64,000 bases of DNA, from contig VMEP01000001.1 in the NCBI GenBank assembly GCA_007375595.1, positions 10,061-74,060 on the forward strand, read 5' to 3'. The stretch is from Parcubacteria group bacterium LiPW_30. Its GTDB lineage: Bacteria > Patescibacteriota > Minisyncoccia > Phycocordibacterales > VMEP01. The stretch's first letter is position 1. The number at the start of each line of letters is the position of its first letter. The notes below the pieces were generated by a model that did not search any database, had not been told where the DNA came from, and saw nothing but the letters and a program-made list of their open reading frames with translations. Positions 1 through 64,000 of this stretch are shown here, piece by piece. A program made the position numbers and the translations under genes.

Positions 1-1711
1 TCTCCGGGGTCTCCCTGTCGTCCTGCGCGACCACGCAACTGATTATCAATTCGGCGCGCTTCGTGGCGTTCCGTACCAATGACAGCAAGCCCACCTAAAT
101 CACGCACCGCTTCATATGTTTCTTTAGTATGAGGATTCCCTCCGAGCTTAATATCAACTCCACGACCAGCCATGTTTGTTGCAATAACAACATTACCCTT
201 CTTTCCAGCCTGAGCAATAATCTCTCCTTCACGTTCGTGATTTTTTGCGTTCAACACTTCGTGCGGAATACCTTCGTGCTTAAAATACTCCGAAAGAATT
301 TCGTTCTTATCAATAGAAGCCGTGCCAATAAGCACCGGTTGCCCTCTTTGATTTAATTCTTTAACACGCGCCGTAAGTGCCTTCCATTTCCCAGTCTCTG
401 TTTGAAAAATTAAATCATTTCTATCTAGTCGCTTAATATCACGATGTGTAGGAATTGCTATAACTTCAAGTCCATAAACCTTGAAAAATTCTTCTGTACT
501 CGTCATCGCGGTTCCTGTCATACCTGAAAGTTTGCCGTATAGTCTGAAGTAATTTTGGAATGAAACAGAAGCTAGCGTCCTTGATTCACGCTCTATATGC
601 ACCCCTTCTTTTGCCTCAATAGCCTGATGTAGGCCCTCTGACCAACGACGACCTGGCTGAAGACGGCCAGTAAACTCATCAACAATAACAATCGCATTAT
701 CTTTAACCACATACTCCTTATCCTTTTCAAAAAGCGCCTTAGCACGAACGGCCGTCTCTAAATGGTGAACGTACTTAATACCTTTTTCTGTGTATAAATT
801 ATCTATTTTTAAGGTCTTTTCTGCCTTTGTAATGCCGGAATCAGTCATTGCAATAGACTTACTCTTCTCATCGACGGTATAATCCTCATCTTTCTTCATC
901 TGAGAGGCGATACGAGCAAAAGTACGGTATAAATCCTCTGATTCTGCCGCTTGTCCGGAAATAATAAGAGGGGTGCGAGCTTCATCAATTAAAATAGAGT
1001 CGATTTCATCAACAATCGCATAAGCATGCCCCCTTTGAACCAACGTTTCTTTTTCATAAGCAAGATGGTCGCGCAAATAATCAAAACCAAACTCATTATT
1101 TGTTCCGTAAGTTATATCTGCGTGATACGCCTCACGTCTTGTACATGGGCGCAAAAATTCATGAACAACATGAAATGACCCAATCAAATCTCGCTCCGCA
1201 TCTTCATCTTTGTGATTAGGATCATAAATAAAAGATGATTCATGGTTGATGATACCAATAGTTAAACCAAGCGCTGAATAAATTTGTCCCATCCACACAC
1301 CATCACGTCGCGCGAGATAATCATTCACGGTAACAATATGCACACCTTCACCGGTTAATGCGTTTAGATATGCCGGCAATGTTGCAACAAGTGTCTTTCC
1401 TTCTCCTGTTCTCATCTCAGCAATGTTGCCATTATGCAAAACGAGGCCACCGATTATTTGTACATCGTAATGACGTTCACCTAAAGTTCTCTTTGAAGCT
1501 TCACGAACCAAAGCAAAAGCCTCCGGCATAATATCATCGAGCGTCTCCCCTTCTGACAAACGTTTTTTAAACTGTTCTGTTTTTTGACGCATCTCATCAA
1601 AAGAAAGTTTCTCTACTTCTTTTTCAAATTCCGCAATTTTTAAAACAGAAGAATTAAGGGCTTTTACAGCCTTTTCACTCGTCGTTCCTAGTATTTTTTC
1701 CAAGAAAAGCA
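1..1711 (-). CDS. secA: Preprotein translocase ATPase SecA. The 5' portion (about 570 N-terminal codons) is in the window; the 3' end lies beyond position 1. The ORF track does not list it because no stop falls in the window.
   Basis: Reverse-strand translation from the ATG at 1711 reads [22 protein letters not shown]...[59 protein letters not shown], the canonical SecA N-terminal DEAD motor region. The frame stays open to position 1. Confidence 0.9.
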
Positions 1712-1907
1712 TGGTGAGTATTCTAGCATTTAGGCCCTTTGTGGGCTAATTGGCCATGATTATAATAATACCTAAGGATTCAAAGAAATGAGTACAGTTC
1801 TAGGAGCGCAAACAAAAAAGAACGAGATGTACTAAGCCGTACATTGAGTGATTTTTTGTGTAGGGCGACAACGAAATGTGCCATTTCTTTTAATCCTTAT
1901 ACAAAAT

Positions 1908-1944
1908 AACAAAAACCTCTCGCGAGAGAGGTTTTGTTATTTTA
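1908..1944. terminator. Bidirectional intrinsic terminator between secA and murB.
   Basis: Perfect palindrome aacctctcgcgagagaggtt (1914-1933) flanked by A-runs upstream and T-runs downstream (ttttgttatttt). Confidence 0.6.
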
Positions 1945-1965
1945 CAGCACGAGCAATTATGAGCG

Positions 1966-2036
1966 CTTTGCTTTCTTTGCTTTCTTTGCTGGCTTCTTCT
2001 TTGCTGCTGCCTTCTTTTTTTTTGCTGCCATTTTAT
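1966..2036. repeat. CTTT/CTTTG-rich low-complexity microsatellite-like tract.
   Basis: ctttgctttctttgctttctttgctggcttcttctttgctgctgccttcttttttttt read directly from the sequence. Confidence 0.5.
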
Positions 2037-2233
2037 TAAGGTACGATTATTTTTTAAAGTTGCAGAGTCATCGACCATTCAAAAAAATTAAAAAACTTTT
2101 TTGAAACAAAACGACTACTGCAGTACTGGTATCATTATCATATGCAAACAAAACGCATGCAATATTTTTTTAGAGAAAAGTGTGGATAACTTTTCTTTGA
2201 AAAAATATTTTCTTTTTAAAGAAAAAAAATAAA

Positions 2234-3280
2234 TTATTTTTTAAAAAAATTTCCAACAAAACAAACCTCAAATTGAAGCCTTACACCAAAAATTTCAAAA
2301 ACTTTTTCCTGTATTAACGAAGCTAAAGAAAATATTTCATCCGAACTACCACCACTGTAATTAACTAAAACAAGAGCGTGCTTTTCATATATACCAACGC
2401 CACCATGACGTAATCCTTTTTTATTCCCCGCATGTTCAATCAACCAACCTGCAGAAAGTTTTTTTAAATCATTATTATCCGTCGAGAAAACTGGCATATC
2501 AGGATATTTTTCGATTAAATAGTCTGCTTGTTTTTTGTCTACCACAGGATTTTTAAAAAACGAACCAGCTGTCCCGTAAACATTTAAATCTGACAATTTT
2601 AGAGCCCGAACAAGTAAAACGGCGTCGCGTACATCTTTCGCCTTCGCTTCTTCAATGGTGATTCCCCTCTTTAAAAGCTCCTCAGAAATTTCTTTGTGGT
2701 TTATTTGTGTTTGATAATTCTTAGAAAGATTAAATGCAACCTCTGTAATTATTAAATTTTTACCAAAATCTTTTTTAAAAATACTATCTCGATAACCAAA
2801 AACGCATTCATTATTAAAAAATTTTTTATTTTCTTTAGTCTTAATATCAAAAACATCCACCCATTCTATAAACTGTGATATTTCTTTTCCGTAAGCTCCA
2901 ATATTTTGAACAGGAGATGCTCCCACTGTCCCTGGAATACCTGAGAGCAACTCCAAGCCAAAAAAATTATTTTTGATTAAATAATTTACAAAACCATCCC
3001 ATGATTCTCCAGCCGAAGCTTTCGCTATTATTTTTCCATCTTTCTCTTCAATTGAAATACCGCGTAAAGAAATTTTTATTACCAAACCAAAAAATCCATC
3101 GTCAGAAATTAAAACATTAGATCCACCTCCTAAAATATAAATTGGTAATTTATTTTTTTCAGAAAAAGAAATAGCCTCTTTAATATCATCTATTGATTCT
3201 GCTTCGCAAAAATAACGAGCCGTACCTCCAATACGAAAAGTTGTTAAGTCTTTAAGTAAAATATTTTCTTCTATTTTCAT
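2234..3280 (-). CDS. murB: UDP-N-acetylenolpyruvoylglucosamine reductase MurB.
   Basis: MKIEENILLKDLTTFRIGGTARYF...ILGGGSNVL...GLELLSGIPGTVGASPVQNIGAYG, typical FAD-binding MurB motifs. The ORF-track start (3319) runs into a GC-rich structured region encoding an implausible MGAGLAPCG; the start is more likely the ATG at 3280 (MKIEEN) or 3292. Confidence 0.85.
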   Translation of the reverse strand: MKIEENILLKDLTTFRIGGTARYFCEAESIDDIKEAISFSEKNKLPIYILGGGSNVLISDDGFFGLVIKISLRGISIEEKDGKIIAKASAGESWDGFVNYLIKNNFFGLELLSGIPGTVGASPVQNIGAYGKEISQFIEWVDVFDIKTKENKKFFNNECVFGYRDSIFKKDFGKNLIITEVAFNLSKNYQTQINHKEISEELLKRGITIEEAKAKDVRDAVLLVRALKLSDLNVYGTAGSFFKNPVVDKKQADYLIEKYPDMPVFSTDNNDLKKLSAGWLIEHAGNKKGLRHGGVGIYEKHALVLVNYSGGSSDEIFSLASLIQEKVFEIFGVRLQFEVCFVGNFFKK

Positions 3281-3289
3281 AAAAGGTAT

Positions 3290-3990
3290 CATACCGCAGG
3301 GGGCAAGCCCTGCACCCAAAGCGTGTTCGCTTCGCTCACGCTTTGGCGCGGCAAGTCGCGCGGTATTTTAATCCCTTATATTGCTCTCCTCGGCTCGGAA
3401 ATGAGAAAGATTACTTTCTCATTTCACTCGCTCTACGTCGGCAATAAAAAAATTACCCGCAATCTTGGCTGGTAAGTGTTGGCTCCAAAAACAAATGTCT
3501 TATATGAGTGCGTTCACCAGCCAAGGTTACGGGCAACATAAAATAAGTATAGCAGTGGTTTTTATCTTTGTCTTTAAAATGTTTTTTGCACACACTACTA
3601 AAATACACGCGTAAAATTCTGCTGAATTTTCGCTCTGCTCGATTCGTCAATCTGCGCAAGGTATTTTAGTAGTGTGTGCGAGAAGCGGAAATACTTAAAT
3701 GTGCATCTAATTTATCTCTCTAAAGGGTGGGGTGGCAACGCAAACTCACAAGTCAATCCGAATACGGACTGCTCGCGAGCCCACCTCGCCTCCCAGCAAG
3801 AGAAGCCTTGCTGGGGCCCGGCTCCGGTTGTTTTGCGATTCTGCTCTTTCGTAACCAATGCTCCGCATTGGTAAACGAGCAGAAACGCAAAACCCCGCCG
3901 AGGCGGGGGCTTACGCAGACATTCGTGCTTTTAAGAACTAACACAAAAGCACTCATACGAAGATACTATCAGAAATAACTTAAAAAGTCA
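3290..3990. ncRNA. GC-rich (about 50%), hairpin-dense 700-nt non-coding island. Candidate large structured ncRNA and/or cluster of palindromic (MITE-like) elements; class not identified.
   Basis: No credible ORF (only 66-83 aa overlapping frames). Many perfect stems: gcaggg-ggcaag-ccctgc (3296-3313); ccaaagcgtg/cacgctttgg (about 3317-3347); a 12-bp perfect hairpin gaaatgagaaag-atta-ctttctcatttc (about 3400-3427); a 19-20 bp imperfect stem acccgcaatcttggctggtaa/ttcaccagccaaggttacggg (about 3453-3530); a 19-bp perfect inverted repeat gcacacactactaaaatac...gtattttagtagtgtgtgc (about 3577-3690) with a nested hairpin; ccccgcc-ga-ggcgggg at about 3891-3908. Confidence 0.35.
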
Positions 3991-3995
3991 AGTTT

Positions 3996-6365
3996 TTATG
4001 GGTTTCTTCCGGCTTTAATTTCTCTAATATAGTATTCTCCTTGATCTTTAAATTGTGGATTTATCTCAATTATTCTCTCTAGTAGACCGACAGCCTTGAG
4101 CCTATCTCCTATTTGAAGATAAGCTGCTGCAAGGGTTAGAAGGGTCTGTGGATCATTTGGATTGCTATTCAATTTTCTTTCTAGAAGAGAAGCTAATTTG
4201 CCGTAATTACCTGTTGTCGCATAAGCATTAATAAGTCGATTGTCTAAATTGTTATCACCCAAAAGTACCTCTGCTTCATCTACTTTTCCACCATAAATTA
4301 AAGATATCGCATATATAACCCTAGCTTCATTGTATGTCTGATCGCCGTCATAAGCTTTCTTCAAAACTTCAATTGCTTTATCAAACTCTTTTCTGTTTAT
4401 GTAAGCTGTCCCAAGTTCAAATAAAACTTGTTGTTTTTGAGGGGAAAGAGTTTGCGCTTTTTCTAGATACGTCACCGCTTCACTAAACTGAGAATAATTA
4501 TTTAACAAACCACCTAAGAATAACGGATAACGTACATCAAGGGGACTTTCTTCGGACTGCTTAATCATTTCGTTACGAGCTAGATTAACAAATTTTTGTT
4601 TTACTTCTACTGGAACGTTTGCTTGATTAATTTTAAGTGACACTTGTATTAATTGTTCTCGCGCTTCCCCACTTCCGAAAGTGTTGTAAGCAAAAGTCTT
4701 TTCAAAATATTCGAGGTTCTTATTAAAACCGCCTTCTACTTCTGAGTGCGGGGAAATTGCCTGTATCAAAGACATCGACGCAGAAATTGGTTTAATGTTA
4801 GCGAAGTACATAACGAGCACAAACCCAATAAACACGGACGGAACAAAAACATAACTAAGTAAGCTCTCTTCATTTTTTTTGTTTGGAGTAATTTGCTTGT
4901 TTTGAGAATTAAATTCATCTTCCCCAAATACCATCACGTTAATAAAACCAATTAACGAAAAGAATAGTATATAACTCACAAGATTATCAAAAACAAAAAG
5001 ATTGTGAAAAAAATATGCGCCAAACAAACCAGTTAAAATACTTTTCTCTGTAACAGTGAGTGACGAAGTAAGTCTCCACAAAGAGTAGAGAGCCGTAGCA
5101 AACATAGAGAGATACGCGAGAAGACCAAGAAAACCCGCGGCTATCAACCAGTCAAAGAAAACATTATGTGATCGATCAAACCATGGTTCCTGACTCCACA
5201 TTTTAGGATTGTAGTGTTTTGCAAATACGGCGATAAAGTTATCCTGTCCCCAGCCCAACAATGGGTTTTCTTTAACTCCCTGCCAGCTCATATTCCAAAT
5301 CATAGCGCGCGATTTAACTGTTTGTTCGGTAAACGAAATAGTTGAAAACCTGCTCAATACTGGACTATCAATAACGACTTGGGAATCTTTGAGTGCGACA
5401 AAAAGTCCAACAAAAAGCACAATTGTGGCGATTACCCCAACCGCAATATTTTTAACAAATCTGTTTTCGCGATTAAACCAAGCAATTAATAAAGCGGACA
5501 AGGCTGCGCCAGCGATGAGTCCTAAAATAGCCCCACGAGTTGCTGTGTAATAAAGAGCAATTAAATCAAGGACGAAGATGAAACAATAGAGCCCGCGATG
5601 AATTAAAACATTTTCATTTTTCACAAAATACAAATATCCAATTGTTGGTAGGCCAATCATGGAAAGCCCGAGGAGTAATTTTCCATAAAAACCTAAGGAT
5701 GCCGTATCACTTGCGACAATGTTTAAACCAAAAATTGCAAACAAAATAAGCCCGATTACCCATGAGTAAAAAATATCAAAGGAACCCTTTCCTTTATTTC
5801 TTACAAACCAAAAAACCATCAAGAAAATATTTATAAGAAGGAAAACAGCAAAATAAGTGGCGTTGCCTAAGGTTGCATCAGCACGAACACTCCCCTGGTT
5901 TATTGTTAACTCGCCGTGCACTTGCATCACTGAATAAAGGGTAAGGAAAAAATTTACTCCGAACAAAACGTGAAAAAATTTACTCCACAATTTTTCTGTC
6001 ACAACAACAGTCGTCACTACAAAGAAATATGCCACAACATGAAGAAGAGAAATTAACCCTTCCATTCTTTCGTAGTTTGACCAAAAACTGCGATAAGGAT
6101 TTATTCCAAAAATATCAGCAATGGCTACAATCCCAAGAAAAGAACCAACCGCAATCGTTATCCAGTTCTTTTTAGGACGATAGGAGGCATCGTAATAAGA
6201 GAGTAAAAGCCAAGCAGCAAAAATGATTTCAACAATAATACGGAATGTGAAATTTTTCCCTGTTATAAACGGGAAAAATAATGGCGTTGAAATTATAAGC
6301 GGAATAAAAGGAACTAGAAAAATACCGCTAATGATAAGACCTCTTAGAAAATTTTTTGTTAACAT
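3996..6365 (-). CDS. Polytopic membrane protein of the O-antigen ligase/polymerase (Wzy_C-like) type with a C-terminal TPR-repeat domain.
   Basis: 789 aa. The N-terminal two thirds hold about 10-12 hydrophobic helices (e.g. WQGVKENPLLGWGQDNF, a loop typical of Wzy_C). The C-terminal third is TPR-like (AYLQIGDRLKAVGLLERIIEINP, YINRKEFDKAIEVLKKA). This fusion is common in small-genome bacteria. Confidence 0.6.
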   Translation of the reverse strand: MLTKNFLRGLIISGIFLVPFIPLIISTPLFFPFITGKNFTFRIIVEIIFAAWLLLSYYDASYRPKKNWITIAVGSFLGIVAIADIFGINPYRSFWSNYERMEGLISLLHVVAYFFVVTTVVVTEKLWSKFFHVLFGVNFFLTLYSVMQVHGELTINQGSVRADATLGNATYFAVFLLINIFLMVFWFVRNKGKGSFDIFYSWVIGLILFAIFGLNIVASDTASLGFYGKLLLGLSMIGLPTIGYLYFVKNENVLIHRGLYCFIFVLDLIALYYTATRGAILGLIAGAALSALLIAWFNRENRFVKNIAVGVIATIVLFVGLFVALKDSQVVIDSPVLSRFSTISFTEQTVKSRAMIWNMSWQGVKENPLLGWGQDNFIAVFAKHYNPKMWSQEPWFDRSHNVFFDWLIAAGFLGLLAYLSMFATALYSLWRLTSSLTVTEKSILTGLFGAYFFHNLFVFDNLVSYILFFSLIGFINVMVFGEDEFNSQNKQITPNKKNEESLLSYVFVPSVFIGFVLVMYFANIKPISASMSLIQAISPHSEVEGGFNKNLEYFEKTFAYNTFGSGEAREQLIQVSLKINQANVPVEVKQKFVNLARNEMIKQSEESPLDVRYPLFLGGLLNNYSQFSEAVTYLEKAQTLSPQKQQVLFELGTAYINRKEFDKAIEVLKKAYDGDQTYNEARVIYAISLIYGGKVDEAEVLLGDNNLDNRLINAYATTGNYGKLASLLERKLNSNPNDPQTLLTLAAAYLQIGDRLKAVGLLERIIEINPQFKDQGEYYIREIKAGRNP

Positions 6366-6449
6366 GAATTATTTTAAATTATTAATCTGCCTCCTAATTT
6401 ATTCGTTAGATTTTAGCATAATTTTAAACTTTCCCCCCAAAAAGTCGTT

Positions 6450-9400
6450 TTATGGAGCAACGCCATATACCCAATTCAAAACACCATATCTTTGGTGTGG
6501 AGGAGTTGCTGACGTTCCAATGAAAAAATTATTAAAGGCTATTCTTTCTGTAATATTTACCGAACCGCCATTTATAAGTGGATTTTCGTAAATAACAGCA
6601 AAATAATTTTCGCCAGAAACGAAGTTGGTTGGATTTATATTAAACAACTGCCCATATTCAGAATTTGTTCCCATGTCCAACCCATAAATACTAGTTGAAC
6701 TACCAACTACCCCACGATACAAGCCGGCAACCTTATATCCGGTTAGAGAATCTGTCAAAAAGCGACAGTTATAATAAGATGAACCAGAAAGCGCGGGAGT
6801 ATAGTATTCATTCTCCAAAAAACTCGAGGTATAAGAATCACAGTAAAAACCAACACGCCCCATACTTATGCTATTTCGCGCTTTTGGTGTTCCATTAATA
6901 GCATTTCCATCTTTGTCGTGTCCGGTCAAATAAGACCCATCGTTTTGTCCCCAATTATTTTTATCACTTCCAATAGTGTCAGAAGGTTTTCTTTCCATCG
7001 TTTTGTAATCAGGAGAAGATCCACCACCACACCAACCACCGCATTCTGATAAAATTGGTGTTTGGTCGACAGTTGAAGTTGACACGCCACCACCAAAAAT
7101 TAAACTCAAAACTTCGCCGTCGTTTGAAAGACCGGCGCCACCACTTAACCCACTAAAAGGAACAGCTAAATCAACTACAACATCTGAAAATATATCTCCA
7201 GAAGCGCCACGTCCAATCAAAAAATATCCATTGGGTGGAATGGTACCAGAAAGCGGAATATGCGGAGTGCCGTCTTCGGCGGATATATAAAGTCCTGATA
7301 AATTAAGTGAGTAGATAGTTCTATTTTTTAGTTCAATCCATTCAGCATAAGGTGAAGCTATATTCCCTGCCCACGCAACTTCGTTGATAATTATCGGCAT
7401 ATGACTTGCCGTGAAGTAAGTTGTATTGCCACTGGTTGAAAGATCACTGTTTCCAAAAATACTAACAGCAACAACTTTCAAGTCATATGGCCCTTCTGTG
7501 GTTGGAACAACAACAGAAGTCTCACTTGTTGTTGCAATAGTTGAAAACCCTGTCAAATTTGTTCCTTTAATTATTTCAAAATAACTGTAATTGGGTGTAT
7601 TAACTGACCAAGAAATGGTAGCTTGCCCAGCTGGAATAAAACACGACTGCGGTGGTGACTGCAAAGAATAAGCACACTCAGCAACACTCACTCCTGTTGC
7701 TCTAGGCTGTACCGTGTAAACATTAAAAACGGCGTCGCTTGAATCGGAGATGTTGTTGTTTTGATCAACAACAAAAAATTTTATTGTTGTTGTCCCTTCC
7801 GGTAAATCAGAAAATGGAATTGACCACACAGTGGAGGAAGCTATCACCGTGGTCACGCTATTAAAATTATTCGTTACCGTAAATCCTGGTGTTGCAGTCC
7901 CGGAAAAAGTAACAGACTTTTCCCGAAGCTGTAGTGGAAAGGTGTGTGAAGTAATCGCGGGTGGCGAGACGACAGGAATATCAACCGTTAATGTAACTTC
8001 TTGTTGACCAATATTTTCATTACCCAAAACTCTCGCAAAAAATTGTATCGTGCTCGCCCCTTGTGGAAAGAGAGATACAGAGAATGACCAATTCCCTTCT
8101 CCTGAAGAGGTCGTGGTAGCTTGCGAAAAAGAATTTGAGATAACTGCGCCAGGAGTCGAGGTGCCAGAGAATATTATCGTTGTCGTTGCGAACGTTTGAG
8201 AAAAATCAACTGGTGATGTTACGGAAATTAAAACTTGTTCTGGTTCGCTTGAGACATCGGCGACATTAAGCGTCTCCTCAACAGAAGATGTTTGTGTTTG
8301 TTCTTGTGTTTGTGTTACAGCGGGCGCACTACCGCCACCAAACCCAGGAGAAAAACCACTACCAAAATTTATCTTTGGTTCTGAAATATTATTTACAGCT
8401 GGCTCTGGTGCGGTTGTTTCTTTCGCAATTATTGTATTTACTACTGATTCTGTTGGGTTACCCTCATTCTGCGCTTCGCCTTGAGACACCACTTCCGTTT
8501 GTTGAATCGTTTGATTTGATTCGGCAATTACAACAGGAGTATTTTGATTAGTAGTTTTTATTTGTGTTTGTGTTTGTCCGTTTGTACTACTATTTTCTGT
8601 AGCTAAAACTACTGCCGCGCCACTATTTGAGTTACTAAAAGCAAAATTGGTAACAACCTGTATACCAGACCCAATAGCCGAAGCAATATTTTTTGTCGCG
8701 CCATAAACACCGCTCGCTACCGCAAGCGTCCCGTCTAATGTAGTTTCCGCTACTGGATCGACAACGGCAAAAATCGCACCCTCGACCTTATGCGCGGTAG
8801 TAAGTTTCGGTGGCGCAATACAAGGTAAATTTTCACTATTATTAGCCTTCAAATTATCGAGTGATCCTTTAATATCGGAAACAATTTGATTGGCGCGATA
8901 TTTTATATAAACATCTGAAAAATTATGTCCAAGTTTATCATCCCCTTCTTTTAATTCGATGTTCGTGTTTGCTGGCATAATTTTCCTAAACGGCACGCTA
9001 GCGACAAAATCAGAAATAACTTTATCGGTACTTGAGGTAAGCCACTTTCCACCGCCCGCAACGCGACTAGCTGGAGTGGCAACGGAATAAACAGCAATAG
9101 AGTTTGCAGAAGCATTTTCTTGATTCCCGTAAACTTTGTCGTGAAAACTGTTAGCGTAAAAATTGCCCTGTGAATGGGCAACGAGGAGCACTTTTTTAGT
9201 TTTAACTTTTTCACTGGCCGATTGAAGCATTTCAACCAGATCGTAATCTTCTACTGTTTCTTCATCAAAAACTTTTTGATATAGAGCCTTTAACCCATCA
9301 CCAATGCCAGCGAGGTGGGAGGGATTGTGAAGATAATCTACGATTAGCGGTTCATTGTTGTGAGTTGCCCGCAATCTACTTTTTAATCTATCTTTATTCT

Positions 9401-9563
9401 TGATAGCATCGATCTCATCAGTAAATACTCCATTTATAGCAAATACACTGTACCCTTCTGACAAGCACTTATCAGCACCTTGGGCGTAACCAAAAAATGG
9501 AAAAAGGAATATCGCTATCGTAAATATAAATAATTTATATTCCAATAAGATGTATTTCTTCAT
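6450..9563 (-). CDS. Large secreted multidomain protein: signal peptide, alpha/beta-hydrolase (lipase/esterase-like, AHSQGN nucleophile elbow), S/T/Q-rich linker, two Ig-like repeats, C-terminal lamin-tail domain (LTD).
   Basis: N-terminus MKKYILLEYKLFIFTIAIFLFPFFGYAQG; VLLVAHSQGNFYAN; about 200 aa of T/S/Q/N low complexity; repeated FSGT(A/S)TPG Ig-like units; LTD signature IINEVAWAGNIASPYAEWIELKNRTIYSLNLSGLYISAEDG...PPNGYFLIG. Confidence 0.6.
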   Translation of the reverse strand: MKKYILLEYKLFIFTIAIFLFPFFGYAQGADKCLSEGYSVFAINGVFTDEIDAIKNKDRLKSRLRATHNNEPLIVDYLHNPSHLAGIGDGLKALYQKVFDEETVEDYDLVEMLQSASEKVKTKKVLLVAHSQGNFYANSFHDKVYGNQENASANSIAVYSVATPASRVAGGGKWLTSSTDKVISDFVASVPFRKIMPANTNIELKEGDDKLGHNFSDVYIKYRANQIVSDIKGSLDNLKANNSENLPCIAPPKLTTAHKVEGAIFAVVDPVAETTLDGTLAVASGVYGATKNIASAIGSGIQVVTNFAFSNSNSGAAVVLATENSSTNGQTQTQIKTTNQNTPVVIAESNQTIQQTEVVSQGEAQNEGNPTESVVNTIIAKETTAPEPAVNNISEPKINFGSGFSPGFGGGSAPAVTQTQEQTQTSSVEETLNVADVSSEPEQVLISVTSPVDFSQTFATTTIIFSGTSTPGAVISNSFSQATTTSSGEGNWSFSVSLFPQGASTIQFFARVLGNENIGQQEVTLTVDIPVVSPPAITSHTFPLQLREKSVTFSGTATPGFTVTNNFNSVTTVIASSTVWSIPFSDLPEGTTTIKFFVVDQNNNISDSSDAVFNVYTVQPRATGVSVAECAYSLQSPPQSCFIPAGQATISWSVNTPNYSYFEIIKGTNLTGFSTIATTSETSVVVPTTEGPYDLKVVAVSIFGNSDLSTSGNTTYFTASHMPIIINEVAWAGNIASPYAEWIELKNRTIYSLNLSGLYISAEDGTPHIPLSGTIPPNGYFLIGRGASGDIFSDVVVDLAVPFSGLSGGAGLSNDGEVLSLIFGGGVSTSTVDQTPILSECGGWCGGGSSPDYKTMERKPSDTIGSDKNNWGQNDGSYLTGHDKDGNAINGTPKARNSISMGRVGFYCDSYTSSFLENEYYTPALSGSSYYNCRFLTDSLTGYKVAGLYRGVVGSSTSIYGLDMGTNSEYGQLFNINPTNFVSGENYFAVIYENPLINGGSVNITERIAFNNFFIGTSATPPHQRYGVLNWVYGVAP

Positions 9564-9567
9564 TCTT

Positions 9568-10215
9568 TTAGTTAGACAGTTGTGAATAATCTATATCGCA
9601 CTCCTCATCTTTTACTGAATTAGCAAAGTTTCCAATATTTTTATAAAAATCTTTTCGTGCCTTTTCCCGAGTATCGGTATTAAATTGCCTATCTTCAATA
9701 AAATCAATAAATGTATCTATTTTTTCAACATCTGTATTACTTCTGTCAGATTCAGGGGTTTCCCTTGGCACAAGACTATCAGCAATACAAAAACCTGCCC
9801 TACTCTGTTCCCCAATCACTTTGTCTACTACGGTTGTATTAACTATTGACTGCGTAACCCCCATTTGCAAAGCGAGTGCATACTGCAAAAGAGCTGCCCT
9901 TGTTTTAGCCGAGTTTGGATATTCTTTAAAAATTGCGAGTTCTACGTCATCGCGAATTCCATTTGTGTTAGCATCAATTCCCACAACCGTCTTATCAGCT
10001 TCCGCCCCTGGGTCGGGTGGCAAGTTTCTACCAAAAACATCATCTAGTGTAAGTTTGGTTGAATGTATTTTTTCAACCTGTTTATTTGTTTTCTCTAAAT
10101 TCCAAAAATGAAAAGCTCGATAAATTACCAATGCAACATAAATAATAAAAATAACGGCGAGCGCCCGTAATAAAATCTTCTTCCACCCCCAAGTTAAAAT
10201 GGACATATTCCCCAA
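9568..10215 (-). CDS. Hypothetical membrane-anchored protein (single N-terminal TM). Its start is 4 nt from the stop of the large LTD protein gene, so they are probably co-transcribed.
   Basis: 215 aa; N-terminal hydrophobic helix ILLRALAVIFIIYVALVIYRAF followed by a hydrophilic acidic domain; no recognisable family. Confidence 0.45.
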   Translation of the reverse strand: MGNMSILTWGWKKILLRALAVIFIIYVALVIYRAFHFWNLEKTNKQVEKIHSTKLTLDDVFGRNLPPDPGAEADKTVVGIDANTNGIRDDVELAIFKEYPNSAKTRAALLQYALALQMGVTQSIVNTTVVDKVIGEQSRAGFCIADSLVPRETPESDRSNTDVEKIDTFIDFIEDRQFNTDTREKARKDFYKNIGNFANSVKDEECDIDYSQLSN

Positions 10216-10294
10216 ATTTTAACAAACACTGCTCAAACTTTCCCCTCTTCCACAGCAAATCTGTGGATAACTCCCTTCTTATCATTTTCCCCTG

Positions 10295-10332
10295 CCCACC
10301 TATAATTACGCGGTCGCGTAATTATAGGTGGG
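10295..10332. promoter_or_regulatory. 38-bp palindrome (18-bp arms, 2-nt spacer): candidate operator, copy 1. It lies upstream of the membrane-protein/LTD operon and downstream of the regulator gene.
   Basis: cccacctataattacgcg-gt-cgcgtaattataggtggg, a perfect inverted repeat containing a TATAAT-like core. Confidence 0.55.
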
Positions 10333-10349
10333 CTAGAAAATTAAATTAT

Positions 10350-10919
10350 TTAAAAAATACCAAATTCTTTTTTGAGAAATTTATCGTTCTCTACTTTATC
10401 GGCAATTATATAAAGAACGTCCTTCCCTATTTTAAAATCAGCCTTCATAAGAGTAATCAAGTCTTCACAATCGTATGGATACACCCAAACACTGTTCTGT
10501 AATTTTAAAAAACCAAAGCTTTCTATTGTTCTTTTGAGTTTCTCTCTAAGCGTTTTATTTTCTTCTTTAATATCATAAATAACAATTCTCCATTTACCAT
10601 CCCATTTTTTTGGTTTAGGTAATACTCCATTATCATACATTTGATATAAACGTCTTTCGCCTTCAGTGGTAAGGCGAACAAAATTCCCCTTTTCTATTTT
10701 TTCAAACTTTATTAATCCTTTTTCAACAAGCCGATCAACCGAACGTTTTACCCAGTAGTTGTCTCTTCTAATAATCCCTAATTTATTAAATGCGCCAACA
10801 ACACTCGGCGAAATTAACGCAACACTTAATATTCCAGCCCCTTTAATGATAGACAAAATAGTTTTCTGGACGTCTTCCTTTCGTGCTCTCTTTTTTGATT
10901 CTTTTTCAAGTATCCCCAT
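10350..10919 (-). CDS. Winged-helix DNA-binding protein with a C-terminal ferredoxin-like domain of PaaX_C / Cas2-like architecture; putative transcriptional regulator.
   Basis: N-terminal wHTH-like segment ...LVEKGLIKFEKIEKGNFVRLTTEGERRL...; C-terminal WDGKWRIVIYDIKEENKTLREKLKRTIESFGFLKLQNSVWVYPYD parallels the Cas2/PaaX pattern (VLVxYDV...GQRVQNSVFEC). Flanked on both sides by near-identical palindromes. Confidence 0.5.
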   Translation of the reverse strand: MGILEKESKKRARKEDVQKTILSIIKGAGILSVALISPSVVGAFNKLGIIRRDNYWVKRSVDRLVEKGLIKFEKIEKGNFVRLTTEGERRLYQMYDNGVLPKPKKWDGKWRIVIYDIKEENKTLREKLKRTIESFGFLKLQNSVWVYPYDCEDLITLMKADFKIGKDVLYIIADKVENDKFLKKEFGIF

Positions 10920-10970
10920 AACTTAAATATTAGCAGTAATCTAATGACTTAACGTTTTAAGCCATTTTAT

Positions 10971-11014
10971 CACCCCATCTATAATTACGCGACCGCGTAA
11001 TTATAGATGGGGTG
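10971..11014. promoter_or_regulatory. 44-bp palindrome: candidate operator, copy 2. It sits immediately upstream of the regulator gene and probably mediates autoregulation.
   Basis: caccccatctataattacgcg-ac-cgcgtaattatagatggggtg; shares the core CTATAATTACGCG-NN-CGCGTAATTATAG with copy 1. Confidence 0.55.
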
Positions 11015-11099
11015 AATTACTACCAAATTATTCCAGAATTATTTCTGAATAATGTATTTTTATATAAAACACTAAAACAATGTAGTTCAACGCAATCTT

Positions 11100-11978
11100 C
11101 TATACGTTTTTTTGCCAAGAAAAATCTCCGCGTACAGTTTTTTTACCATCCCTTTTTATATAATCTTCCAAAAGTTCTGAGCTTGAACGGACCTTTCCGC
11201 TTTTTCCAATATTAAAAACCATCTCCACTCCTAATTCTTTACAAATCTTCGCTTCTGGTATTGCGTTCTCATCTTTTCTGTCACCTCCGTTAGCAAAAAT
11301 GTGTGGGCGTATTTTTTCAATTGCCTCACCAACATCATCACGGTCAGTTTCCAAAATAAAAACATCATCTACGTGTTTAATTCCTTTTATAAGTGTTGCG
11401 CGATCATTTTGATTCATGAAATATTTTCCTTTTTTACGAATGAGCCACGCATCACAATTAATCACCACGATAAGCTTATTTCCCAAAGCTTTCGCTTCTT
11501 CAAACATCTCCAGGTGACCTACGTGTATAGGGTCAAACCCCCCGCTCACCACAACTATTTTTTCTTTCTCGTTTATTTGTTCGCTGTCTTCCCCTGTTCT
11601 ACCGTAATCATCTTCATATCGAACAATATCTCCTTCGTCGGCAGCGCTACCGTGTACAAATTCAACGTAGACACCACGAAGCAAGCGGTGTTTTTCTCTA
11701 GGCTTCACTCTATAAAAACCAACATGCCATTCGTGATGCTTGTCGTCTTCCTCGGTTCCTTGAATCCCCTTGCCACGAACTATTCTAAAATATGCGCCCG
11801 GAAGCACGTAGTGTTTATTTTTAGGAGTAACCTTAAAAACCCCAAGTTGCCACTCAGTACGATGATTATGACTCTTAAGACTTGTCTGCCCACCAACCAC
11901 AAGAAATTTAACCCAAAAATTTTTGTGGTGAACAAGTTTCCACATTCTCCCCCATGGTCGTCTCATATAAAAAGCCAT
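11100..11978 (-). CDS. Cytidylyl/adenylyl-transferase (HIGH-motif nucleotidyltransferase, RfaE domain II / glycerol-3-phosphate cytidylyltransferase-like) with a novel internally duplicated N-terminal domain.
   Basis: C-terminal half: IVVVSGGFDPIHVGHLEMFEEAKALGNKLIVVINCDAWL...RATLIKGIKHVDDVFIL (HxGH motif). N-terminal about 140 aa contain two copies of a W-x-L/VG-F-x-V-x-P-x-xKH-x-L-x-G-x-Y motif (EWQLGVFKVTPKNKHYVLPGAYFRIVRGKG / EWHVGFYRVKPREKHRLLRGVYVEFVHGS). Confidence 0.6.
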   Translation of the reverse strand: MAFYMRRPWGRMWKLVHHKNFWVKFLVVGGQTSLKSHNHRTEWQLGVFKVTPKNKHYVLPGAYFRIVRGKGIQGTEEDDKHHEWHVGFYRVKPREKHRLLRGVYVEFVHGSAADEGDIVRYEDDYGRTGEDSEQINEKEKIVVVSGGFDPIHVGHLEMFEEAKALGNKLIVVINCDAWLIRKKGKYFMNQNDRATLIKGIKHVDDVFILETDRDDVGEAIEKIRPHIFANGGDRKDENAIPEAKICKELGVEMVFNIGKSGKVRSSSELLEDYIKRDGKKTVRGDFSWQKNV

Positions 11979-12104
11979 TTTGTCTTTTGCAGTATAAGTT
12001 AAGTTTGAGTTATTTCTATCATTAAATACCTAGTAAACCAAGGAACACCTTATTTAAGGTAACTTTTTGTCTCTAAGAGTTGTTATATAGTAGAGTCGAC
12101 AAAA

Positions 12105-12153
12105 TGACACCTTTTGACACTTATTGACACTTACCCACTTTTTACTAATACTT
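12105..12153 (+). promoter_or_regulatory. Putative sigma70-type promoter (TTGACA-17-AATACT) overlapped by three TGACAC direct repeats phased at 10 bp.
   Basis: atgacacc-ttttgacac-ttattgacac at 12105-12130; the third copy is also the -35 hexamer TTGACA (12124-12129). The -10-like aatact/tactaat sits about 10 nt upstream of the ATG at 12162. Confidence 0.4.
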
Positions 12154-12161
12154 AACAAATT

Positions 12162-12410
12162 ATGAATCAGGAGATACACCCAAATGCTGTATATACCACA
12201 GCGGAAACACAAACAATTCTTAAAATAAGTGATAGTACTGTAAAACGTATGCTTAAAAACGGTCTCATTCGTGCCAACAAAGTCGGTGGTCAATACAGAA
12301 TCATGGGAAAAGAACTTCTCCGTATCCTCTCCCCCGACCTAGAAAAAGAAGCAACGCAATCTTATTTAAAAATTAAAAAGAAAGTGGTTGCCAAAATAAA
12401 CCGATGGTGA
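12162..12410 (+). CDS. Small helix-turn-helix DNA-binding protein (excisionase/MerR-like HTH_17 family), first gene of the glycan locus.
   Basis: TAETQTILKISDSTVKRMLKNGLIRANKVGGQYRIMGKELLRIL, a classic excisionase-family HTH. Confidence 0.6.
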   Translation: MNQEIHPNAVYTTAETQTILKISDSTVKRMLKNGLIRANKVGGQYRIMGKELLRILSPDLEKEATQSYLKIKKKVVAKINRW

Positions 12411-12499
12411 GAATAGTTGAAAGTTCGTAAAGTAGAAAAAATAGTCGAAAGTTCATAAAGTTTATAAAGTGAAAAGTTAAATAAAGAAATTCTTAAAAA

Positions 12500-13588
12500 A
12501 TGAAAAAAATAGCAAATAAAAAAAATAGTAATAAAGTGTCAACAAAAAATAAAGTAGCTCTTATCACTGGTATCACCGGACAAGATGGTTCGTATTTAGC
12601 TGAATTACTTTTAGAAAAAGGATATGAAGTGCACGGGCTTATTCGTCGCGCTAGCAACTTCAACACACAAAAAATAGATCATATCTATAGCGACCCACAT
12701 AAACACAATGGAAAATTTTTTCTTCATTTTGGAGATCTTTCAGACTCGAGCAACTTAAACCGCGTTTTAAATAAAATAAAACCTGATGAAATTTATCACC
12801 TTGGAGCACAGAGTCACGTACGCGTTAGTTTTGATATTCCAGAATACACGGGCGACGTCACGGGCCTTGGAACAATCCGTCTTCTTGATGCAATGAGAGA
12901 AGCTGGTTTGAGTAAAACAAAATTTTACCAAGCATCTTCAAGTGAAATGTTTGGCAAAGTAAAAGAATTACCTCTCACCGAAAACACCCCTTTCCATCCA
13001 CGCTCACCGTACGGTGTGGCAAAAGTTTACGCATACTGGATAACAAAAAACTATCGTGAGAGCTATGGAATGTTTGCCTCAAATGGAATTCTGTTTAACC
13101 ACGAAAGTGAAAGGCGCGGAGAAACTTTTGTTACAAGAAAAATCACCCAAGGTCTTTCTCGTATCAAACTCGGCAAAGAACAAAAATTATATCTTGGAAA
13201 CCTTGATGCTATGCGTGATTGGGGTCACGCAAAAGATTATGTTTACGGAATGTGGCTTATGTTGCAACACAAAGAACCAGATGATTTTATTTTAGCTACC
13301 AACGAATCGCACAGCGTTAGAGAATTTGTTGAAGAGGCCGGAAAAATCCTTGGAATGGATATTATATGGAAAGGAAAAGGACTAAACGAAAAAGGTATTG
13401 ATAAAAAAACTGGAAAAATAATAATTGAAATCGACCCAAGATACTTCCGCCCAGCAGAGGTTGATGTTCTCAATGGAGATTATTCAAAAGCAAAAAACAA
13501 GCTCGGGTGGAAACCAAAAATAAAGTTCAAAGAGCTTGTTAAATTAATGACTGAGTCGGATTTAGAAAAAGAACGTATGGTAATGTAG
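12500..13588 (+). CDS. gmd: GDP-mannose 4,6-dehydratase.
   Basis: [44 protein letters not shown]...[37 protein letters not shown], full-length Gmd motifs. Confidence 0.9.
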
Positions 13589-13604
13589 AATTAACTTACA
13601 AAGA

Positions 13605-14588
13605 ATGAAAAAAACATCAAAAATTTATGTAGCTGGACACAATGGGCTTGTTGGTTCAGCCATCGTAAGACTGTTAAATAAGAAGGGTTATAAAAACCTA
13701 GTTCTCAAAACGCGAAAGGAATTAGATTTGATGAACCAAAAAAAGGTTACTGAATTCTTTAAAAAAGAAAAGCCAGAATATGTATTTTTGGCGGCGGCAA
13801 AAGTCGGTGGAATCGTTGCAAACCAAAACATGCCGGCAGATTTTATACATGATAATCTTTCTGTTCAAAATAATGTAATACACGAAGCATATAAAGCTAG
13901 AGTAAAAAAACTTCTCTTTCTTGGAAGCTCCTGTATATATCCAAAACTTGCACCACAACCAATTAAAGAGGAGTACTTAATGACCGGACCACTCGAGCCC
14001 ACTAACCGCAATTATGCTCTCGCTAAAATTGCAGGAATTTTTATGTGCCAAGCATATAACAAGCAATACGGCACAAACTTTATCTCTGTTATGCCAACGA
14101 ATCTATATGGCCCAAACGACAACTTTGACCCAATAAACTCGCATGTTCTTCCCGCGCTAATAAGAAGATTCCATGAAGCAAAAGAGAGTAATAGTGAAGA
14201 AATAACTATGTGGGGTACAGGGTCACCAAAAAGAGAATTTTTACATGTGGATGATTTGGCCGACGCTTGTTTATTCCTTATGCAAAACTATGATGAATCA
14301 GGGATAATAAATATTGGTACTGGTGTTGATTTGTCGATAAAATCTTTAACAGAGAAAGCAAAAAAAATAATAGGTTACTCTGGAAAAATTGTTTGGGATA
14401 AATCAAAACCAGATGGCACACCAAGAAAACTCCTAGATGTTTCTAAATTGCATAAACTTGGCTGGAAACATAAAGTAGACTTAGATGATGGAATTAAAAA
14501 AACATACGAATGGTATAAAGATAGTTTAAAGTCCGTAAAGTTCGTAAAGTCAAAAGTTAGCAAAAAGAAACCAATTAAAACTTTATAA
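13605..14588 (+). CDS. fcl: GDP-L-fucose synthase (GDP-4-keto-6-deoxymannose 3,5-epimerase/4-reductase).
   Basis: [19 protein letters not shown]...[25 protein letters not shown]...[39 protein letters not shown]. Confidence 0.9.
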
Positions 14589-14609
14589 ACCTTCTACTTT
14601 ATAAACTTT

Positions 14610-15431
14610 ATGACTAATGTAACAATTATAAAACCTAAAAAAGTTCTCAGCTTGAGAGATTTTAAAGAGCTCTGGGATTATAAAGAGCTTCTATATTTTT
14701 TCGTATGGCGTGATTTTAAAGTACGATACAAGCAAACTATTATTGGAATTGGTTGGGCGATATTTCAACCATTTATGACGATGGTTGTTTTTAGTATTTT
14801 CTTTGGGAAGTTATTAAAAATTCCTTCCGATGGCGTTCCTTATCCAATTTTCGTATATACAGGACTTCTTTTTTGGCAATTTTTCTCTAGTGCACTTTCA
14901 GAGACGAGTAACGTGCTTATAAGTAACCAAGCAATCATTACCAAGGTGTACTTTCCACGCCTAATTCTTCCCTTGTCTTCGGTTGCGACAAAGCTAGTTG
15001 ATTTTGCTATAGCATCCGTGATTCTTGCCGGAATGATGGTTTACTATGGATACACACCACATCTTTCAGGTTTATTTATTCTCCCTCTCCTCCTCGCAAT
15101 AACCTTTATGGCTTCGGTTGGTGGCGGATTATTTCTCGCCGCGATTAATGTGAAGTATCGCGACGTGCGCTATGTTTTACCGTTCTTTATTCAAATACTA
15201 ATGTTCTTAACTCCAGTAATTTATCCAGCAAGTATCGCCGGAAAATATTCATGGATTCTTGCCTTCAACCCTATGATGGGTGTCATTCAGTCAGCACGTG
15301 CAGGAATTTTAGGAACTGCACCAATCAACTGGACGCTTATTGGAATATCATTTATGGCTTGCGCTGTATTACTTGCCATAGGAGTTATTTATTTTAAAAA
15401 AGTGGAAAGATATTTTGCTGATATCGCATAA
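14610..15431 (+). CDS. wzm: ABC-2 type polysaccharide exporter permease (Wzm/TagG-like).
   Basis: Six TM helices; WRDFKVRYKQTIIGIGWAIFQPFMTMVVFSIFFG and the NPM motif typical of Wzm. Confidence 0.8.
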   Translation: MTNVTIIKPKKVLSLRDFKELWDYKELLYFFVWRDFKVRYKQTIIGIGWAIFQPFMTMVVFSIFFGKLLKIPSDGVPYPIFVYTGLLFWQFFSSALSETSNVLISNQAIITKVYFPRLILPLSSVATKLVDFAIASVILAGMMVYYGYTPHLSGLFILPLLLAITFMASVGGGLFLAAINVKYRDVRYVLPFFIQILMFLTPVIYPASIAGKYSWILAFNPMMGVIQSARAGILGTAPINWTLIGISFMACAVLLAIGVIYFKKVERYFADIA

Positions 15432-16701
15432 AAACATGAATAATAATATTATCGAAGTAAAAAATTTAGGGAAAAAATACACAATAAACCATCACCGTGG
15501 TAATTACGTGGCGCTACGGGATGTGCTTACCGCTATTATCAAACGTCCTTTATTTTTCTTAAAAAAGAAAGCGAAAGAAATTGCTGGTATTGACACAAAA
15601 GAAGATTTTTGGGCTCTTAAAGACGTCAGCTTTAATATTGAACCAGGAGAGGTTGTTGGAGTTATCGGACGCAACGGTGCCGGCAAATCAACACTTCTAA
15701 AAATTCTCACGGGAATAACTCCACCAACCACGGGAGAAATTAAAATGAAAGGTAAAGTAGCTTCCCTACTTGAAGTTGGTACTGGTTTTCACCCAGAACT
15801 TACCGGTAGAGAGAATATTTTTCTCAACGGTGCAATACTGGGAATGACAAAGAGGGAAATTTTAAGAAACTTCGATTCGATTGTTAAATTTGCCGAAATA
15901 GAAAAATTTCTAGATACTCCAGTTAAATATTATTCAAGTGGTATGTATGTTCGTCTTGCTTTCTCTGTTGCTTCACATATGGAACCAGACGTATTACTTG
16001 TCGATGAAGTCTTAGCTGTCGGAGATACTGAATTCCAAAAAAAATGTTTGGGTAAAATGGAAGAAGTGACAAATAAACAAGGGAGGACTATTTTGTTCGT
16101 AAGCCACAACCTGTCGGCAATAAAAAGACTTTGTAAAAAAACGATTCTACTGGAAAAAGGAATGGTAAAAATGTTCGACACAACAGAAAAAGTGATAGGC
16201 CACTATCTTTCGATATCTACACAAAATGCAGTAAATAATTTTGAATTTGACCAAAACAAAAAGGCACAAGTTACTAGAGTTAGTATAAAAAACAAAAACG
16301 ACAATTTTAACTCCCAGATACCAATTGAAGAGAAATTCTATATAGAAATAGATTTTGAGGTACTAAAACAAACAAAAGCAATCCTCTCGATTTTATTCTT
16401 CTCAGAAGGAGACATCCTCCTACTCTCTTCGGAGTCTGACAAAGACGCCACCATTCGTGAATATCTACCAGGAAAATATAAAACTAAAGTTACCGTTCCA
16501 TCACACCTATTTAACGTCGGTATGTATTTTTTTGAAATACGTATACACCGCCCAGGGGTAGAGCTTATAGATTTTAAACAAAATATTAATTTTGAAATAA
16601 AAGATTCAAACGATAACCCCCATTCAATTATTTTTAACGGGGAACATTCAGGAAAAATTGCAACAATACTTGATTATCAAACAAAAAAAATAAACGACTA
16701 A
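15415..16701 (+). CDS. wzt: ABC exporter ATP-binding protein (Wzt/TagH-like) with a roughly 170-aa C-terminal extension (putative glycan-terminus-binding domain).
   Basis: Walker A GRNGAGKST, signature YSSGMYVRLAF, Walker B LLVDEVLAVGD. The non-ABC tail after about residue 260 resembles the Wzt architecture. The start may be the ATG at 15436 (MNNNIIEVKNLGKKY). Confidence 0.8.
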   Translation: MLISHKNMNNNIIEVKNLGKKYTINHHRGNYVALRDVLTAIIKRPLFFLKKKAKEIAGIDTKEDFWALKDVSFNIEPGEVVGVIGRNGAGKSTLLKILTGITPPTTGEIKMKGKVASLLEVGTGFHPELTGRENIFLNGAILGMTKREILRNFDSIVKFAEIEKFLDTPVKYYSSGMYVRLAFSVASHMEPDVLLVDEVLAVGDTEFQKKCLGKMEEVTNKQGRTILFVSHNLSAIKRLCKKTILLEKGMVKMFDTTEKVIGHYLSISTQNAVNNFEFDQNKKAQVTRVSIKNKNDNFNSQIPIEEKFYIEIDFEVLKQTKAILSILFFSEGDILLLSSESDKDATIREYLPGKYKTKVTVPSHLFNVGMYFFEIRIHRPGVELIDFKQNINFEIKDSNDNPHSIIFNGEHSGKIATILDYQTKKIND

Positions 16702-16709
16702 ATATAATT

Positions 16710-18485
16710 ATGTGTGGAATAATAAGCATTACTGGAGAAAAGGTAACTGACTACAAAAATACTGACGTAGATAAAGCGCTTCTTTCCTTAAAGAAGCGTG
16801 GGCCAGACGATTGTGGAATTTTAAAATTTCCAAAATGTATTTTGGGGCAAACCCGCCTTTCTATTGTCGACCTTAATGGCGGACACCAACCAATGAGGGA
16901 TAACAAAAAAAATATCGCCATTACCTTTAATGGAGAGATTTATAATTATCGTGAGTTAAAAAAAGACCTGATGGAAAAGGGTCACCTATTTTCCACAAAC
17001 TCCGACACAGAGGTAATTCTTAAATCATACATAGAATACGGCTTGGAATGCCCGAAACACTTAGATGGCATGTTTGCTTTCGTTATTTGGGACGAAGAAA
17101 AACAAGTACTTTTTATAACAAGAGACCGTTTTGGAAAAAAACCTTTATATTACGCCTTTGATGAAAATAAAAATCTAATACTTGCTTCAGAAATAAAAGC
17201 TATTTTTGAGACTGGAAAAGTAATGGGTATTGTTGACAATAAAACTATCGATAATTATTTAACGCTTATGTACGTTCCACCATGGAAAACAGTTTATGAA
17301 AACATAAAAATAATCCCCCCAGCCTCCTGCGCGATATTTGAAAAAGGTGAGATTAAAATCAAAAAATATTGGCGTCTAGAAAAAAAGACTATTGATATAA
17401 CATATAGTGAGGCGAGAGAGAAGGTGAAAAAACTTATCGTTGATTCTGTAAAAAAAAGAATGGTTGCCGACGTGGAAATTGGTTCATTCTTATCTGGCGG
17501 TGTCGACTCAACGCTTGTTTCTATATTGGCTCAGTCTTTTTCAAAATCACCAATTAAAACTTTCTCTATTGGTTATCAAAACTACATAAATGAACTACCG
17601 TACGCCCAAAAGGCTGCAGAAAAAATTAGCTCTGAACATTACACAATGGAAGCAAAATCAGATATGGTTTCTGAACTCCATGAAGTTATTCAGTACCTCG
17701 ATGAACCACATGCTGACTCATCTGATTTCCCACAAGCAATACTTTCCAAATTTACCTCCCAAAAAGTGAAGGTTGCACTATCGGGAGACGGTGCTGATGA
17801 GTTATTCCTCGGCTATGGGTGGTACACAAAACACCAAAACCTTTCTTATAGAGCACACTTTATCGAAAAAATTTTAGGGAATCCTTTTTCTGGTTTTATA
17901 AAAAATATTCAAATATTTTCCACGCAAGATAGGAAAAAGCTTTGGGTAAATAACTGTGTAGTGAATGACGGTTATTTGAGTAGTGAAATAAAAAACTCAA
18001 AACTCTCCCCTGTCGACAAAATAAACTTATTTGATATAACTACTTACCTACCAGGGCAACTACTAACAAAATCGGATCGAACAGGAATGATGAACTCCCT
18101 TGAGATTAGGTCTCCATTTCTTGATTATAAACTAGCCGAGTTTGTTTATAATTTACCAACGAGCTTCAAGGCGAACAAAAACGAAAATAAAATTATACTA
18201 AAAAACATACTTAGTGAGTACATGCCAAAAGAATTTGTTTATAGAAGAAAACAGGGATTTGGAGCTCCGGTAAAAAACTGGCTCAAAGAAGATAATTTTA
18301 AAAAAGACATTCATGAAAAAATATATGCAAATGATGCAAATATTTTTAAAATCCTAAAAAAAGAAGCGGTAAAAGGAATAATTGATGAATTTTATAAAAA
18401 AAATAAAGACCATTATGCTTACAAAATATGGGTTCTTTACTGCCTAGAACTGTGGTTCATTAAACACAAAAAATACCACATATAA
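16710..18485 (+). CDS. asnB: Asparagine synthase (glutamine-hydrolysing) family amidotransferase, probably a glycan-amidating enzyme.
   Basis: MCGII N-terminal nucleophile, SGGVDS PP-loop. Confidence 0.85.
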   Translation: MCGIISITGEKVTDYKNTDVDKALLSLKKRGPDDCGILKFPKCILGQTRLSIVDLNGGHQPMRDNKKNIAITFNGEIYNYRELKKDLMEKGHLFSTNSDTEVILKSYIEYGLECPKHLDGMFAFVIWDEEKQVLFITRDRFGKKPLYYAFDENKNLILASEIKAIFETGKVMGIVDNKTIDNYLTLMYVPPWKTVYENIKIIPPASCAIFEKGEIKIKKYWRLEKKTIDITYSEAREKVKKLIVDSVKKRMVADVEIGSFLSGGVDSTLVSILAQSFSKSPIKTFSIGYQNYINELPYAQKAAEKISSEHYTMEAKSDMVSELHEVIQYLDEPHADSSDFPQAILSKFTSQKVKVALSGDGADELFLGYGWYTKHQNLSYRAHFIEKILGNPFSGFIKNIQIFSTQDRKKLWVNNCVVNDGYLSSEIKNSKLSPVDKINLFDITTYLPGQLLTKSDRTGMMNSLEIRSPFLDYKLAEFVYNLPTSFKANKNENKIILKNILSEYMPKEFVYRRKQGFGAPVKNWLKEDNFKKDIHEKIYANDANIFKILKKEAVKGIIDEFYKKNKDHYAYKIWVLYCLELWFIKHKKYHI

Positions 18486-18490
18486 ATAAC

Positions 18491-19027
18491 ATGAAAAATT
18501 ACATAAACAATTTACTTAAAAAACTTACGGGTTACCAAATTTCAAAATTTGATAAATCTCCATATAAATTTAGGGAAAAATTAATTGATTTTATAGAACA
18601 AAATTCACCAAGTGGAAAAATTTTAGATATCGGTTCGGCTAGGTGGAATTATCCAAAAAATCGGTTTGGAAAAGACAACGTTACAACGTTAGATCTAGAA
18701 CCACCAGCTGATGTAATCGGAAATGTTATGAATATGCCTTTTGCTGATAATTCGTTTGATTGCGTAATTTGTCTCGAAACCCTTGAGCATGTAGAAAATC
18801 CATTCACTGCGTTAAAAGAAATACACCGGGTCCTTAAACCAAATGGTAAATTTATTGGCTCAACACCATTTATGAATAAAATTCACGGCGAAGAATATGG
18901 TGATTTTTGGAGGTTCACCAGACAAGGCTGGAAAAAATTACTTACGGGGTTTAAAAATGTTAATATTTTACCATTCTCTGGGACAGAACTCTCTCCGGGA
19001 TGGTATTTAGTAGTAGCTCAAAAATAA
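18491..19027 (+). CDS. Class I SAM-dependent methyltransferase (Methyltransf_11-like).
   Basis: ILDIGSARW...VICLETLEHVENPFTALKEIHRVLKPNGKF. Confidence 0.7.
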   Translation: MKNYINNLLKKLTGYQISKFDKSPYKFREKLIDFIEQNSPSGKILDIGSARWNYPKNRFGKDNVTTLDLEPPADVIGNVMNMPFADNSFDCVICLETLEHVENPFTALKEIHRVLKPNGKFIGSTPFMNKIHGEEYGDFWRFTRQGWKKLLTGFKNVNILPFSGTELSPGWYLVVAQK

Positions 19028-19031
19028 ACCT

Positions 19032-19775
19032 ATGATAAAAATAATAGAAAAAATAAATATAATCCTCGAAAAAATTTTTGGTATTAGAATTATGCCGGCA
19101 AGGAAAAGCGAAGGTTTATATGGGTTACTTAAAAAAATATTAAAAAAACAAAATAAAAAACCAAACCCAAAAGAATACTCTACGATTGTTGGTAAGGGAT
19201 CAATTGTGGCTTGCCAACAAGAAGGTTACTTCTTGGCACTCAATAAATACGTAAATACAGGTGATAAAATTCTTGATGTTGGTTTTGGGCTTGGTTACGG
19301 AATGAACATCCTCTCCATTAAAGCTGAAGAAATTTATGGAATCGATGTTGATCAAAAAGTTTATGACTATTGCAAAGAAACACTACTCAATAAAAACCCA
19401 AAAATTAAAGAACTTTCGATATATGATGGCTATAACATAAAATACCCCGATAATTATTTCGACGTTGTCACGTGTATGGATGTTATAGAACACGTTGAAG
19501 ATTATGACCGTTTAATCCGAGAGATGCTTCGTGTGTCAAAAAAGGGAGTATTCTTAAATACACCAAACCGCAGACCAGAATACACAAACGAAGACGGTAC
19601 TCCAAAAAATTTTTGGCACTTAAGAGAGTGGAGTTACGAAGAATTTGATAAAATTATAAAAAAACACGGCACTCCTGATTGGAACTTTATAAATGGGCCA
19701 TATGATGGACCATTTACTATTTCGTCAACAATAAAGGATGACACTTTGGCCCTTTCTCCTTTTCTTAAAAAATAG
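19032..19775 (+). CDS. Class I SAM-dependent methyltransferase.
   Basis: ILDVGFGLGYGMNIL...VVTCMDVIEHVEDYDRLIREMLRVSKKGVF. Confidence 0.65.
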   Translation: MIKIIEKINIILEKIFGIRIMPARKSEGLYGLLKKILKKQNKKPNPKEYSTIVGKGSIVACQQEGYFLALNKYVNTGDKILDVGFGLGYGMNILSIKAEEIYGIDVDQKVYDYCKETLLNKNPKIKELSIYDGYNIKYPDNYFDVVTCMDVIEHVEDYDRLIREMLRVSKKGVFLNTPNRRPEYTNEDGTPKNFWHLREWSYEEFDKIIKKHGTPDWNFINGPYDGPFTISSTIKDDTLALSPFLKK

Positions 19776-19779
19776 ATAC

Positions 19780-20919
19780 ATGTTGAGTCTCTATAGAATA
19801 TATTTAAACAAGATACTTAATAAACTTTTTGGAGTTGTGCAGTTCCCCGCAAAAAGAAAGAAAAAAGGTGATATTTTAATATCTTATATTACGGAGCCGT
19901 TCACAAAAAAACTGGAGTCTTTCTCAAACCTACACACAAACTATTGGGAATGTTATGAAATTGCAAGACTTTTCTCTGTGCGTGGTTACACCGTAGATAT
20001 AATTAACTGGGATAACCATAAATTTATCCCCAAAAAAAATTATAAAATATGTATTGACACTCAAAATAACCTTGAACATCTATCTAAATTCTTACCAAAA
20101 AGTTGTATTAAAGTTATGCACGTCGTGACTTCTCATGGTGATTTCCAAAACAATGCCGAATTAAAAAGATTGGAAGAATTAAAAAAAAGAAGAAAAATAG
20201 TGCTATCACCCCAGCGCCAGATGCTAACGACAAAAAATCTTAAGTACGTAGATTTTCTTGAGGGATTTGGGAACAAATCCGTGCATAAAACTTATAACCT
20301 TTTAGATAAACAGATATTCCCTATCCCAATCTCTGCTGTAAAACTTTTTAATTTTCCAGAAAATAAAGATTTTAAATCTGCCCGTACTAAATTTTTATGG
20401 CTTGGTGGAGGCGGGGCAATTCTTAAGGGATTAGACCTAGTACTTGAAGTCTTTGCCAAAAACCCAAGCTTGGAACTCCATATCTGTGGGCCAATAGTCG
20501 CAGAAAAAGATTTTGCCTTAGCTTATAAAAAAGAACTTTATGAAACTCCAAATATACACTTTTATGGCAGAATTGATGTTACTTCTGATTTATTTGGCGA
20601 GATAAGCAATAAGTGTGGAGCACTTATTTACCCTGCTTTTTCAGAAGGAACCTCTGGGGCTATTGTTCAAGCAATGCACGCTGGAATTATTCCAATAATT
20701 ACACCGCAGTGTGGAGTCTATGAAGACGCCAATGCAATAATTATCCAAGATCCAAGTATCAATTCAATAAATGAGTCAGTAAACTCATTTTCAAAACTAG
20801 ACCCAGAAACCGTTAAAAACATGGCACGAAATATTTGGGCTTATGCGCAAAAACATTATACGCGCGAATCCTTTAGCGCTACATATTCGAAATTTATTGA
20901 TACCATTCTTAAGATATGA
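19780..20919 (+). CDS. Glycosyltransferase (GT4/GT1-like). The start is moved to the internal ATG to remove overlap with the upstream gene.
   Basis: LWLGGGGAILKGLDLVLEVFAK...GEISNKCGALIYPAFSEGTSGAIVQAMHAGIIPII, a retaining-GT C-terminal domain pattern. ATG at 19780 (MLSLYRIYLNK). Confidence 0.6.
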   Translation: MLSLYRIYLNKILNKLFGVVQFPAKRKKKGDILISYITEPFTKKLESFSNLHTNYWECYEIARLFSVRGYTVDIINWDNHKFIPKKNYKICIDTQNNLEHLSKFLPKSCIKVMHVVTSHGDFQNNAELKRLEELKKRRKIVLSPQRQMLTTKNLKYVDFLEGFGNKSVHKTYNLLDKQIFPIPISAVKLFNFPENKDFKSARTKFLWLGGGGAILKGLDLVLEVFAKNPSLELHICGPIVAEKDFALAYKKELYETPNIHFYGRIDVTSDLFGEISNKCGALIYPAFSEGTSGAIVQAMHAGIIPIITPQCGVYEDANAIIIQDPSINSINESVNSFSKLDPETVKNMARNIWAYAQKHYTRESFSATYSKFIDTILKI

Positions 20920-21710
20920 ACCAATTAATAAGTGTTATTATTCCGGCACACAATAACGCAACCACCCTAGAGGAAGCCGTTAATTCCATAATAAATCAGA
21001 CTTATAAAAATTTGGAGATATTAATTATCAATGACAACAGTACAGATAACACAGAAGCCATTGCTAAATCACTAGAAAAAAGAGACGAACGTATTAAATA
21101 TTTTAAGCTCGAAAAAAATGACACCGAACGGGTTGATAATTTACTTAATAGAAACATAAACGCCGGTTATTCTGCTAGGAATTTTGGTTTTACTAAATCA
21201 AGTGGCGAATTAATAACGTTTCAGGACGGCGATGATGCTTCTCTTTTAAACCGTATCGAAATACAATACGACCTTTTGTTAAAAAACAACGCAACACACA
21301 TAACAACAGATTGGATTCCTTTCTCAGAAGAACTCTTAAACACCTGTGGCGATATTAAAACTACCACACCATTACTAAACCCAAATCAAATATATGAAAT
21401 TTCTCAACACAACAAAGGTATAATTGCAAAAATTTCTCCAACCATTAATTCGCTGGTGCCTTTTAAATACAAACGTTTACGTGTAATAAATAAATTATTT
21501 TTTGGGGGCCTTGATCCTTATCCCGGTGCCGGCAATAGCCCTCTGTTTAAAAAAGAAGTTATCAAAAAAGTCCAATTTAGAAATCTAAAAAATAGAATCT
21601 GGCCATCGTTTATGGGTCGTGGTGCCGATCGGGATTTTAATTTCCAGGTCGCCGAAACTTTCAAAAATAGTTATTTTTTTTCAATACCGCTATACCTTTG
21701 GAGAAAATGA
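20916..21710 (+). CDS. Glycosyltransferase family 2.
   Basis: ISVIIPAHNNATTLEEAVNSIINQTYKNLEILIINDNSTDNT...FQDGDD; 4-nt overlap with the upstream gene. Confidence 0.75.
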   Translation: MNQLISVIIPAHNNATTLEEAVNSIINQTYKNLEILIINDNSTDNTEAIAKSLEKRDERIKYFKLEKNDTERVDNLLNRNINAGYSARNFGFTKSSGELITFQDGDDASLLNRIEIQYDLLLKNNATHITTDWIPFSEELLNTCGDIKTTTPLLNPNQIYEISQHNKGIIAKISPTINSLVPFKYKRLRVINKLFFGGLDPYPGAGNSPLFKKEVIKKVQFRNLKNRIWPSFMGRGADRDFNFQVAETFKNSYFFSIPLYLWRK

Positions 21711-21718
21711 TTTTTCTC

Positions 21719-22459
21719 TTACCTCCTCTTAATTACACTGACCCCTTTATGTTTAACAACCTCAACGGCGCACTCGTTAGCAAACTTAATAGATTCTTCT
21801 ATATCCCCCGTTTCAGCGTATTTAACGATTAAGGCTGCAAAAAAACTATCCCCCGCGCCGGAAACATCCTTAACTTCAACCGTTTCTACGGGGTATATTT
21901 TACCGTTAAAAATAGCACCCTGCCCGCCTTTTGTATGAATTATTTTACTCTTTAGTGTCTCTGTTATGTATGGCTCTGAATGTTCATATTCATAATTATT
22001 TATTTTAATGAACCTTGCTTTTTCTATCCAATCACCAAGTATTTTTTTGGTATCAATAAAAACATTGTCGTGATTATCGGTGATATAAACTATATCCTCT
22101 TTAGTTAAAAATCCTTTGTTATAATCAGAAATTGCAATAATATCGTATTTCGAAAATGGAATATCTTTTACTTTTACCCTAGGAATATTATGATCCGTAT
22201 CAACACGAATAAACATATGATTCGTATCATTATGTATATATCTTGTTTTTGTGACCTCTTCCCATCTATCGTTTGTATGCAACTCAACATTAGAAAAAAG
22301 TTCTTTGATGTTGCGTAAAACATTTGCTGCCATACCAGGATTTTCCTTTTGCTCAACAACACCAAGTACTGGAATTGGCATGTCTGGGGCCAGGCGGTCA
22401 GCCTTACAATACACAAAAACATCTCTACAGCTCTCTCCTATTACCAGAATTTTTTTCAT
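21719..22459 (-). CDS. PfkB-family sugar kinase (RfaE domain I / heptose-7-phosphate kinase-like).
   Basis: MKKILVIGESCRDVFVY...SGAGDSFFAALIVKYAETGD...ANECAVEVVKHKGVSVI. Confidence 0.7.
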   Translation of the reverse strand: MKKILVIGESCRDVFVYCKADRLAPDMPIPVLGVVEQKENPGMAANVLRNIKELFSNVELHTNDRWEEVTKTRYIHNDTNHMFIRVDTDHNIPRVKVKDIPFSKYDIIAISDYNKGFLTKEDIVYITDNHDNVFIDTKKILGDWIEKARFIKINNYEYEHSEPYITETLKSKIIHTKGGQGAIFNGKIYPVETVEVKDVSGAGDSFFAALIVKYAETGDIEESIKFANECAVEVVKHKGVSVIKRR

Positions 22460-23496
22460 AAAATAGTTAACCCTGGAGCTAAGTGAAGTTCTTCAAAACT
22501 CAACTTTTTATCGATCTTAGGCTTATTAAACTGCTTCAGTATTAGGTTTGCTATATCTACCTTTGTGGGATAATAAAATTCAGTTAAAGCTGTTGATGTA
22601 GGGCAAGGAACATTTGGACAAGAAATAGAAGTTGGTCTCTCTTTTAAATCTATCGAACTATTCTGCACCACCTTAGATATTATTTCTGAACCAATATTAA
22701 ATGCTTCGTGCGTCGTATCAACACACATCAATCTGCCAGTTTTTTTAACGGAGTTAAAAATCGTTTCGTAATCAATTGGATTAATACTAACTAAATCAAT
22801 CAACTCAACACTTACGTCATTATTTAAAAAATCCAAAGCTTCCAATGAAGCTATGAACCCATCTCCATAGGCGACCACAGTTATATCCTTTCCCTCTTTA
22901 AATACTTTGGCCTTGTCTAATGACTCTTCGTAAACCTCAGCCGGGACTTCTTGTTTAGTATTATATAGCCACCTTGATTCCAAAAAAATAACGGGGTTTT
23001 TATCTTTAACAGCAGATATTAGTAATCCTTTTGCCATTTTTGGTGTTGATGGTATTACAACCTTAAGGCCCATTGCACCACCAAATAACGCATAAGGCGA
23101 TTGGGTGTGTTGCGGGCCATTACCCCATTGCCTACCAACAGCAATTCGCAAAACAATCGGGACTCCATTGTCCCCACCAAACATGTAATTCCACTTAGCG
23201 GCCTGCGTAAATATTTGATCGGCAGCAAAATAAGCGAATTCAACCCTTCCGTGATGCACTATGGGCTTTAGTCCATTTATAGCTGCTCCGACAGACATAC
23301 CCGTAAAAGAAGCTTCTGACACGGGAACGTCAAAAACTCTATTTTCATATTTAAGCTTTAGTCCTGAAGTGGTTCCATCAGCGCCATTTTTATAAGCCAC
23401 CCCAAGACCAATAACAAAAACACTAGGATCAATTTCCATTATCTGGTCTGTTGCTTCTTTTATTGCTTCTGTGTATTTAATTATTCTAGGAGGCAT
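22456..23496 (-). CDS. Thiamine-diphosphate enzyme, E1 beta-like (transketolase-like pyrimidine-binding + C-terminal domains).
   Basis: MPPRIIKYTEAIKEATDQIMEIDPSVFVIGLGV...VPVSEASFTGMSVGAAINGLKPIV...PIVLRIAVG. Start taken at the internal ATG at 23496; overlaps the E1 alpha gene by 11 nt. Confidence 0.75.
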   Translation of the reverse strand: MPPRIIKYTEAIKEATDQIMEIDPSVFVIGLGVAYKNGADGTTSGLKLKYENRVFDVPVSEASFTGMSVGAAINGLKPIVHHGRVEFAYFAADQIFTQAAKWNYMFGGDNGVPIVLRIAVGRQWGNGPQHTQSPYALFGGAMGLKVVIPSTPKMAKGLLISAVKDKNPVIFLESRWLYNTKQEVPAEVYEESLDKAKVFKEGKDITVVAYGDGFIASLEALDFLNNDVSVELIDLVSINPIDYETIFNSVKKTGRLMCVDTTHEAFNIGSEIISKVVQNSSIDLKERPTSISCPNVPCPTSTALTEFYYPTKVDIANLILKQFNKPKIDKKLSFEELHLAPGLTIL

Positions 23497-24439
23497 ATAA
23501 ATCAGTATATAAACTTTCTTTTGGCGGATAATTTGAATCGACTGCAAATTTAATACTATCTAAAACAATCTTCTTTGTATCCTCTTCAATTATAACTAAC
23601 TCTTCCTCCTTAATACCGCTGTCTAAAAGAGATTGTTTTACCTTCTTTATAGGGTCCTTTTCCTGTCTTTTTTCTAAAATATCTTCCTCTCTGTATCCCT
23701 CATCAAAAATCGGAGCGCTGTGTGCCATGTGTCTATAAGCAATACACTCCAAAACAGCTGGTTTACCAGTTCGAACTGTTTCTATTATTTTTTTCGTCTT
23801 ATTAAAAACATCTTCATAGTCATTTCCATCAGCCTTAACGTAACTGACACCAAAACCAGAAACAATTTTTTCAATATCATATTCTGGCGATCTTCTGTCG
23901 CTTAATTTTGAATTAACGGCGAATAGATTATTTTCAACCACCAACATAAGTGGCAGTTTAAAAAGATTAGCAAGGTTGAGTGTTTCATAAACAATCCCTT
24001 CTTCAAAAGCCCCGTCCCCAAAAAAAGCAACTGTTATCCCATCTTTCTTATTATATTTTTGCTCAAAAGCAGAGCCACAAGACAACGGGACAACGCTTCC
24101 AAGAATTGGAGTTGTTCCAATAAAGTTAACTGACTTATCAATCATATGCATAGAACCACCCTTACCACGAGCAAGTCCATTCTCCTTTCCCAGAAGCTCC
24201 GAAACCATTTTATTCAAGTCACCACCTTTCGCCAAATAGTGACCGTGTGACCTATGATTACCCATAACCTTATCTTCTTTACCCAATGCGTCACAAACAC
24301 CAACAGCAACAGCCTCTTGTCCAACATAAAAATGAACGAAGCTCATAATCTTGTTTTGTAAATAATGATCAGCAATCTCTTGCTCAGCGATTCTAATGAG
24401 AATCATTTTTTTATACGCTTGTAAAAAATTAATTTCCAT
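23486..24439 (-). CDS. Thiamine-diphosphate enzyme, E1 alpha-like subunit.
   Basis: FVHFYVGQEAVAVGVCDAL...GNHRSHGHYLAKGGD...GSMHM...GIVYETLNLANLFKLPLMLVVENNLFAVNS. Confidence 0.75.
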   Translation of the reverse strand: MEINFLQAYKKMILIRIAEQEIADHYLQNKIMSFVHFYVGQEAVAVGVCDALGKEDKVMGNHRSHGHYLAKGGDLNKMVSELLGKENGLARGKGGSMHMIDKSVNFIGTTPILGSVVPLSCGSAFEQKYNKKDGITVAFFGDGAFEEGIVYETLNLANLFKLPLMLVVENNLFAVNSKLSDRRSPEYDIEKIVSGFGVSYVKADGNDYEDVFNKTKKIIETVRTGKPAVLECIAYRHMAHSAPIFDEGYREEDILEKRQEKDPIKKVKQSLLDSGIKEEELVIIEEDTKKIVLDSIKFAVDSNYPPKESLYTDLYAS

Positions 24440-24444
24440 AAAAT

Positions 24445-25479
24445 TTACATTTCTATCAAGATGCGTCCGGCCTGTCCTTTTCTAATGAGACCTATTGCTT
24501 CGTTTATTTGGTCTAATTTCATCCTATGGGTAATAATTCCATCAATATTTAAAACTCCAGCTTTGTGTAATTTTATATATTTCGGAATATCTCTGCTTGG
24601 AGAAAACTTTCCACCCTGTGTTGCTTTTATTGTTTTTCCTTCTCCTCCAAAAAGGTGGTGGGCGTTAATAATACCAACAGTCTCGCCTGGTTTTGGTTGA
24701 CCAACCAGTATAAACCTACCAACACCGGAAAGAAGCGGTAATGTCTCTTCTATTGCCTGCTTATTTCCGGACGTTTCTATTATCACATCGACGTCTTTTA
24801 TTCCAAATTTTTTAATTATTTCTTCTTTTGTGTCACTGTTTTGTGTGTTAATAAATAGATCCGCCCCCATTGATTCACATACCTCTTTCTTGTTTTCATG
24901 TACATCTAAAACAATAATTGGGAAAGCACTAGCTAATCTTGCAGCTTTTATTAAGTTAACACCAAGGCCACCAGCTCCAACAATCATTACACTTTCTCCA
25001 AACTTCACGTTCGCTTCTTCGTTTATAGTCCCAAGGGCAGTAGATAAACCACAACCAAGAAGTGACGCTAGGTCGTCGGGAGTATCAGCCGGGACGGGTG
25101 TAATTCTGTTTTCCGAAGCTATTGTGTACTCGCTTAGTGTTGTGATTTTCCCGCTTTTCATTATTTTCCCGTTATACAGATATGAAGGAAAATCAGCTTC
25201 TACTCCGTCACCCTTACGCCAGTGCATAACTACTTTATCGCCAACTTTTACCTTAGTAACCCCAGGACCAATGCTTTCAACAATTCCACACCCCTCATGC
25301 CCAAGTAGGTGTGGAACAAAATTGGCGTTATTTTTATTGCCCGCAATTTCCTGTAATTGTGAGCCACAAATACCGCTAACAATAACCTTTACTAAAACCT
25401 GGCCAAAAGTTAAGTCTGTTAATTCAACCTCGCCAACAACAACATCCCCATCTATTTTTTCTAGTATCACAGCTTTCAT
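24445..25479 (-). CDS. Zinc-dependent medium-chain alcohol/sugar dehydrogenase.
   Basis: VSGICGSQL...GHEGCGIVESIGPGVTKVKVGDKVV...VMIVGAGGLGVNLIKAARL. Confidence 0.8.
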   Translation of the reverse strand: MKAVILEKIDGDVVVGEVELTDLTFGQVLVKVIVSGICGSQLQEIAGNKNNANFVPHLLGHEGCGIVESIGPGVTKVKVGDKVVMHWRKGDGVEADFPSYLYNGKIMKSGKITTLSEYTIASENRITPVPADTPDDLASLLGCGLSTALGTINEEANVKFGESVMIVGAGGLGVNLIKAARLASAFPIIVLDVHENKKEVCESMGADLFINTQNSDTKEEIIKKFGIKDVDVIIETSGNKQAIEETLPLLSGVGRFILVGQPKPGETVGIINAHHLFGGEGKTIKATQGGKFSPSRDIPKYIKLHKAGVLNIDGIITHRMKLDQINEAIGLIRKGQAGRILIEM

Positions 25480-25532
25480 TTTTTCACTTTATCACATTAG
25501 TACATTAACGCAAAAATTTACTATAATGAATC

Positions 25533-26861
25533 GTGTTTCTGAACAAAAAAACCGTAAAAACAATGATTTCCAACACTAAACTTAGGACAAAAAATACGTC
25601 GAGTATCCTTATATATCATCACCTTGGATTAGGCGACCACATAATGTGTCACGGTATAGTCCGAGAATACTGTAAAAAATACAATAGAGTCACTATATTT
25701 TCGCGACCAAATAATTACCCATCGGTGTCTTTTATGTTTAGGGATCTAGAGAATCTTACAATCATTAAAGGAAATGATGATTTTGCAGTTAAATTTATAT
25801 CAAAAAATTCCTCCGCGGTTGGCGCAGAAAAATACGATGAAATAAAAATTATAGGATTTCAGAATCTAAACAGAAGTAGTGGGGTTCCACTTGAAAAACA
25901 ATTCTACGATACTGCCGGACTAAGTATCTCAAAAAAATGGGACAGCTTTTATGTTGAAAGGGGTTTCGAAAAAGAAAAGAGTGTATTTAGTAAATACGCA
26001 CCAAAAGAAGATTATGTTTTTGTGCATGAAGACACCAGTAGAAAATACATAATCAAAAGAAAATATATTAATAAAAATTATAAGATATTTTTACCTGATA
26101 ATAAAATAGCAGAAAATATTTTTGATTACTGCACTATAATTGAAAAAGCAAAAGAGATACACGTTATTGATTCTTCCTTTATGTTTCTGGTCGATTGCCT
26201 AAACTATAATAATCCAAATCAAAAACTTTATATCCATCGATATTCAAGAGAAAACAATGAGTGGCAGCTACCAATTCTTAAAAAAAACTGGTATATCATA
26301 ACACCAGAAAGTACAATCCTTGACCCAATAAAAAGAATATTGGAATCTCTTTATCATTCAAAAATAATATTTTTTAATAATTCTATATATCGAAGAGTTA
26401 TCCGTAAATTTTTTAGGGATATGGGATGGATAATGGGAAGACCACAAAAACCAGACTTAGTAGCCCTAATAAGGCGACATGTTCCGGAAAAATCGTTTTC
26501 AGAAGTTAGTCACCAAAAAAACGGAGGTGGGCAAAACTTACTAATCGCAAAAGAAGCTGGTGCAACAAAAACCATGATGGTAAAAATTGACGCGCTAAAC
26601 AACGCAGAGCCGTCAGATATAGTATTTTATCATGAGATCATTAAAGAAAACTCGATTTCCATAGAACTTCTTGAGAAGATACGTCAGGTAACAAAAGAGT
26701 TGCTAATAATCAATGTCCCAACTGTATTAGGATATTCAAACAAAAAAAATAATCGCCTTACCCCAAAAGAAGTTGAGTCTATGTTGGTGCAAAAAGGATT
26801 CGTAATCAAAGAAAAGCACATCTTCCCCCTTGAAACGTGCTTTGTATGTAAAACATCATGA
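25533..26861 (+). CDS. Hypothetical protein; the N-terminal region is weakly GT9 (heptosyltransferase)-like and the C-terminal domain is unknown.
   Basis: ILIYHHLGLGDHIMCHGIVREY and EIHVIDSSFMFLVDCLN recall GT9 motifs, but the similarity is weak. Confidence 0.35.
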   Translation: MFLNKKTVKTMISNTKLRTKNTSSILIYHHLGLGDHIMCHGIVREYCKKYNRVTIFSRPNNYPSVSFMFRDLENLTIIKGNDDFAVKFISKNSSAVGAEKYDEIKIIGFQNLNRSSGVPLEKQFYDTAGLSISKKWDSFYVERGFEKEKSVFSKYAPKEDYVFVHEDTSRKYIIKRKYINKNYKIFLPDNKIAENIFDYCTIIEKAKEIHVIDSSFMFLVDCLNYNNPNQKLYIHRYSRENNEWQLPILKKNWYIITPESTILDPIKRILESLYHSKIIFFNNSIYRRVIRKFFRDMGWIMGRPQKPDLVALIRRHVPEKSFSEVSHQKNGGGQNLLIAKEAGATKTMMVKIDALNNAEPSDIVFYHEIIKENSISIELLEKIRQVTKELLIINVPTVLGYSNKKNNRLTPKEVESMLVQKGFVIKEKHIFPLETCFVCKTS

Positions 26862-27772
26862 AATTTTCAATTGTAACCCCTGTATACAACGGCGAAAAAT
26901 ATATTGCCCAAACGATAGAAAGTGTACTTTCGCAGGAAGGCAATTTTGAAATTGAATACATAATACAAGATGGAGGCTCTACGGATAACACACTTTTCAT
27001 TATCAAAAAATACGAGGAGATGATTAAAAAAAATACATTTCCAATTAAGTGTCATTCTGTTGAACTTAAGTATTGCTCCGAAAAAGACTCTGGAATGTAC
27101 GATGCAATCAACAAAGGGTTTGGTAAGGCTACTGGTGAAATTTTTGCATATATAAATAGTGATGATTTATATCTTCCAGGGGCTTTCTATTCTGTGGTAA
27201 AAATTTTAAATTATTACCCGGAAATAGACTGGTTAAAGGGTATAAATAGTACAATTAAGGAAGGTAGTAATGAAGTAACAAAAGGGGAATGTTTTATCTA
27301 TAGAAGAAAATGGCTAAGGTCTGGAATCTATGGACGTAGTGCGTATTTTATACAACAAGATAGTGTGTTTTGGAAAAAATCTTTATGGAACAAAAGAAAA
27401 ATAAATATTGATTCCTTCCGTCTTGCTGGTGATTATGCTCTCTGGGTAGAATTTGCTAAACACACACCTTTGTTTTCATTTAATAAGCAAGTTAGTATTT
27501 TTAGGAAACACTATGGCCAATTGAGTGAATCTATGGATGAATACAGGAAAGAACAAGAAAAAATAGCCCCTCATTTATATTTATTAGAAAAAAAAGTAGT
27601 TTTATTTTTCTCCTTAATAAGATTATTTAAAATACCAGCAAACAACATTTCGTCAAAAATTCTATTTTTTTGCATGTTCCCTTTATACAAAAAAGAATGG
27701 TATATTGATTTCGACAAAGAAGATAAGCCAGTAAAAAAACTAGCGGAAACTTTTACTGTTACAGAAGAATAA
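26858..27772 (+). CDS. Glycosyltransferase family 2.
   Basis: MKFSIVTPVYNGEKYIAQTIESVLSQ...IIQDGGSTDNT...YINSDD. Confidence 0.75.
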   Translation: MKFSIVTPVYNGEKYIAQTIESVLSQEGNFEIEYIIQDGGSTDNTLFIIKKYEEMIKKNTFPIKCHSVELKYCSEKDSGMYDAINKGFGKATGEIFAYINSDDLYLPGAFYSVVKILNYYPEIDWLKGINSTIKEGSNEVTKGECFIYRRKWLRSGIYGRSAYFIQQDSVFWKKSLWNKRKINIDSFRLAGDYALWVEFAKHTPLFSFNKQVSIFRKHYGQLSESMDEYRKEQEKIAPHLYLLEKKVVLFFSLIRLFKIPANNISSKILFFCMFPLYKKEWYIDFDKEDKPVKKLAETFTVTEE

Positions 27773-27781
27773 AAAGCGTTT

Positions 27782-28735
27782 ATGTTAAATATATTTAAAA
27801 AAACACCAAAAAACACCAACAATAAAAAAAACGTTGTGGTGGTTGGGGGCGCCGGTTTTATTGGATCGCATCTTTCTTTGGGCTTAATAAAAGATGGTTT
27901 TAATGTTCATGTTATTGATAACCTTGTAAGTGGTAAAAAAGAAAATATTCCAAAAGAAGCAATATTTCATTTATGCGATATCCGCCACCTAAAAGACTTA
28001 CGCAAAACATTCAAAAAAATAGGGTCCGTAGAATGTGTTTTTCATCTAGCGGCAATACCGGAAATAGAGTTGTCTAAAGAAAACCCGTTTAAAACAAACG
28101 AGACTAACGTAACTGGAACTGAATATGTTCTAGGTGTGAGTTACGAAGCTAAGGTAAAAAAAGTAATTTTTTCATCATCCTGTGCGGTTTATGGGAATCA
28201 AGGTAACTTACCAATAAAAGAAACTGCACCCCTTATGCCAATGAACCCATACGCTTTTCATAAACAAATTGGGGAACTTTATTGTATTTTATATAGCCAG
28301 TCTTGTTCACTTCCAACAGTATCTCTTCGATATTTTAATGTTTACGGACCAAATCAACCGTTTAAAAGTGCTTATTCTGGGGCAATAAGTATCTTTTTGA
28401 ACCAAGCAAAAAACAAGCAACCACTTACAATAACAGGAGATGGGTCCCAGACTCGTGATTTTATTAACGTGCAAGATGTCGTAAGGGCAAATATCGCAGC
28501 AATGAAAAGTAACCTTGTTGGAAAAGGAGAGGTAATAAATATTGGTAGTGGGAAAGAATACTCTATCAACGACATTGCTTCCATAATTGGTAGTGAAAAA
28601 AAACATGTACAGGAAAGAGATGAGGTGAAGAAGTCTAAGGCTGATATTACAAAAGCAAAAGAACTACTTAAGTGGGAACCAACAATCACAATCAATGATG
28701 GCCTCACTGAATTAAAAAAATTTAACTCTCTTTAA
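27782..28735 (+). CDS. NAD-dependent nucleotide-sugar epimerase/dehydratase (UDP-glucose 4-epimerase-like SDR).
   Basis: VVVVGGAGFIGSHLSLGLIKDGFNVHVIDNLVSG...YAFHK catalytic YxxxK. Confidence 0.8.
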   Translation: MLNIFKKTPKNTNNKKNVVVVGGAGFIGSHLSLGLIKDGFNVHVIDNLVSGKKENIPKEAIFHLCDIRHLKDLRKTFKKIGSVECVFHLAAIPEIELSKENPFKTNETNVTGTEYVLGVSYEAKVKKVIFSSSCAVYGNQGNLPIKETAPLMPMNPYAFHKQIGELYCILYSQSCSLPTVSLRYFNVYGPNQPFKSAYSGAISIFLNQAKNKQPLTITGDGSQTRDFINVQDVVRANIAAMKSNLVGKGEVINIGSGKEYSINDIASIIGSEKKHVQERDEVKKSKADITKAKELLKWEPTITINDGLTELKKFNSL

Positions 28736-28750
28736 ATTAGTCTTTAAACA

Positions 28751-29539
28751 ATGAAAATCGCTTGGAAAGTAAGAAATTTTTTAAAACAAATTCCAATATT
28801 TAAGTGGGCTTTTATATTTTTAAAAACAGTTAGAAGAAAACATAAAATATCATTAACAATTAAAGAATTTATAAGATTTTACCAAGAATGGATGGTGTAT
28901 AAAAAACTCCCTAAAAATTTTTCTTTTACCAACGAGACAAAAGACCTGTATCCACGCCTTTTTGATAATACCCAAGAGACAACAACTGATCCTGTCTATT
29001 TTTACCAAGATACATGGTGTGCTAAAAAAATATTCGAAAGTAAGCCACGTCATCATTACGACGTTGGTTCAAAAGCAGAAATGGTAGGAATAATTTCCCA
29101 ATTTACTCCAACAACAATGATTGATATCCGTCCATTAAAGGTAAAAATTTCTGGGCTATCTTTTCTTGAGGGAAGTATCCTTTCTCTTCCACTTAAGGAT
29201 GGTGAAGTTGATTCACTTAGTTCCATCTGTGTAATAGAACATATCGGTCTTGGTCGATACGGAGATCCACTTAATCAATTTGGGTCAGAAAAAGCTACTG
29301 CCGAGCTAAAACGAGTATTAGCAATAAACGGCAATTTATACATATCTGTCCCAGTAGACGACAAAAATAAGGTTTATTTCAATGCTCATAGGGCTTTCGC
29401 GCGTGATTATGTTTTGAAGTTATTTAAACCACTAAAATTAATAGAAGAAAAATATATTTATGGAAATAATTTAGTCGATGAGTACTCCCCCACCAGTAGC
29501 TTCGGGACTGGGTTGTATCACTTTAAAAAAAATGGATAA
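28751..29539 (+). CDS. Hypothetical protein, possibly a divergent SAM methyltransferase-fold protein (DUF268-like).
   Basis: SICVIEHIGLGRYGDPLNQFGSEKATAELKRVLAINGNLYISVPV resembles the MTase motif II/post-II region; weak. Confidence 0.35.
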   Translation: MKIAWKVRNFLKQIPIFKWAFIFLKTVRRKHKISLTIKEFIRFYQEWMVYKKLPKNFSFTNETKDLYPRLFDNTQETTTDPVYFYQDTWCAKKIFESKPRHHYDVGSKAEMVGIISQFTPTTMIDIRPLKVKISGLSFLEGSILSLPLKDGEVDSLSSICVIEHIGLGRYGDPLNQFGSEKATAELKRVLAINGNLYISVPVDDKNKVYFNAHRAFARDYVLKLFKPLKLIEEKYIYGNNLVDEYSPTSSFGTGLYHFKKNG

Positions 29540-30308
29540 CTTTATCCGAAAAATTAAAAATTACTTAGTTGAAAAGCTATTATTTTTTAATTTTTTTCAA
29601 AGAATAATAGGTAAGAGATGGTTTAAGAGATGGGAGAATAAATATATTTTAGCAGAAAAAGAACTCTCTTTATTACCCATAATGATGCCTAGTAATCCAG
29701 TAATCTTTGATATCGGGGCAAACAGAGGAGAGTTAGGTTATTTTTTTGCAAACATCTGTAAAGCGGATACTGTATATTCTTTTGAACCTCAAAACAGAAT
29801 GTTTGGAGTTCTTCTTGGTGTAGCAGAAAATACTAAAAACATTAAGCCTTTCAACATTGCTTTTTCTAACTCAAACGGAGAAAAAACGTTAAAAATACCA
29901 ATTCAATCGAACCACCAGTACACACAAGCCGCCTCCCTGGAAGAAACTTGTGTTGTTGACTACAAAAAAGAGATAGTAAAAATTAAAACACTCGATAGTT
30001 TTGTAAATGAAAACAAAATAGATAAACTAGATTTTATAAAATGCGACACAGAAGGTCATGAATTATTGGTATTTGAGGGAGCAAAAAAAACCATAACTTC
30101 TTTACGCCCCTTAATATACGTCGAAATAAAAGACACGAACTTAAAAAAAATGTTTGAATTATTTAAAGAAACGAATTATAAAGCTTATACTTATAACAAT
30201 TACACAAATAAAATAGTCCCTTTTACGGAAGAACCAAAAACAAAATCAGAAAATTATTATTTTGTCCCAATAGAAAAAGAGCAACAGTTCTTAGCTTCAA
30301 TAAGATGA
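29532..30308 (+). CDS. FkbM-family methyltransferase.
   Basis: VIFDIGANRGELGYFFA...YSFEPQNRMF...FIKCDTEGHELLVFEGA. The internal ATG at 29532 is chosen; it overlaps the upstream stop by 8 nt. Confidence 0.7.
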   Translation: MDNFIRKIKNYLVEKLLFFNFFQRIIGKRWFKRWENKYILAEKELSLLPIMMPSNPVIFDIGANRGELGYFFANICKADTVYSFEPQNRMFGVLLGVAENTKNIKPFNIAFSNSNGEKTLKIPIQSNHQYTQAASLEETCVVDYKKEIVKIKTLDSFVNENKIDKLDFIKCDTEGHELLVFEGAKKTITSLRPLIYVEIKDTNLKKMFELFKETNYKAYTYNNYTNKIVPFTEEPKTKSENYYFVPIEKEQQFLASIR

Positions 30309-31237
30309 AAAAAATAAAAATTCTTAAAACAACTGGAAGTGAACTCTCAAACCAGCTCTGGAACTACGTAAGCATTTACGCTTATACTCTTGAACGAAAA
30401 TTTACAATTCAAAATTATTCTTTTTTTGAGTATGGAAATTACTTCACAATGTCTGCACCAAATCTTTTTTTTAGATTATTTTTCTTTCTTCCTTTTACTA
30501 ATTACACAAAAAGGAAAACTTCTTTCAAACGCAGATTGTGGAGAAAATTATACGAATATTATACAAAAATAATTATTTCAATAAACAAACAGTCTGTAAT
30601 TACATCCGATAATAGTGAAAATAAGCCATTTTATCTTCCACCAACAAATGAGAATTTAAAACTTTCAGAATTTGAGAAATCAAATGATGATATTTATTTC
30701 GATGGGTGGCTTTTCCGTAACCCTATAGGAATAAAAAAATATAGGGAAGAAATAATTGAATACTTTAAACCACGACAAGATATTGAGAAAAAAGTATCTA
30801 CACAAATAAAAACCTTGAGAAGTAATTACAAGAATCTTATAGGAGTACATGTTCGCCAGGGCGATTATAAGGAGTGGCGAAACGGCGCTTATTTTGTTCC
30901 ACAAATAATGGTTAAAGAAATTATTTTGGAATATTTAAAAACATCAGGCCTTAGTGCTTCGGAAACCTGTTTTGTTATTACCTCTGACGGACCAATTGAA
31001 ACACTGCTATATAGCGATTTAAATCTCTATATAAGCAAGGAAAACGCAGTTCATGACTTATTCCTACTTTCATCAACTGACCTCATTTTAGGGGCAAATA
31101 GCACATTTGGGGCCTTTGCGTCCTACTATGGAGATATACCTTTTGTTGTTATGCAAAAAGAACAAATAGACTGGGGCTACTATTCGGACAAAAAATCGTA
31201 TTTTGAAAACAAATACTGCACAATGGTGCACTTTTAA
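30305..31237 (+). CDS. Glycosyltransferase family 11-like (alpha-1,2-fucosyltransferase-like).
   Basis: IGVHVRQGDYKEW matches GT11 motif I (HxRRGD, here RQ). The C-terminal LLSSTDLILGANSTFGAFASYYG matches the GT11 SxFSwWaa motif. This is consistent with gmd/fcl in the same locus. Confidence 0.55.
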   Translation: MKKIKILKTTGSELSNQLWNYVSIYAYTLERKFTIQNYSFFEYGNYFTMSAPNLFFRLFFFLPFTNYTKRKTSFKRRLWRKLYEYYTKIIISINKQSVITSDNSENKPFYLPPTNENLKLSEFEKSNDDIYFDGWLFRNPIGIKKYREEIIEYFKPRQDIEKKVSTQIKTLRSNYKNLIGVHVRQGDYKEWRNGAYFVPQIMVKEIILEYLKTSGLSASETCFVITSDGPIETLLYSDLNLYISKENAVHDLFLLSSTDLILGANSTFGAFASYYGDIPFVVMQKEQIDWGYYSDKKSYFENKYCTMVHF

Positions 31238-32469
31238 GGCTCTATCTTTCCGCCAACAAAATCTAATATCCTCTTGGCTCTTCTTTCCCATGTATGGAAC
31301 AAAACATCAGAATAAGCCTTCTCTGTTATTTCTCCTACAAGATTTTTGTCACTAGTAGCTTTCTTAATCCCCTCTGCCAAATCATTTGGATTATCTGGCA
31401 AAACAATAATGGCATTCTCATTATTTGCTATTTCTCTCACGGATGGAATATCTGTCGCCACGATTGGGCGCCTACTTACCATGTACTCAAAAAGTTTCAT
31501 TGGGGAGGTGTAATATTTTGAAATATCCTCTTTTGCGGTGTTTGGTAAAACTAAAACATCAGCAGATTTTTGCCACAATGGAATCTCTCCACGCTCCTTG
31601 TGTCCTACAATCAATATATTCTCAACACCACCATACTTACCCTTAAAACTATCAACATCATCCTTTGTGCCACCAACAAAAACTGTTAAGTAATCTTTTG
31701 GAAGTATTTTTGTGGCTTCCGCTAAAACATCTGTTCCCTTCCAAGAATACAGATGTCCAGTATATACAATTATTTTTTTGTCTCCCGGCAAATTTAATTT
31801 ATCTCTGGCTTCTTCTTTCCCTATTGGAATATTAAAATCTTTCACCTCGACGGCATTACGTTCGCATATAATTTTTTCTCTATTTACTCCAAACAATCGA
31901 ATCACCTCTTCTGTTTTCCAAATATTTGTTACTAAAAGATATTTTACTCTCCGAAAAAGTAATTTATAAAAAAACTTTTTTCCTTCTGGAAAATCGTGTA
32001 ATTCATACAAAGTATTTGGAAAATAAAAAGTTAAGAAAAGCGTGGGGAGAGATTCATTTGAATAAATTAGGTCTTGCTTGCTAGCTTTAAAAATAAGGTA
32101 GATAAAACTTACCAACGAAAACAAGAGGAAACTTAATTTAAAAGAAAAGCCTTTCAAGAAACCGATATTTAATATATCTATGGTCGGCAAATACCTTACC
32201 TCAAAGTTATTTTCCAACTTATAGTAATTTTGTGGATCTGCTTTGAACCTCCCTAGGCGACGTGGAACAAGAATAGTCGTCAAAAAGCCCATTTTCCCAA
32301 ATGCCTCACATTCCTTAGCCGCAAAAAGAGAAGCCGCTTTTTCACTAGGAAAACGGCCATGAAAAATGACGAACACCCTTTTTATACCTGATTTCATGTG
32401 ATAATGATTGTAACAAATAAGATGATATACTTGAAGCCAATCCCGGACGAAATCGCGGACACTAGACAC
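31234..32469 (-). CDS. Glycosyltransferase family 4.
   Basis: ILIVGHKERGEIPLWQKSADVLVLPNTAKEDISKYYTSPMKLFEYMVSRRPIVATDIPSVREI (the EX7E region). Confidence 0.75.
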   Translation of the reverse strand: MSSVRDFVRDWLQVYHLICYNHYHMKSGIKRVFVIFHGRFPSEKAASLFAAKECEAFGKMGFLTTILVPRRLGRFKADPQNYYKLENNFEVRYLPTIDILNIGFLKGFSFKLSFLLFSLVSFIYLIFKASKQDLIYSNESLPTLFLTFYFPNTLYELHDFPEGKKFFYKLLFRRVKYLLVTNIWKTEEVIRLFGVNREKIICERNAVEVKDFNIPIGKEEARDKLNLPGDKKIIVYTGHLYSWKGTDVLAEATKILPKDYLTVFVGGTKDDVDSFKGKYGGVENILIVGHKERGEIPLWQKSADVLVLPNTAKEDISKYYTSPMKLFEYMVSRRPIVATDIPSVREIANNENAIIVLPDNPNDLAEGIKKATSDKNLVGEITEKAYSDVLFHTWERRAKRILDFVGGKIEP

Positions 32470-32548
32470 AAAAAATGGCCTTTCAAAGTAATCAAAAAAT
32501 TATTAACAACAATAACTTAAGACTCGGACTTATCTAGTCTGCGTCCTA

Positions 32549-32968
32549 TTTCGTACGGGATGACCCCAAACAAAGTAATTTAAGTATGTTCTATACATAT
32601 ATACTAAAAAGCAAGAAAGATGGTAAGTTGTACACGGGATATACGAGTAATTTACGAAAACGTTTTAAAGATCACAACGATGGAAAATCAACATATACTA
32701 AAGGAAAGGGTCCTTACGAATTAATTTATTACGAAGCATGTCTCGCGGAAGAAGATGCAAAGTCGAGAGAATTATATTTAAAAGCTGGAAGGGGTAAGCG
32801 TTTTATAAAGTCTCGTTTAAAATGTTTCTTTTTGAAAAACTTGTCCCGTACAAAATAGCCTAGTTATGTTTTACGCTTATATAATGAAAAGTAGCTATAA
32901 TGATAATGTATACCAAATTTATAAATAATTTATGGAAATGTAATCATTTCTAATTTTGTACGGGATGA
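32549..32968 (+). mobile_element. GIY-YIG gene cassette bounded by 16-17 bp direct repeats (aTTTYGTACGGGATGA), a putative target-site duplication of the 5' end of the downstream GT gene.
   Basis: Repeat copies at 32549-32563 (tttcgtacgggatga) and 32954-32968 (ttttgtacgggatga). The first copy retains a remnant MYGM-like start (tac ggg atg) that runs into a stop; the second copy is the real start of the GT gene at 32956/32965. Confidence 0.5.
32586..32858 (+). CDS. Small GIY-YIG nuclease family protein (YhbQ/COG2827-like, catalytic domain only).
   Basis: MFYTYILKSKKDGKLYTGYTSNLRKRFKDHNDGKSTYTKGKGPYELIYYEACLAEEDAKSRELYLK (GIY...YTG, R, E, H-N residues). Confidence 0.8.
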   Translation: MFYTYILKSKKDGKLYTGYTSNLRKRFKDHNDGKSTYTKGKGPYELIYYEACLAEEDAKSRELYLKAGRGKRFIKSRLKCFFLKNLSRTK

Positions 32969-34020
32969 AGTTTTTATACATAAATACTGGCAATAAATAC
33001 GCCCCAGATAAACACCTAATTGATGGGCTAAGGGAAAATAGTCATGAGGTTTTTGAATTAATTGAAAACGGGCATGGTATTAGTAAATATGTTTATTTTA
33101 TTAACCGCTTCTTAAAAAACAAAAATCAATTTGATGTAATTATTATTGGCTATGGTTTGCCGTTTTTAATACCAGTAATCCGCCTTCTATCAATCAAAAA
33201 GTTAATTTTCAATGCTATTTCTTCCCAATATGAAGCAAATATAATATCAAGAAATATTGCTAAAAATTTTTCTTTTACGGGGATAAGATGGTTCCTTGTA
33301 GATTTAATTTCTTTTCATCTTTCCTCAAAAGTTTTACTTGAAAGCAACGCTCAAGTTAGTTTTGTAAATAAAAAATTCTTTGTCCCAAAAAACAAACTTA
33401 TCCTTGGAAGAATGGGGGTTGATGAAGAAATTTTTTTTCGAGACCAATCTATACAAAAAAATAAAGACTTCACTGTTTTATTCAGGGGAAGGTTTTTACC
33501 AGAATCTGGAATACTTACCGTAATAGAAACGGCAAAAAAACTAGAGGATAAAAAAATTAAATTCCTCGTTATAGGTCATGGGTTTATGTATAGAGAAGTT
33601 AATGCGTTAATAGCAAAACTCAAACCAACTAATTTAAAAATATTATCGGAAAGATTATCAGAAGATGAGCTTCGAAAAATGATGCTCTCTTGTCATATAA
33701 GTTTGGGGCAACTCGCGGACCACCCTCGCCTTATTCGCACACTTCCAGCTAAACTGTATGAGAGCCTCGCTCTTGGTCTCCCCTACCTTACCGGAAGAAA
33801 CGCTGGTGTACTTGAAGTTTTAACAGAGAATAATAATTGTATTGCAGTAGAGCCTGGTAACTCTCTAGAACTAGCAGAAAAAATAACTTACTTGCAGGAC
33901 AACCCAGAAATACTTAGCAACATCGGTGAAAATGGTTATAACCTTTACCTAAAAGAATTCACTTCAAAAAAACTGGCGAAAGATTTTATTCGCGACTGTT
34001 TTGGCTATAAACTTTCCTAG
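32956..34020 (+). CDS. Glycosyltransferase (GT4/GT1-like). The true start may be the ATG at 32965.
   Basis: C-terminal TVLFRGRFLPESGILTVIE...GLPYLTGRNAGVLEVLTENNNCIAVEPGNSLELAEKI. Confidence 0.6.
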   Translation: MYGMKFLYINTGNKYAPDKHLIDGLRENSHEVFELIENGHGISKYVYFINRFLKNKNQFDVIIIGYGLPFLIPVIRLLSIKKLIFNAISSQYEANIISRNIAKNFSFTGIRWFLVDLISFHLSSKVLLESNAQVSFVNKKFFVPKNKLILGRMGVDEEIFFRDQSIQKNKDFTVLFRGRFLPESGILTVIETAKKLEDKKIKFLVIGHGFMYREVNALIAKLKPTNLKILSERLSEDELRKMMLSCHISLGQLADHPRLIRTLPAKLYESLALGLPYLTGRNAGVLEVLTENNNCIAVEPGNSLELAEKITYLQDNPEILSNIGENGYNLYLKEFTSKKLAKDFIRDCFGYKLS

Positions 34021-34627
34021 CTATAACAAAATAACCCAAAGGTATTCTTTTACTTACATTTCGATATCTCTTAGATATTTTAAAAAATATTGAATCTATA
34101 AAAACTGCGAGATTTTTAAAAAAGCCCTTAAGAAAGCTCGGGAACATTCCGGAGGCAGATTGGTAAAATACAGAGAATAAACCTAATCCTATTTCCTCTA
34201 TTTCTATATTTTCAAACTTATTCTCCTTGAGCATTTCTTCTATTGCCGAACGGGTATATCTAAAATAATCATCGGGGCTACCGTGAATATGGTGCATGAA
34301 CGGAACTGCAAAAATAAAAGATCCGCCATGTCTTAAGACACGAAACGTCTCTTCTATCACATTATTAAATTTATAAACATGCTCCAAAACATTCATACAA
34401 ATAACTGCATCAAATTTTTCATCTTCAATTGGAAAAGATTTCTGTATATCAAAAACCATGTCGCACCCGTACTGGGCACTAATATTAACCGAAGTAAATG
34501 TATGATTACCCTTAATTATGTCATGGTACTCAGAATTAAAATTTCCACCTAAATCAAGAATCAAACCATCTACAGAAATAGTTTTTAACTTTTTATACTC
34601 CCCATCTCTAATTATTGAATAAGTCAT
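33986..34627 (-). CDS. Class I SAM-dependent methyltransferase.
   Basis: ILDLGGNFNS...AVICMNVLEHVYKFNNVIEETFRVLRHGGSF. Confidence 0.7.
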   Translation of the reverse strand: MTYSIIRDGEYKKLKTISVDGLILDLGGNFNSEYHDIIKGNHTFTSVNISAQYGCDMVFDIQKSFPIEDEKFDAVICMNVLEHVYKFNNVIEETFRVLRHGGSFIFAVPFMHHIHGSPDDYFRYTRSAIEEMLKENKFENIEIEEIGLGLFSVFYQSASGMFPSFLKGFFKNLAVFIDSIFFKISKRYRNVSKRIPLGYFVIARKVYSQNSRE

Positions 34628-35265
34628 TTCTTTTCTAACTTAACAACAAAAGATAAAGCAAATAAAGATGGCCAAATTTTTGTCATAAATTTTGAAATTA
34701 ATCCAATCAAAAAATAATCCTGCCAAAAAGTATTCATTCGTATCTCAACTAAACGAAGCCCGCAATTATCAGTAATTCTTCTTAAAACAGAATAGTTGAA
34801 CCAGTATACATGTCCTTTATTTGGCCTATTGTTTTCCGGAACCTTTCCTAAAAAAGTCTGAATCCTGGCTGGCAAAGAACTGAAGTTAGGCACACTTATT
34901 ATTACGATTTTTTTAGAAACACGGGTGGCTTCAATTAAAAGGTCTTGAGGGGTATAAAGATGTTCTAAAAGATCGAGCATTGAAACGTAATCAAACGTGT
35001 TGTCTTCAAATGGAATCTTGTCGTTAAAATCAAAAACTGATGCTTCTATCCCCTTCTCCCTTGTCCTCAAAACACCCTCTTCGGAAATATCTAAGCCACT
35101 TCCCTTTATTCCTTTTTTCTTCAAAAGTGAAAGAAAAAGACCGTCACCAGAACCAAGGTCAAGAACTACCCCTTTATCAATCATCGCAAGAGAAGCCATG
35201 TGTCGGAAGCAAACAACTTGTTCATCTTTCGCCCAGCGATTATTTTCGAATTGTTTTACGTTCAT
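34624..35265 (-). CDS. Class I SAM-dependent methyltransferase.
   Basis: VLDLGSGDGLFLSLLKKKGIKGSGLDISEEGV...YVSMLDLLEHLYTPQDLLIEATRVSKKIVIISVPN. Confidence 0.7.
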   Translation of the reverse strand: MNVKQFENNRWAKDEQVVCFRHMASLAMIDKGVVLDLGSGDGLFLSLLKKKGIKGSGLDISEEGVLRTREKGIEASVFDFNDKIPFEDNTFDYVSMLDLLEHLYTPQDLLIEATRVSKKIVIISVPNFSSLPARIQTFLGKVPENNRPNKGHVYWFNYSVLRRITDNCGLRLVEIRMNTFWQDYFLIGLISKFMTKIWPSLFALSFVVKLEKK

Positions 35266-36380
35266 TAGTTTTTTAATAACTTAACAAATATTTCTGAAAC
35301 CGAGGACACGTCATAATTAACCACATGAGTCTTTAATTTTTCTGCCACCAAGCCACGCGTTATTGAATCTTGATTTAGGAACAAACATATTCTATCAGCA
35401 AAACTATCTACATTATTTAGTGGTATAACATTCTCCATCATACTACCAGGAATAATATCACGCACAGCGCCGACATCACTTGCGACAAATGGCACACCCA
35501 TAGCCATTGATTCAAGAAGAACGCGAGGAAAACCCTCTTCTTCCGACGGCATGAAAAATACATCTGAGGCTATAAAATAATCAGGTAGTTCTCGGTTTGC
35601 CACTGCGCCAACTAAACGAATATTTTTATTAAGACCCAAACGAACTACCTCGTCACGTAAAAAATTTTCATCAGGTCCGGATCCAACAACAATAAAAATA
35701 GTATCTGGAAACGAGTCAATAACTTTTTTAGCCACAGGTAAAATAATACGGGAACCTTTTCTTCTAGAAAGGTGGTGTACAAATAAAACAACTTTTGATT
35801 CTTGTGAAATATTTAATTTAGCACGAGCGTCTTCGCGAGAAAGTGTGTTTTTAAAACGCTCCAAATCTATCCAATTTGGCATTACCAAAACTGAATCTCT
35901 TTTTATCCCGTAATGCTTCACATATTCATCCGCAAGCAACGGTGCTCCGGTTACTAAATGTGTAACCATTTTATAGACCAATCTTTCAAAAATTTCTCGA
36001 AAAACATTGCGTTTGTATTTCCACGGCTCACCACAATTCCAATAAAAAACACGACCTCCGAAAACCCTAACAATAATTGAAGAAAAAAATGCAGAGAAAA
36101 AAGAATAATGAATATAGAAATCTTTATAGCCAGAAAGGCGCGCTCTTAAGAGAATTATTTTAGTTTCAATAATTCTAAAAAAAATAAATTTTGACTTAAT
36201 TAAGTATGCTTTTGTATAGCCAACGGAAATAGGCGGTTTTGAGCCTTTTTCAACGATAAGGTATATATCAAAAATAACCCCTATTTTGCTTAAAAAATCG
36301 TGTATATGCGAAAAATGAGACGCATCTTTGGTCTCATAGCGAGGGAGGACATAACATAGTTTTGGCTTCATATAACGCAT
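35265..36380 (-). CDS. Glycosyltransferase family 4.
   Basis: VVLFVHHLSRRKGSRIIL...DVFFMPSEEEGFPRVLLESMAMGVPFVASDVGAVRDII. Confidence 0.7.
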   Translation of the reverse strand: MRYMKPKLCYVLPRYETKDASHFSHIHDFLSKIGVIFDIYLIVEKGSKPPISVGYTKAYLIKSKFIFFRIIETKIILLRARLSGYKDFYIHYSFFSAFFSSIIVRVFGGRVFYWNCGEPWKYKRNVFREIFERLVYKMVTHLVTGAPLLADEYVKHYGIKRDSVLVMPNWIDLERFKNTLSREDARAKLNISQESKVVLFVHHLSRRKGSRIILPVAKKVIDSFPDTIFIVVGSGPDENFLRDEVVRLGLNKNIRLVGAVANRELPDYFIASDVFFMPSEEEGFPRVLLESMAMGVPFVASDVGAVRDIIPGSMMENVIPLNNVDSFADRICLFLNQDSITRGLVAEKLKTHVVNYDVSSVSEIFVKLLKN

Positions 36381-36418
36381 TATGGGGTTCTATTTGGTTG
36401 TGTCAAAGCATGATTTTG

Positions 36419-37591
36419 TTAACCAAAACACACTTCCCATGATTCTTTCATTCTGTTCAAATAATCGTCTTTGCCACGAAAAACCCCGAGAGCAGTTTGC
36501 GCCCTCATTGTGAATTCTTTTCTAACATCTTTGTGTTCAATAAACCTGCCCATATTACCGACAAAACAATTAATATCTTCACTTGAACAAACCAAAACGT
36601 CTTCGTTTTTTATTAAAATATTTCCAACAATACCAACATCACTAGAAATAACTGGGCAATCAGAAGCTATCGCCTCAACTAAGGTCATTCCAAAACCTTC
36701 ATATTTTGAAGTTAAAAGAAAAGCGTCGGCGGTCTTGTAATAAGAAGTTAAATCACTTTGCCATGGTTCAAAAATCACACTAACCCCTAGTTCATGGTTT
36801 TTAACTTTTAGCTTAAGTTTTTGTTCCTCTGAGCCTGAACCAACAATAATGAGGCCGACTTTTAGATATTTTTTACTAACCTCTTTCATTGCATCAATTG
36901 CCATTTCAATATTTTTTTCGCGAGTTAAACGCGAAGCCATCAGGAAAATAAAATCAAATTGAGGATATTTTTTATGTAAATCGACAGTTGGAATAGCCTT
37001 TCTTATTTTTTCTATGTCAACAAAAATAGGGAGAACAAACGGAACAGCCTTTAGTTTATAGTTGTTAGCCTTCAAAGAAGAAGTAATTCGCTCGGAAACA
37101 ACACGAACTCCATCTGCTTTTGGAAGTAAGAACTTTGCGATTATTATCCGAATTTTATTTAAAAAAGATTCTCTGGAAAAATATGGACTTAAAAAATCCG
37201 TGTGAATTTGGAGTTGTAGTTTTGATTTTGTTTTTTTGGATATACACCAAGCAATAAAGCCTGTTTCAAAAGGATCCTGGGCGGTAATCAGCCAGCTTTC
37301 AGCTTCCAGCTTATGGCTTTTAGACAATACGCTAGTACCAACGCTATATGCTTTATATAAAGAACTTAGTTTGAAGCTGGCGTTTGCTGTATAAACAAAA
37401 ATATTTTCACCGATTTTTATACCCTTATTGTCTTCGTGAGAATTTACCGATTTTCTACTTTCTACTTTCAACTTTCCAACCACCAATATATAAAGTTCGT
37501 CGCAAATAGTTCCATAAGAAACCATGCGCTCGCGAACGACGCTTCCCTCTTCCAGAATATTCTTATCAGTTGAAATCATTAAGACCTTCAT
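36419..37591 (-). CDS. Glycosyltransferase family 4.
   Basis: FLMASRLTREKNIEMAIDAM...DAFLLTSKYEGFGMTLVEAIASDCPVISSDVGIVGNIL. Confidence 0.7.
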   Translation of the reverse strand: MKVLMISTDKNILEEGSVVRERMVSYGTICDELYILVVGKLKVESRKSVNSHEDNKGIKIGENIFVYTANASFKLSSLYKAYSVGTSVLSKSHKLEAESWLITAQDPFETGFIAWCISKKTKSKLQLQIHTDFLSPYFSRESFLNKIRIIIAKFLLPKADGVRVVSERITSSLKANNYKLKAVPFVLPIFVDIEKIRKAIPTVDLHKKYPQFDFIFLMASRLTREKNIEMAIDAMKEVSKKYLKVGLIIVGSGSEEQKLKLKVKNHELGVSVIFEPWQSDLTSYYKTADAFLLTSKYEGFGMTLVEAIASDCPVISSDVGIVGNILIKNEDVLVCSSEDINCFVGNMGRFIEHKDVRKEFTMRAQTALGVFRGKDDYLNRMKESWEVCFG

Positions 37592-38691
37592 AATTGTAGT
37601 GCTTTAATTGTCTCATTAATCATTCGTTCGCGATTAAATAATTCTACTGTCTTTCTTGCGTTTTGTGCCAACTCATTAGAAAAATCTTCATTTAACAAAA
37701 TTCTTTCAACAGAGTGTACAATCGCATCCCTATCATCAAGCTCTACTAATAGGCCGTTTTTCTCATTTTCTATGACTTCGGGATTGCCCCCAATATTGGT
37801 TGTTATTATTGGTGTCCCCAGAGCCATAACCTCAAGTAATTGATGAGAAAAGCCCTCATAGGCCGTATTTAAAACAAAAACTGAGGCACTCTTAATATAT
37901 TTAAAAAGCCTCTCCTGAGGAAGCGCTCCGGCTAAAAACACGTTTGATTCTAAACTAAGTTCTTTAATAGCGCTTTCAAGCTTCCTTCGTTCACTGCCCT
38001 CCCCTGCGATAATTAACTTAATATCTGGAAAATGTTTAACAAGCCTCGGCATAAGAGCCACAAGTGTTAAAAAACCTTTCCATGGAACAAGCCGGCCAGC
38101 CGATAAAATTATTCTTTCTCTTTTGTTATCGTCTGGTAAATTTTGAACCTCCCCGTCAAAAGAATTATAAACAACCGTTATTTTATTTTTTTCTATCCCC
38201 CAATTAGAAACGATGTGTTTCAAATATTCACTTGGTACGATAATTTTATCCGCCTTTTTAGCAACACAAGTTTCAACGTGTTTTAAAAACAAAACCAATA
38301 AACGATATCCTTTTCTATTTTTTGAAAATTCATCTAATAAATCTTTCACACCAAATCGAGAAACGCCCTGTTCCCATGCATAATCGCCAACAATTTTTAA
38401 AATAAATTTCTTGCGTAATATTTTTGAAGCAATCATCGCCGGCAAACCAACCGATACTGGGTCTTGAGCATAAATGACATCGCACCCACGAGCGCGAAAA
38501 ATTGTTTTTAAAAAATAAAAAATGTGTCGAATAATTTTAGGCAGAAAGCGAACCTCCCCGAAACTTAAAATCTCCACACTAATCCCCTTCTTTGGAAACT
38601 CTTCGAAAAGAGCTTTGCTATACGAAGCAGGCCCCCCAATATCTGGCGGATAAATTCCTGTCGCGATAAGTATTTTCTTGTTCGTGTTCAT
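37588..38691 (-). CDS. Glycosyltransferase family 4.
   Basis: ILSAGRLVPWKGFLTLV...SVFVLNTAYEGFSHQLLEVMALGTPIITTNIGGNPEVI. Confidence 0.75.
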   Translation of the reverse strand: MNTNKKILIATGIYPPDIGGPASYSKALFEEFPKKGISVEILSFGEVRFLPKIIRHIFYFLKTIFRARGCDVIYAQDPVSVGLPAMIASKILRKKFILKIVGDYAWEQGVSRFGVKDLLDEFSKNRKGYRLLVLFLKHVETCVAKKADKIIVPSEYLKHIVSNWGIEKNKITVVYNSFDGEVQNLPDDNKRERIILSAGRLVPWKGFLTLVALMPRLVKHFPDIKLIIAGEGSERRKLESAIKELSLESNVFLAGALPQERLFKYIKSASVFVLNTAYEGFSHQLLEVMALGTPIITTNIGGNPEVIENEKNGLLVELDDRDAIVHSVERILLNEDFSNELAQNARKTVELFNRERMINETIKALQL

Positions 38692-39885
38692 TTATTTTTT
38701 ATCAACAAAAAGCCTATCAAAAACATTTTCTTTCATCATTTTTGAAATCAAATTCCAGTCATATCTCTCCATCGCCATTTTCATTCCACCCTCAATAACG
38801 TGCTCACGTAAACTTTTGTCTTCAAATAATAAATTAACTTTATCTGCAATACTCTTTGGGTTACGAACTTCACAAAAAAGCCCAGTTTCTTTGTCTACCA
38901 AAAAGTCTGTAATTCCCCCAACCGGTGTTGCAATAACAGGTAGCCCAGCAACCATTCCTTCAATAAAAGATATTCCGAACCCTTCAGAAAGAGACGGGCG
39001 AATAAAAACATCTGATATTTTTAAATATTTTGGCATCTCGGTGTGGCTTATTTGTCCCAAAAATATAACTCTGTCGGAAACACTATTATCAGATGCTAGT
39101 TTTTTTAACATCATTTCATCTGGCCCAACACCAAGTATTAAAAATTTAATATTGCCTTTAAGGAGTGGTAGCGCTTTAATAACATCATCACATGCATTCT
39201 TGGTCACTAATCTTGATGTTGTAATTAAATAAAAATCATCATCTTTTTTTCCTAATTTTTGTTTTAAGGCGTCTAGCTCTTCAACTGAGTACATTTTTGA
39301 AAAATGTTTAGCATTTACACCGTTTGGCACGATTGATATTTCTTTTTTATAACCCATTTCTTTTGCCACCCCAGAAAGATATGACGATGTGGTAATTATA
39401 AAATCTGCTTTAGTAAAAAGTTTTTTAAAAAGCGGGGCAATGATTTTTGTTCTTTTTTTATAATATTCAAACGGGTCACCATCATCTAATCTTGCAATGT
39501 ATGGAATATTGGGAAACAAAAATTTAAAAAACAAAGCACCAAAAGAAGCGTAGCTTGTCATCACAGTAACAACAGCGTCATATGGTTTCCTTTTATGTAA
39601 AACAACAGCGTAAAATAACGCCCAAAATGGGTACAAATATTTCATTACTACTAAGGGGAATCTTTTAAAATCTTGTATTTTTGCATTTTTATACCCAAAG
39701 CCAATACGGAAAATATCAATATTTCCAAAGCGCTCAAACTTAGGAAGATTAGTGTCGAAACGAAGAGTTATCATGTCAAACTTATAGTCTTCGGATGAAA
39801 TTCTGTCAGTGGTCTCTTTGATAGCAACTTCTGCCCCACCTATAAATGGGTAGTAAGTTAGAGAGAAAAAAAGTATTCGTTTCAT
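38692..39885 (-). CDS. Glycosyltransferase family 4.
   Basis: LITTSRLVTKNACDDVIKAL...DVFIRPSLSEGFGISFIEGMVAGLPVIATPVGGITDFL. Confidence 0.75.
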   Translation of the reverse strand: MKRILFFSLTYYPFIGGAEVAIKETTDRISSEDYKFDMITLRFDTNLPKFERFGNIDIFRIGFGYKNAKIQDFKRFPLVVMKYLYPFWALFYAVVLHKRKPYDAVVTVMTSYASFGALFFKFLFPNIPYIARLDDGDPFEYYKKRTKIIAPLFKKLFTKADFIITTSSYLSGVAKEMGYKKEISIVPNGVNAKHFSKMYSVEELDALKQKLGKKDDDFYLITTSRLVTKNACDDVIKALPLLKGNIKFLILGVGPDEMMLKKLASDNSVSDRVIFLGQISHTEMPKYLKISDVFIRPSLSEGFGISFIEGMVAGLPVIATPVGGITDFLVDKETGLFCEVRNPKSIADKVNLLFEDKSLREHVIEGGMKMAMERYDWNLISKMMKENVFDRLFVDKK

Positions 39886-39891
39886 GGTTTA

Positions 39892-40398
39892 TTAGTGAAT
39901 CCAATCAGTAACTAAATTTATTCCAGTTTTTTTGGCTGACTGTATCGTTATCATTCGTGCATATTTTTTAGAAAAGTTAGCAATGGTATGGCGCTTAATT
40001 TTATCGTCGATTACTAAATCACCCTCAACAAGCTTAGTTCCATTTTTTTTAATTTCACTCTTACTTGTATTTATTTCAGATAATTTATTACTTTCAATGT
40101 AAAAAATTTCCCCAGAAATAACTATCGTTATTTCATGTAGCGATTTATGTGTATGAAATGGTTGAATATGCCTTGGAGGAATATCGGTAACTATAAAACG
40201 AAATGGTAATTTTTTTCCCATCACCTTAATAAGGTCGTAGTCGTGACGAACTTCAAAATTCTTTTTTTTAGCATTAACTAAAATATTTTTTAACCCAAAA
40301 GAAGAAGAGGAAAAAAGTTTATATTGCCCTTTTTCTCCGTATTTTTTCGTAGTATCAATAACAGCTGCTTTTGAAAAACCAGGATGAGTAATTTTCAT
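39892..40398 (-). CDS. Cupin-fold protein, possibly a sugar 3,4-ketoisomerase (FdtA/WxcM C-domain-like).
   Basis: HIQPFHTHKSLHEITIVISGEIFYIE fits the cupin G(x)5HxH(x)3-4E(x)6G motif. Confidence 0.4.
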   Translation of the reverse strand: MKITHPGFSKAAVIDTTKKYGEKGQYKLFSSSSFGLKNILVNAKKKNFEVRHDYDLIKVMGKKLPFRFIVTDIPPRHIQPFHTHKSLHEITIVISGEIFYIESNKLSEINTSKSEIKKNGTKLVEGDLVIDDKIKRHTIANFSKKYARMITIQSAKKTGINLVTDWIH

Positions 40399-40450
40399 AG
40401 TATGCGCTTTACTTTATCAAAAATTAAGATAATTACTACCTATAACAACA

Positions 40451-40492
40451 GAAAAGGGGCTAGCGTGACAACGCTTAGCCCCTTTCTTTTTT
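40451..40492 (-). terminator. Intrinsic terminator downstream of the 81-aa GC-rich ORF (structure also plausible on the + strand).
   Basis: ggggctagcgtgacaacgcttagcccc (40457-40483) flanked by T runs on both strands. Confidence 0.6.
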
Positions 40493-40496
40493 GGCA

Positions 40497-40742
40497 CTAC
40501 TCGGCCAACGACGACTCGGCTGTTTGTGGCGCCTTGTCATGGCCGTGCTTGTGGCGCCATGCATCTTGGTCGGTTGCATAAAGCTGCCCATCCTCGATTG
40601 CTTCGTGAAATGCCCGTGCGGCCATTTCTCCAGCTTCGTCGTTCGTAAACGCTACCGTCACGACCCATGGGCAGGAACCGTTTCTTTTCTGCTCCACCGT
40701 CGCTTTGGTGAAATTGCGAAGACCAACAACTGATGTCACCAT
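40497..40742 (-). CDS. Hypothetical 81-aa protein encoded in a GC-rich (about 55%) islet; probable horizontally acquired gene.
   Basis: MVTSVVGLRNFTKATVEQKRNGSCPWVVTVAFTNDEAGEMAARAFHEAIEDGQLYATDQDAWRHKHGHDKAPQTAESSLAE; strong SD AAGGAGGAAGTTCATCATG; terminator directly downstream; local GC far above the backbone. Confidence 0.5.
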   Translation of the reverse strand: MVTSVVGLRNFTKATVEQKRNGSCPWVVTVAFTNDEAGEMAARAFHEAIEDGQLYATDQDAWRHKHGHDKAPQTAESSLAE

Positions 40743-40785
40743 GATGAACTTCCTCCTTGTGAACTTGCTGCTTGATAAACTAACA

Positions 40786-41667
40786 CTAATTGCCGATTAT
40801 GTCAATAAAATTTCTGGTATATTTTTCAGCCACTAACCATATTTTTTCCCGTAAAACTGTGTCTTCGGTTGAAGCGTGTGCATTATTTATTTCTTTATTT
40901 ACAAAATATTTCCCCGTAACATCTACCAATAGTGGTGAACTCGCAAGATAAACACTGGTTTCAGCTCCCTCCTTTGAAGAAATTAGTGTCCTTTTAAAAA
41001 AGAAAGATGCTATTGGATTCATTTTGCGAACATTTTTCATAGTCATTTCTGTATCAACTACTCCTGGATGAAGCGCATTTACCGTAACCCCACTTCCCCT
41101 CAAATCTTTGGCTAATTTTTTAGTAAATAAAATTAAAGCTAGTTTTGACTGAGAATAAGCTTTGTACTTATCAAAACTTTTTGCGCTTTCTAAGTCTTCA
41201 AAATCTATCTCCCCCTCCGTATGCATCGAGGACGAGACATTTATTACCCGCGATGGTGAACTTTGTTTTAATAAAGGAAGGAGTAATTTGGTCAATAAAA
41301 ATGGTGCTAAAAAATTTACCGCAAAATTTAATTCAATTCCATCTTTAGAAACCTCCCTTTCTTGTGGCAAAACTCCAGCGTTGTTTATTAGAACATCAAG
41401 TCTTTCGTATTTCTTCTTAAATTCTTCTGTAAGCTCCCTAATTGAACGAAACGACGACAGATCGCAAATCAGATAATTAACATTACTATTTTTAGTTTCA
41501 TTAACTATATCCATCTTTGTCTTCTCCCCATTTTTTTCATCACGACTCGTGAAAATAACATTAGCCCCCATCCGCGCTAACGAAAGTGCCGTTTCTTTAC
41601 CAATACCAGAGGTGGCACCAGTAATCAAACAATTTTTACCAACTATATTCCAATCTTTATTATTCAT
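40786..41667 (-). CDS. Short-chain dehydrogenase/reductase (SDR).
   Basis: NCLITGATSGIGKETALSLARMGANVIFTSRD...LDVLINNAGV...YSQSKLALILFTKKL. The start is moved to the ATG at 41667 (MNNKDWNIVGK), because the ORF-track start would overlap the upstream gene. Confidence 0.8.
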   Translation of the reverse strand: MNNKDWNIVGKNCLITGATSGIGKETALSLARMGANVIFTSRDEKNGEKTKMDIVNETKNSNVNYLICDLSSFRSIRELTEEFKKKYERLDVLINNAGVLPQEREVSKDGIELNFAVNFLAPFLLTKLLLPLLKQSSPSRVINVSSSMHTEGEIDFEDLESAKSFDKYKAYSQSKLALILFTKKLAKDLRGSGVTVNALHPGVVDTEMTMKNVRKMNPIASFFFKRTLISSKEGAETSVYLASSPLLVDVTGKYFVNKEINNAHASTEDTVLREKIWLVAEKYTRNFIDIIGN

Positions 41668-41680
41668 TATTTTTATTAAT

Positions 41681-43099
41681 TTACTCCGCTTCCTCAATCT
41701 CAAAATCATCCGCGGAAAGTTCGTCTTTTCCCTCGCCAACCCCCCGAGCATTAAACATAACACCAAAAATCGCCAAAGCCGACAAGACCACAACAGAAAG
41801 GAGCCATTTTATGGGAAATGCTTGGTTTTGTTTTATTGGTGCATTCTCACCCCCACTAGAAGCTAGAGCGACTGATGCTGCTATATCTTTACCGGAAAAA
41901 CCTTTCTCTTCCCCTTCTTTAACTTCCACAAAAGCACTTGTGTTAGATGACTCGCTTACTTCTTCTTTTGTAACCTCAGTAACCGTTAGATCTCCAAAAG
42001 TCGCTGCTGTCGCGCCACTCGGATATAAAAGAGACGGTTTGTCGTTTTGTTTAAATGACAACCTTGTTGTAAGTGAAGAAAAAGTTATTTTACCCTGCGG
42101 TGTAATTATTGTATTTTGGGGAATAAAAAATTGTTCCTTTTGAGATTTCAATATCCAACCAGACAAATCAAGTTCGTTTTTTGAATTATTTGTAATCTCA
42201 ATAAAATAATCGGTAACATCACCAATTTTTGAAACAACGATTTCAGGTTTTACTACTGAAACCTTAAGACGATCTGATCCCGAAAAATAACCGGACGAGA
42301 CTTCAAGCACTGCGATATATTCTCCTGGATAAAGATATGTATGTGTTATTTTTTTACCTTCTTTTAAAATACCATCGCCAAAACTCCACATATATCGAGC
42401 GTTTTCGAGTGGCTCTTTTTTCAAACCAAGAGCTATGCCATCAAAAGTAATTAGCGCACCAGCAACTGCTATTTTATTGTTTCCAGCTTCAACAATCATT
42501 TGTGGTTCAACTGGAAAATTTGAAACAATATTATTTGTTGTAGAAACAGAAGATTGTTCGGTGGTTTCACTGTTTATACTCCCTACTGAAGACAAATCAG
42601 AACCTGGTGTTGGGGTGGCAGGAACCCAACCACCCGATGAATCTTTTTGGAGTGAGTTTCCATCATTTTTTGCCCCTTGGCTTGATGTGTACTCTACGGA
42701 ATTATCACTTGTAACAGCCTCTTCTTTATTATTTTTTATAGCTAGTTTTTCGCCGTCGTTTAAAGAAAAAGATGATTTAAAGAGTAACCCTGAAAAATTC
42801 GTAAAGTAATTTTTAAAAACGGTTGGATCTTTTGAAACTATCGCGTATCCACTAGGTGGAATTTCTGAAGCGCCGATAGCAGTAATGCTGTGATTGGTGT
42901 CGTTTTCAAAGAAAAATAATTTGGTAAGGTCAACAGAAACAGAGCCGGTATTTTGAACTTCAAACCACTCCCCACCAGAGCTTGCATCAGCATCTTTTGG
43001 GTCATACATTATTTCTGAAAAATAAATCTGCGCGCTGGTGAAAAGCGGTATAAAAAATAAAATTGTTAAAAATTTTAAACTACTTCTCATCGTGACCAA
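41681..43099 (-). CDS. Cell-surface protein: signal peptide, LTD, PKD domain, second LTD-like domain, C-terminal TM anchor.
   Basis: AQIYFSEIMYDPKDADASSGGEWFEVQNTGSVSVDLTKLFF...IPPSGYAIV (LTD); MWSFGDGILKEGKKITHTYLYPGEYIAVLEVSSG (PKD); IEITNNSKNELDLSGWILKS (LTD-like); C-terminal WLLSVVVLSALAIFGVMF. Confidence 0.65.
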   Translation of the reverse strand: MVTMRSSLKFLTILFFIPLFTSAQIYFSEIMYDPKDADASSGGEWFEVQNTGSVSVDLTKLFFFENDTNHSITAIGASEIPPSGYAIVSKDPTVFKNYFTNFSGLLFKSSFSLNDGEKLAIKNNKEEAVTSDNSVEYTSSQGAKNDGNSLQKDSSGGWVPATPTPGSDLSSVGSINSETTEQSSVSTTNNIVSNFPVEPQMIVEAGNNKIAVAGALITFDGIALGLKKEPLENARYMWSFGDGILKEGKKITHTYLYPGEYIAVLEVSSGYFSGSDRLKVSVVKPEIVVSKIGDVTDYFIEITNNSKNELDLSGWILKSQKEQFFIPQNTIITPQGKITFSSLTTRLSFKQNDKPSLLYPSGATAATFGDLTVTEVTKEEVSESSNTSAFVEVKEGEEKGFSGKDIAASVALASSGGENAPIKQNQAFPIKWLLSVVVLSALAIFGVMFNARGVGEGKDELSADDFEIEEAE

Positions 43100-44969
43100 A
43101 AAGTTTTCGTAAAACTTCCTCTGATATTTCTTTGGGGCGAGGGGTTGTCTCTTCTCTTTTTACAAAAACTTCTTTTTTCTCTGGTAATTTATCTTCTGTT
43201 TTATCGCTTTGTTTATGGCTCTCCGGAACAACAACCTTACCGGCTATCTTTCCTTCCGTCATTGCCTTATCAAGCATATTTTTTAAAGCGGAAACATTAC
43301 GAGAAACATTATCGATATCTTTTTTCTTAAGCTCGCTAAGAGAAACCCGCTCTGTTCCATTTTTTGCTTCACGATTATCTACATCATTAAATTTATGCAA
43401 ACGCTCAACGTGGTTATCTTGTTTTTTGTTTTCTGTTTCAATTGGGGTTAATTTAATATCCGCAAAAGCTTTTGCAAAAGCCTTATTTTCTTCTTGTTTT
43501 TTATTAACGACAACACTAGCAACTTCTTTTGCTTTGCTAATATTTTCTTGTGGCTTATTTACACCTACACGAGATAGAAGTGATGGTTTTTCGATATTTT
43601 TATTATCACTACTGTGCCCACTTGAAGTTAAGGGTGCAATTGACAGTGATTTTGGCTTCTTATCTTTCGGTGTAGATGGAACAGGTTCGTACCATTTGGC
43701 GGTTGCACTTTCAACTAAAGCTCGTGGCGATGCATATGTTTTCCTTGTTTCTTCAACAACTTGTTTGGCGAAGGAAACACTCGGTTCTGCAATTGGTGGT
43801 AAAGTTATCGCAGAAAAAGGCTTAGAGCCAATGCCATTAATCATGAGCCTTAGGTATATTTCAGCAAAACCTAAATTAACAATATCTTCAGCGGTAAATT
43901 CTGGAGCAAATTCCTTCTCAAAAACTTCGGCATCGGTTGAACCGACCCTAAAAACAATCATTGTACCAACGTTACCAAACACGGCAGCCTGCACTTCTTC
44001 TGGCATCTGTTCTATATATTGATGGGCAATCGTTAGATTTAATTTATATTTACGGGCCTCTGAAAGAATCTCTGCAAAAGATTCGTTAGCAAACGACTGA
44101 AATTCATCAACGTAAAAATAGAAGTTTGGGAGTCGCGCAAGGTCGTGAGCCGAAACATCAGCGCGCGACATAGCAGCAAGATAAATTTTAGTAACAAGCA
44201 TATTTCCCAAGAGCGCAGAGTTTTCAATACCCATTCTTCCTTTTGAGAGATTCAGTATCAAAATCTTTTTTTCATCCATCATCTTTCTGATATCAAAAGA
44301 TGATTTTGGTTGCCCAATAATATTTCTAATTAAAGGGTTAGAAACAAACTGACCAATTTTATTTTGGATAGCAGCGCCGGCTTCCTGCATATATCTATCG
44401 CCGTATTTAGCAAACTCATCAACCCAAAAAGCCCGCACCGAAGCATCTTTAACATTAGCAACAACAAGGTCGCGATAATCTTTATCCGAAAGCATTCTGT
44501 TAACCCCAAGAAGTGTTGAATCTGGATATTCCAAAAGTGCCAAAAGAATATTGTTCAAAATATATTCCATTCTGGCGGACCAAGCGTCTACCCAAATCTT
44601 TTTAAAAGCGTTCATCAAACCGTTGGCAACTAAGTATCGTTTACTAGGATCAACGTCTTCCATCACATTAAATGAAATCGGATAATCAGTATCAAATGGC
44701 GCAAAATAAACAACATCTTTAATCCGATGCTCTGGAATATAATTTAAAAGTTTTTCTGCGGTACCGCCGTGTGGGTCAATAAAAGCAAGACCTTCTCCGT
44801 TTTCAATATCCTGCACAGCCATGTTCTCAAGAAGGGTCGATTTACCCATACCTGTCTTTCCAATTACGTAAACGTGGCGGGTACGATCTATTGCTTGAAT
44901 ACCAAATTTAAGCCGACGATTGCGGGCGTTGGTTTCAGCAAGATAATTTATTTTTTTGTTATCATCCAC
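43080..44969 (-). CDS. FtsK/HerA-superfamily P-loop ATPase (TraG/TraD/VirD4- or HerA-like 'type IV secretion DNA-binding domain' family). It is cytoplasmic and has a roughly 200-aa K/E-rich disordered tail.
   Basis: VYVIGKTGMGKSTLLENM (Walker A), FIDPHGG, FYFYVDEFQSF (Walker B-like), LTIAHQY. No N-terminal TM segments. Overlaps the downstream LTD gene by 20 nt, which suggests an operon. Confidence 0.55.
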   Translation of the reverse strand: MDDNKKINYLAETNARNRRLKFGIQAIDRTRHVYVIGKTGMGKSTLLENMAVQDIENGEGLAFIDPHGGTAEKLLNYIPEHRIKDVVYFAPFDTDYPISFNVMEDVDPSKRYLVANGLMNAFKKIWVDAWSARMEYILNNILLALLEYPDSTLLGVNRMLSDKDYRDLVVANVKDASVRAFWVDEFAKYGDRYMQEAGAAIQNKIGQFVSNPLIRNIIGQPKSSFDIRKMMDEKKILILNLSKGRMGIENSALLGNMLVTKIYLAAMSRADVSAHDLARLPNFYFYVDEFQSFANESFAEILSEARKYKLNLTIAHQYIEQMPEEVQAAVFGNVGTMIVFRVGSTDAEVFEKEFAPEFTAEDIVNLGFAEIYLRLMINGIGSKPFSAITLPPIAEPSVSFAKQVVEETRKTYASPRALVESATAKWYEPVPSTPKDKKPKSLSIAPLTSSGHSSDNKNIEKPSLLSRVGVNKPQENISKAKEVASVVVNKKQEENKAFAKAFADIKLTPIETENKKQDNHVERLHKFNDVDNREAKNGTERVSLSELKKKDIDNVSRNVSALKNMLDKAMTEGKIAGKVVVPESHKQSDKTEDKLPEKKEVFVKREETTPRPKEISEEVLRKLFGHDEK

Positions 44970-45000
44970 GGCTTTCTTTAAAGTATACTAAAATATGCGC

Positions 45001-45040
45001 CAAACAAAAAACCCTGAGCCACTATCATAGTGACCCAGGG
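45001..45040 (-). terminator. Intrinsic terminator on the minus strand after the small Cys-rich ORF.
   Basis: Minus-strand RNA ccctgggtcact-atgat-agtggctcaggg (12-bp stem including two G-U pairs) followed by UUUUUUU. Confidence 0.55.
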
Positions 45041-45061
45041 TCGTTAGGACGACGCTATTTG

Positions 45062-45235
45062 CTATTCGTCCCCCATCTTTTTTTCAGGGGTGCCATCTTG
45101 AACCATCTTCTTGTTGGCACCCCCGCCATTTTTTTGCGCCATAAGATCAGCGCCCTGTTTCATTCGGCAAAGCGAACGCTCCTCCCATGGAGTATTGCTA
45201 TCGCATTCACCAGCACAATCTTTTTTACACTTCAA
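45062..45235 (-). CDS. Candidate 57-aa cysteine-rich small protein (TTG start) in a GC-rich islet.
   Basis: SD-like aggagaaatagcc upstream of TTG; LKCKKDCAGECDSNTPWEERSLCRMKQGADLMAQKNGGGANKKMVQDGTPEKKMGDE; terminator immediately downstream. The + strand ORF 45059..45283 looks non-protein-like. Confidence 0.3.
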   Translation of the reverse strand: MKCKKDCAGECDSNTPWEERSLCRMKQGADLMAQKNGGGANKKMVQDGTPEKKMGDE

Positions 45236-45343
45236 GGCTATTTCTCCTATCTTTTAGGTTATGGAAACAAAAACGTCGCGTAAAAATATCGCGACTCGTG
45301 TATATTAACACATCTTATTAAAAAAGCAAGTATCCAAATACCC

Positions 45344-46591
45344 CTACTTCTCTAGGGCTCCTAAGGTGTATTTATTAGCTGGATCCCATAAAATCCACGA
45401 GGTAAGACCGGCGTCATAAGTTGCCCTAATTTGTGCGCGAACCTCCGTTGCGCCATATGTTCCTCCATACTGGAAATCTTGTAGCCATGGCCTTAATTTC
45501 AAGCGATTTTCTGGTTTTTTAGTGTATTTAGGAGGGGTTGATGTACCAATGCGACTTTCCCCCATTAAATATATTGGTGTAGTTGTTGCCTCCGCGCGCG
45601 AAACGGCGTGAGACATTGAAAAATTAACGACGCCATAAACCTGTAAATTGGGATTTTTCCAACCATTAAAATATGGTGGATAATGTGATGGGTAAACCAT
45701 TGGCATTACATAATCAAAATATGGAAGAGTTCTCTCAAGAACCTGTCCGATATTTAAATCATCGGTGTTTGTTGTCGTCATCCCAAAAAGATCAGCGGAA
45801 AGCTTGGCTCCTGTCGGTGAAAGTTTTTCATGTAAATATGCAAAAAATTCCTCTAGCGCTACAGCTTTATTTTTTCCTCTACTCCAAGTGAAATCAATAT
45901 CCTTCATGTCCCCGTCTGAAGGAAACCTGATGTAATCAAAATTTAATTCATCAAACCCGAGTTTATATGACTCCTCACCGAGCGCAACGATATAATCCCA
46001 GTATGGCTTAGCTCCGACGTCTATAAACGAAAGTCCTTTTCTGTCTTTCCAAACAGCACCATCACTCAAACGCTTAACAGCAAGCTCTGGGTGAATCTTG
46101 GAATAATATGGATCTTGAAAAACTGTTATGCGGGCAATCGTGTAAATATTTTTTTCGTGAAGAACCTCAACAAACTCCCGAAGGTCTGATATTTTACAAC
46201 CAGTACCGCCATTATCTTTAAAAAGAGGATTGTCTGATTTGAACGAAATTGTTCCGCTATAATCTTTAACATCAATAATAATAGAATTTATCTCGGTATC
46301 ATCTGCAATTTTCGCTAACCTATTACGAAAAGACGGCATACTCCCCGCGCAAGCTGTCATATAAATTCCTTTTAATGGTTCCGGAGTTTTAAGATGAGTA
46401 GAGACTGGCTCTGTTTTTTTAGATGACCCAATTTCTGCTGAAGCAAGAGCTTTTTCCTCTACTTTTGTATTTTGAGAAGCATCTGAATAAACGTTTTGCG
46501 TTATCTGAGAAACTCCAAAGTAAGAAACTGCGAAAAATCCTGCCAACAAACTTCCAACTAAAAACGGTTTCTTGGTTTTATTTTTTAACAT
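45344..46591 (-). CDS. Putative glycoside-hydrolase-like TIM-barrel protein (DUF4015/GHL-type), N-terminally anchored or secreted.
   Basis: N-terminal TM LVGSLLAGFFAVSYFGV; GIYMTACAG...INSIIIDVKDYSG...GFDELNFDYIRFP motifs typical of this uncharacterised GH-like family. Confidence 0.5.
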   Translation of the reverse strand: MLKNKTKKPFLVGSLLAGFFAVSYFGVSQITQNVYSDASQNTKVEEKALASAEIGSSKKTEPVSTHLKTPEPLKGIYMTACAGSMPSFRNRLAKIADDTEINSIIIDVKDYSGTISFKSDNPLFKDNGGTGCKISDLREFVEVLHEKNIYTIARITVFQDPYYSKIHPELAVKRLSDGAVWKDRKGLSFIDVGAKPYWDYIVALGEESYKLGFDELNFDYIRFPSDGDMKDIDFTWSRGKNKAVALEEFFAYLHEKLSPTGAKLSADLFGMTTTNTDDLNIGQVLERTLPYFDYVMPMVYPSHYPPYFNGWKNPNLQVYGVVNFSMSHAVSRAEATTTPIYLMGESRIGTSTPPKYTKKPENRLKLRPWLQDFQYGGTYGATEVRAQIRATYDAGLTSWILWDPANKYTLGALEK

Positions 46592-46594
46592 TAT

Positions 46595-46885
46595 TTATAT
46601 AGAACTTATAACTTCTGGTGTTTTCTCAGTAGAGTTGGCTGGTACTTCTTCTGGCAGAGAAGGGTTATTTGCAGAAAAAAGAGGGGCTGTGTTTTCCGTA
46701 AAAGAGTCTTCTTTCTTTTCTACCGGACCACCAACATCTTTGTTTTTATATGCAACAAAAGCTAATCCTGTAATTGCTACACCAAAAACGAAGGTGAAAA
46801 ATGAGCGCCAAGTAGAGGGAAAACCAGATAGTGGCAAAAGGGTTGTTAAGACACCGAGCAGTATGATTATTCTCTTTTTTGACAT
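46595..46885 (-). CDS. Small membrane protein (2 TM), hypothetical.
   Basis: IIILLGVLTTLLPLSGF and FTFVFGVAITGLAFVAY hydrophobic helices. Confidence 0.4.
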   Translation of the reverse strand: MSKKRIIILLGVLTTLLPLSGFPSTWRSFFTFVFGVAITGLAFVAYKNKDVGGPVEKKEDSFTENTAPLFSANNPSLPEEVPANSTEKTPEVISSI

Positions 46886-46936
46886 ACGGCTATTATAGCG
46901 TAATGTTTTCTCTCGACAAAATTAAAAATCTTTAAG

Positions 46937-47614
46937 CTAGCTAACAATCACCACAAACTCTCCACGAATCTTCTCGTTATTTTCCTCAAAAAAGACTAGT
47001 AATTCTGAAGCTGTTCCAAAAAGCATTTCCTCGTGAATTTTTGTAAGCTCTCTGCCTATTGCAATTTTCTTTTCTGGACAAAACTTATTTAAACTTTGAA
47101 GCGCTTTCAAGATTCGATGTGGTGACTCATAAAAAACTACTGGTCTTTTTGTCTCAACAATTTCTTTGAAGATTGTTTCTCTTCCTTTTTTATGTGGTAA
47201 AAATCCCAAAAATAAAAACTCAGATGAAGGAACCCCTGAAATTGATAAAGCAGAAGTTAAAGCTGATGCCCCTGGAATAGCGACGATAGAAAGATCTTCT
47301 CTAGAAAAATTTTCACGAAGTTTTTGTACTAAATGTGAACCTGGGTCAGAGATAGACGGAGTCCCCGCATCTGAAACAAGGACTAATGATTTCCCTTCCT
47401 CGATTAAAGTGAAGATTTTTTTTAATGTCGTGTCGGTTGAATGCGCATCATAGCGGATGAGTGATTTTTTTATTTCATATTTAGAAAGTAGCTTTGCCGT
47501 TACTCTCGTGTCTTCGCAAAGAATCACGTCGACTTCATTAAGAACACGAATAGCCCGAAGGGTTATATCTTCAAGGTTTCCAATTGGTGTCGCAACAACA
47601 TAAAGTGTGGTCAT
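46937..47614 (-). CDS. rsmI: 16S rRNA (cytidine1402-2'-O)-methyltransferase.
   Basis: MTTLYVVATPIGNLEDITLRAIRVLNEVDVILCEDTRVTAKLL...SDAGTPSISDPG. Confidence 0.85.
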   Translation of the reverse strand: MTTLYVVATPIGNLEDITLRAIRVLNEVDVILCEDTRVTAKLLSKYEIKKSLIRYDAHSTDTTLKKIFTLIEEGKSLVLVSDAGTPSISDPGSHLVQKLRENFSREDLSIVAIPGASALTSALSISGVPSSEFLFLGFLPHKKGRETIFKEIVETKRPVVFYESPHRILKALQSLNKFCPEKKIAIGRELTKIHEEMLFGTASELLVFFEENNEKIRGEFVVIVS

Positions 47615-47629
47615 ATTTGAATCCTAAAC

Positions 47630-47672
47630 GAAATATATAAAAAAGTGAACCGGATGCGAATACATCCGGTTC
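47630..47672 (-). terminator. Intrinsic terminator (minus strand) after the GC-rich 183-aa ORF.
   Basis: gaaccggatg-cgaata-catccggttc, a 10-bp perfect stem; followed on the minus strand by ACUUUUUUAUAUAUUU. Confidence 0.6.
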
Positions 47673-47684
47673 GTAGCGCCCGTG

Positions 47685-48236
47685 TCAGTAATAGGCATAC
47701 ACCCTTGGGGTATCTTCTTCTCCTTCAAACAAAAGGTGTTCTCGTGGAGTACCAAGATAAAGAACGACCCAGCCACCCTCGAAAAAAAACCAGACATTGC
47801 CGACAGCACGATTGTCTCCGCTGTCTCCCTTGATGAGATGTGGTTCGCCGAAGTGCGAGAGAATAAAGCTACGCGAACCGGAATACGCGAAGTATCCCCC
47901 CCACTCAGTTCCCTCCGCAACCCAGTTCATGCTGAGGACAAGTTTATCCCCGTTGGTAAACTGGCGATACGTGGCGTAAAGAGGGCCTCGATAAACAAAC
48001 CCATCCATGTGTATTTCCGCGTCGACCATATGGGCTCTCCGCAAAAGATCCGTCGTCCATCGGGGTGTCTCAACCGACCCCCAATTAACAAGGATCTTTC
48101 CAATGGACCTCATTCCTCGGCCAACGAAAACGGCGCTTTTATGTATCGTATTCATCAGTATCGCAAGTACGATAATCTGACAAAACGAAAAATTTTTACG
48201 CATGCGCTCACAAAACAAGCATGTTATTGCTTTCAT
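47685..48236 (-). CDS. Hypothetical secreted protein (signal peptide, W/Y/G-rich beta-type sequence) encoded in a GC-rich (about 50%) islet.
   Basis: The 183-aa minus-strand ORF is protein-like (…GPLYATYRQFTNGDKLVLSMNWVAEGTEWGGYFAYSGSRSF…), has the SD-like GGGGGTGAAAAATG and its own terminator. The overlapping + strand ORF (47682..48326) is R/S/P/K-rich and looks spurious. Confidence 0.45.
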   Translation of the reverse strand: MKAITCLFCERMRKNFSFCQIIVLAILMNTIHKSAVFVGRGMRSIGKILVNWGSVETPRWTTDLLRRAHMVDAEIHMDGFVYRGPLYATYRQFTNGDKLVLSMNWVAEGTEWGGYFAYSGSRSFILSHFGEPHLIKGDSGDNRAVGNVWFFFEGGWVVLYLGTPREHLLFEGEEDTPRVYAYY

Positions 48237-48314
48237 TTTTCACCCCCACACGAAATAGCCACAAACCTCGGCAATGTTAAAAATCAAGAGTTCCTAAAGG
48301 ACCATTATAGCAGA

Positions 48315-49640
48315 CTATTTAAGTAAATTCTCCCCCACTTTATAAACATCTCCCGCCCCCATAGTTATCAAAATATCACTTTCTTTTAGATTGTTTTTTA
48401 GATAATTTTCAACATCAGAAAAATTTAAAAATGACTTAGCTTTATCGCCGATTTTTTCTACGAGCATCTCGCTCTTAATACTTCCATCAAACGGCTCCCG
48501 GGCTGCATAAATCGGTAAAAGTAAAACTTCATCAGCATCATCAAAAGATTTCACAAAATCACCTAAAAGAAGTTTTGTTCGCGAATAAAGATGTGGTTGA
48601 AAAACTACCGTAATTTTTTTGTCGGGAAATTTTTCACGAGCCCCTACGAGTGTCGCCTTAACTTCAGTTGGGTGGTGACCGTAATCGTCGTACACAAAAA
48701 CTCCGCTGTTTGTTTTTCCTTTATTTTCAAATCTGCGCCACGTTCCCTTAAATTCTTTTAGCGCTTTTTTTGATTCAGAAACATCAATTCCACAAACACT
48801 TCCGACGGCAATAGCAACTGCAGCATTTTTTCTGTTGTGTTCCCCTGAAACAGAAATTTCCATGTTCTCCTCATAAAAATCCATGTAATCAATAATCGTA
48901 CAATTGAGTCCTTCTATTACGCTCTTTAATCTTTCGTCGCTACGATCACAAATCAATACTCCTTCTTTAGGGATTAATTCTGCGAAAGACTTGAAGGCAC
49001 TTTGTATGTCTTCTAGGTCTTTGTAGTAATCAAGATGATCATTATCAATGTTTGTTATAACCCCTATAGTTGGGTGAATATTTAAAAACGAACGACGATA
49101 TTCACACGCCTCCACTATAAAATATTCCCCTTCTCCTGCAACAAAATTACTTCTCAAATTGTCAGATCCTTCTAACAACTTGCTCCCAACTACAACTGTC
49201 GGTTCTTTTCCACTATCGATAAAAATTCTCGCAATCATTGCGGTGGTTGTGGTTTTGCCATGAGTACCAGAAACAGCAATTGTTTTTTTATTTTTAGAAA
49301 TTAAGCCTAAGATTTCTGGGTATGATAGACACTTAATTCCCTGTTCTTTTGCCGAAACAAATTCTGGGTTATCCTCCAAAACAGCTACAGTGTAAACAAC
49401 CAAATCAATATTCTCTTTTATATTCTCCTTGTTGTGTCCCGAGAAAATAGTCGCCCCCAAAAGACTGAGCTCATTTGTAATTTCAGAATCTTTTGTGTCC
49501 GAACCGGAAACATTTTTCCCCTCCAAAAGCATCATTCTTGCAATAGCAGAAACACCTATTCCGCCAATCCCGAGAAAATGTATGTTTTGGTATTTTTTTA
49601 AATCTATATTATTTTCCAGAACTAATTTAGTGTTATTCAT
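48315..49640 (-). CDS. murC: UDP-N-acetylmuramate--L-alanine ligase.
   Basis: IHFLGIGGIGVSAIARMMLLEGKNVSGSD...AVSGTHGKTTTTAMIARIF. Confidence 0.9.
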   Translation of the reverse strand: MNNTKLVLENNIDLKKYQNIHFLGIGGIGVSAIARMMLLEGKNVSGSDTKDSEITNELSLLGATIFSGHNKENIKENIDLVVYTVAVLEDNPEFVSAKEQGIKCLSYPEILGLISKNKKTIAVSGTHGKTTTTAMIARIFIDSGKEPTVVVGSKLLEGSDNLRSNFVAGEGEYFIVEACEYRRSFLNIHPTIGVITNIDNDHLDYYKDLEDIQSAFKSFAELIPKEGVLICDRSDERLKSVIEGLNCTIIDYMDFYEENMEISVSGEHNRKNAAVAIAVGSVCGIDVSESKKALKEFKGTWRRFENKGKTNSGVFVYDDYGHHPTEVKATLVGAREKFPDKKITVVFQPHLYSRTKLLLGDFVKSFDDADEVLLLPIYAAREPFDGSIKSEMLVEKIGDKAKSFLNFSDVENYLKNNLKESDILITMGAGDVYKVGENLLK

Positions 49641-49648
49641 ATACGGGA

Positions 49649-50404
49649 TTATTTTAACACGTCGATTATATAACCATCGGAACCAAAAATCTCACTTACT
49701 TTTTGTCGGAAAAATTGCGAATCTTTTGAAATAACAAACCTCACCTTAGATTCTCCGTTTCCCTCAAAACGTTTAGACACTTCTTCCGCAACAACTACAG
49801 CTGGATTAAATATTTCAATACCGCCACCAACAACATCACTAAAAATATCCCAAATAAGCGGATAGTGTGTGCAAGCAAGAACAATTACATCAAACTCCCC
49901 TTTGTGTTTTTCTAAAACATTACTAATCATTCCTTTCATCCCAGCCTCTGTTGTTCCCTCTTCTATCGCACCGGCAAGGTATGGTATCGGCACCGCAATA
50001 ACATCCATCCCAAGCGCAAGAAAACCATTTTGATAAATCCCAGAACGAAGCGTTGCGGTTGTTCCAACAATTAAAACTTTTTTGTCTCTCTTTTCCCTAA
50101 AAGCGCGCACTGTCGGCCCAACCATTTCAATAATATCAATCGGCTTAATATCTAAAATATCAAACATTGGCATAACAATATTAGAAGAAACACTATTACA
50201 TGCGCTAACAATTTGTGTTGCCCCTTCATTGAGCAATCTCTCCATTCCCAAAACAGTAAGCGCGCCGAGCTCTTCTGGAGTTTTTTCTCCATATGGAGCG
50301 TTCCTTAAATCACCAAAATAAACAAAATCGGCCTTTGGTAAGCGGGCAATAATTTCCTTAAAGACGGTAAGACCGCCAGACCCAGAATCAAAAATACCAA
50401 TCAT
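49649..50404 (-). CDS. murI: Glutamate racemase.
   Basis: MIGIFDSGSGGLTVFKEI...ACNSVS...LACTHYPLI. Confidence 0.9.
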   Translation of the reverse strand: MIGIFDSGSGGLTVFKEIIARLPKADFVYFGDLRNAPYGEKTPEELGALTVLGMERLLNEGATQIVSACNSVSSNIVMPMFDILDIKPIDIIEMVGPTVRAFREKRDKKVLIVGTTATLRSGIYQNGFLALGMDVIAVPIPYLAGAIEEGTTEAGMKGMISNVLEKHKGEFDVIVLACTHYPLIWDIFSDVVGGGIEIFNPAVVVAEEVSKRFEGNGESKVRFVISKDSQFFRQKVSEIFGSDGYIIDVLK

Positions 50405-50412
50405 TTATTTAT

Positions 50413-51066
50413 TTATTTTACCTGAGAATCGGCGTGAACAAGTTTGTTATACACAAAAGCATAGGCGATTAAACTCACAGGGACAGTTACAAATAAACCA
50501 ACACCCAAAGCAAGCGCCCCTAAAATATTAAGTCCGATAATTGCGAGAAAAATCTTAACCAAACCAAGACTTTGTCCTTTTGTCATATTCCAGCTTTTTG
50601 AAAAAGCTTCGAGTGGATTCATTTCTTTTTCAACAATCAAGAATCTGTAAAATTGGAGTCTTATCATAAGGATAATCCCGGGAACAACAAGTAAAATCAA
50701 ACCAACAACAATCGCCGCAAAATAAAGTAACGTACCAATAATATAATTCAAAAAGAGATATGATTTATCAAAAAAATTATTGAACTTAATTGCCCTGTCA
50801 TTAATAAGCATCAAACTCATGTGAATGATTCCAATATTTACCAGTGCGTTAAAAACCCAACCAAAGAAAGAAAAAATAAAACGCCCAAAATAATAACCGC
50901 TATTCTTGTAAGAAAAAGAGAGGGCTTCAAATATTGATGACACCACAAAAGAAAAAATCATTACAGAAAAAATTAACCAAAAATGTTTTTTTGTTTTCTC
51001 CCATCCAAATCTAAATGCTTTTTCTATATCAATATGAAATGTTGTCATGTGCTTAATTATACGCAA
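50413..51066 (-). CDS. Polytopic membrane protein, hypothetical.
   Basis: 217 aa with about 5 hydrophobic helices; no recognised catalytic motif. Confidence 0.45.
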   Translation of the reverse strand: MRIIKHMTTFHIDIEKAFRFGWEKTKKHFWLIFSVMIFSFVVSSIFEALSFSYKNSGYYFGRFIFSFFGWVFNALVNIGIIHMSLMLINDRAIKFNNFFDKSYLFLNYIIGTLLYFAAIVVGLILLVVPGIILMIRLQFYRFLIVEKEMNPLEAFSKSWNMTKGQSLGLVKIFLAIIGLNILGALALGVGLFVTVPVSLIAYAFVYNKLVHADSQVK

Positions 51067-51088
51067 AAACGGCCAACAAAAAACTATG

Positions 51089-51160
51089 TGCGAGTGGAAG
51101 GAATCGGACCTTCGACCTCTGTCTTATCAGGACAGCGTTCTACCACTGAACTACACTCGC
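51089..51160 (-). tRNA. tRNA-Ile (anticodon GAU).
   Basis: Minus strand GCGAGTG-TA-GTTC-AGTGGTA-GAAC-G-CTGTC-CTGATAA-GACAG-AGGTC-GAAGG-TCCGATT-CCTTC-CACTCGC-A; cloverleaf with 7-bp acceptor, U33, anticodon GAT; CCA not encoded. Confidence 0.85.
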
Positions 51161-51234
51161 AAGGGAAAAGTAACGACGAAACTATAACAAAAAGCGCGGT
51201 TATGGGCAACAAAATCTTTTTTTAAACAAACATA

Positions 51235-51272
51235 CTAAAAATTAAAAGCCGCCCCGGTGAAACCGGGACGGC
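51235..51272 (-). terminator. Intrinsic terminator (minus strand) after the 73-aa ORF.
   Basis: gccgccccgg-tgaaa-ccgggacggc imperfect stem; followed on the minus strand by UUUUAAUUUUU. Confidence 0.5.
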
Positions 51273-51286
51273 TTTGTTCTGGTCTT

Positions 51287-51508
51287 TCACCAGTGTACGT
51301 GCAGTATGCTCGCCAACTTGAACGGGGCGAGCCAGAACCAAGCAAGCGGTACGTACTCCCCATTCAGCGCATTGAAGAAAGCCAAAGTGCTGAACGTCAT
51401 GTAAAAAAGAAGCAATACCGCCGTCGCCCCCCAGAAATACTCGGAGGCAGTGCCGTTATTTTCCGGCCGAAAAACGATATCCTTCACATCTCTGCCGAAG
51501 TACAGCAT
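51287..51508 (-). CDS. Small membrane protein (2 TM), hypothetical, in the GC-rich islet next to tRNA-Ile.
   Basis: SD AAGGAGAGGATCATG; ...WGATAVLLLFYMTFSTLAFF...WFWLAPFKLASIL; terminator downstream. Confidence 0.45.
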   Translation of the reverse strand: MLYFGRDVKDIVFRPENNGTASEYFWGATAVLLLFYMTFSTLAFFNALNGEYVPLAWFWLAPFKLASILHVHW

Positions 51509-51584
51509 GATCCTCTCCTTGAGTTATGATACTGATTTGCCTGACTAATTCACATACCGCAGAGCTGGGGCGAATTCAAATTAC

Positions 51585-51749
51585 TTACCCCATCCACAAA
51601 ACGAACAACGTCAGCAAGACAACGACTCCGGTAACAATCGCCACCAAACTAAAATGCCTTTCCCTCTCGTGTAATTCAGGCGATACCGGATCATAGAAAC
51701 GAGGAGGGACCTTGTGCGCTCTCATTTGCCACCACTCATGTGATTTCAT
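51585..51749 (-). CDS. Small (54 aa) membrane protein with a C-terminal TM, hypothetical, in the GC-rich islet.
   Basis: SD CGGAGGTTGAAACCATG; MKSHEWWQMRAHKVPPRFYDPVSPELHERERHFSLVAIVTGVVVLLTLFVLWMG. Confidence 0.4.
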   Translation of the reverse strand: MKSHEWWQMRAHKVPPRFYDPVSPELHERERHFSLVAIVTGVVVLLTLFVLWMG

Positions 51750-51937
51750 GGTTTCAACCTCCGAAACGAGTGTTGTGATTCACAAAGAACCTCTCAGTTT
51801 GTTATCCTAACTCCTATTGAATCACACAATGGCTTAAAAGTCAATACCCCGTACTAGAACAAAGTTCAGTACGGGGTAAGCCTAAAATAATCGCTTTTTG
51901 AGCTACATTATTTTTTTGTTTCTCTCGCTCTCTCTAC

Positions 51938-54235
51938 TTATATCTCACAAATTCCTGCCACACATGCGAGTTCTGCTTTGTTTTCCGTTTCATCAACTTT
52001 CTCATAAGTTACAATCTTTGAGAAATCAATATGTTCCCATCGCTTTGCTAACTCAATATATTTCTTTTCATCTATTTCTTCGTAAGGTGCAAGCTGATAG
52101 ACGTGATTATCTCGTGGCAAGAACGAAAGTCCACCAACTATATCCCAATTTTTATATACCCAATGTCCAACATCAATCCACTCTGTATCGCCGACAGAAA
52201 TTGTCGTCGATGGGTTATGTTCTGTGTAATGTGTTTTATACATCTTCCAATATTCCAATTGATCAATCGCCGTTAAATCATTCTTGAAAATCGAACCCTT
52301 TGGAGCACGTACTGGAAAATCAATAACAAAGGTTGTTGCTGAATCAGCGGTTTGTCCAACTTCAGGATGATATGGCACTCCCTGGTCTTTCAACATTTTA
52401 AAAAGAGAATCTGTCGAAGCGATACGCACGCGACGAATATAAAATGGTGCAAAACGTGGATGCATCCCAGAAGAAGAATCAACTGTCTGCGAAAGATTTC
52501 CTGACGGTTTAACTGCTGTTATAGCAGTTGAAGGATTTATTCCAAACCTCTTGGCGTATTGTTGGTTCACTTTTATTGTCTCATTGCGAAGTTTATCCAA
52601 GACATCTGCTTTACGCGCTGTTGGACAGTCCCACTGTCCTGTAACAGAAACTCCAAGCAACCTTTCCGTATCACAATTTTCTTTCCACTCTTTTGAAAGA
52701 TACGGAAAGTTCGTGAGTGTTGATTGGTATGTCCCAATGATTGTCGCGATTCGGATTTTCTTAAGAAGTTTTTCAACAGTATCTCCCGGACGAGCAATAA
52801 CCTCTGAAAGATTACAAAACTGTTTTGATTGTAGGATTATTTCTCCACATGGGTTTACTCCAACAGAACCAGTCATACGTCCATTTGTTATATGTTGGTC
52901 CATAAACTTAAGACGTCTCTCTGGAAGTGTCGTTGCCAAAGAACCACGGTTGAATATTCCACGCTCCCCTGATTTTGATTTCATCAAAGCAATCCACTCA
53001 TCCAAAAATTCTTCGGTTGTTGGTTTGTCTACATAAACAGCAGAATTGTTGGCAAGTGCACGCTGTGGATCTGTGTAGTAAAATGGGCCCTTTTTAGAGT
53101 CTCTCATCTCTACGTCACCCAAATCTGACAAGGAAATCATGGCGCTTCTTCTCACCCCTCCAGAAACCACACATTCACCAATTTTGCATAAAATATCGTG
53201 TGCGTCGAGCGGAGAAAGCTTACGTCCTTGTTTCTTCAACATCCTCTCACGAGTAAAATCGATAACAGAACGAATCGGATCAGGTCCTGATGATTTTCCA
53301 CCCATTGTTTTTAAACGAGCGCCAGCTGGACGAAGTGCAGAATAATCAAACTCAATATCTTTTCCTTCAGACCAAGTCTTCATTCCAAGAACAATCGCAT
53401 CTGCCCATCCCTCCTTACTATCATCAATAACATGCTTTGGTGATTTTTTTCCTGTCTGATATTTGATTGAAGGAAGTTTGTCGATGTTTTGATTTTCTAC
53501 AGCATAACCAACACCAGTACCACACATTAATATGTACATGACCTCTCCGAAATCTTGCCATGCAGTTGGAGCAATGAATGAACAATTATATGCGCAGATA
53601 TTTGTTTTACGTGCAGCAAGACCAGCAAACTGGAAAAGTCGCATTGATGGCATCGCTTCTTGTTTTAAGATTGCTTCTCTTATTTCTTTATACTCTTCTT
53701 CTTTTAATTTCTTACCAAGATTCTCGCGCATAAAATCGACATAACGATCAACCGTTTCAACCCAAGTCTCTCGTCGTCCTTCACCATCAATCCATCTTGA
53801 ATATGTGCGGTAGTAAATAAATTCTCCTAATACATTTCTAAAATATTTTTTACTTTCCTCTGAAAGCTTTCGCACCTTCTCTGGAACCTCTCCAACTTCA
53901 CGGCGTAAACGAGAACGTTCCTCTCTATAAAGAATATATGCCTTTGCTGTCTTTACGTAGTCTTCTGTGATGAGCTGTGCTTCAACGAAATCTTGAATTC
54001 CTTCCACTGTTGGAACAAAATTCTTTACAAGTTTATTCACTCGCAAAAGCTCAGAATAAACTTTGCGAGAAATATATTCCGCTTCCTTCTCGCTTCCCTC
54101 TCCTGTCGCAACCATTGCCTTGTTTACTGCACTCGTAACTCTGTCAATATCAAAATCAACTATCGTACCATCACGTTTTTGAATTTTTTTGATTAGTAAT
54201 GGTAATTTCTGTGCAACTTTTGCGACTTTCGACAT
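51938..54235 (-). CDS. nrdJ: Adenosylcobalamin-dependent (class II) ribonucleotide reductase with an N-terminal ATP-cone.
   Basis: ATP-cone KRDGTIVDFDIDRVTSAVNKAM; catalytic region ...GSVGVNPCGEIILQSKQFCNLSE (NPCGE), a single 765-aa chain. Confidence 0.85.
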   Translation of the reverse strand: MSKVAKVAQKLPLLIKKIQKRDGTIVDFDIDRVTSAVNKAMVATGEGSEKEAEYISRKVYSELLRVNKLVKNFVPTVEGIQDFVEAQLITEDYVKTAKAYILYREERSRLRREVGEVPEKVRKLSEESKKYFRNVLGEFIYYRTYSRWIDGEGRRETWVETVDRYVDFMRENLGKKLKEEEYKEIREAILKQEAMPSMRLFQFAGLAARKTNICAYNCSFIAPTAWQDFGEVMYILMCGTGVGYAVENQNIDKLPSIKYQTGKKSPKHVIDDSKEGWADAIVLGMKTWSEGKDIEFDYSALRPAGARLKTMGGKSSGPDPIRSVIDFTRERMLKKQGRKLSPLDAHDILCKIGECVVSGGVRRSAMISLSDLGDVEMRDSKKGPFYYTDPQRALANNSAVYVDKPTTEEFLDEWIALMKSKSGERGIFNRGSLATTLPERRLKFMDQHITNGRMTGSVGVNPCGEIILQSKQFCNLSEVIARPGDTVEKLLKKIRIATIIGTYQSTLTNFPYLSKEWKENCDTERLLGVSVTGQWDCPTARKADVLDKLRNETIKVNQQYAKRFGINPSTAITAVKPSGNLSQTVDSSSGMHPRFAPFYIRRVRIASTDSLFKMLKDQGVPYHPEVGQTADSATTFVIDFPVRAPKGSIFKNDLTAIDQLEYWKMYKTHYTEHNPSTTISVGDTEWIDVGHWVYKNWDIVGGLSFLPRDNHVYQLAPYEEIDEKKYIELAKRWEHIDFSKIVTYEKVDETENKAELACVAGICEI

Positions 54236-54523
54236 ATTTTTATTAAAAAATTAAAAAAACTGGTAAAAATTAGCTCATCACGAGCTTGTAAAGTTCATTT
54301 TACAGTAAATTCATCCCACCGGCACTGTGGATTGCCATAAAATTAATAAACAAAAACATAAAATCTTTCTTGTAAACCCCGCGTCAAATTTACCGCTTCA
54401 AACTAAGGCTAAATAGATACCCTTTTCTATTTATGACAAACAATTTCCCAAAAAAATATCAAACTTTTCAAAGAAAACTGCCCTTTACTATCTCTTCCAA
54501 AGAGTCAGAAAATTAACTACCTA

Positions 54524-55078
54524 TTAGATGGAGAAATTAACTTTGTCACCAACTTTAAGTTTGTTTTTTGAAAAAAATCCAGATGAAACCTCTAATACGT
54601 AGGTCGCATTAGAAGCTGGTTGAAAAATACCAGGGTATGTTTCTGGTAAAACATTTTCCTCTGCATAAATAATTTCTTTATTTTCGTTAATCCAAATGAT
54701 ATCTAATGCGAATTTCATACCTTCCATCCAAAAACCGTAGATATCTGGTTCTTCAAAAACAAAAAACATACCTTCGTTTGGTAAAAGTGAATCACGACCA
54801 GAAAGACCAATGGTTCTCTCTTCTTCTGTACTAGCGACGATAACGTTTATTGTTGCGTCACCGATAGAAACTTGGGTATTTTTTTTATTTTCTCCCACCA
54901 AGGAAGTTGGTGCTTGATTTAAAGACTTACTATCTTTATCTTCTGAAAAAAACTTTTCTGTTCTTGTGGAATTTCCCAAATAAGAAAGTATTAAAAGCAA
55001 ACCAACGAAAGCGACAACAAAGCGTAACCATTTTGGAATCAAACCACAGATTGAGCAATTTATTTTTTTGAAATTCAT
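54524..55078 (-). CDS. DUF192 family protein (membrane-anchored).
   Basis: N-terminal TM; C-terminal GMKFALDIIWINENKEIIYAEENVLPE typical of DUF192/COG1430. Confidence 0.6.
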   Translation of the reverse strand: MNFKKINCSICGLIPKWLRFVVAFVGLLLILSYLGNSTRTEKFFSEDKDSKSLNQAPTSLVGENKKNTQVSIGDATINVIVASTEEERTIGLSGRDSLLPNEGMFFVFEEPDIYGFWMEGMKFALDIIWINENKEIIYAEENVLPETYPGIFQPASNATYVLEVSSGFFSKNKLKVGDKVNFSI

Positions 55079-55102
55079 TTTATTATTTTTTAATTTTAAA
55101 TG

Positions 55103-55606
55103 TTACTGACCTTTGTAAAGATTAATATTTGGATTATCCCAACCTGAGTATACCGGGTTGGAACTATTTTCTAACCTAGTTCCAACTATATAATTTTGAT
55201 CACTACCAGTATATATGTATGGTGGAGTACTTCCAGTTGGTTTATATCTTCTCGCATAATAATAACCATATTGAGCAGCGATGTTGGTTGGATCAACTGG
55301 TGTAGCGCTAAGATAATTTGGTTTTACGCCCAAAGTATTTAAATTCACATAACCTCCAGAAGCAGTAGAGTTACAATAATCAGCAACGCCACACGCAGGA
55401 TAAAATCCATTGTCAGTGTGATACATCTCAATTGCTTTAATTAACTGATTCATGTCAGCCAATCTTCTTGTATCCCTCGCCTTCACTCGCGCGGTATTTA
55501 ATGAAGCAATGACGATAGATGACAAAATCCCAATAATGGCGATGACCACCAAAAGTTCAATAAGTGTAAAACCTTTTTTATCTTTAATTAGGTTCTTGGA
55601 AATCAT
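55103..55606 (-). CDS. Prepilin-type N-terminal cleavage/methylation domain pilin (type IV pilin/pseudopilin).
   Basis: KGFTLIELLVVIAIIGILSSIVIASL class III signal peptide with the G-F-T-L-I-E motif. Confidence 0.75.
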   Translation of the reverse strand: MISKNLIKDKKGFTLIELLVVIAIIGILSSIVIASLNTARVKARDTRRLADMNQLIKAIEMYHTDNGFYPACGVADYCNSTASGGYVNLNTLGVKPNYLSATPVDPTNIAAQYGYYYARRYKPTGSTPPYIYTGSDQNYIVGTRLENSSNPVYSGWDNPNINLYKGQ

Positions 55607-55683
55607 AGGGTGCTGATACTTGCCCCGAATTATAACAAATCAATGTATTTTTATACATATTTAGCCTTGTTTTTAGGGAGTTT

Positions 55684-55706
55684 TAGAGGCGGAGAGATTC
55701 GGCTCC
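55684..55706 (-). other. Degenerate tRNA 3'-end fragment (T-arm/acceptor-like).
   Basis: Minus strand GGAGCCGAATCTCTCCGCCTC resembles GAGAGTTCGAATCTCTCCGCCTCC of the tRNA-Ser below; no full cloverleaf. Confidence 0.3.
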
Positions 55707-55855
55707 ACATAAAATTTTGTCGTCACAAAATTTTTGCTAGCCGCGCCTCGCGATTTTTGTTGCTACAAAAATATCGCTCCGGCGTTCAAATCTCTCGCGC
55801 AATGTGTGCAGACACATTGCTCGCCTCCGCAGTTTTTCACTGCGTTTCAAAACTG

Positions 55856-56009
55856 CGGAGGCGGAGAGATTCGAACTCTCGGTGGGTTGCCCCACACAGA
55901 CTTTCCAGGTCTGCGCACTAGACCGCCCACCGCTAAAGCGGGGTCCCGCCTCATCGCATCCTGCGAGATCCCGCCAAAGGCGGTGAAAAGGCGGTGATAT
56001 GCGACCTTA
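55856..56009 (-). pseudogene. tRNA-Ser(GGA)-derived pseudo-copy. Its 3' 70 nt (D-loop to 3' end) are identical to the intact gene; about 75 nt of unrelated GC-rich sequence are inserted in the D-loop, and the 5' acceptor strand is replaced.
   Basis: 55856-55925 matches 56019-56088 of the intact tRNA exactly, then diverges (cccaccgctaaagcggggtcccgcc...ggcggtgatatgcgacc). The 5' end reads TATAAGGTCGCATA instead of GGAGGCGTCGCATA and cannot pair with the 3' CGCCTCC. Confidence 0.5.
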
Positions 56010-56018
56010 TATACAAAG

Positions 56019-56103
56019 CGGAGGCGGAGAGATTCGAACTCTCGGTGGGTTGCCCCACACAGACTTTCCAGGTCTGCGCACTAGACCGCTATGCGACGCC
56101 TCC
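56019..56103 (-). tRNA. tRNA-Ser (anticodon GGA), intact, with a long variable arm.
   Basis: Minus strand GGAGGCG-TC-GCA-TAGCGGTCTAG-TGC-G-CAGAC-CTGGAAA-GTCTG-TGTGGGGCAACCCACC-GAGAG-TTCGAAT-CTCTC-CGCCTCC-G; anticodon loop CU-GGA-AA; class II variable arm GTGGG/CCCAC. Confidence 0.8.
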
Positions 56104-56124
56104 GCTTTGTATATAAATAAAAAA

Positions 56125-56382
56125 CTAAGAAATTAACTTTTTAAATGCTTCCCCTCCTTTGTATGACTTTATTTTTTTCTCTCTCAGCCAAGCTTCCTTC
56201 TTAGAATCAAAAACTTCTTTGTACACTAATCTCCATGGGCTACCACTTTTTGTTGAACGGTTCGCTCCAGAATTATGATGTTTCAACCTATCATCAATAT
56301 TTGATGTAAATCCAATATAATATCTACTTGTTACTTCGCTTTGAATTATATATACGCTGTACATTTTTACTAGACCGCCCAC
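56125..56382 (-). CDS. Small GIY-YIG nuclease family protein (second copy of this family in the window).
   Basis: MYSVYIIQSEVTSRYYIGFTSNIDDRLKHHNSGANRSTKSGSPWRLVYKEVFDSKKEAWLREKKIKSYKG. Confidence 0.75.
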   Translation of the reverse strand: MGGLVKMYSVYIIQSEVTSRYYIGFTSNIDDRLKHHNSGANRSTKSGSPWRLVYKEVFDSKKEAWLREKKIKSYKGGEAFKKLIS

Positions 56383-56441
56383 CGCTAAAGCGGGATCCCG
56401 CCAACGGCGGTGACCCAGAGGCGGTGATATGCGACGCCTCC
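56370..56441 (-). other. tRNA-Ser 5' fragment (positions 1-14 plus D-loop) split by a 50-nt insert. It overlaps the start of the GIY-YIG gene.
   Basis: Minus strand GGAGGCGTCGCATA + TCACCGCCTCTGGGTCACCGCCGTTGGCGGGATCCCGCTTTAGCGGTGGG + CGGTCTAG, followed 5 nt later by the ATG of the GIY-YIG ORF. The insert is related to the insert in the pseudo-copy at 55926-56000. Confidence 0.45.
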
Positions 56442-56482
56442 GTGAAAAAGCATTGTTGCAGAAAAAAACTAATAACGCAAAA

Positions 56483-57103
56483 CTAAATTGAGCGATAAAT
56501 AAAAAGACTTATAAGCGCGAGGACAATACTGATATACAAAAACAAGGACGAAGCAAAAAGAAGAATTGGTATTTGAGAGATAGCATAAATCCCCAACAGG
56601 CCTACCCCAAAAGACTGACAAACCATTTTTATTTTTCCTACCCCACGCGCCTCAACAACTTCCCCTCGAAATTTTTTACGATAATAAGCGTTCAAAATAA
56701 GAAGTATCTCAATTGAAATAACCATCGCAATAATAAATGGGGACAAAAAACGCGAGACCAAAATAAACCCAGCAACACCTATTAAAAGTTTATCTGCAAG
56801 TGGATCAAATAATTTCCCCCAATCTGTAACTTGCCCGCGAGTGCGCGCAATAGCGCCATCAAGAGCATCACTAAAAGCAGATACGGCAAACAACATAAAA
56901 CCTGTTGCGTAATATTCATAAAACAAAAGAAAAGTGACGAATGGAATAGAAACAAAACGAAAGACGGTAATGTGGTTTGGCACTACATAAATAGGTATTA
57001 GTGGTTCAAAGATAAAACTTATCGCTCTATCTTTAATACCAACTTTTACTTTTGTTTCTGTTACTTCACTCCAGAGAGAACTTTTTGTTTTAAAGATAGC
57101 CAT
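56483..57103 (-). CDS. CDP-alcohol phosphatidyltransferase family protein (PgsA-like).
   Basis: SDALDGAIARTRGQVTDWGKLFDPLADKLL = D-G-x2-A-R-x8-G-x3-D-x3-D signature; multiple TM helices. Confidence 0.8.
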   Translation of the reverse strand: MAIFKTKSSLWSEVTETKVKVGIKDRAISFIFEPLIPIYVVPNHITVFRFVSIPFVTFLLFYEYYATGFMLFAVSAFSDALDGAIARTRGQVTDWGKLFDPLADKLLIGVAGFILVSRFLSPFIIAMVISIEILLILNAYYRKKFRGEVVEARGVGKIKMVCQSFGVGLLGIYAISQIPILLFASSLFLYISIVLALISLFIYRSI

Positions 57104-57115
57104 GTGTTTAGTATT

Positions 57116-58015
57116 CTACCCTACCAAAGCATTAACACGTTCATTAATCGGTGGATGGGTTGAAAAAATTTTTACTAAAAACGGAGTCTTGTTGTCGGAA
57201 TTATTATTCGCCCCAAATGGATTCGAAATAAAAAGGTGCGCCGTCGCGTTATTGGCCTTCACCATTGGACGGTTATATCCCCCAATTTTCTTAAGTGCAT
57301 TTGCAAGACCTTCTGGATATCTAGTCAAAAGTACCCCTGAAGCATCCGCCAAGAACTCCCGCTTACGAGAAACGGCAAGCTGAAGAAGTGTTGCGGCAAT
57401 TGGAGCCAGTATCATTAAAACAATTCCAATAGCCATGATTACCCCACTTGCCTTATTGTCACGGTCATTATTACCACCAAAAAAAGAAGCACGCATTGCC
57501 ATATCTGAAATAATAGTAATAAAACCAACAAGCACCACAGCGACAGTAGAAACCAACATGTCTCTATTCCCAATATGAGAAAGCTCATGAGCTATCACTC
57601 CCTCAAGCTCATTCTTATCTAAAATTTGAAGAAGTCCTGTTGTCACCGCAACAACTGAATGTTCTTTATTTCTTCCTGTTGCAAAAGCATTCGGGGCTTG
57701 ATCATCAATCACATAAAGTTTTGGCATTGGAAGTCCGGCTGTAATTGAAAGATTTTCTACTATTGTGTAGAAGTTGAAAAACTCAGCTCTCGTTGCCTCT
57801 CTCGCGCCGGTCATAGAAAGAACTATCTTGTCCGAAAACCAATAGCTTGTGATGTTCATTCCAATACTGAAAGCAATGGCGATATACAAAATACTTTGAT
57901 TCCCAAAATACAAACTAGCAAACCACCCCACACCAATCACCACAGCGAAAAACACTGTCATGATGAACCAAGTTTTCAGTATATTTTGAGTTTGATGAGT
58001 ATATGGATTGGTCAT
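57116..58015 (-). CDS. htpX: Zinc metalloprotease HtpX (M48).
   Basis: N-terminal TM helices; HELSHIGNRD zinc-binding motif. Confidence 0.85.
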   Translation of the reverse strand: MTNPYTHQTQNILKTWFIMTVFFAVVIGVGWFASLYFGNQSILYIAIAFSIGMNITSYWFSDKIVLSMTGAREATRAEFFNFYTIVENLSITAGLPMPKLYVIDDQAPNAFATGRNKEHSVVAVTTGLLQILDKNELEGVIAHELSHIGNRDMLVSTVAVVLVGFITIISDMAMRASFFGGNNDRDNKASGVIMAIGIVLMILAPIAATLLQLAVSRKREFLADASGVLLTRYPEGLANALKKIGGYNRPMVKANNATAHLFISNPFGANNNSDNKTPFLVKIFSTHPPINERVNALVG

Positions 58016-58073
58016 TAAAATAATAGATTTAGTAAATTAAGTTAATTATTTTTACAAAAGAAAAACAAAAAAT

Positions 58074-58634
58074 CTAGAACTTTACTTCAACTGGATTGCG
58101 AGCACTAGCATCAGCCTCATCTAGTTCAAAGAATTCCATTTTTCCAAAATGAAAAATTGAAGCAATAAGATTTCCTGGGAATGACTCAATTCCGATTGAT
58201 AAATCACGAGCATTCATATTATAGAACCTTCGTGCTGCTTGAATTTTGTTTTCTGTGTCTGCTAATTCATTTTGAAGAGCAAGAAAATTCTGATTTGCTT
58301 TAAGTTCTGGGTACGCTTCCGCTATTGCGAAAATTGATTTCAATGCACCGGAAAGCATATTTTCTGCTGCCGCCTTATCGGCAACACCACCTGCTCCCAT
58401 CGCTTTCGCGCGAGCATCAGATACTTTTTCAAAGGCAGAGCTTTCGTGAGTAGCATAACCTTTAACAGTGTTCACTAAATTAGGAATAAGATCATAGCGA
58501 CGTTTCAATTGAACATCAATATCAGACCAAGCCTCCTTTGTGCGATTAACCAAAGCAACAAAACTGTTGTAAGCAAATATACCCCAAACTACAACCACGG
58601 CGACGACTGCTAAAATAATGTTTATTGGTGTCAT
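58074..58634 (-). CDS. lemA: LemA family protein.
   Basis: N-terminal TM plus NSFVALVNRTKEAWSDIDVQLKRRYDLIPNLVNTVKGYATHE, the conserved LemA core. Confidence 0.85.
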   Translation of the reverse strand: MTPINIILAVVAVVVVWGIFAYNSFVALVNRTKEAWSDIDVQLKRRYDLIPNLVNTVKGYATHESSAFEKVSDARAKAMGAGGVADKAAAENMLSGALKSIFAIAEAYPELKANQNFLALQNELADTENKIQAARRFYNMNARDLSIGIESFPGNLIASIFHFGKMEFFELDEADASARNPVEVKF

Positions 58635-58784
58635 AAAAAAATGAGTTAAAAAAAATTAATAACGATAAATAATATTAGTCGAATTATGACAGGACCACAC
58701 CTAAAATCAAGCAACGAAAAAACTCCCTAAAACATTTTGACTACAAAATGTTCGGGCTAGCCTAGGTGTACCAAAAACCCTAAG

Positions 58785-60428
58785 TTAGTAGCCCATGCTT
58801 GGTGCAGGTGCTTCTTTTTCTTCCTTTGGCTCATCGGCGATCGCGACTTCGGTCGTAAGTAAAACAGCAGCGGCTGAAGCAGCATTTTGAACACCGCTTC
58901 TTGTCACCTTTAGTGGATCAATAATTCCAGCCAAAATCATATCGGGAACTATTTCATCGTTTGCCGCATCATATCCAGAAAAACCTTTTGCGTTTTTAAC
59001 TTTATCAACGATAACAGAACCATCATCCTTACCGGCATTGATTGCAATCTGGCGAAGTGGCGCTTCAAGAGCTTTCAAAAGAATACTAACGCCAACCATG
59101 AATTCCGACTCAAAACTTTTCGCAAATGCCGGTGCGTGTTTTAATGTTGCTTCAACAGACTTCGCGGCCTTAATGAGCGCGACCCCACCGCCAGGGACAA
59201 TTCCTTCTTCGACAGCAGCCTTCGTCGCATTAACCGCATCTTCTATTTTTAATTTCAAATACTTCATTTCTGTCTCTGTTGCTGCTCCAACTTTTATAAC
59301 AGCAACTCCGCCAGTTAATTTTGCGAGTCGTTCTTCAATTTTCTCAACATCAAACTTAGATTCTGTTTTTTCGCGAATTTTTTTCAATTGAGATACTCGT
59401 GCTTCAATATCTGCTTTCTTTCCCTTCCCACCAACAATAGTTGTGCTGTCTTTTGTGGAAATTATTTTATTAGCATGACCCAAAACAGAAACATCAACAT
59501 TTTCAAGTTTAATACCAAGCTCGTCGGAAACAACTTTTGCTCCGGTCAAAACAGCAATATCTTGAAGTAGCTCTTTTTTTCTATCTCCGTACCCTGGCGC
59601 CTTAATTGCAAGCACTGAAAAAGCTCCACGGATTTTATTAACCACAAAAGTAGCCAGTGCTTCGCCGTCAACATCATCAGCAATAATCACAATCTCCTTC
59701 TTGCCGGTTTGGGCGAGTTTTTCAAGCAACGGTAAAATCTCCTTTATACTTGAAATCTTTTTATCGGTAATAAAAATAGGAGCATCTCTATATTCTGCCT
59801 CCATTCTATCGCCATTGGTTATCATATAAGGAGAAATGTACCCTTTATCAAACTGCATTCCTTCAACTATCTCAGATTCAATACCAAACGACTGTGATTC
59901 TTCCACTGTTACCACTCCGTCTTTGCCAACCTTGCCAATTGTGTCTGCAATAATTTTCCCAATCTCTTTAGATTCAGCAGATATAGAAGCCACCTGCATT
60001 ATTTCTTCTTTACTTTTTATCTCCTTACCAATCTTCTTCAAGGCAATCACTACTTCCCCTGCCGCGCTTTCAATCCCCAAACGAATTCCCATAGCGTTCA
60101 CACCCATAGTTGTCTGCTTGATACCTTCAGAGACAATGGCTTGGGTCAAAATAACGGCTGTCGTTGTGCCGTCCCCTGCGTTTTCATTTGTTTTAGTTGC
60201 AACCTCTTTCACAATCTCCGCACCCATGTTTTCAAATTTATCAGAAAGAGTAATTTCTTTTGCGATTGAAACTCCATCGTTTGTGATTGTTGGAGCGCCA
60301 TAGCCCTTATCGAAAACAACATTTCGCCCACGAGGACCAATTGTTATCTTTACTGCGTTTGCAACCTTATCAACTCCATTTTTTAAAAGTTGACGAGCAT
60401 TCTCATTGAAAATTATTTGTTTTGCCAT
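58785..60428 (-). CDS. groL: Chaperonin GroEL.
   Basis: MAKQIIFNENARQLLKNGVDKVANAVKITIGPRGRNVV...AVEEGIVPGGGVALI...C-terminal GGM-like tail. Confidence 0.95.
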   Translation of the reverse strand: MAKQIIFNENARQLLKNGVDKVANAVKITIGPRGRNVVFDKGYGAPTITNDGVSIAKEITLSDKFENMGAEIVKEVATKTNENAGDGTTTAVILTQAIVSEGIKQTTMGVNAMGIRLGIESAAGEVVIALKKIGKEIKSKEEIMQVASISAESKEIGKIIADTIGKVGKDGVVTVEESQSFGIESEIVEGMQFDKGYISPYMITNGDRMEAEYRDAPIFITDKKISSIKEILPLLEKLAQTGKKEIVIIADDVDGEALATFVVNKIRGAFSVLAIKAPGYGDRKKELLQDIAVLTGAKVVSDELGIKLENVDVSVLGHANKIISTKDSTTIVGGKGKKADIEARVSQLKKIREKTESKFDVEKIEERLAKLTGGVAVIKVGAATETEMKYLKLKIEDAVNATKAAVEEGIVPGGGVALIKAAKSVEATLKHAPAFAKSFESEFMVGVSILLKALEAPLRQIAINAGKDDGSVIVDKVKNAKGFSGYDAANDEIVPDMILAGIIDPLKVTRSGVQNAASAAAVLLTTEVAIADEPKEEKEAPAPSMGY

Positions 60429-60440
60429 ATTTTAAAAAAA

Positions 60441-60749
60441 TTATTTGATAATCGCTAAAATATTTTCTTCTTTTAACATGAAGTATTCATCTCCCTCAAC
60501 CTTTACTTCATCTGGTCCGTATTTAGAAAAGATAACCATATCTCCAACTTTAACCTTCATTGGTAAAATTTTTCCTTCATTATTCATACGACCCTCACCA
60601 ACAGCTATAACTTTCCCCTGCTCTGGTCTTTCTTGATCAACTGTTTCTGGAATAATAATTCCACTTTTAGTTTTTTTAGCGTCTTCTTTAGTGAATGGTT
60701 TAACTAAAACTCTGTCTCCGAGTGGAATAATTTTTGTTTCTTTTTTCAT
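60441..60749 (-). CDS. groS: Co-chaperonin GroES.
   Basis: IIPLGDRVLVKP...GIIIPETVDQERPEQGKVIAVGEGR. Confidence 0.95.
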   Translation of the reverse strand: MKKETKIIPLGDRVLVKPFTKEDAKKTKSGIIIPETVDQERPEQGKVIAVGEGRMNNEGKILPMKVKVGDMVIFSKYGPDEVKVEGDEYFMLKEENILAIIK

Positions 60750-60896
60750 ATTTTTGTTTAGTTATTAATAAAATGAATTAATTAATAGAAGCCCTTGAAA
60801 CAACAATCATACACTACTTTATAACAAATACGGCAATATAATATTCCATCTGTATATAGCTGTCAAAATAACTTTTTTTTATTAAATTAATCTGGT

Positions 60897-60925
60897 TTGA
60901 CATAATTATTATTACGTTGTAATAT
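60897..60925 (+). promoter_or_regulatory. Near-consensus sigma70 promoter for the alpha-CTD-like gene (TTGACA-17-TAATAT).
   Basis: ttgaca (60897-60902), 17-nt spacer, taatat (60920-60925), about 50 nt upstream of the ATG at 60976. Confidence 0.5.
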
Positions 60926-60975
60926 CTCAAGAGCAGACCTTTCCTAGTTAATACCACTAAACGGAGGAACACGAA

Positions 60976-61500
60976 ATGGCAGGAATCTCTCACGAGTTAA
61001 GTAAGCTCGCCGACGAACTGAGCAAGATCGAGTCCCAAACCAACGCGGCACACGTGCGCCTCGGTGGTGCGAAAACGAAGCTCAATTCCGCGCAATTGCA
61101 CCTCGATACGATGCAAGCCGCATTCCAATCGGCAGAAAAGCAACTGGCAGATGTGAACGATCGCAAGGCAGCTTTACTGAAGCAAGTCACCGATCTCGTC
61201 AAAGCCGAGATTCCTCCCGTCCGGGATGATTCAATCTCGGCAATGAGAATCGTCAACGCCGCCGAGTTTCCAGTGCTGACACTAACCGTGAGCGATCTCG
61301 AACTCAATGTACGCCCTGAAAATTGCCTCAAAGGGGCTTCCATCTATTACCTCGGTGACTTAGTTCAACTTACCGAAGCCGAGGTCTTGGAAATTCCGAA
61401 CTTCGGCCCCAAATGCCTGCAAGAAACACTGGAAGCCCTTTCTTTTCGTGGCCTCACTCTCGGCATGAAGGTCACGGGCTGGTCACCCCCTCAGCCTTGA
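60976..61500 (+). CDS. Standalone RNA polymerase alpha-subunit C-terminal domain (alpha-CTD) homologue fused to an N-terminal coiled coil; encoded in a GC-rich (about 52%) islet.
   Basis: C-terminal SDLELNVRPENCLKGASIYYLGDLVQLTEAEVLEIPNFGPKCLQETLEALSFRGLTLGMKVTGWSPP aligns residue-for-residue with RpoA alpha-CTD (E. coli [66 protein letters not shown]). N-terminal 90 aa are heptad-rich. Strong SD ACGGAGGAACACGAAATG and a strong terminator follow. Confidence 0.7.
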   Translation: MAGISHELSKLADELSKIESQTNAAHVRLGGAKTKLNSAQLHLDTMQAAFQSAEKQLADVNDRKAALLKQVTDLVKAEIPPVRDDSISAMRIVNAAEFPVLTLTVSDLELNVRPENCLKGASIYYLGDLVQLTEAEVLEIPNFGPKCLQETLEALSFRGLTLGMKVTGWSPPQP

Positions 61501-61528
61501 ACATTCGCATTTGGTGGCCTTAGACACC

Positions 61529-61562
61529 AACCCCCGCATGACATGCGGGGTTCTTCTTTTTT
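61529..61562 (+). terminator. Intrinsic terminator of the alpha-CTD-like gene.
   Basis: aacccccgcatgacatgcggggtt + cttctttttt. Confidence 0.7.
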
Positions 61563-61729
61563 AAAAGAGTAATTTACTACGTTGGATTTCCGAATTTTAA
61601 TACTCTTAAAATACTTTTTTAAAACATTGCGCAGTGCGACGGCACGAGCATAGTAAATTTTTAGCAAAAAATTATACGTGTTTTAAAAAAGTATTTTAAA
61701 AAGATAGATGTTGCATTTTTTACTACCCT

Positions 61730-61981
61730 TTGGTAGAGTTTTTACATATGGAACTTATCGCTACTGCCCTACCGTGGGCCCAAGTTGCGCTTTCCGCTCT
61801 ACTCATTGCCGCAATACTGCTTCAGCAGTCCGGTACTGATACAGGCGGGGCCTTAGGTGGAGGAGAAGGATCAAGCTGGCAAAACAGCAAAAGAGGAGTA
61901 GAAAAAATACTCTTTAATGCAACGATAATAATCGCTCTTTTGTTTGCTGTCTCTTCTTTTCTTGCTCTCGTCGTCCGATAA
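61730..61981 (+). CDS. secG: Preprotein translocase subunit SecG.
   Basis: ALSALLIAAILLQQSGTDTGGALGGGEGSSWQNSKRGVEKILFNATIIIALLFAVSSFLAL, the SecG two-TM pattern with a Gly-rich loop. The start may be the ATG at 61748. Confidence 0.75.
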   Translation: MVEFLHMELIATALPWAQVALSALLIAAILLQQSGTDTGGALGGGEGSSWQNSKRGVEKILFNATIIIALLFAVSSFLALVVR

Positions 61982-62054
61982 AGCTCCAAAAGCCAAACTG
62001 TATTAATTCTACATACAGGCCGATTGGCTATTAAATTAAACAAAAATAACTCTA

Positions 62055-63818
62055 GTGAACGAAGAGAATAGTATAAAGGGAAGCAATATCCCTTCAAAAA
62101 AAGAAGTTATCCGAGCAATCGGCTCTTTTTCGTGTAAAGAAAAGAAGGCTCTATTAATACTCGCGGGATTGTTTGTTGTTAGTTTTCTTTGGTTTGTACA
62201 GTCGGTTAATCAAGAGTTTAAAGTTAATGTTCCAGCCCACGGCGGAACATTAACGGAAGGAATTATTGGTACACCAAGACTAATCAATCCGGTTCTTGCA
62301 ATATCAGATGCCGATCGAGACATTACTGAATTAGTTTACTCTGGACTCATCAGGAAGATGCCTGATGGAGAAATTGTGCCTGATTTAGCTTCTAGTTATG
62401 AAATTTCAAACGACGGACTTTCTTATACTTTCACACTAAAAGATGATCTAACTTTCCACGACGGCAAACCGCTTACAACAGACGATGTTCTCTTTACAAT
62501 AGAAAAAGCACAGGACCAAGTTTTAAAAAGTCCAAAGCGTTTAAACTGGGAGGGTGTGACTGTACAAAAAATAGATGACAAGAAAATTCGTTTTATTTTA
62601 AAACAGCCATACTCCCCTTTTATTGAAAACGCTACGATAGGAATATTACCAAAACATATCTGGAAAAACATAAGTTCAGAACAAATGAGCTTGAGTGACT
62701 TCAACACAAATGGAGTTGGCTCTGGTCCTTACAAAATAGAATCTATAAAAAAAGATTCCTCTGGAATACCTTCCTACTATAAATTAAATTCTTTTAAAAA
62801 ATTCGCACTTGGTAAACCATATATAGACACAATAGTGGTTCGTTTTTACGCAAACGAAAAAGAACTCGTTCAAGCCCTAAAGAACGGGGCCGTGGATAAT
62901 ATAAATGCCATAGACCCAGAATACGCCAAGGATATCTCTAAAGATTTCCAAATAATTACAACTCCGCTTCCTAGAATATTTGGTGTATTCTTCAACCAAA
63001 ATCAATCTCCTGCCCTATCTGATATAGCTGTACGCCGAGCTTTAAATAACACCGTTAATAGAAAAGAAATTATTGATTCAGTTCTCTATGGTTATGGGAT
63101 ACCAGCCTATAGCCCAATACCAAAAACGGGCAAAGATTATGTCCCTGTCTATCAAAGTTCTGAAGCCACAGATCAAGATAAAAAAATAACGGAAGCAAGA
63201 GCTTCCCTCGAAAAAGCTGGGTGGAAATGGAACGAAGAAAAAAAAGTTCTTGAGAAAAAAGATAAAAAAAATACCGTTGCACTTTCCTTCTCGATAACAA
63301 CAGCGGACACCCCAGAATTAAAAGCGGCAGCGATGTTGATTGAGAATCAATGGGAAAAACTAGGAGCAAATGTTGAAATAAGAATATTTGAATCAGGAGA
63401 CTTAAACCAAAATATAATACGACCAAGAAAATATGACGCTCTTTTGTTCGGAGAAATAATAAGACAAAATTCCGACCCGTATGCTTTCTGGCATTCATCT
63501 CAAAGAAACGACCCAGGACTAAATATTGCGATGTACGCAAACTCGTCTGTCGATAAACTATTAGAGACAGCTCGAACAACCACCGATGAAAAAAAGAGAC
63601 AAGAGTCATACCGTTTGTTTGAAAATGAAATATCAAGTGACGTTCCCGCAATCTTCCTTTACTCGCCTGATTTTATTTACGTATTAGGCAAGAAATTGAA
63701 AGGCGTTGATTTCGGAGAAACGACAATAACCTCAGAAAGGTTTACGGTTGTTTACAAATGGTATTTAAAGACAGAAAACGTTTGGAAGATTTTTACTAAA
63801 GAAGAAAACATTATCTAA
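62055..63818 (+). CDS. ABC transporter substrate-binding protein, family 5 (Opp/Dpp-like), membrane-anchored.
   Basis: N-terminal TM anchor; GTLTEGIIGTPRLINPVLA...LIRKMPDGEIVPDLASSYEISNDGLSYTFTLKDDLTFHDGKPLTTDDV, typical SBP_bac_5. Confidence 0.8.
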   Translation: MNEENSIKGSNIPSKKEVIRAIGSFSCKEKKALLILAGLFVVSFLWFVQSVNQEFKVNVPAHGGTLTEGIIGTPRLINPVLAISDADRDITELVYSGLIRKMPDGEIVPDLASSYEISNDGLSYTFTLKDDLTFHDGKPLTTDDVLFTIEKAQDQVLKSPKRLNWEGVTVQKIDDKKIRFILKQPYSPFIENATIGILPKHIWKNISSEQMSLSDFNTNGVGSGPYKIESIKKDSSGIPSYYKLNSFKKFALGKPYIDTIVVRFYANEKELVQALKNGAVDNINAIDPEYAKDISKDFQIITTPLPRIFGVFFNQNQSPALSDIAVRRALNNTVNRKEIIDSVLYGYGIPAYSPIPKTGKDYVPVYQSSEATDQDKKITEARASLEKAGWKWNEEKKVLEKKDKKNTVALSFSITTADTPELKAAAMLIENQWEKLGANVEIRIFESGDLNQNIIRPRKYDALLFGEIIRQNSDPYAFWHSSQRNDPGLNIAMYANSSVDKLLETARTTTDEKKRQESYRLFENEISSDVPAIFLYSPDFIYVLGKKLKGVDFGETTITSERFTVVYKWYLKTENVWKIFTKEENII

Positions 63819-63835
63819 AAAAATAATTAAAAAAC

Positions 63836-64000
63836 ATGACTGATAAAACAGAAAAACCAACAGGAAAAGACGGAGCAAAACCAACGTCACATGTACGACG
63901 TGCAACTAGAACATTTCCAAATCTACAAAGTGGCACAAGCACCGGAAACATCTCTGCTCGGGGAGCTGTAAGTAGTGCTCGATTTACTAGCACTCCTGGA
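63836..64000 (+). CDS. Possible 5' end of a further gene (partial, runs off the window).
   Basis: MTDKTEKPTGKDGAKPTSHVRRATRTFPNLQSGTSTGNISARGAVSSARFTSTPG; open to the window end; no recognisable domain. Confidence 0.2.
   Translation, partial: MTDKTEKPTGKDGAKPTSHVRRATRTFPNLQSGTSTGNISARGAVSSARFTSTPG

What the first reader, a model, noticed from the sequence alone, without database searches (positions are those of the whole stretch)
60897..61562. Standalone RNA-polymerase alpha-CTD homologue with a coiled-coil N-terminus, carried on a GC-rich, self-contained expression cassette
The last 70 residues of the 174-aa ORF are an unmistakable alpha-CTD, the domain of RpoA that contacts UP elements and class I/II activators. 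It is not attached to an alpha-NTD. Instead it follows about 90 residues of predicted coiled coil. The gene has about 52% GC against a backbone of about 33%. It has its own near-consensus sigma70 promoter, a strong SD and a strong terminator, and sits divergently next to groES/groEL. A dimeric free alpha-CTD could act as a decoy or anti-activator, could compete for UP-element DNA, or could recruit other factors to RNAP-binding activators. I am not aware of a described family of free-standing coiled-coil/alpha-CTD proteins. Its composition suggests horizontal acquisition, possibly from a high-GC host or a phage.
Basis: partly seen in the sequence, partly recalled or inferred. Interest (0 to 1): 0.75.

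Follow-up and report, generated by a model that had tools for sequence, protein, structure and literature searches.

The report
Strain-variable free alpha-CTD protein cassette
A tiny groundwater bacterium (Parcubacteria/CPR) carries an optional, fast-diverging 829-bp single-gene cassette encoding a long coiled-coil rod tethered to a free copy of the DNA-binding tail domain of RNA polymerase's alpha subunit; similar free domains turn out to be common in phages, and no study of them was found.

Summary
ORF 60976-61500 (174 aa) has one 77-residue helix with an unbroken 11-heptad repeat, a disordered linker and a high-confidence alpha-CTD (Pfam E 2.7e-16; TM 0.94-0.97 to E. coli alpha-CTD). There is no alpha-NTD. 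It has its own promoter, SD and terminator, and GC is 53% against 37% for the window.

New findings:
- The unit is an 829-bp presence/absence polymorphism (60869-61697). Strains with identical GroES have an empty groES-secG site or one of four alleles only 50-72% identical.
- The alleles are mosaic and not each other's closest relatives.
- It belongs to a rare metagenome-only family (~25-30 clusters), always a single gene among housekeeping genes.
- Its alpha-CTD is proteobacterial-type (46-89% identity to betaproteobacterial alpha-CTD, 28-47% to B. subtilis). DNA-contact residues are kept; the activator-contact patch is not.
- Free alpha-CTD proteins are not unique: at least 127 IMG/VR phage contigs encode small ones, with unrelated N-termini, in early replication/recombination modules.

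Best reading: an accessory, horizontally exchanged, oligomeric binder of A/T-tract DNA that acts in trans as a mimic or competitor of RNAP alpha-CTD. A split alpha is unlikely but not formally excluded, because the host rpoA could not be retrieved.

The parts
60869..61697 (.). Whole cassette: an 829-bp segment present in the window and replaced by 21 bp in the empty-site sister genomes
   Evidence: Local alignment of the L012 groES-secG intergenic region to the window. The left homology ends at 60868 and the right homology resumes at 61698. The empty site is seen in two independent assemblies, L026 and L027.
60870..60886 (+). A/T tract upstream of the -35 element, resembling an UP element (2 mismatches to the consensus)
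   Evidence: Such matches are common in this window (117 against ~49 expected), so this is weak evidence on its own.
60897..60925 (+). Sigma-70-type promoter: TTGACA, 17 nt spacer, TAATAT
   Evidence: 10 of 12 matches. The -35 element and spacer are conserved in alleles B and C; the -10 element varies (TAATCT, TAGCCT).
60963..60967 (+). Shine-Dalgarno sequence GGAGG, 8 nt before the ATG
   Evidence: Read directly from the sequence. Conserved in alleles B and C.
60976..61500 (+). ORF of 174 aa: the coiled-coil/alpha-CTD protein (P0001)
   Evidence: dN/dS is 0.35 against allele B.
60979..61209 (+). Residues 2-78: a single long helix of 11 unbroken heptads (core residues L L T L L L F L K V / I L I A A A M A V L L)
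   Evidence: AlphaFold pLDDT ~95. Heptad table and heptad-sized indels across the family.
61210..61260 (+). Residues 79-95: a flexible linker, variable in length and sequence across the family
   Evidence: pLDDT below 50 at residues 83-88. Family alignments.
61261..61485 (+). Residues 96-170: the alpha-CTD fold. R113, N116, C117, G144, K146 and C147 correspond to E. coli R265, N268, C269, G296, K298 and S299
61532..61560 (+). Intrinsic terminator: 8-bp stem with 6 GC pairs, 3-nt loop, then a T-run
   Evidence: The stem is kept, with sequence changes, in alleles B, C and D.
61606..61699 (.). Perfect 21-bp inverted repeat with a 52-nt loop, at the right end of the cassette; function unknown
   Evidence: -32.6 kcal/mol, z = -4.96. 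Allele C has different arm sequences that still pair. No Rfam family matches.

Best explanation
The gene encodes an accessory, horizontally exchanged protein. An N-terminal coiled coil of about 11 nm oligomerises it. Through a flexible linker, the coiled coil displays two or more copies of a proteobacterial-type alpha-CTD.

The domain keeps the residues that alpha-CTD uses to read the narrow minor groove of A/T tracts (UP elements). The protein most likely binds A/T-rich, UP-like DNA in trans. It would then occupy, bridge or compete for the sites that RNA polymerase's own alpha-CTDs use, and so modulate transcription. The layout mirrors both alpha itself (dimerisation module, linker, CTD) and H-NS-type proteins (coiled coil, linker, AT-rich minor-groove binder).

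The gene is a dispensable single-gene cassette in a variable hotspot between groES and secG. Alleles are replaced and recombined between lineages.

Shown: domain identity and fold, architecture, conservation of DNA-contact residues, cassette boundaries, presence/absence, allele mosaicism, purifying selection.

Inferred: oligomerisation, DNA binding, and the effect on transcription.
For: - Alpha-CTD identity and fold.
- Single 77-residue helix with a perfect heptad register and heptad-sized indels.
- Disordered linker.
- DNA-contact residues are conserved about as well as the hydrophobic core: R265 17/19, N268 17/19, G296 17/19, K298 15/19 (plus 2 Arg), S299 15/19. The activator-contact residue V287 is 2/19.
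- R265 is invariant in 64 distinct phage free alpha-CTD proteins.
- The gene is functional and not decaying: dN/dS 0.35, with intact ORFs in ~25-30 clusters.
- The gene is accessory and exchanged: empty site in L012/L026/L027; alleles A-D 50-72% identical on a backbone 92-100% identical at groESL; mosaic blocks; alleles C and D are closer to family members from other contigs.
- GC3 is 0.59 against 0.32 for groEL, and family genes in other lineages match their ~46-57% GC contigs.
- The host genome is A/T-rich, and UP-like tracts are 2.4 times over-represented.
Against: - No experiment or expression data support it.
- The oligomeric state and helix orientation are unknown; the monomer model cannot show them.
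- Two family members have lost R265 (W, H), and allele D has K298E and S299A. DNA binding may therefore not be universal.
- A core nucleoid protein would not be expected to be dispensable and hypervariable.
- The effect on transcription is inferred entirely from E. coli alpha-CTD biology.
- The host's own RpoA and promoter architecture were not examined.
Confidence: 0.45

Rival explanations
1. Conflict gene. The free alpha-CTD is a mimic used in a phage-host arms race, or in one between the symbiont and the organism it lives on. It could be a domesticated phage 'moron'-type gene that interferes with incoming phage transcription. It could be a decoy that titrates phage factors targeting host alpha-CTD. 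Or it could be an effector that mimics the alpha-CTD of a proteobacterial host of this episymbiont.
For: - Presence/absence polymorphism.
- Allele divergence far above the backbone: dN 0.174 against 0.008-0.013 in the flanks, and dS also 2-3 times higher.
- Mosaic, non-monophyletic alleles.
- A moron-like unit with its own promoter and terminator and a foreign GC.
- Many phages encode small free alpha-CTD proteins in early replication/recombination modules.
Against: - No phage, defence or secretion genes lie nearby in any of about 10 contexts.
- PADLOC and PHROGs give no real hit.
- The family N-terminus is absent from IMG/VR.
- There is no signal peptide or effector domain.
- Overall dN/dS is below 1, so diversifying selection is not demonstrated.
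- The hosts of these CPR bacteria are unknown.
Confidence: 0.25
2. Protein-protein decoy or adaptor. The free alpha-CTD titrates or recruits proteins that normally dock on RNAP alpha-CTD (activators, sigma region 4, NusA-like factors) and does not act through DNA.
For: - E261 and E286 equivalents are conserved 17/19, and D259 13/19.
- The architecture presents multiple tethered CTDs.
Against: - The 287 determinant is poorly conserved: V287 2/19, and R317 never retained as Arg (Lys in 15/19).
- The best-conserved surface residues are the DNA-contact ones.
- From general knowledge, reduced CPR genomes have few class I-type activators; this was not tested here.
Confidence: 0.12
3. Split alpha subunit. 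The host rpoA encodes only the NTD, and this protein supplies the CTD in trans.
For: - The layout copies that of alpha (oligomerisation module, linker, CTD).
- The host rpoA could not be inspected.
- NCBI names the protein 'RNA polymerase subunit alpha'.
Against: - Sister strains with 100% identical GroES lack the gene at this site.
- The alleles are only 50-72% identical, which is implausible for an essential RNAP part.
- The family is extremely rare: no hit among the GTDB representative genomes with the two core N-terminal motifs (though that scan missed the divergent allele in L011), and 3 loci in 241 million JGI records.
- The alpha-CTD is of proteobacterial type, and codon usage is foreign.
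Confidence: 0.04
4. A decaying or neutral passenger gene with no current function.
For: - It is dispensable and diverges fast. dN/dS of 0.35 is 3-9 times higher than in the flanking genes.
Against: - The ORF is intact in every allele and in ~25-30 clusters.
- dN/dS is below 1 in both domains.
- Indels preserve the heptad register.
- The core and DNA-contact residues are conserved.
- The promoter, SD and terminator are conserved between alleles.
Confidence: 0.06

Closest known systems
C-terminal domain of bacterial RNA polymerase alpha subunit (RpoA alpha-CTD, Pfam PF03118), especially the beta/gammaproteobacterial type
   Same: - Same fold (TM 0.94-0.97).
- 53-58% identity for the window protein and up to 89% for other family members.
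- The UP-element DNA-contact residues R265, N268, C269, G296 and K298 are retained.
- The domain is tethered by a flexible linker to an oligomerisation module.
   Different: - There is no alpha-NTD (PF01000/PF01193), so it cannot assemble into RNAP core as alpha does.
- The oligomerisation module is a 77-residue coiled coil.
- The gene is accessory, strain-variable and monocistronic, and lies outside the ribosomal-protein/rpoA operon.
Small phage-encoded free-standing alpha-CTD proteins. [quoted passage not shown] At least 127 IMG/VR contigs carry them. I found no study of them.
   Same: - Small size (84-273 aa).
- No NTD, and the alpha-CTD is usually C-terminal after a helical extension of 36-99 aa.
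- R265 is invariant.
- Some have the same overall dimensions as the window protein: 169-175 aa with the CTD starting at residue ~92-99.
   Different: - The N-termini are not homologous to this family (best hmmsearch E 0.0067), and the family's N-terminal motifs are absent from IMG/VR.
- The alpha-CTDs are only 33-52% identical.
- The phage genes sit in replication/recombination modules. This family sits among housekeeping genes on contigs that look like CPR chromosomes.
H-NS-like nucleoid-associated proteins and xenogeneic silencers (H-NS, MvaT, Lsr2, Rok): a convergent class
   Same: - Same design and size: an N-terminal coiled-coil oligomerisation domain, a flexible linker, and a small C-terminal domain that reads the minor groove of AT-rich DNA.
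- H-NS paralogues are also carried on horizontally transferred DNA. This point comes from general knowledge and PMC9410896, PMC5861252.
   Different: - No sequence homology to any of them (no Pfam hit).
- DNA bridging and silencing are untested.
- The gene is dispensable and hypervariable, unlike a core nucleoid protein.
Tandem alpha-CTD repeat proteins (2-11 repeats, some fused to T5orf172, ResIII helicase or sigma-70 region 4)
   Same: - They reuse alpha-CTD outside RpoA as a modular domain.
- They share the 'PNFGRKSL' flavour of the motif.
- One protein, P0167, joins a coiled-coil N-terminus like that of the family's short subfamily to two alpha-CTDs.
   Different: - They achieve multivalency by repeating the domain within one chain, not by a coiled coil.
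- They have different partner domains and are mostly much larger.

Membership tests
RNA_pol_A_CTD domain (Pfam PF03118) | Profile HMM score above the curated gathering threshold | tested here: met
   59.5 bits against a cutoff of 23.8, E 2.7e-16, residues 99-155.
RNA_pol_A_CTD domain (Pfam PF03118) | The compact helical (helix-hairpin-helix) fold of alpha-CTD | tested here: met
   AlphaFold pLDDT above 90 over the domain. Foldseek against 3n4m, 1lb2, 3n97 and 8y5t gives TM 0.94-0.97 and rmsd 0.4-0.9 A.
RNA_pol_A_CTD domain (Pfam PF03118) | UP-element DNA-contact residues (E. coli R265, N268, C269, G296, K298, S299) | tested here: met
   The window protein has R113, N116, C117, G144, K146 and C147 (S299 replaced by Cys). 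Across the family these are conserved 13-17 of 19. Actual DNA binding was not tested.
RNA polymerase alpha subunit RpoA (TIGR02027 / NF003513 equivalogs) | N-terminal dimerisation and core-assembly domain (PF01193/PF01000), with the full-length model score above cutoff | tested here: not met
   Best NCBIfam score is 80.8 against a cutoff of 302, matching model positions 252-325 only. No NTD domain is found. The database name 'RNA polymerase subunit alpha' is an over-annotation.
RNA polymerase alpha subunit RpoA (split-subunit variant) | The host rpoA lacks its own CTD, and the gene is indispensable | tested here: inconclusive
   The host rpoA is not in the window or in any fetched locus and could not be retrieved. 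Empty-site sister strains argue against indispensability, but a second copy elsewhere in those genomes was not excluded.
Phage free-standing alpha-CTD proteins | Encoded in a viral genome or next to phage genes | tested here: not met
   All contexts consist of housekeeping genes. The N-terminal motif scan of IMG/VR was negative, and there is no PHROG hit.
Phage free-standing alpha-CTD proteins | Small protein with no NTD and an alpha-CTD preceded by a helical extension | tested here: met
   The architecture is shared, but the N-termini are not homologous.
H-NS-like nucleoid-associated proteins (functional class) | N-terminal oligomerisation coiled coil, flexible linker, and a C-terminal domain that binds the minor groove of AT-rich DNA | tested here: inconclusive
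   The predicted architecture fits. Oligomerisation and DNA binding are inferred and were not measured.
H-NS-like nucleoid-associated proteins (functional class) | Homology to Histone_HNS, MvaT, Lsr2 or Rok | tested here: not met
   No such Pfam or NCBIfam hit. Any relationship would be convergent.
Gre/DksA-type coiled-coil factors of the RNAP secondary channel | Antiparallel helical hairpin with an acidic tip, plus Gre/DksA domain homology | tested here: not met
   The model shows one continuous helix. The mid-helix segment 'RLGGAK' has no acidic tip. There is no Gre/DksA Pfam hit.
Known anti-phage defence systems (PADLOC) | Significant match to a defence-system protein model | tested here: not met
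   Only weak coiled-coil matches to LmuB and JetC (best E 7e-4, 16 bits).

The most novel reading that the evidence does not exclude
The cassette is a molecular mimic of RNA polymerase's alpha-CTD used in a genetic conflict. A proteobacterial-type alpha-CTD on an oligomerising rod is carried by CPR episymbionts. It is swapped between strains under frequency-dependent selection. Its role would be to titrate phage factors or promoter elements that depend on alpha-CTD, or to rewire transcription in a proteobacterial partner cell. Together with the phage-encoded free alpha-CTDs, it would define an unrecognised class of trans-acting alpha-CTD competitors for transcription takeover or exclusion.
Probability: 0.2. 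Interest if true: 0.8.

Novelty: new variant of a known kind. Interest (0 to 1): 0.58.

Why it matters
Alpha-CTD is a classic hub of bacterial promoter recognition (UP elements) and activator contact, and it is normally considered only as part of RpoA. This work shows three things:

- A coherent, uncharacterised family tethers a free alpha-CTD to a long coiled coil.
- The gene behaves as a dispensable, recombining, horizontally exchanged cassette in ultra-small CPR genomes.
- Free alpha-CTD proteins are widespread in environmental phage early regions.

If these proteins compete with RNAP for UP-like DNA or for alpha-CTD partners, they would represent a simple and general way to reprogramme transcription in trans. 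They would also give a handle on transcription control in CPR bacteria, which cannot yet be studied genetically. The protein is small and soluble-looking, so this can be tested directly in vitro. The work also flags a recurrent database mis-annotation, in which such proteins are named 'RNA polymerase subunit alpha'.

Tried and rejected
- **Phage origin of this family.** The N-terminal motif scan of IMG/VR was negative. There is no PHROG hit. The GenBank 'phage' hits cover only the alpha-CTD part; H2-H5 are annotated rpoA genes, and H6 and H7 proved to be full rpoA flanked by S4 and L17 genes on bacterial contamination. A direct phage source is not shown, although analogous phage proteins exist.
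- **N-terminal domain in other proteins.** The N-terminal-only profile search of 5.8 billion proteins returned nothing at E <= 0.01, so it was uninformative. The first N-terminal alignment was too diverse for the GTDB scan. The narrower one found no relatives, yet it missed the divergent allele in L011, so negative scans under-count the family.
- **Defence system.** PADLOC gave only coiled-coil noise.
- **Known RNA in the cassette.** Rfam found nothing.
- **Hairpin arms as special UP elements.** Rejected, because UP-like matches are common in the window (117 against 49 expected).
- **Integron cassette or attC.** Considered by eye. The gene has its own promoter, no integrase was seen among the annotated neighbours, and the arms lack the RYYYAAC/GTTRRRY cores. 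I did not pursue it further.
- **In-situ hypermutation (DGR-like).** Rejected. Strains with 99.6% identical groESL differ by one residue in the protein, so divergence comes from allele exchange.
- **Short 'standalone' alpha-CTD hits in the representative search** (P0117, P0118, P0122, P0128, P0134, P0145, P0146, P0150). These look like fragments or frameshifts of ordinary proteobacterial rpoA.
- **Host rpoA.** It is not in the window or any locus.
- **afdb50 fold library.** Unavailable.
- **Literature.** Eight searches found no paper on free alpha-CTD proteins.
Full report
**1.

The window has an ORF at 60976..61500 (+) of 174 aa. Pfam assigns residues 99-155 to RNA_pol_A_CTD (PF03118) at E 2.7e-16, with 59.5 bits against a cutoff of 23.8. 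The N-terminal half gives only sub-threshold matches to coiled-coil families.

NCBIfam RpoA models match only with their last ~75 positions and score far below cutoff (80.8 against 302). This is an alpha-CTD without an alpha-NTD. The source name 'DNA-directed RNA polymerase subunit alpha [Parcubacteria group bacterium LiPW_30]' over-annotates it.

Sequence search of the PDB gives E ~1e-20 to Xanthomonas and E. coli alpha-CTDs. Scores are much weaker for Bacillus, Mycobacterium and Thermus.

An AlphaFold model built on a 17-sequence family alignment has mean pLDDT 88.7. It has three parts:
- one continuous helix, residues 2-78, at pLDDT ~95;
- a disordered segment, with pLDDT below 50 at residues 83-88;
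- a compact helical domain.

The domain superposes on E. coli alpha-CTD structures with TM 0.94-0.97 and rmsd 0.4-0.9 A.

The helix carries an unbroken 3-4 hydrophobic repeat over 11 heptads. One core position is Leu/Phe. The other is Ile/Leu at the ends and Ala in the middle. Family members differ by deletions of exactly 7 or 14 residues and by one 7-residue duplication. That is what a real coiled coil predicts.

The -35/-10 pair (TTGACA, 17 nt, TAATAT; 60897-60925), the GGAGG at 60963-60967, and the GC-rich hairpin with T-run at 61532-61560 are all present. Gene GC is 0.533 (GC3 0.59), against 0.366 for the window and GC3 0.32 for groEL.

**2. It is a discrete, optional cassette**

I used the less conserved neighbouring gene (an SBP_bac_5 protein) as an anchor to recover sister genomes.

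L012 has GroES 100%, GroEL 98.7% and the SBP protein 90% identical to the window. It has only ~190 bp between groES and secG. Homology to the window stops at 60868 and resumes at 61698, and 21 unrelated bases stand in for 829 bp.

An exact-sequence look-up of GroES then recovered ten more assemblies from several groundwater projects. The site is occupied as follows:
- empty in two independent assemblies (L026, L027);
- allele A (174 aa): window, L023, L029, L032;
- allele C (178 aa): L024, L028, L030;
- allele D (167 aa): L025;
- allele B (174 aa): L002, found earlier.

The backbone is 92-100% identical at groESL in nucleotides. The alleles are only 50-72% identical in protein.

Against allele B, the gene has dN 0.174 and dS 0.50. 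The flanking genes have dN 0.008-0.013 and dS 0.10-0.26. dN/dS is 0.35, so the gene is still under purifying selection.

Strains with 99.6% identical groESL differ by a single residue in the protein. Divergence therefore does not come from local hypermutation.

The alleles are mosaics. B and C are 90-95% identical in nucleotides over the distal coiled coil and linker, but 50-70% identical in the N-terminal half and the alpha-CTD.

The alleles are also not each other's closest relatives. C is closest to P0007. D is closest to P0006 and P0005, the latter from a ~56% GC contig with a different gene neighbourhood (GC).

All four alleles keep ~53-55% GC in a ~38% GC backbone. Family genes elsewhere roughly match their 46-57% GC contigs.

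More distant relatives carry other cargo in the same groES-secG gap: a 368-aa gene in L015 and two small ORFs in L020.

Conclusion: this is a variable hotspot holding a horizontally exchanged, recombining single-gene cassette. The promoter, 5' UTR and terminator are conserved and could serve as homology arms.

**3. The family**

The single-sequence search found 7 members. The exhaustive representative search and a full-length profile search raise this to roughly 25-30 clusters of 151-206 aa with the same layout. All are metagenomic, and each is seen on 1-7 contigs.

The core N-terminal motifs are absent from 185,579 GTDB representative genomes and occur in only 3 of 241 million JGI records. 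These motif scans miss divergent members such as the L011 allele.

The gene is always a lone gene among housekeeping genes. Four sites were seen:
- groES | x | secG;
- gyrB | x | PaaX_M/pheST, next to sortase and CARDB genes;
- ABC-F | x;
- RNR | x | murJ.

No phage, plasmid or defence genes are adjacent.

The taxonomy of the non-window lineages was not verified. Their gene content looks CPR-like. The anchor loci around the window's clade are labelled Patescibacteria, Minisyncoccia, Giovannonibacteria or Saccharibacteria.

**4. Origin of the domain**

After the family itself, the best hits of the family profile are canonical RpoA proteins. Those that carry an organism name are betaproteobacterial (Burkholderiales, Rhodocyclaceae, Azoarcus), at ~150 bits on the alpha-CTD alone.

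Family alpha-CTDs are 46-89% identical to a betaproteobacterial alpha-CTD, 46-81% to E. coli, and only 28-47% to B. subtilis. The window allele is among the most diverged, at 58%.

The module therefore looks captured from a proteobacterial-type rpoA and not duplicated from the carrier's own gene. This is an inference, because I could not obtain a Patescibacteria RpoA for direct comparison.

**5. What the residues say**

I mapped E. coli numbering onto 19 family members.

DNA-contact residues of the '265 determinant' are conserved about as well as the hydrophobic core:
- R265 17/19;
- N268 17/19;
- G296 17/19;
- K298 15/19, plus 2 Arg;
- S299 15/19, otherwise Cys, Thr or Ala.

E261 and E286 are each 17/19.

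The activator-contact '287' patch is not kept: V287 is 2/19, and R317 is never retained as Arg (Lys in 15/19).

From the established biology of alpha-CTD (minor-groove recognition of A-tract UP elements through R265), DNA binding is the activity most likely retained. Contact with activators is less likely.

**6. Free alpha-CTDs are not unique**

The representative search found 6,635 proteins with alpha-CTD matches. Many have 2-11 tandem alpha-CTDs, and some are fused to T5orf172, a ResIII helicase or sigma-70 region 4.

A scan of IMG/VR with the family's alpha-CTD found 127 viral contigs. In the best 80, the ORFs are 84-273 aa, apart from one rpoA-like ORF (L076) and one 355-codon frame with an internal stop (L120). 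The domain is usually C-terminal, after a helical extension of 36-99 aa.

Their neighbours are replication initiators, Erf-like annealing proteins, helicases and RecE-like exonucleases. These are phage early-region genes.

R265 is invariant in 64 distinct phage proteins. G296, K298 and S299 were part of the search pattern, so their conservation there is biased.

The phage N-termini are unrelated to the window family.

Eight literature searches found no study of any free alpha-CTD protein.

**7. Mechanism**

Best-supported reading (confidence ~0.45): the coiled coil oligomerises the protein and presents two or more alpha-CTDs on flexible tethers. These bind A/T-rich, UP-like DNA in trans. They would compete with or occlude the sites used by RNAP's own alpha-CTDs, or bridge DNA.

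This layout parallels alpha itself and, convergently, H-NS-type proteins. The Leu/Ala core hints at tight antiparallel or four-helix packing. That is recalled knowledge of coiled-coil rules and was not tested here.

Rival readings:
- **Conflict-gene mimic (~0.25).** A phage-related decoy or an effector. It is favoured by the population genetics and the phage analogues. It has no support from gene context.
- **Protein decoy (~0.12).**
- **Neutral passenger (~0.06).**
- **Split alpha (~0.04).** It is disfavoured by the empty-site strains, the rarity of the family and the allele divergence. It is not formally excluded, because the host rpoA could not be fetched.

**8. Verdict**

The 'no such family' premise is softened by the abundant uncharacterised phage and repeat proteins.

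I rate it a new variant of a known kind: a known domain in a new, coherent architecture, with unusual population behaviour in CPR genomes. Interest is 0.58.

Noticed in passing
window 61606-61699; also L002 1287-1769 and the regions downstream of the gene in L024 and L025: A perfect 21-bp inverted repeat with a 52-nt loop lies at the right end of the cassette (z = -4.96). The loop holds a small hairpin, AAATTTTT-AGC-AAAAAATT, that recurs with compensatory changes in other alleles. In allele C the long arms have a different sequence but still pair. The region varies from 190 to 430 nt through module duplications. No Rfam family matches. It could be a small RNA, a recombination site or a protein-binding site.
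   Followed up: partly
window 60750-61760; L015 3978-5183; L020 1608-2769: The groES-secG intergenic gap is a variable hotspot in this group of Patescibacteria. It is empty in L012/L026/L027, holds the alpha-CTD cassette in the window's clade, holds a 368-aa gene in L015 (it looks NeuB/sialic-acid-synthase-like by eye; not tested), and holds two small ORFs (88 and 78 aa) in L020.
   Followed up: partly
L043-L122 (IMG/VR contigs): At least 127 viral contigs encode small free-standing alpha-CTD proteins. There are several distinct families of 84-273 aa, and R265 is invariant. They typically sit in phage replication/recombination modules. I found no study of them.
   Followed up: partly
proteins P0008, P0009, P0012, P0013, P0016, P0040 (one search hits): There are many non-RpoA proteins with 2-11 tandem alpha-CTD repeats. 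Some are fused to T5orf172, a ResIII helicase or sigma-70 region 4. P0167 joins a coiled-coil N-terminus like that of the family's short subfamily to two alpha-CTDs.
   Followed up: partly
whole window: Matches to the E. coli UP-element consensus (up to 2 mismatches) are 2.4 times more frequent than in dinucleotide-preserving shuffles (117 against 49). Many appear by eye to cluster near gene starts and ends.
   Followed up: no
L041 (MT835508.1) and L042 (MT836419.1): Two GenBank records labelled 'Bacteriophage sp.' from human faeces carry a full-length bacterial rpoA flanked by rpsD-like and rplQ-like genes. This is probably bacterial contamination or mislabelling in the phage collection.
   Followed up: yes
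window 60838-60866 (-) and 61710-61742 (+): The groES promoter (TTGACA, 17 nt, TATTAT) abuts the left edge of the cassette, back-to-back with the cassette's own promoter. secG keeps its own promoter (TTGCAT, 17 nt, TAGAGT) only ~7 nt upstream of its ATG, which suggests a nearly leaderless mRNA. Both are conserved in the empty-site genome.
   Followed up: no
L033 2331-2821: In one lineage the family gene is followed by a small ORF and a gene with a weak ParE_toxin match, a probable toxin-antitoxin pair. In L005 a gene with a weak Y1_Tnp (IS200/IS605-type transposase) match lies 650 bp downstream. These are the only hints of mobile elements near any family member.
   Followed up: no
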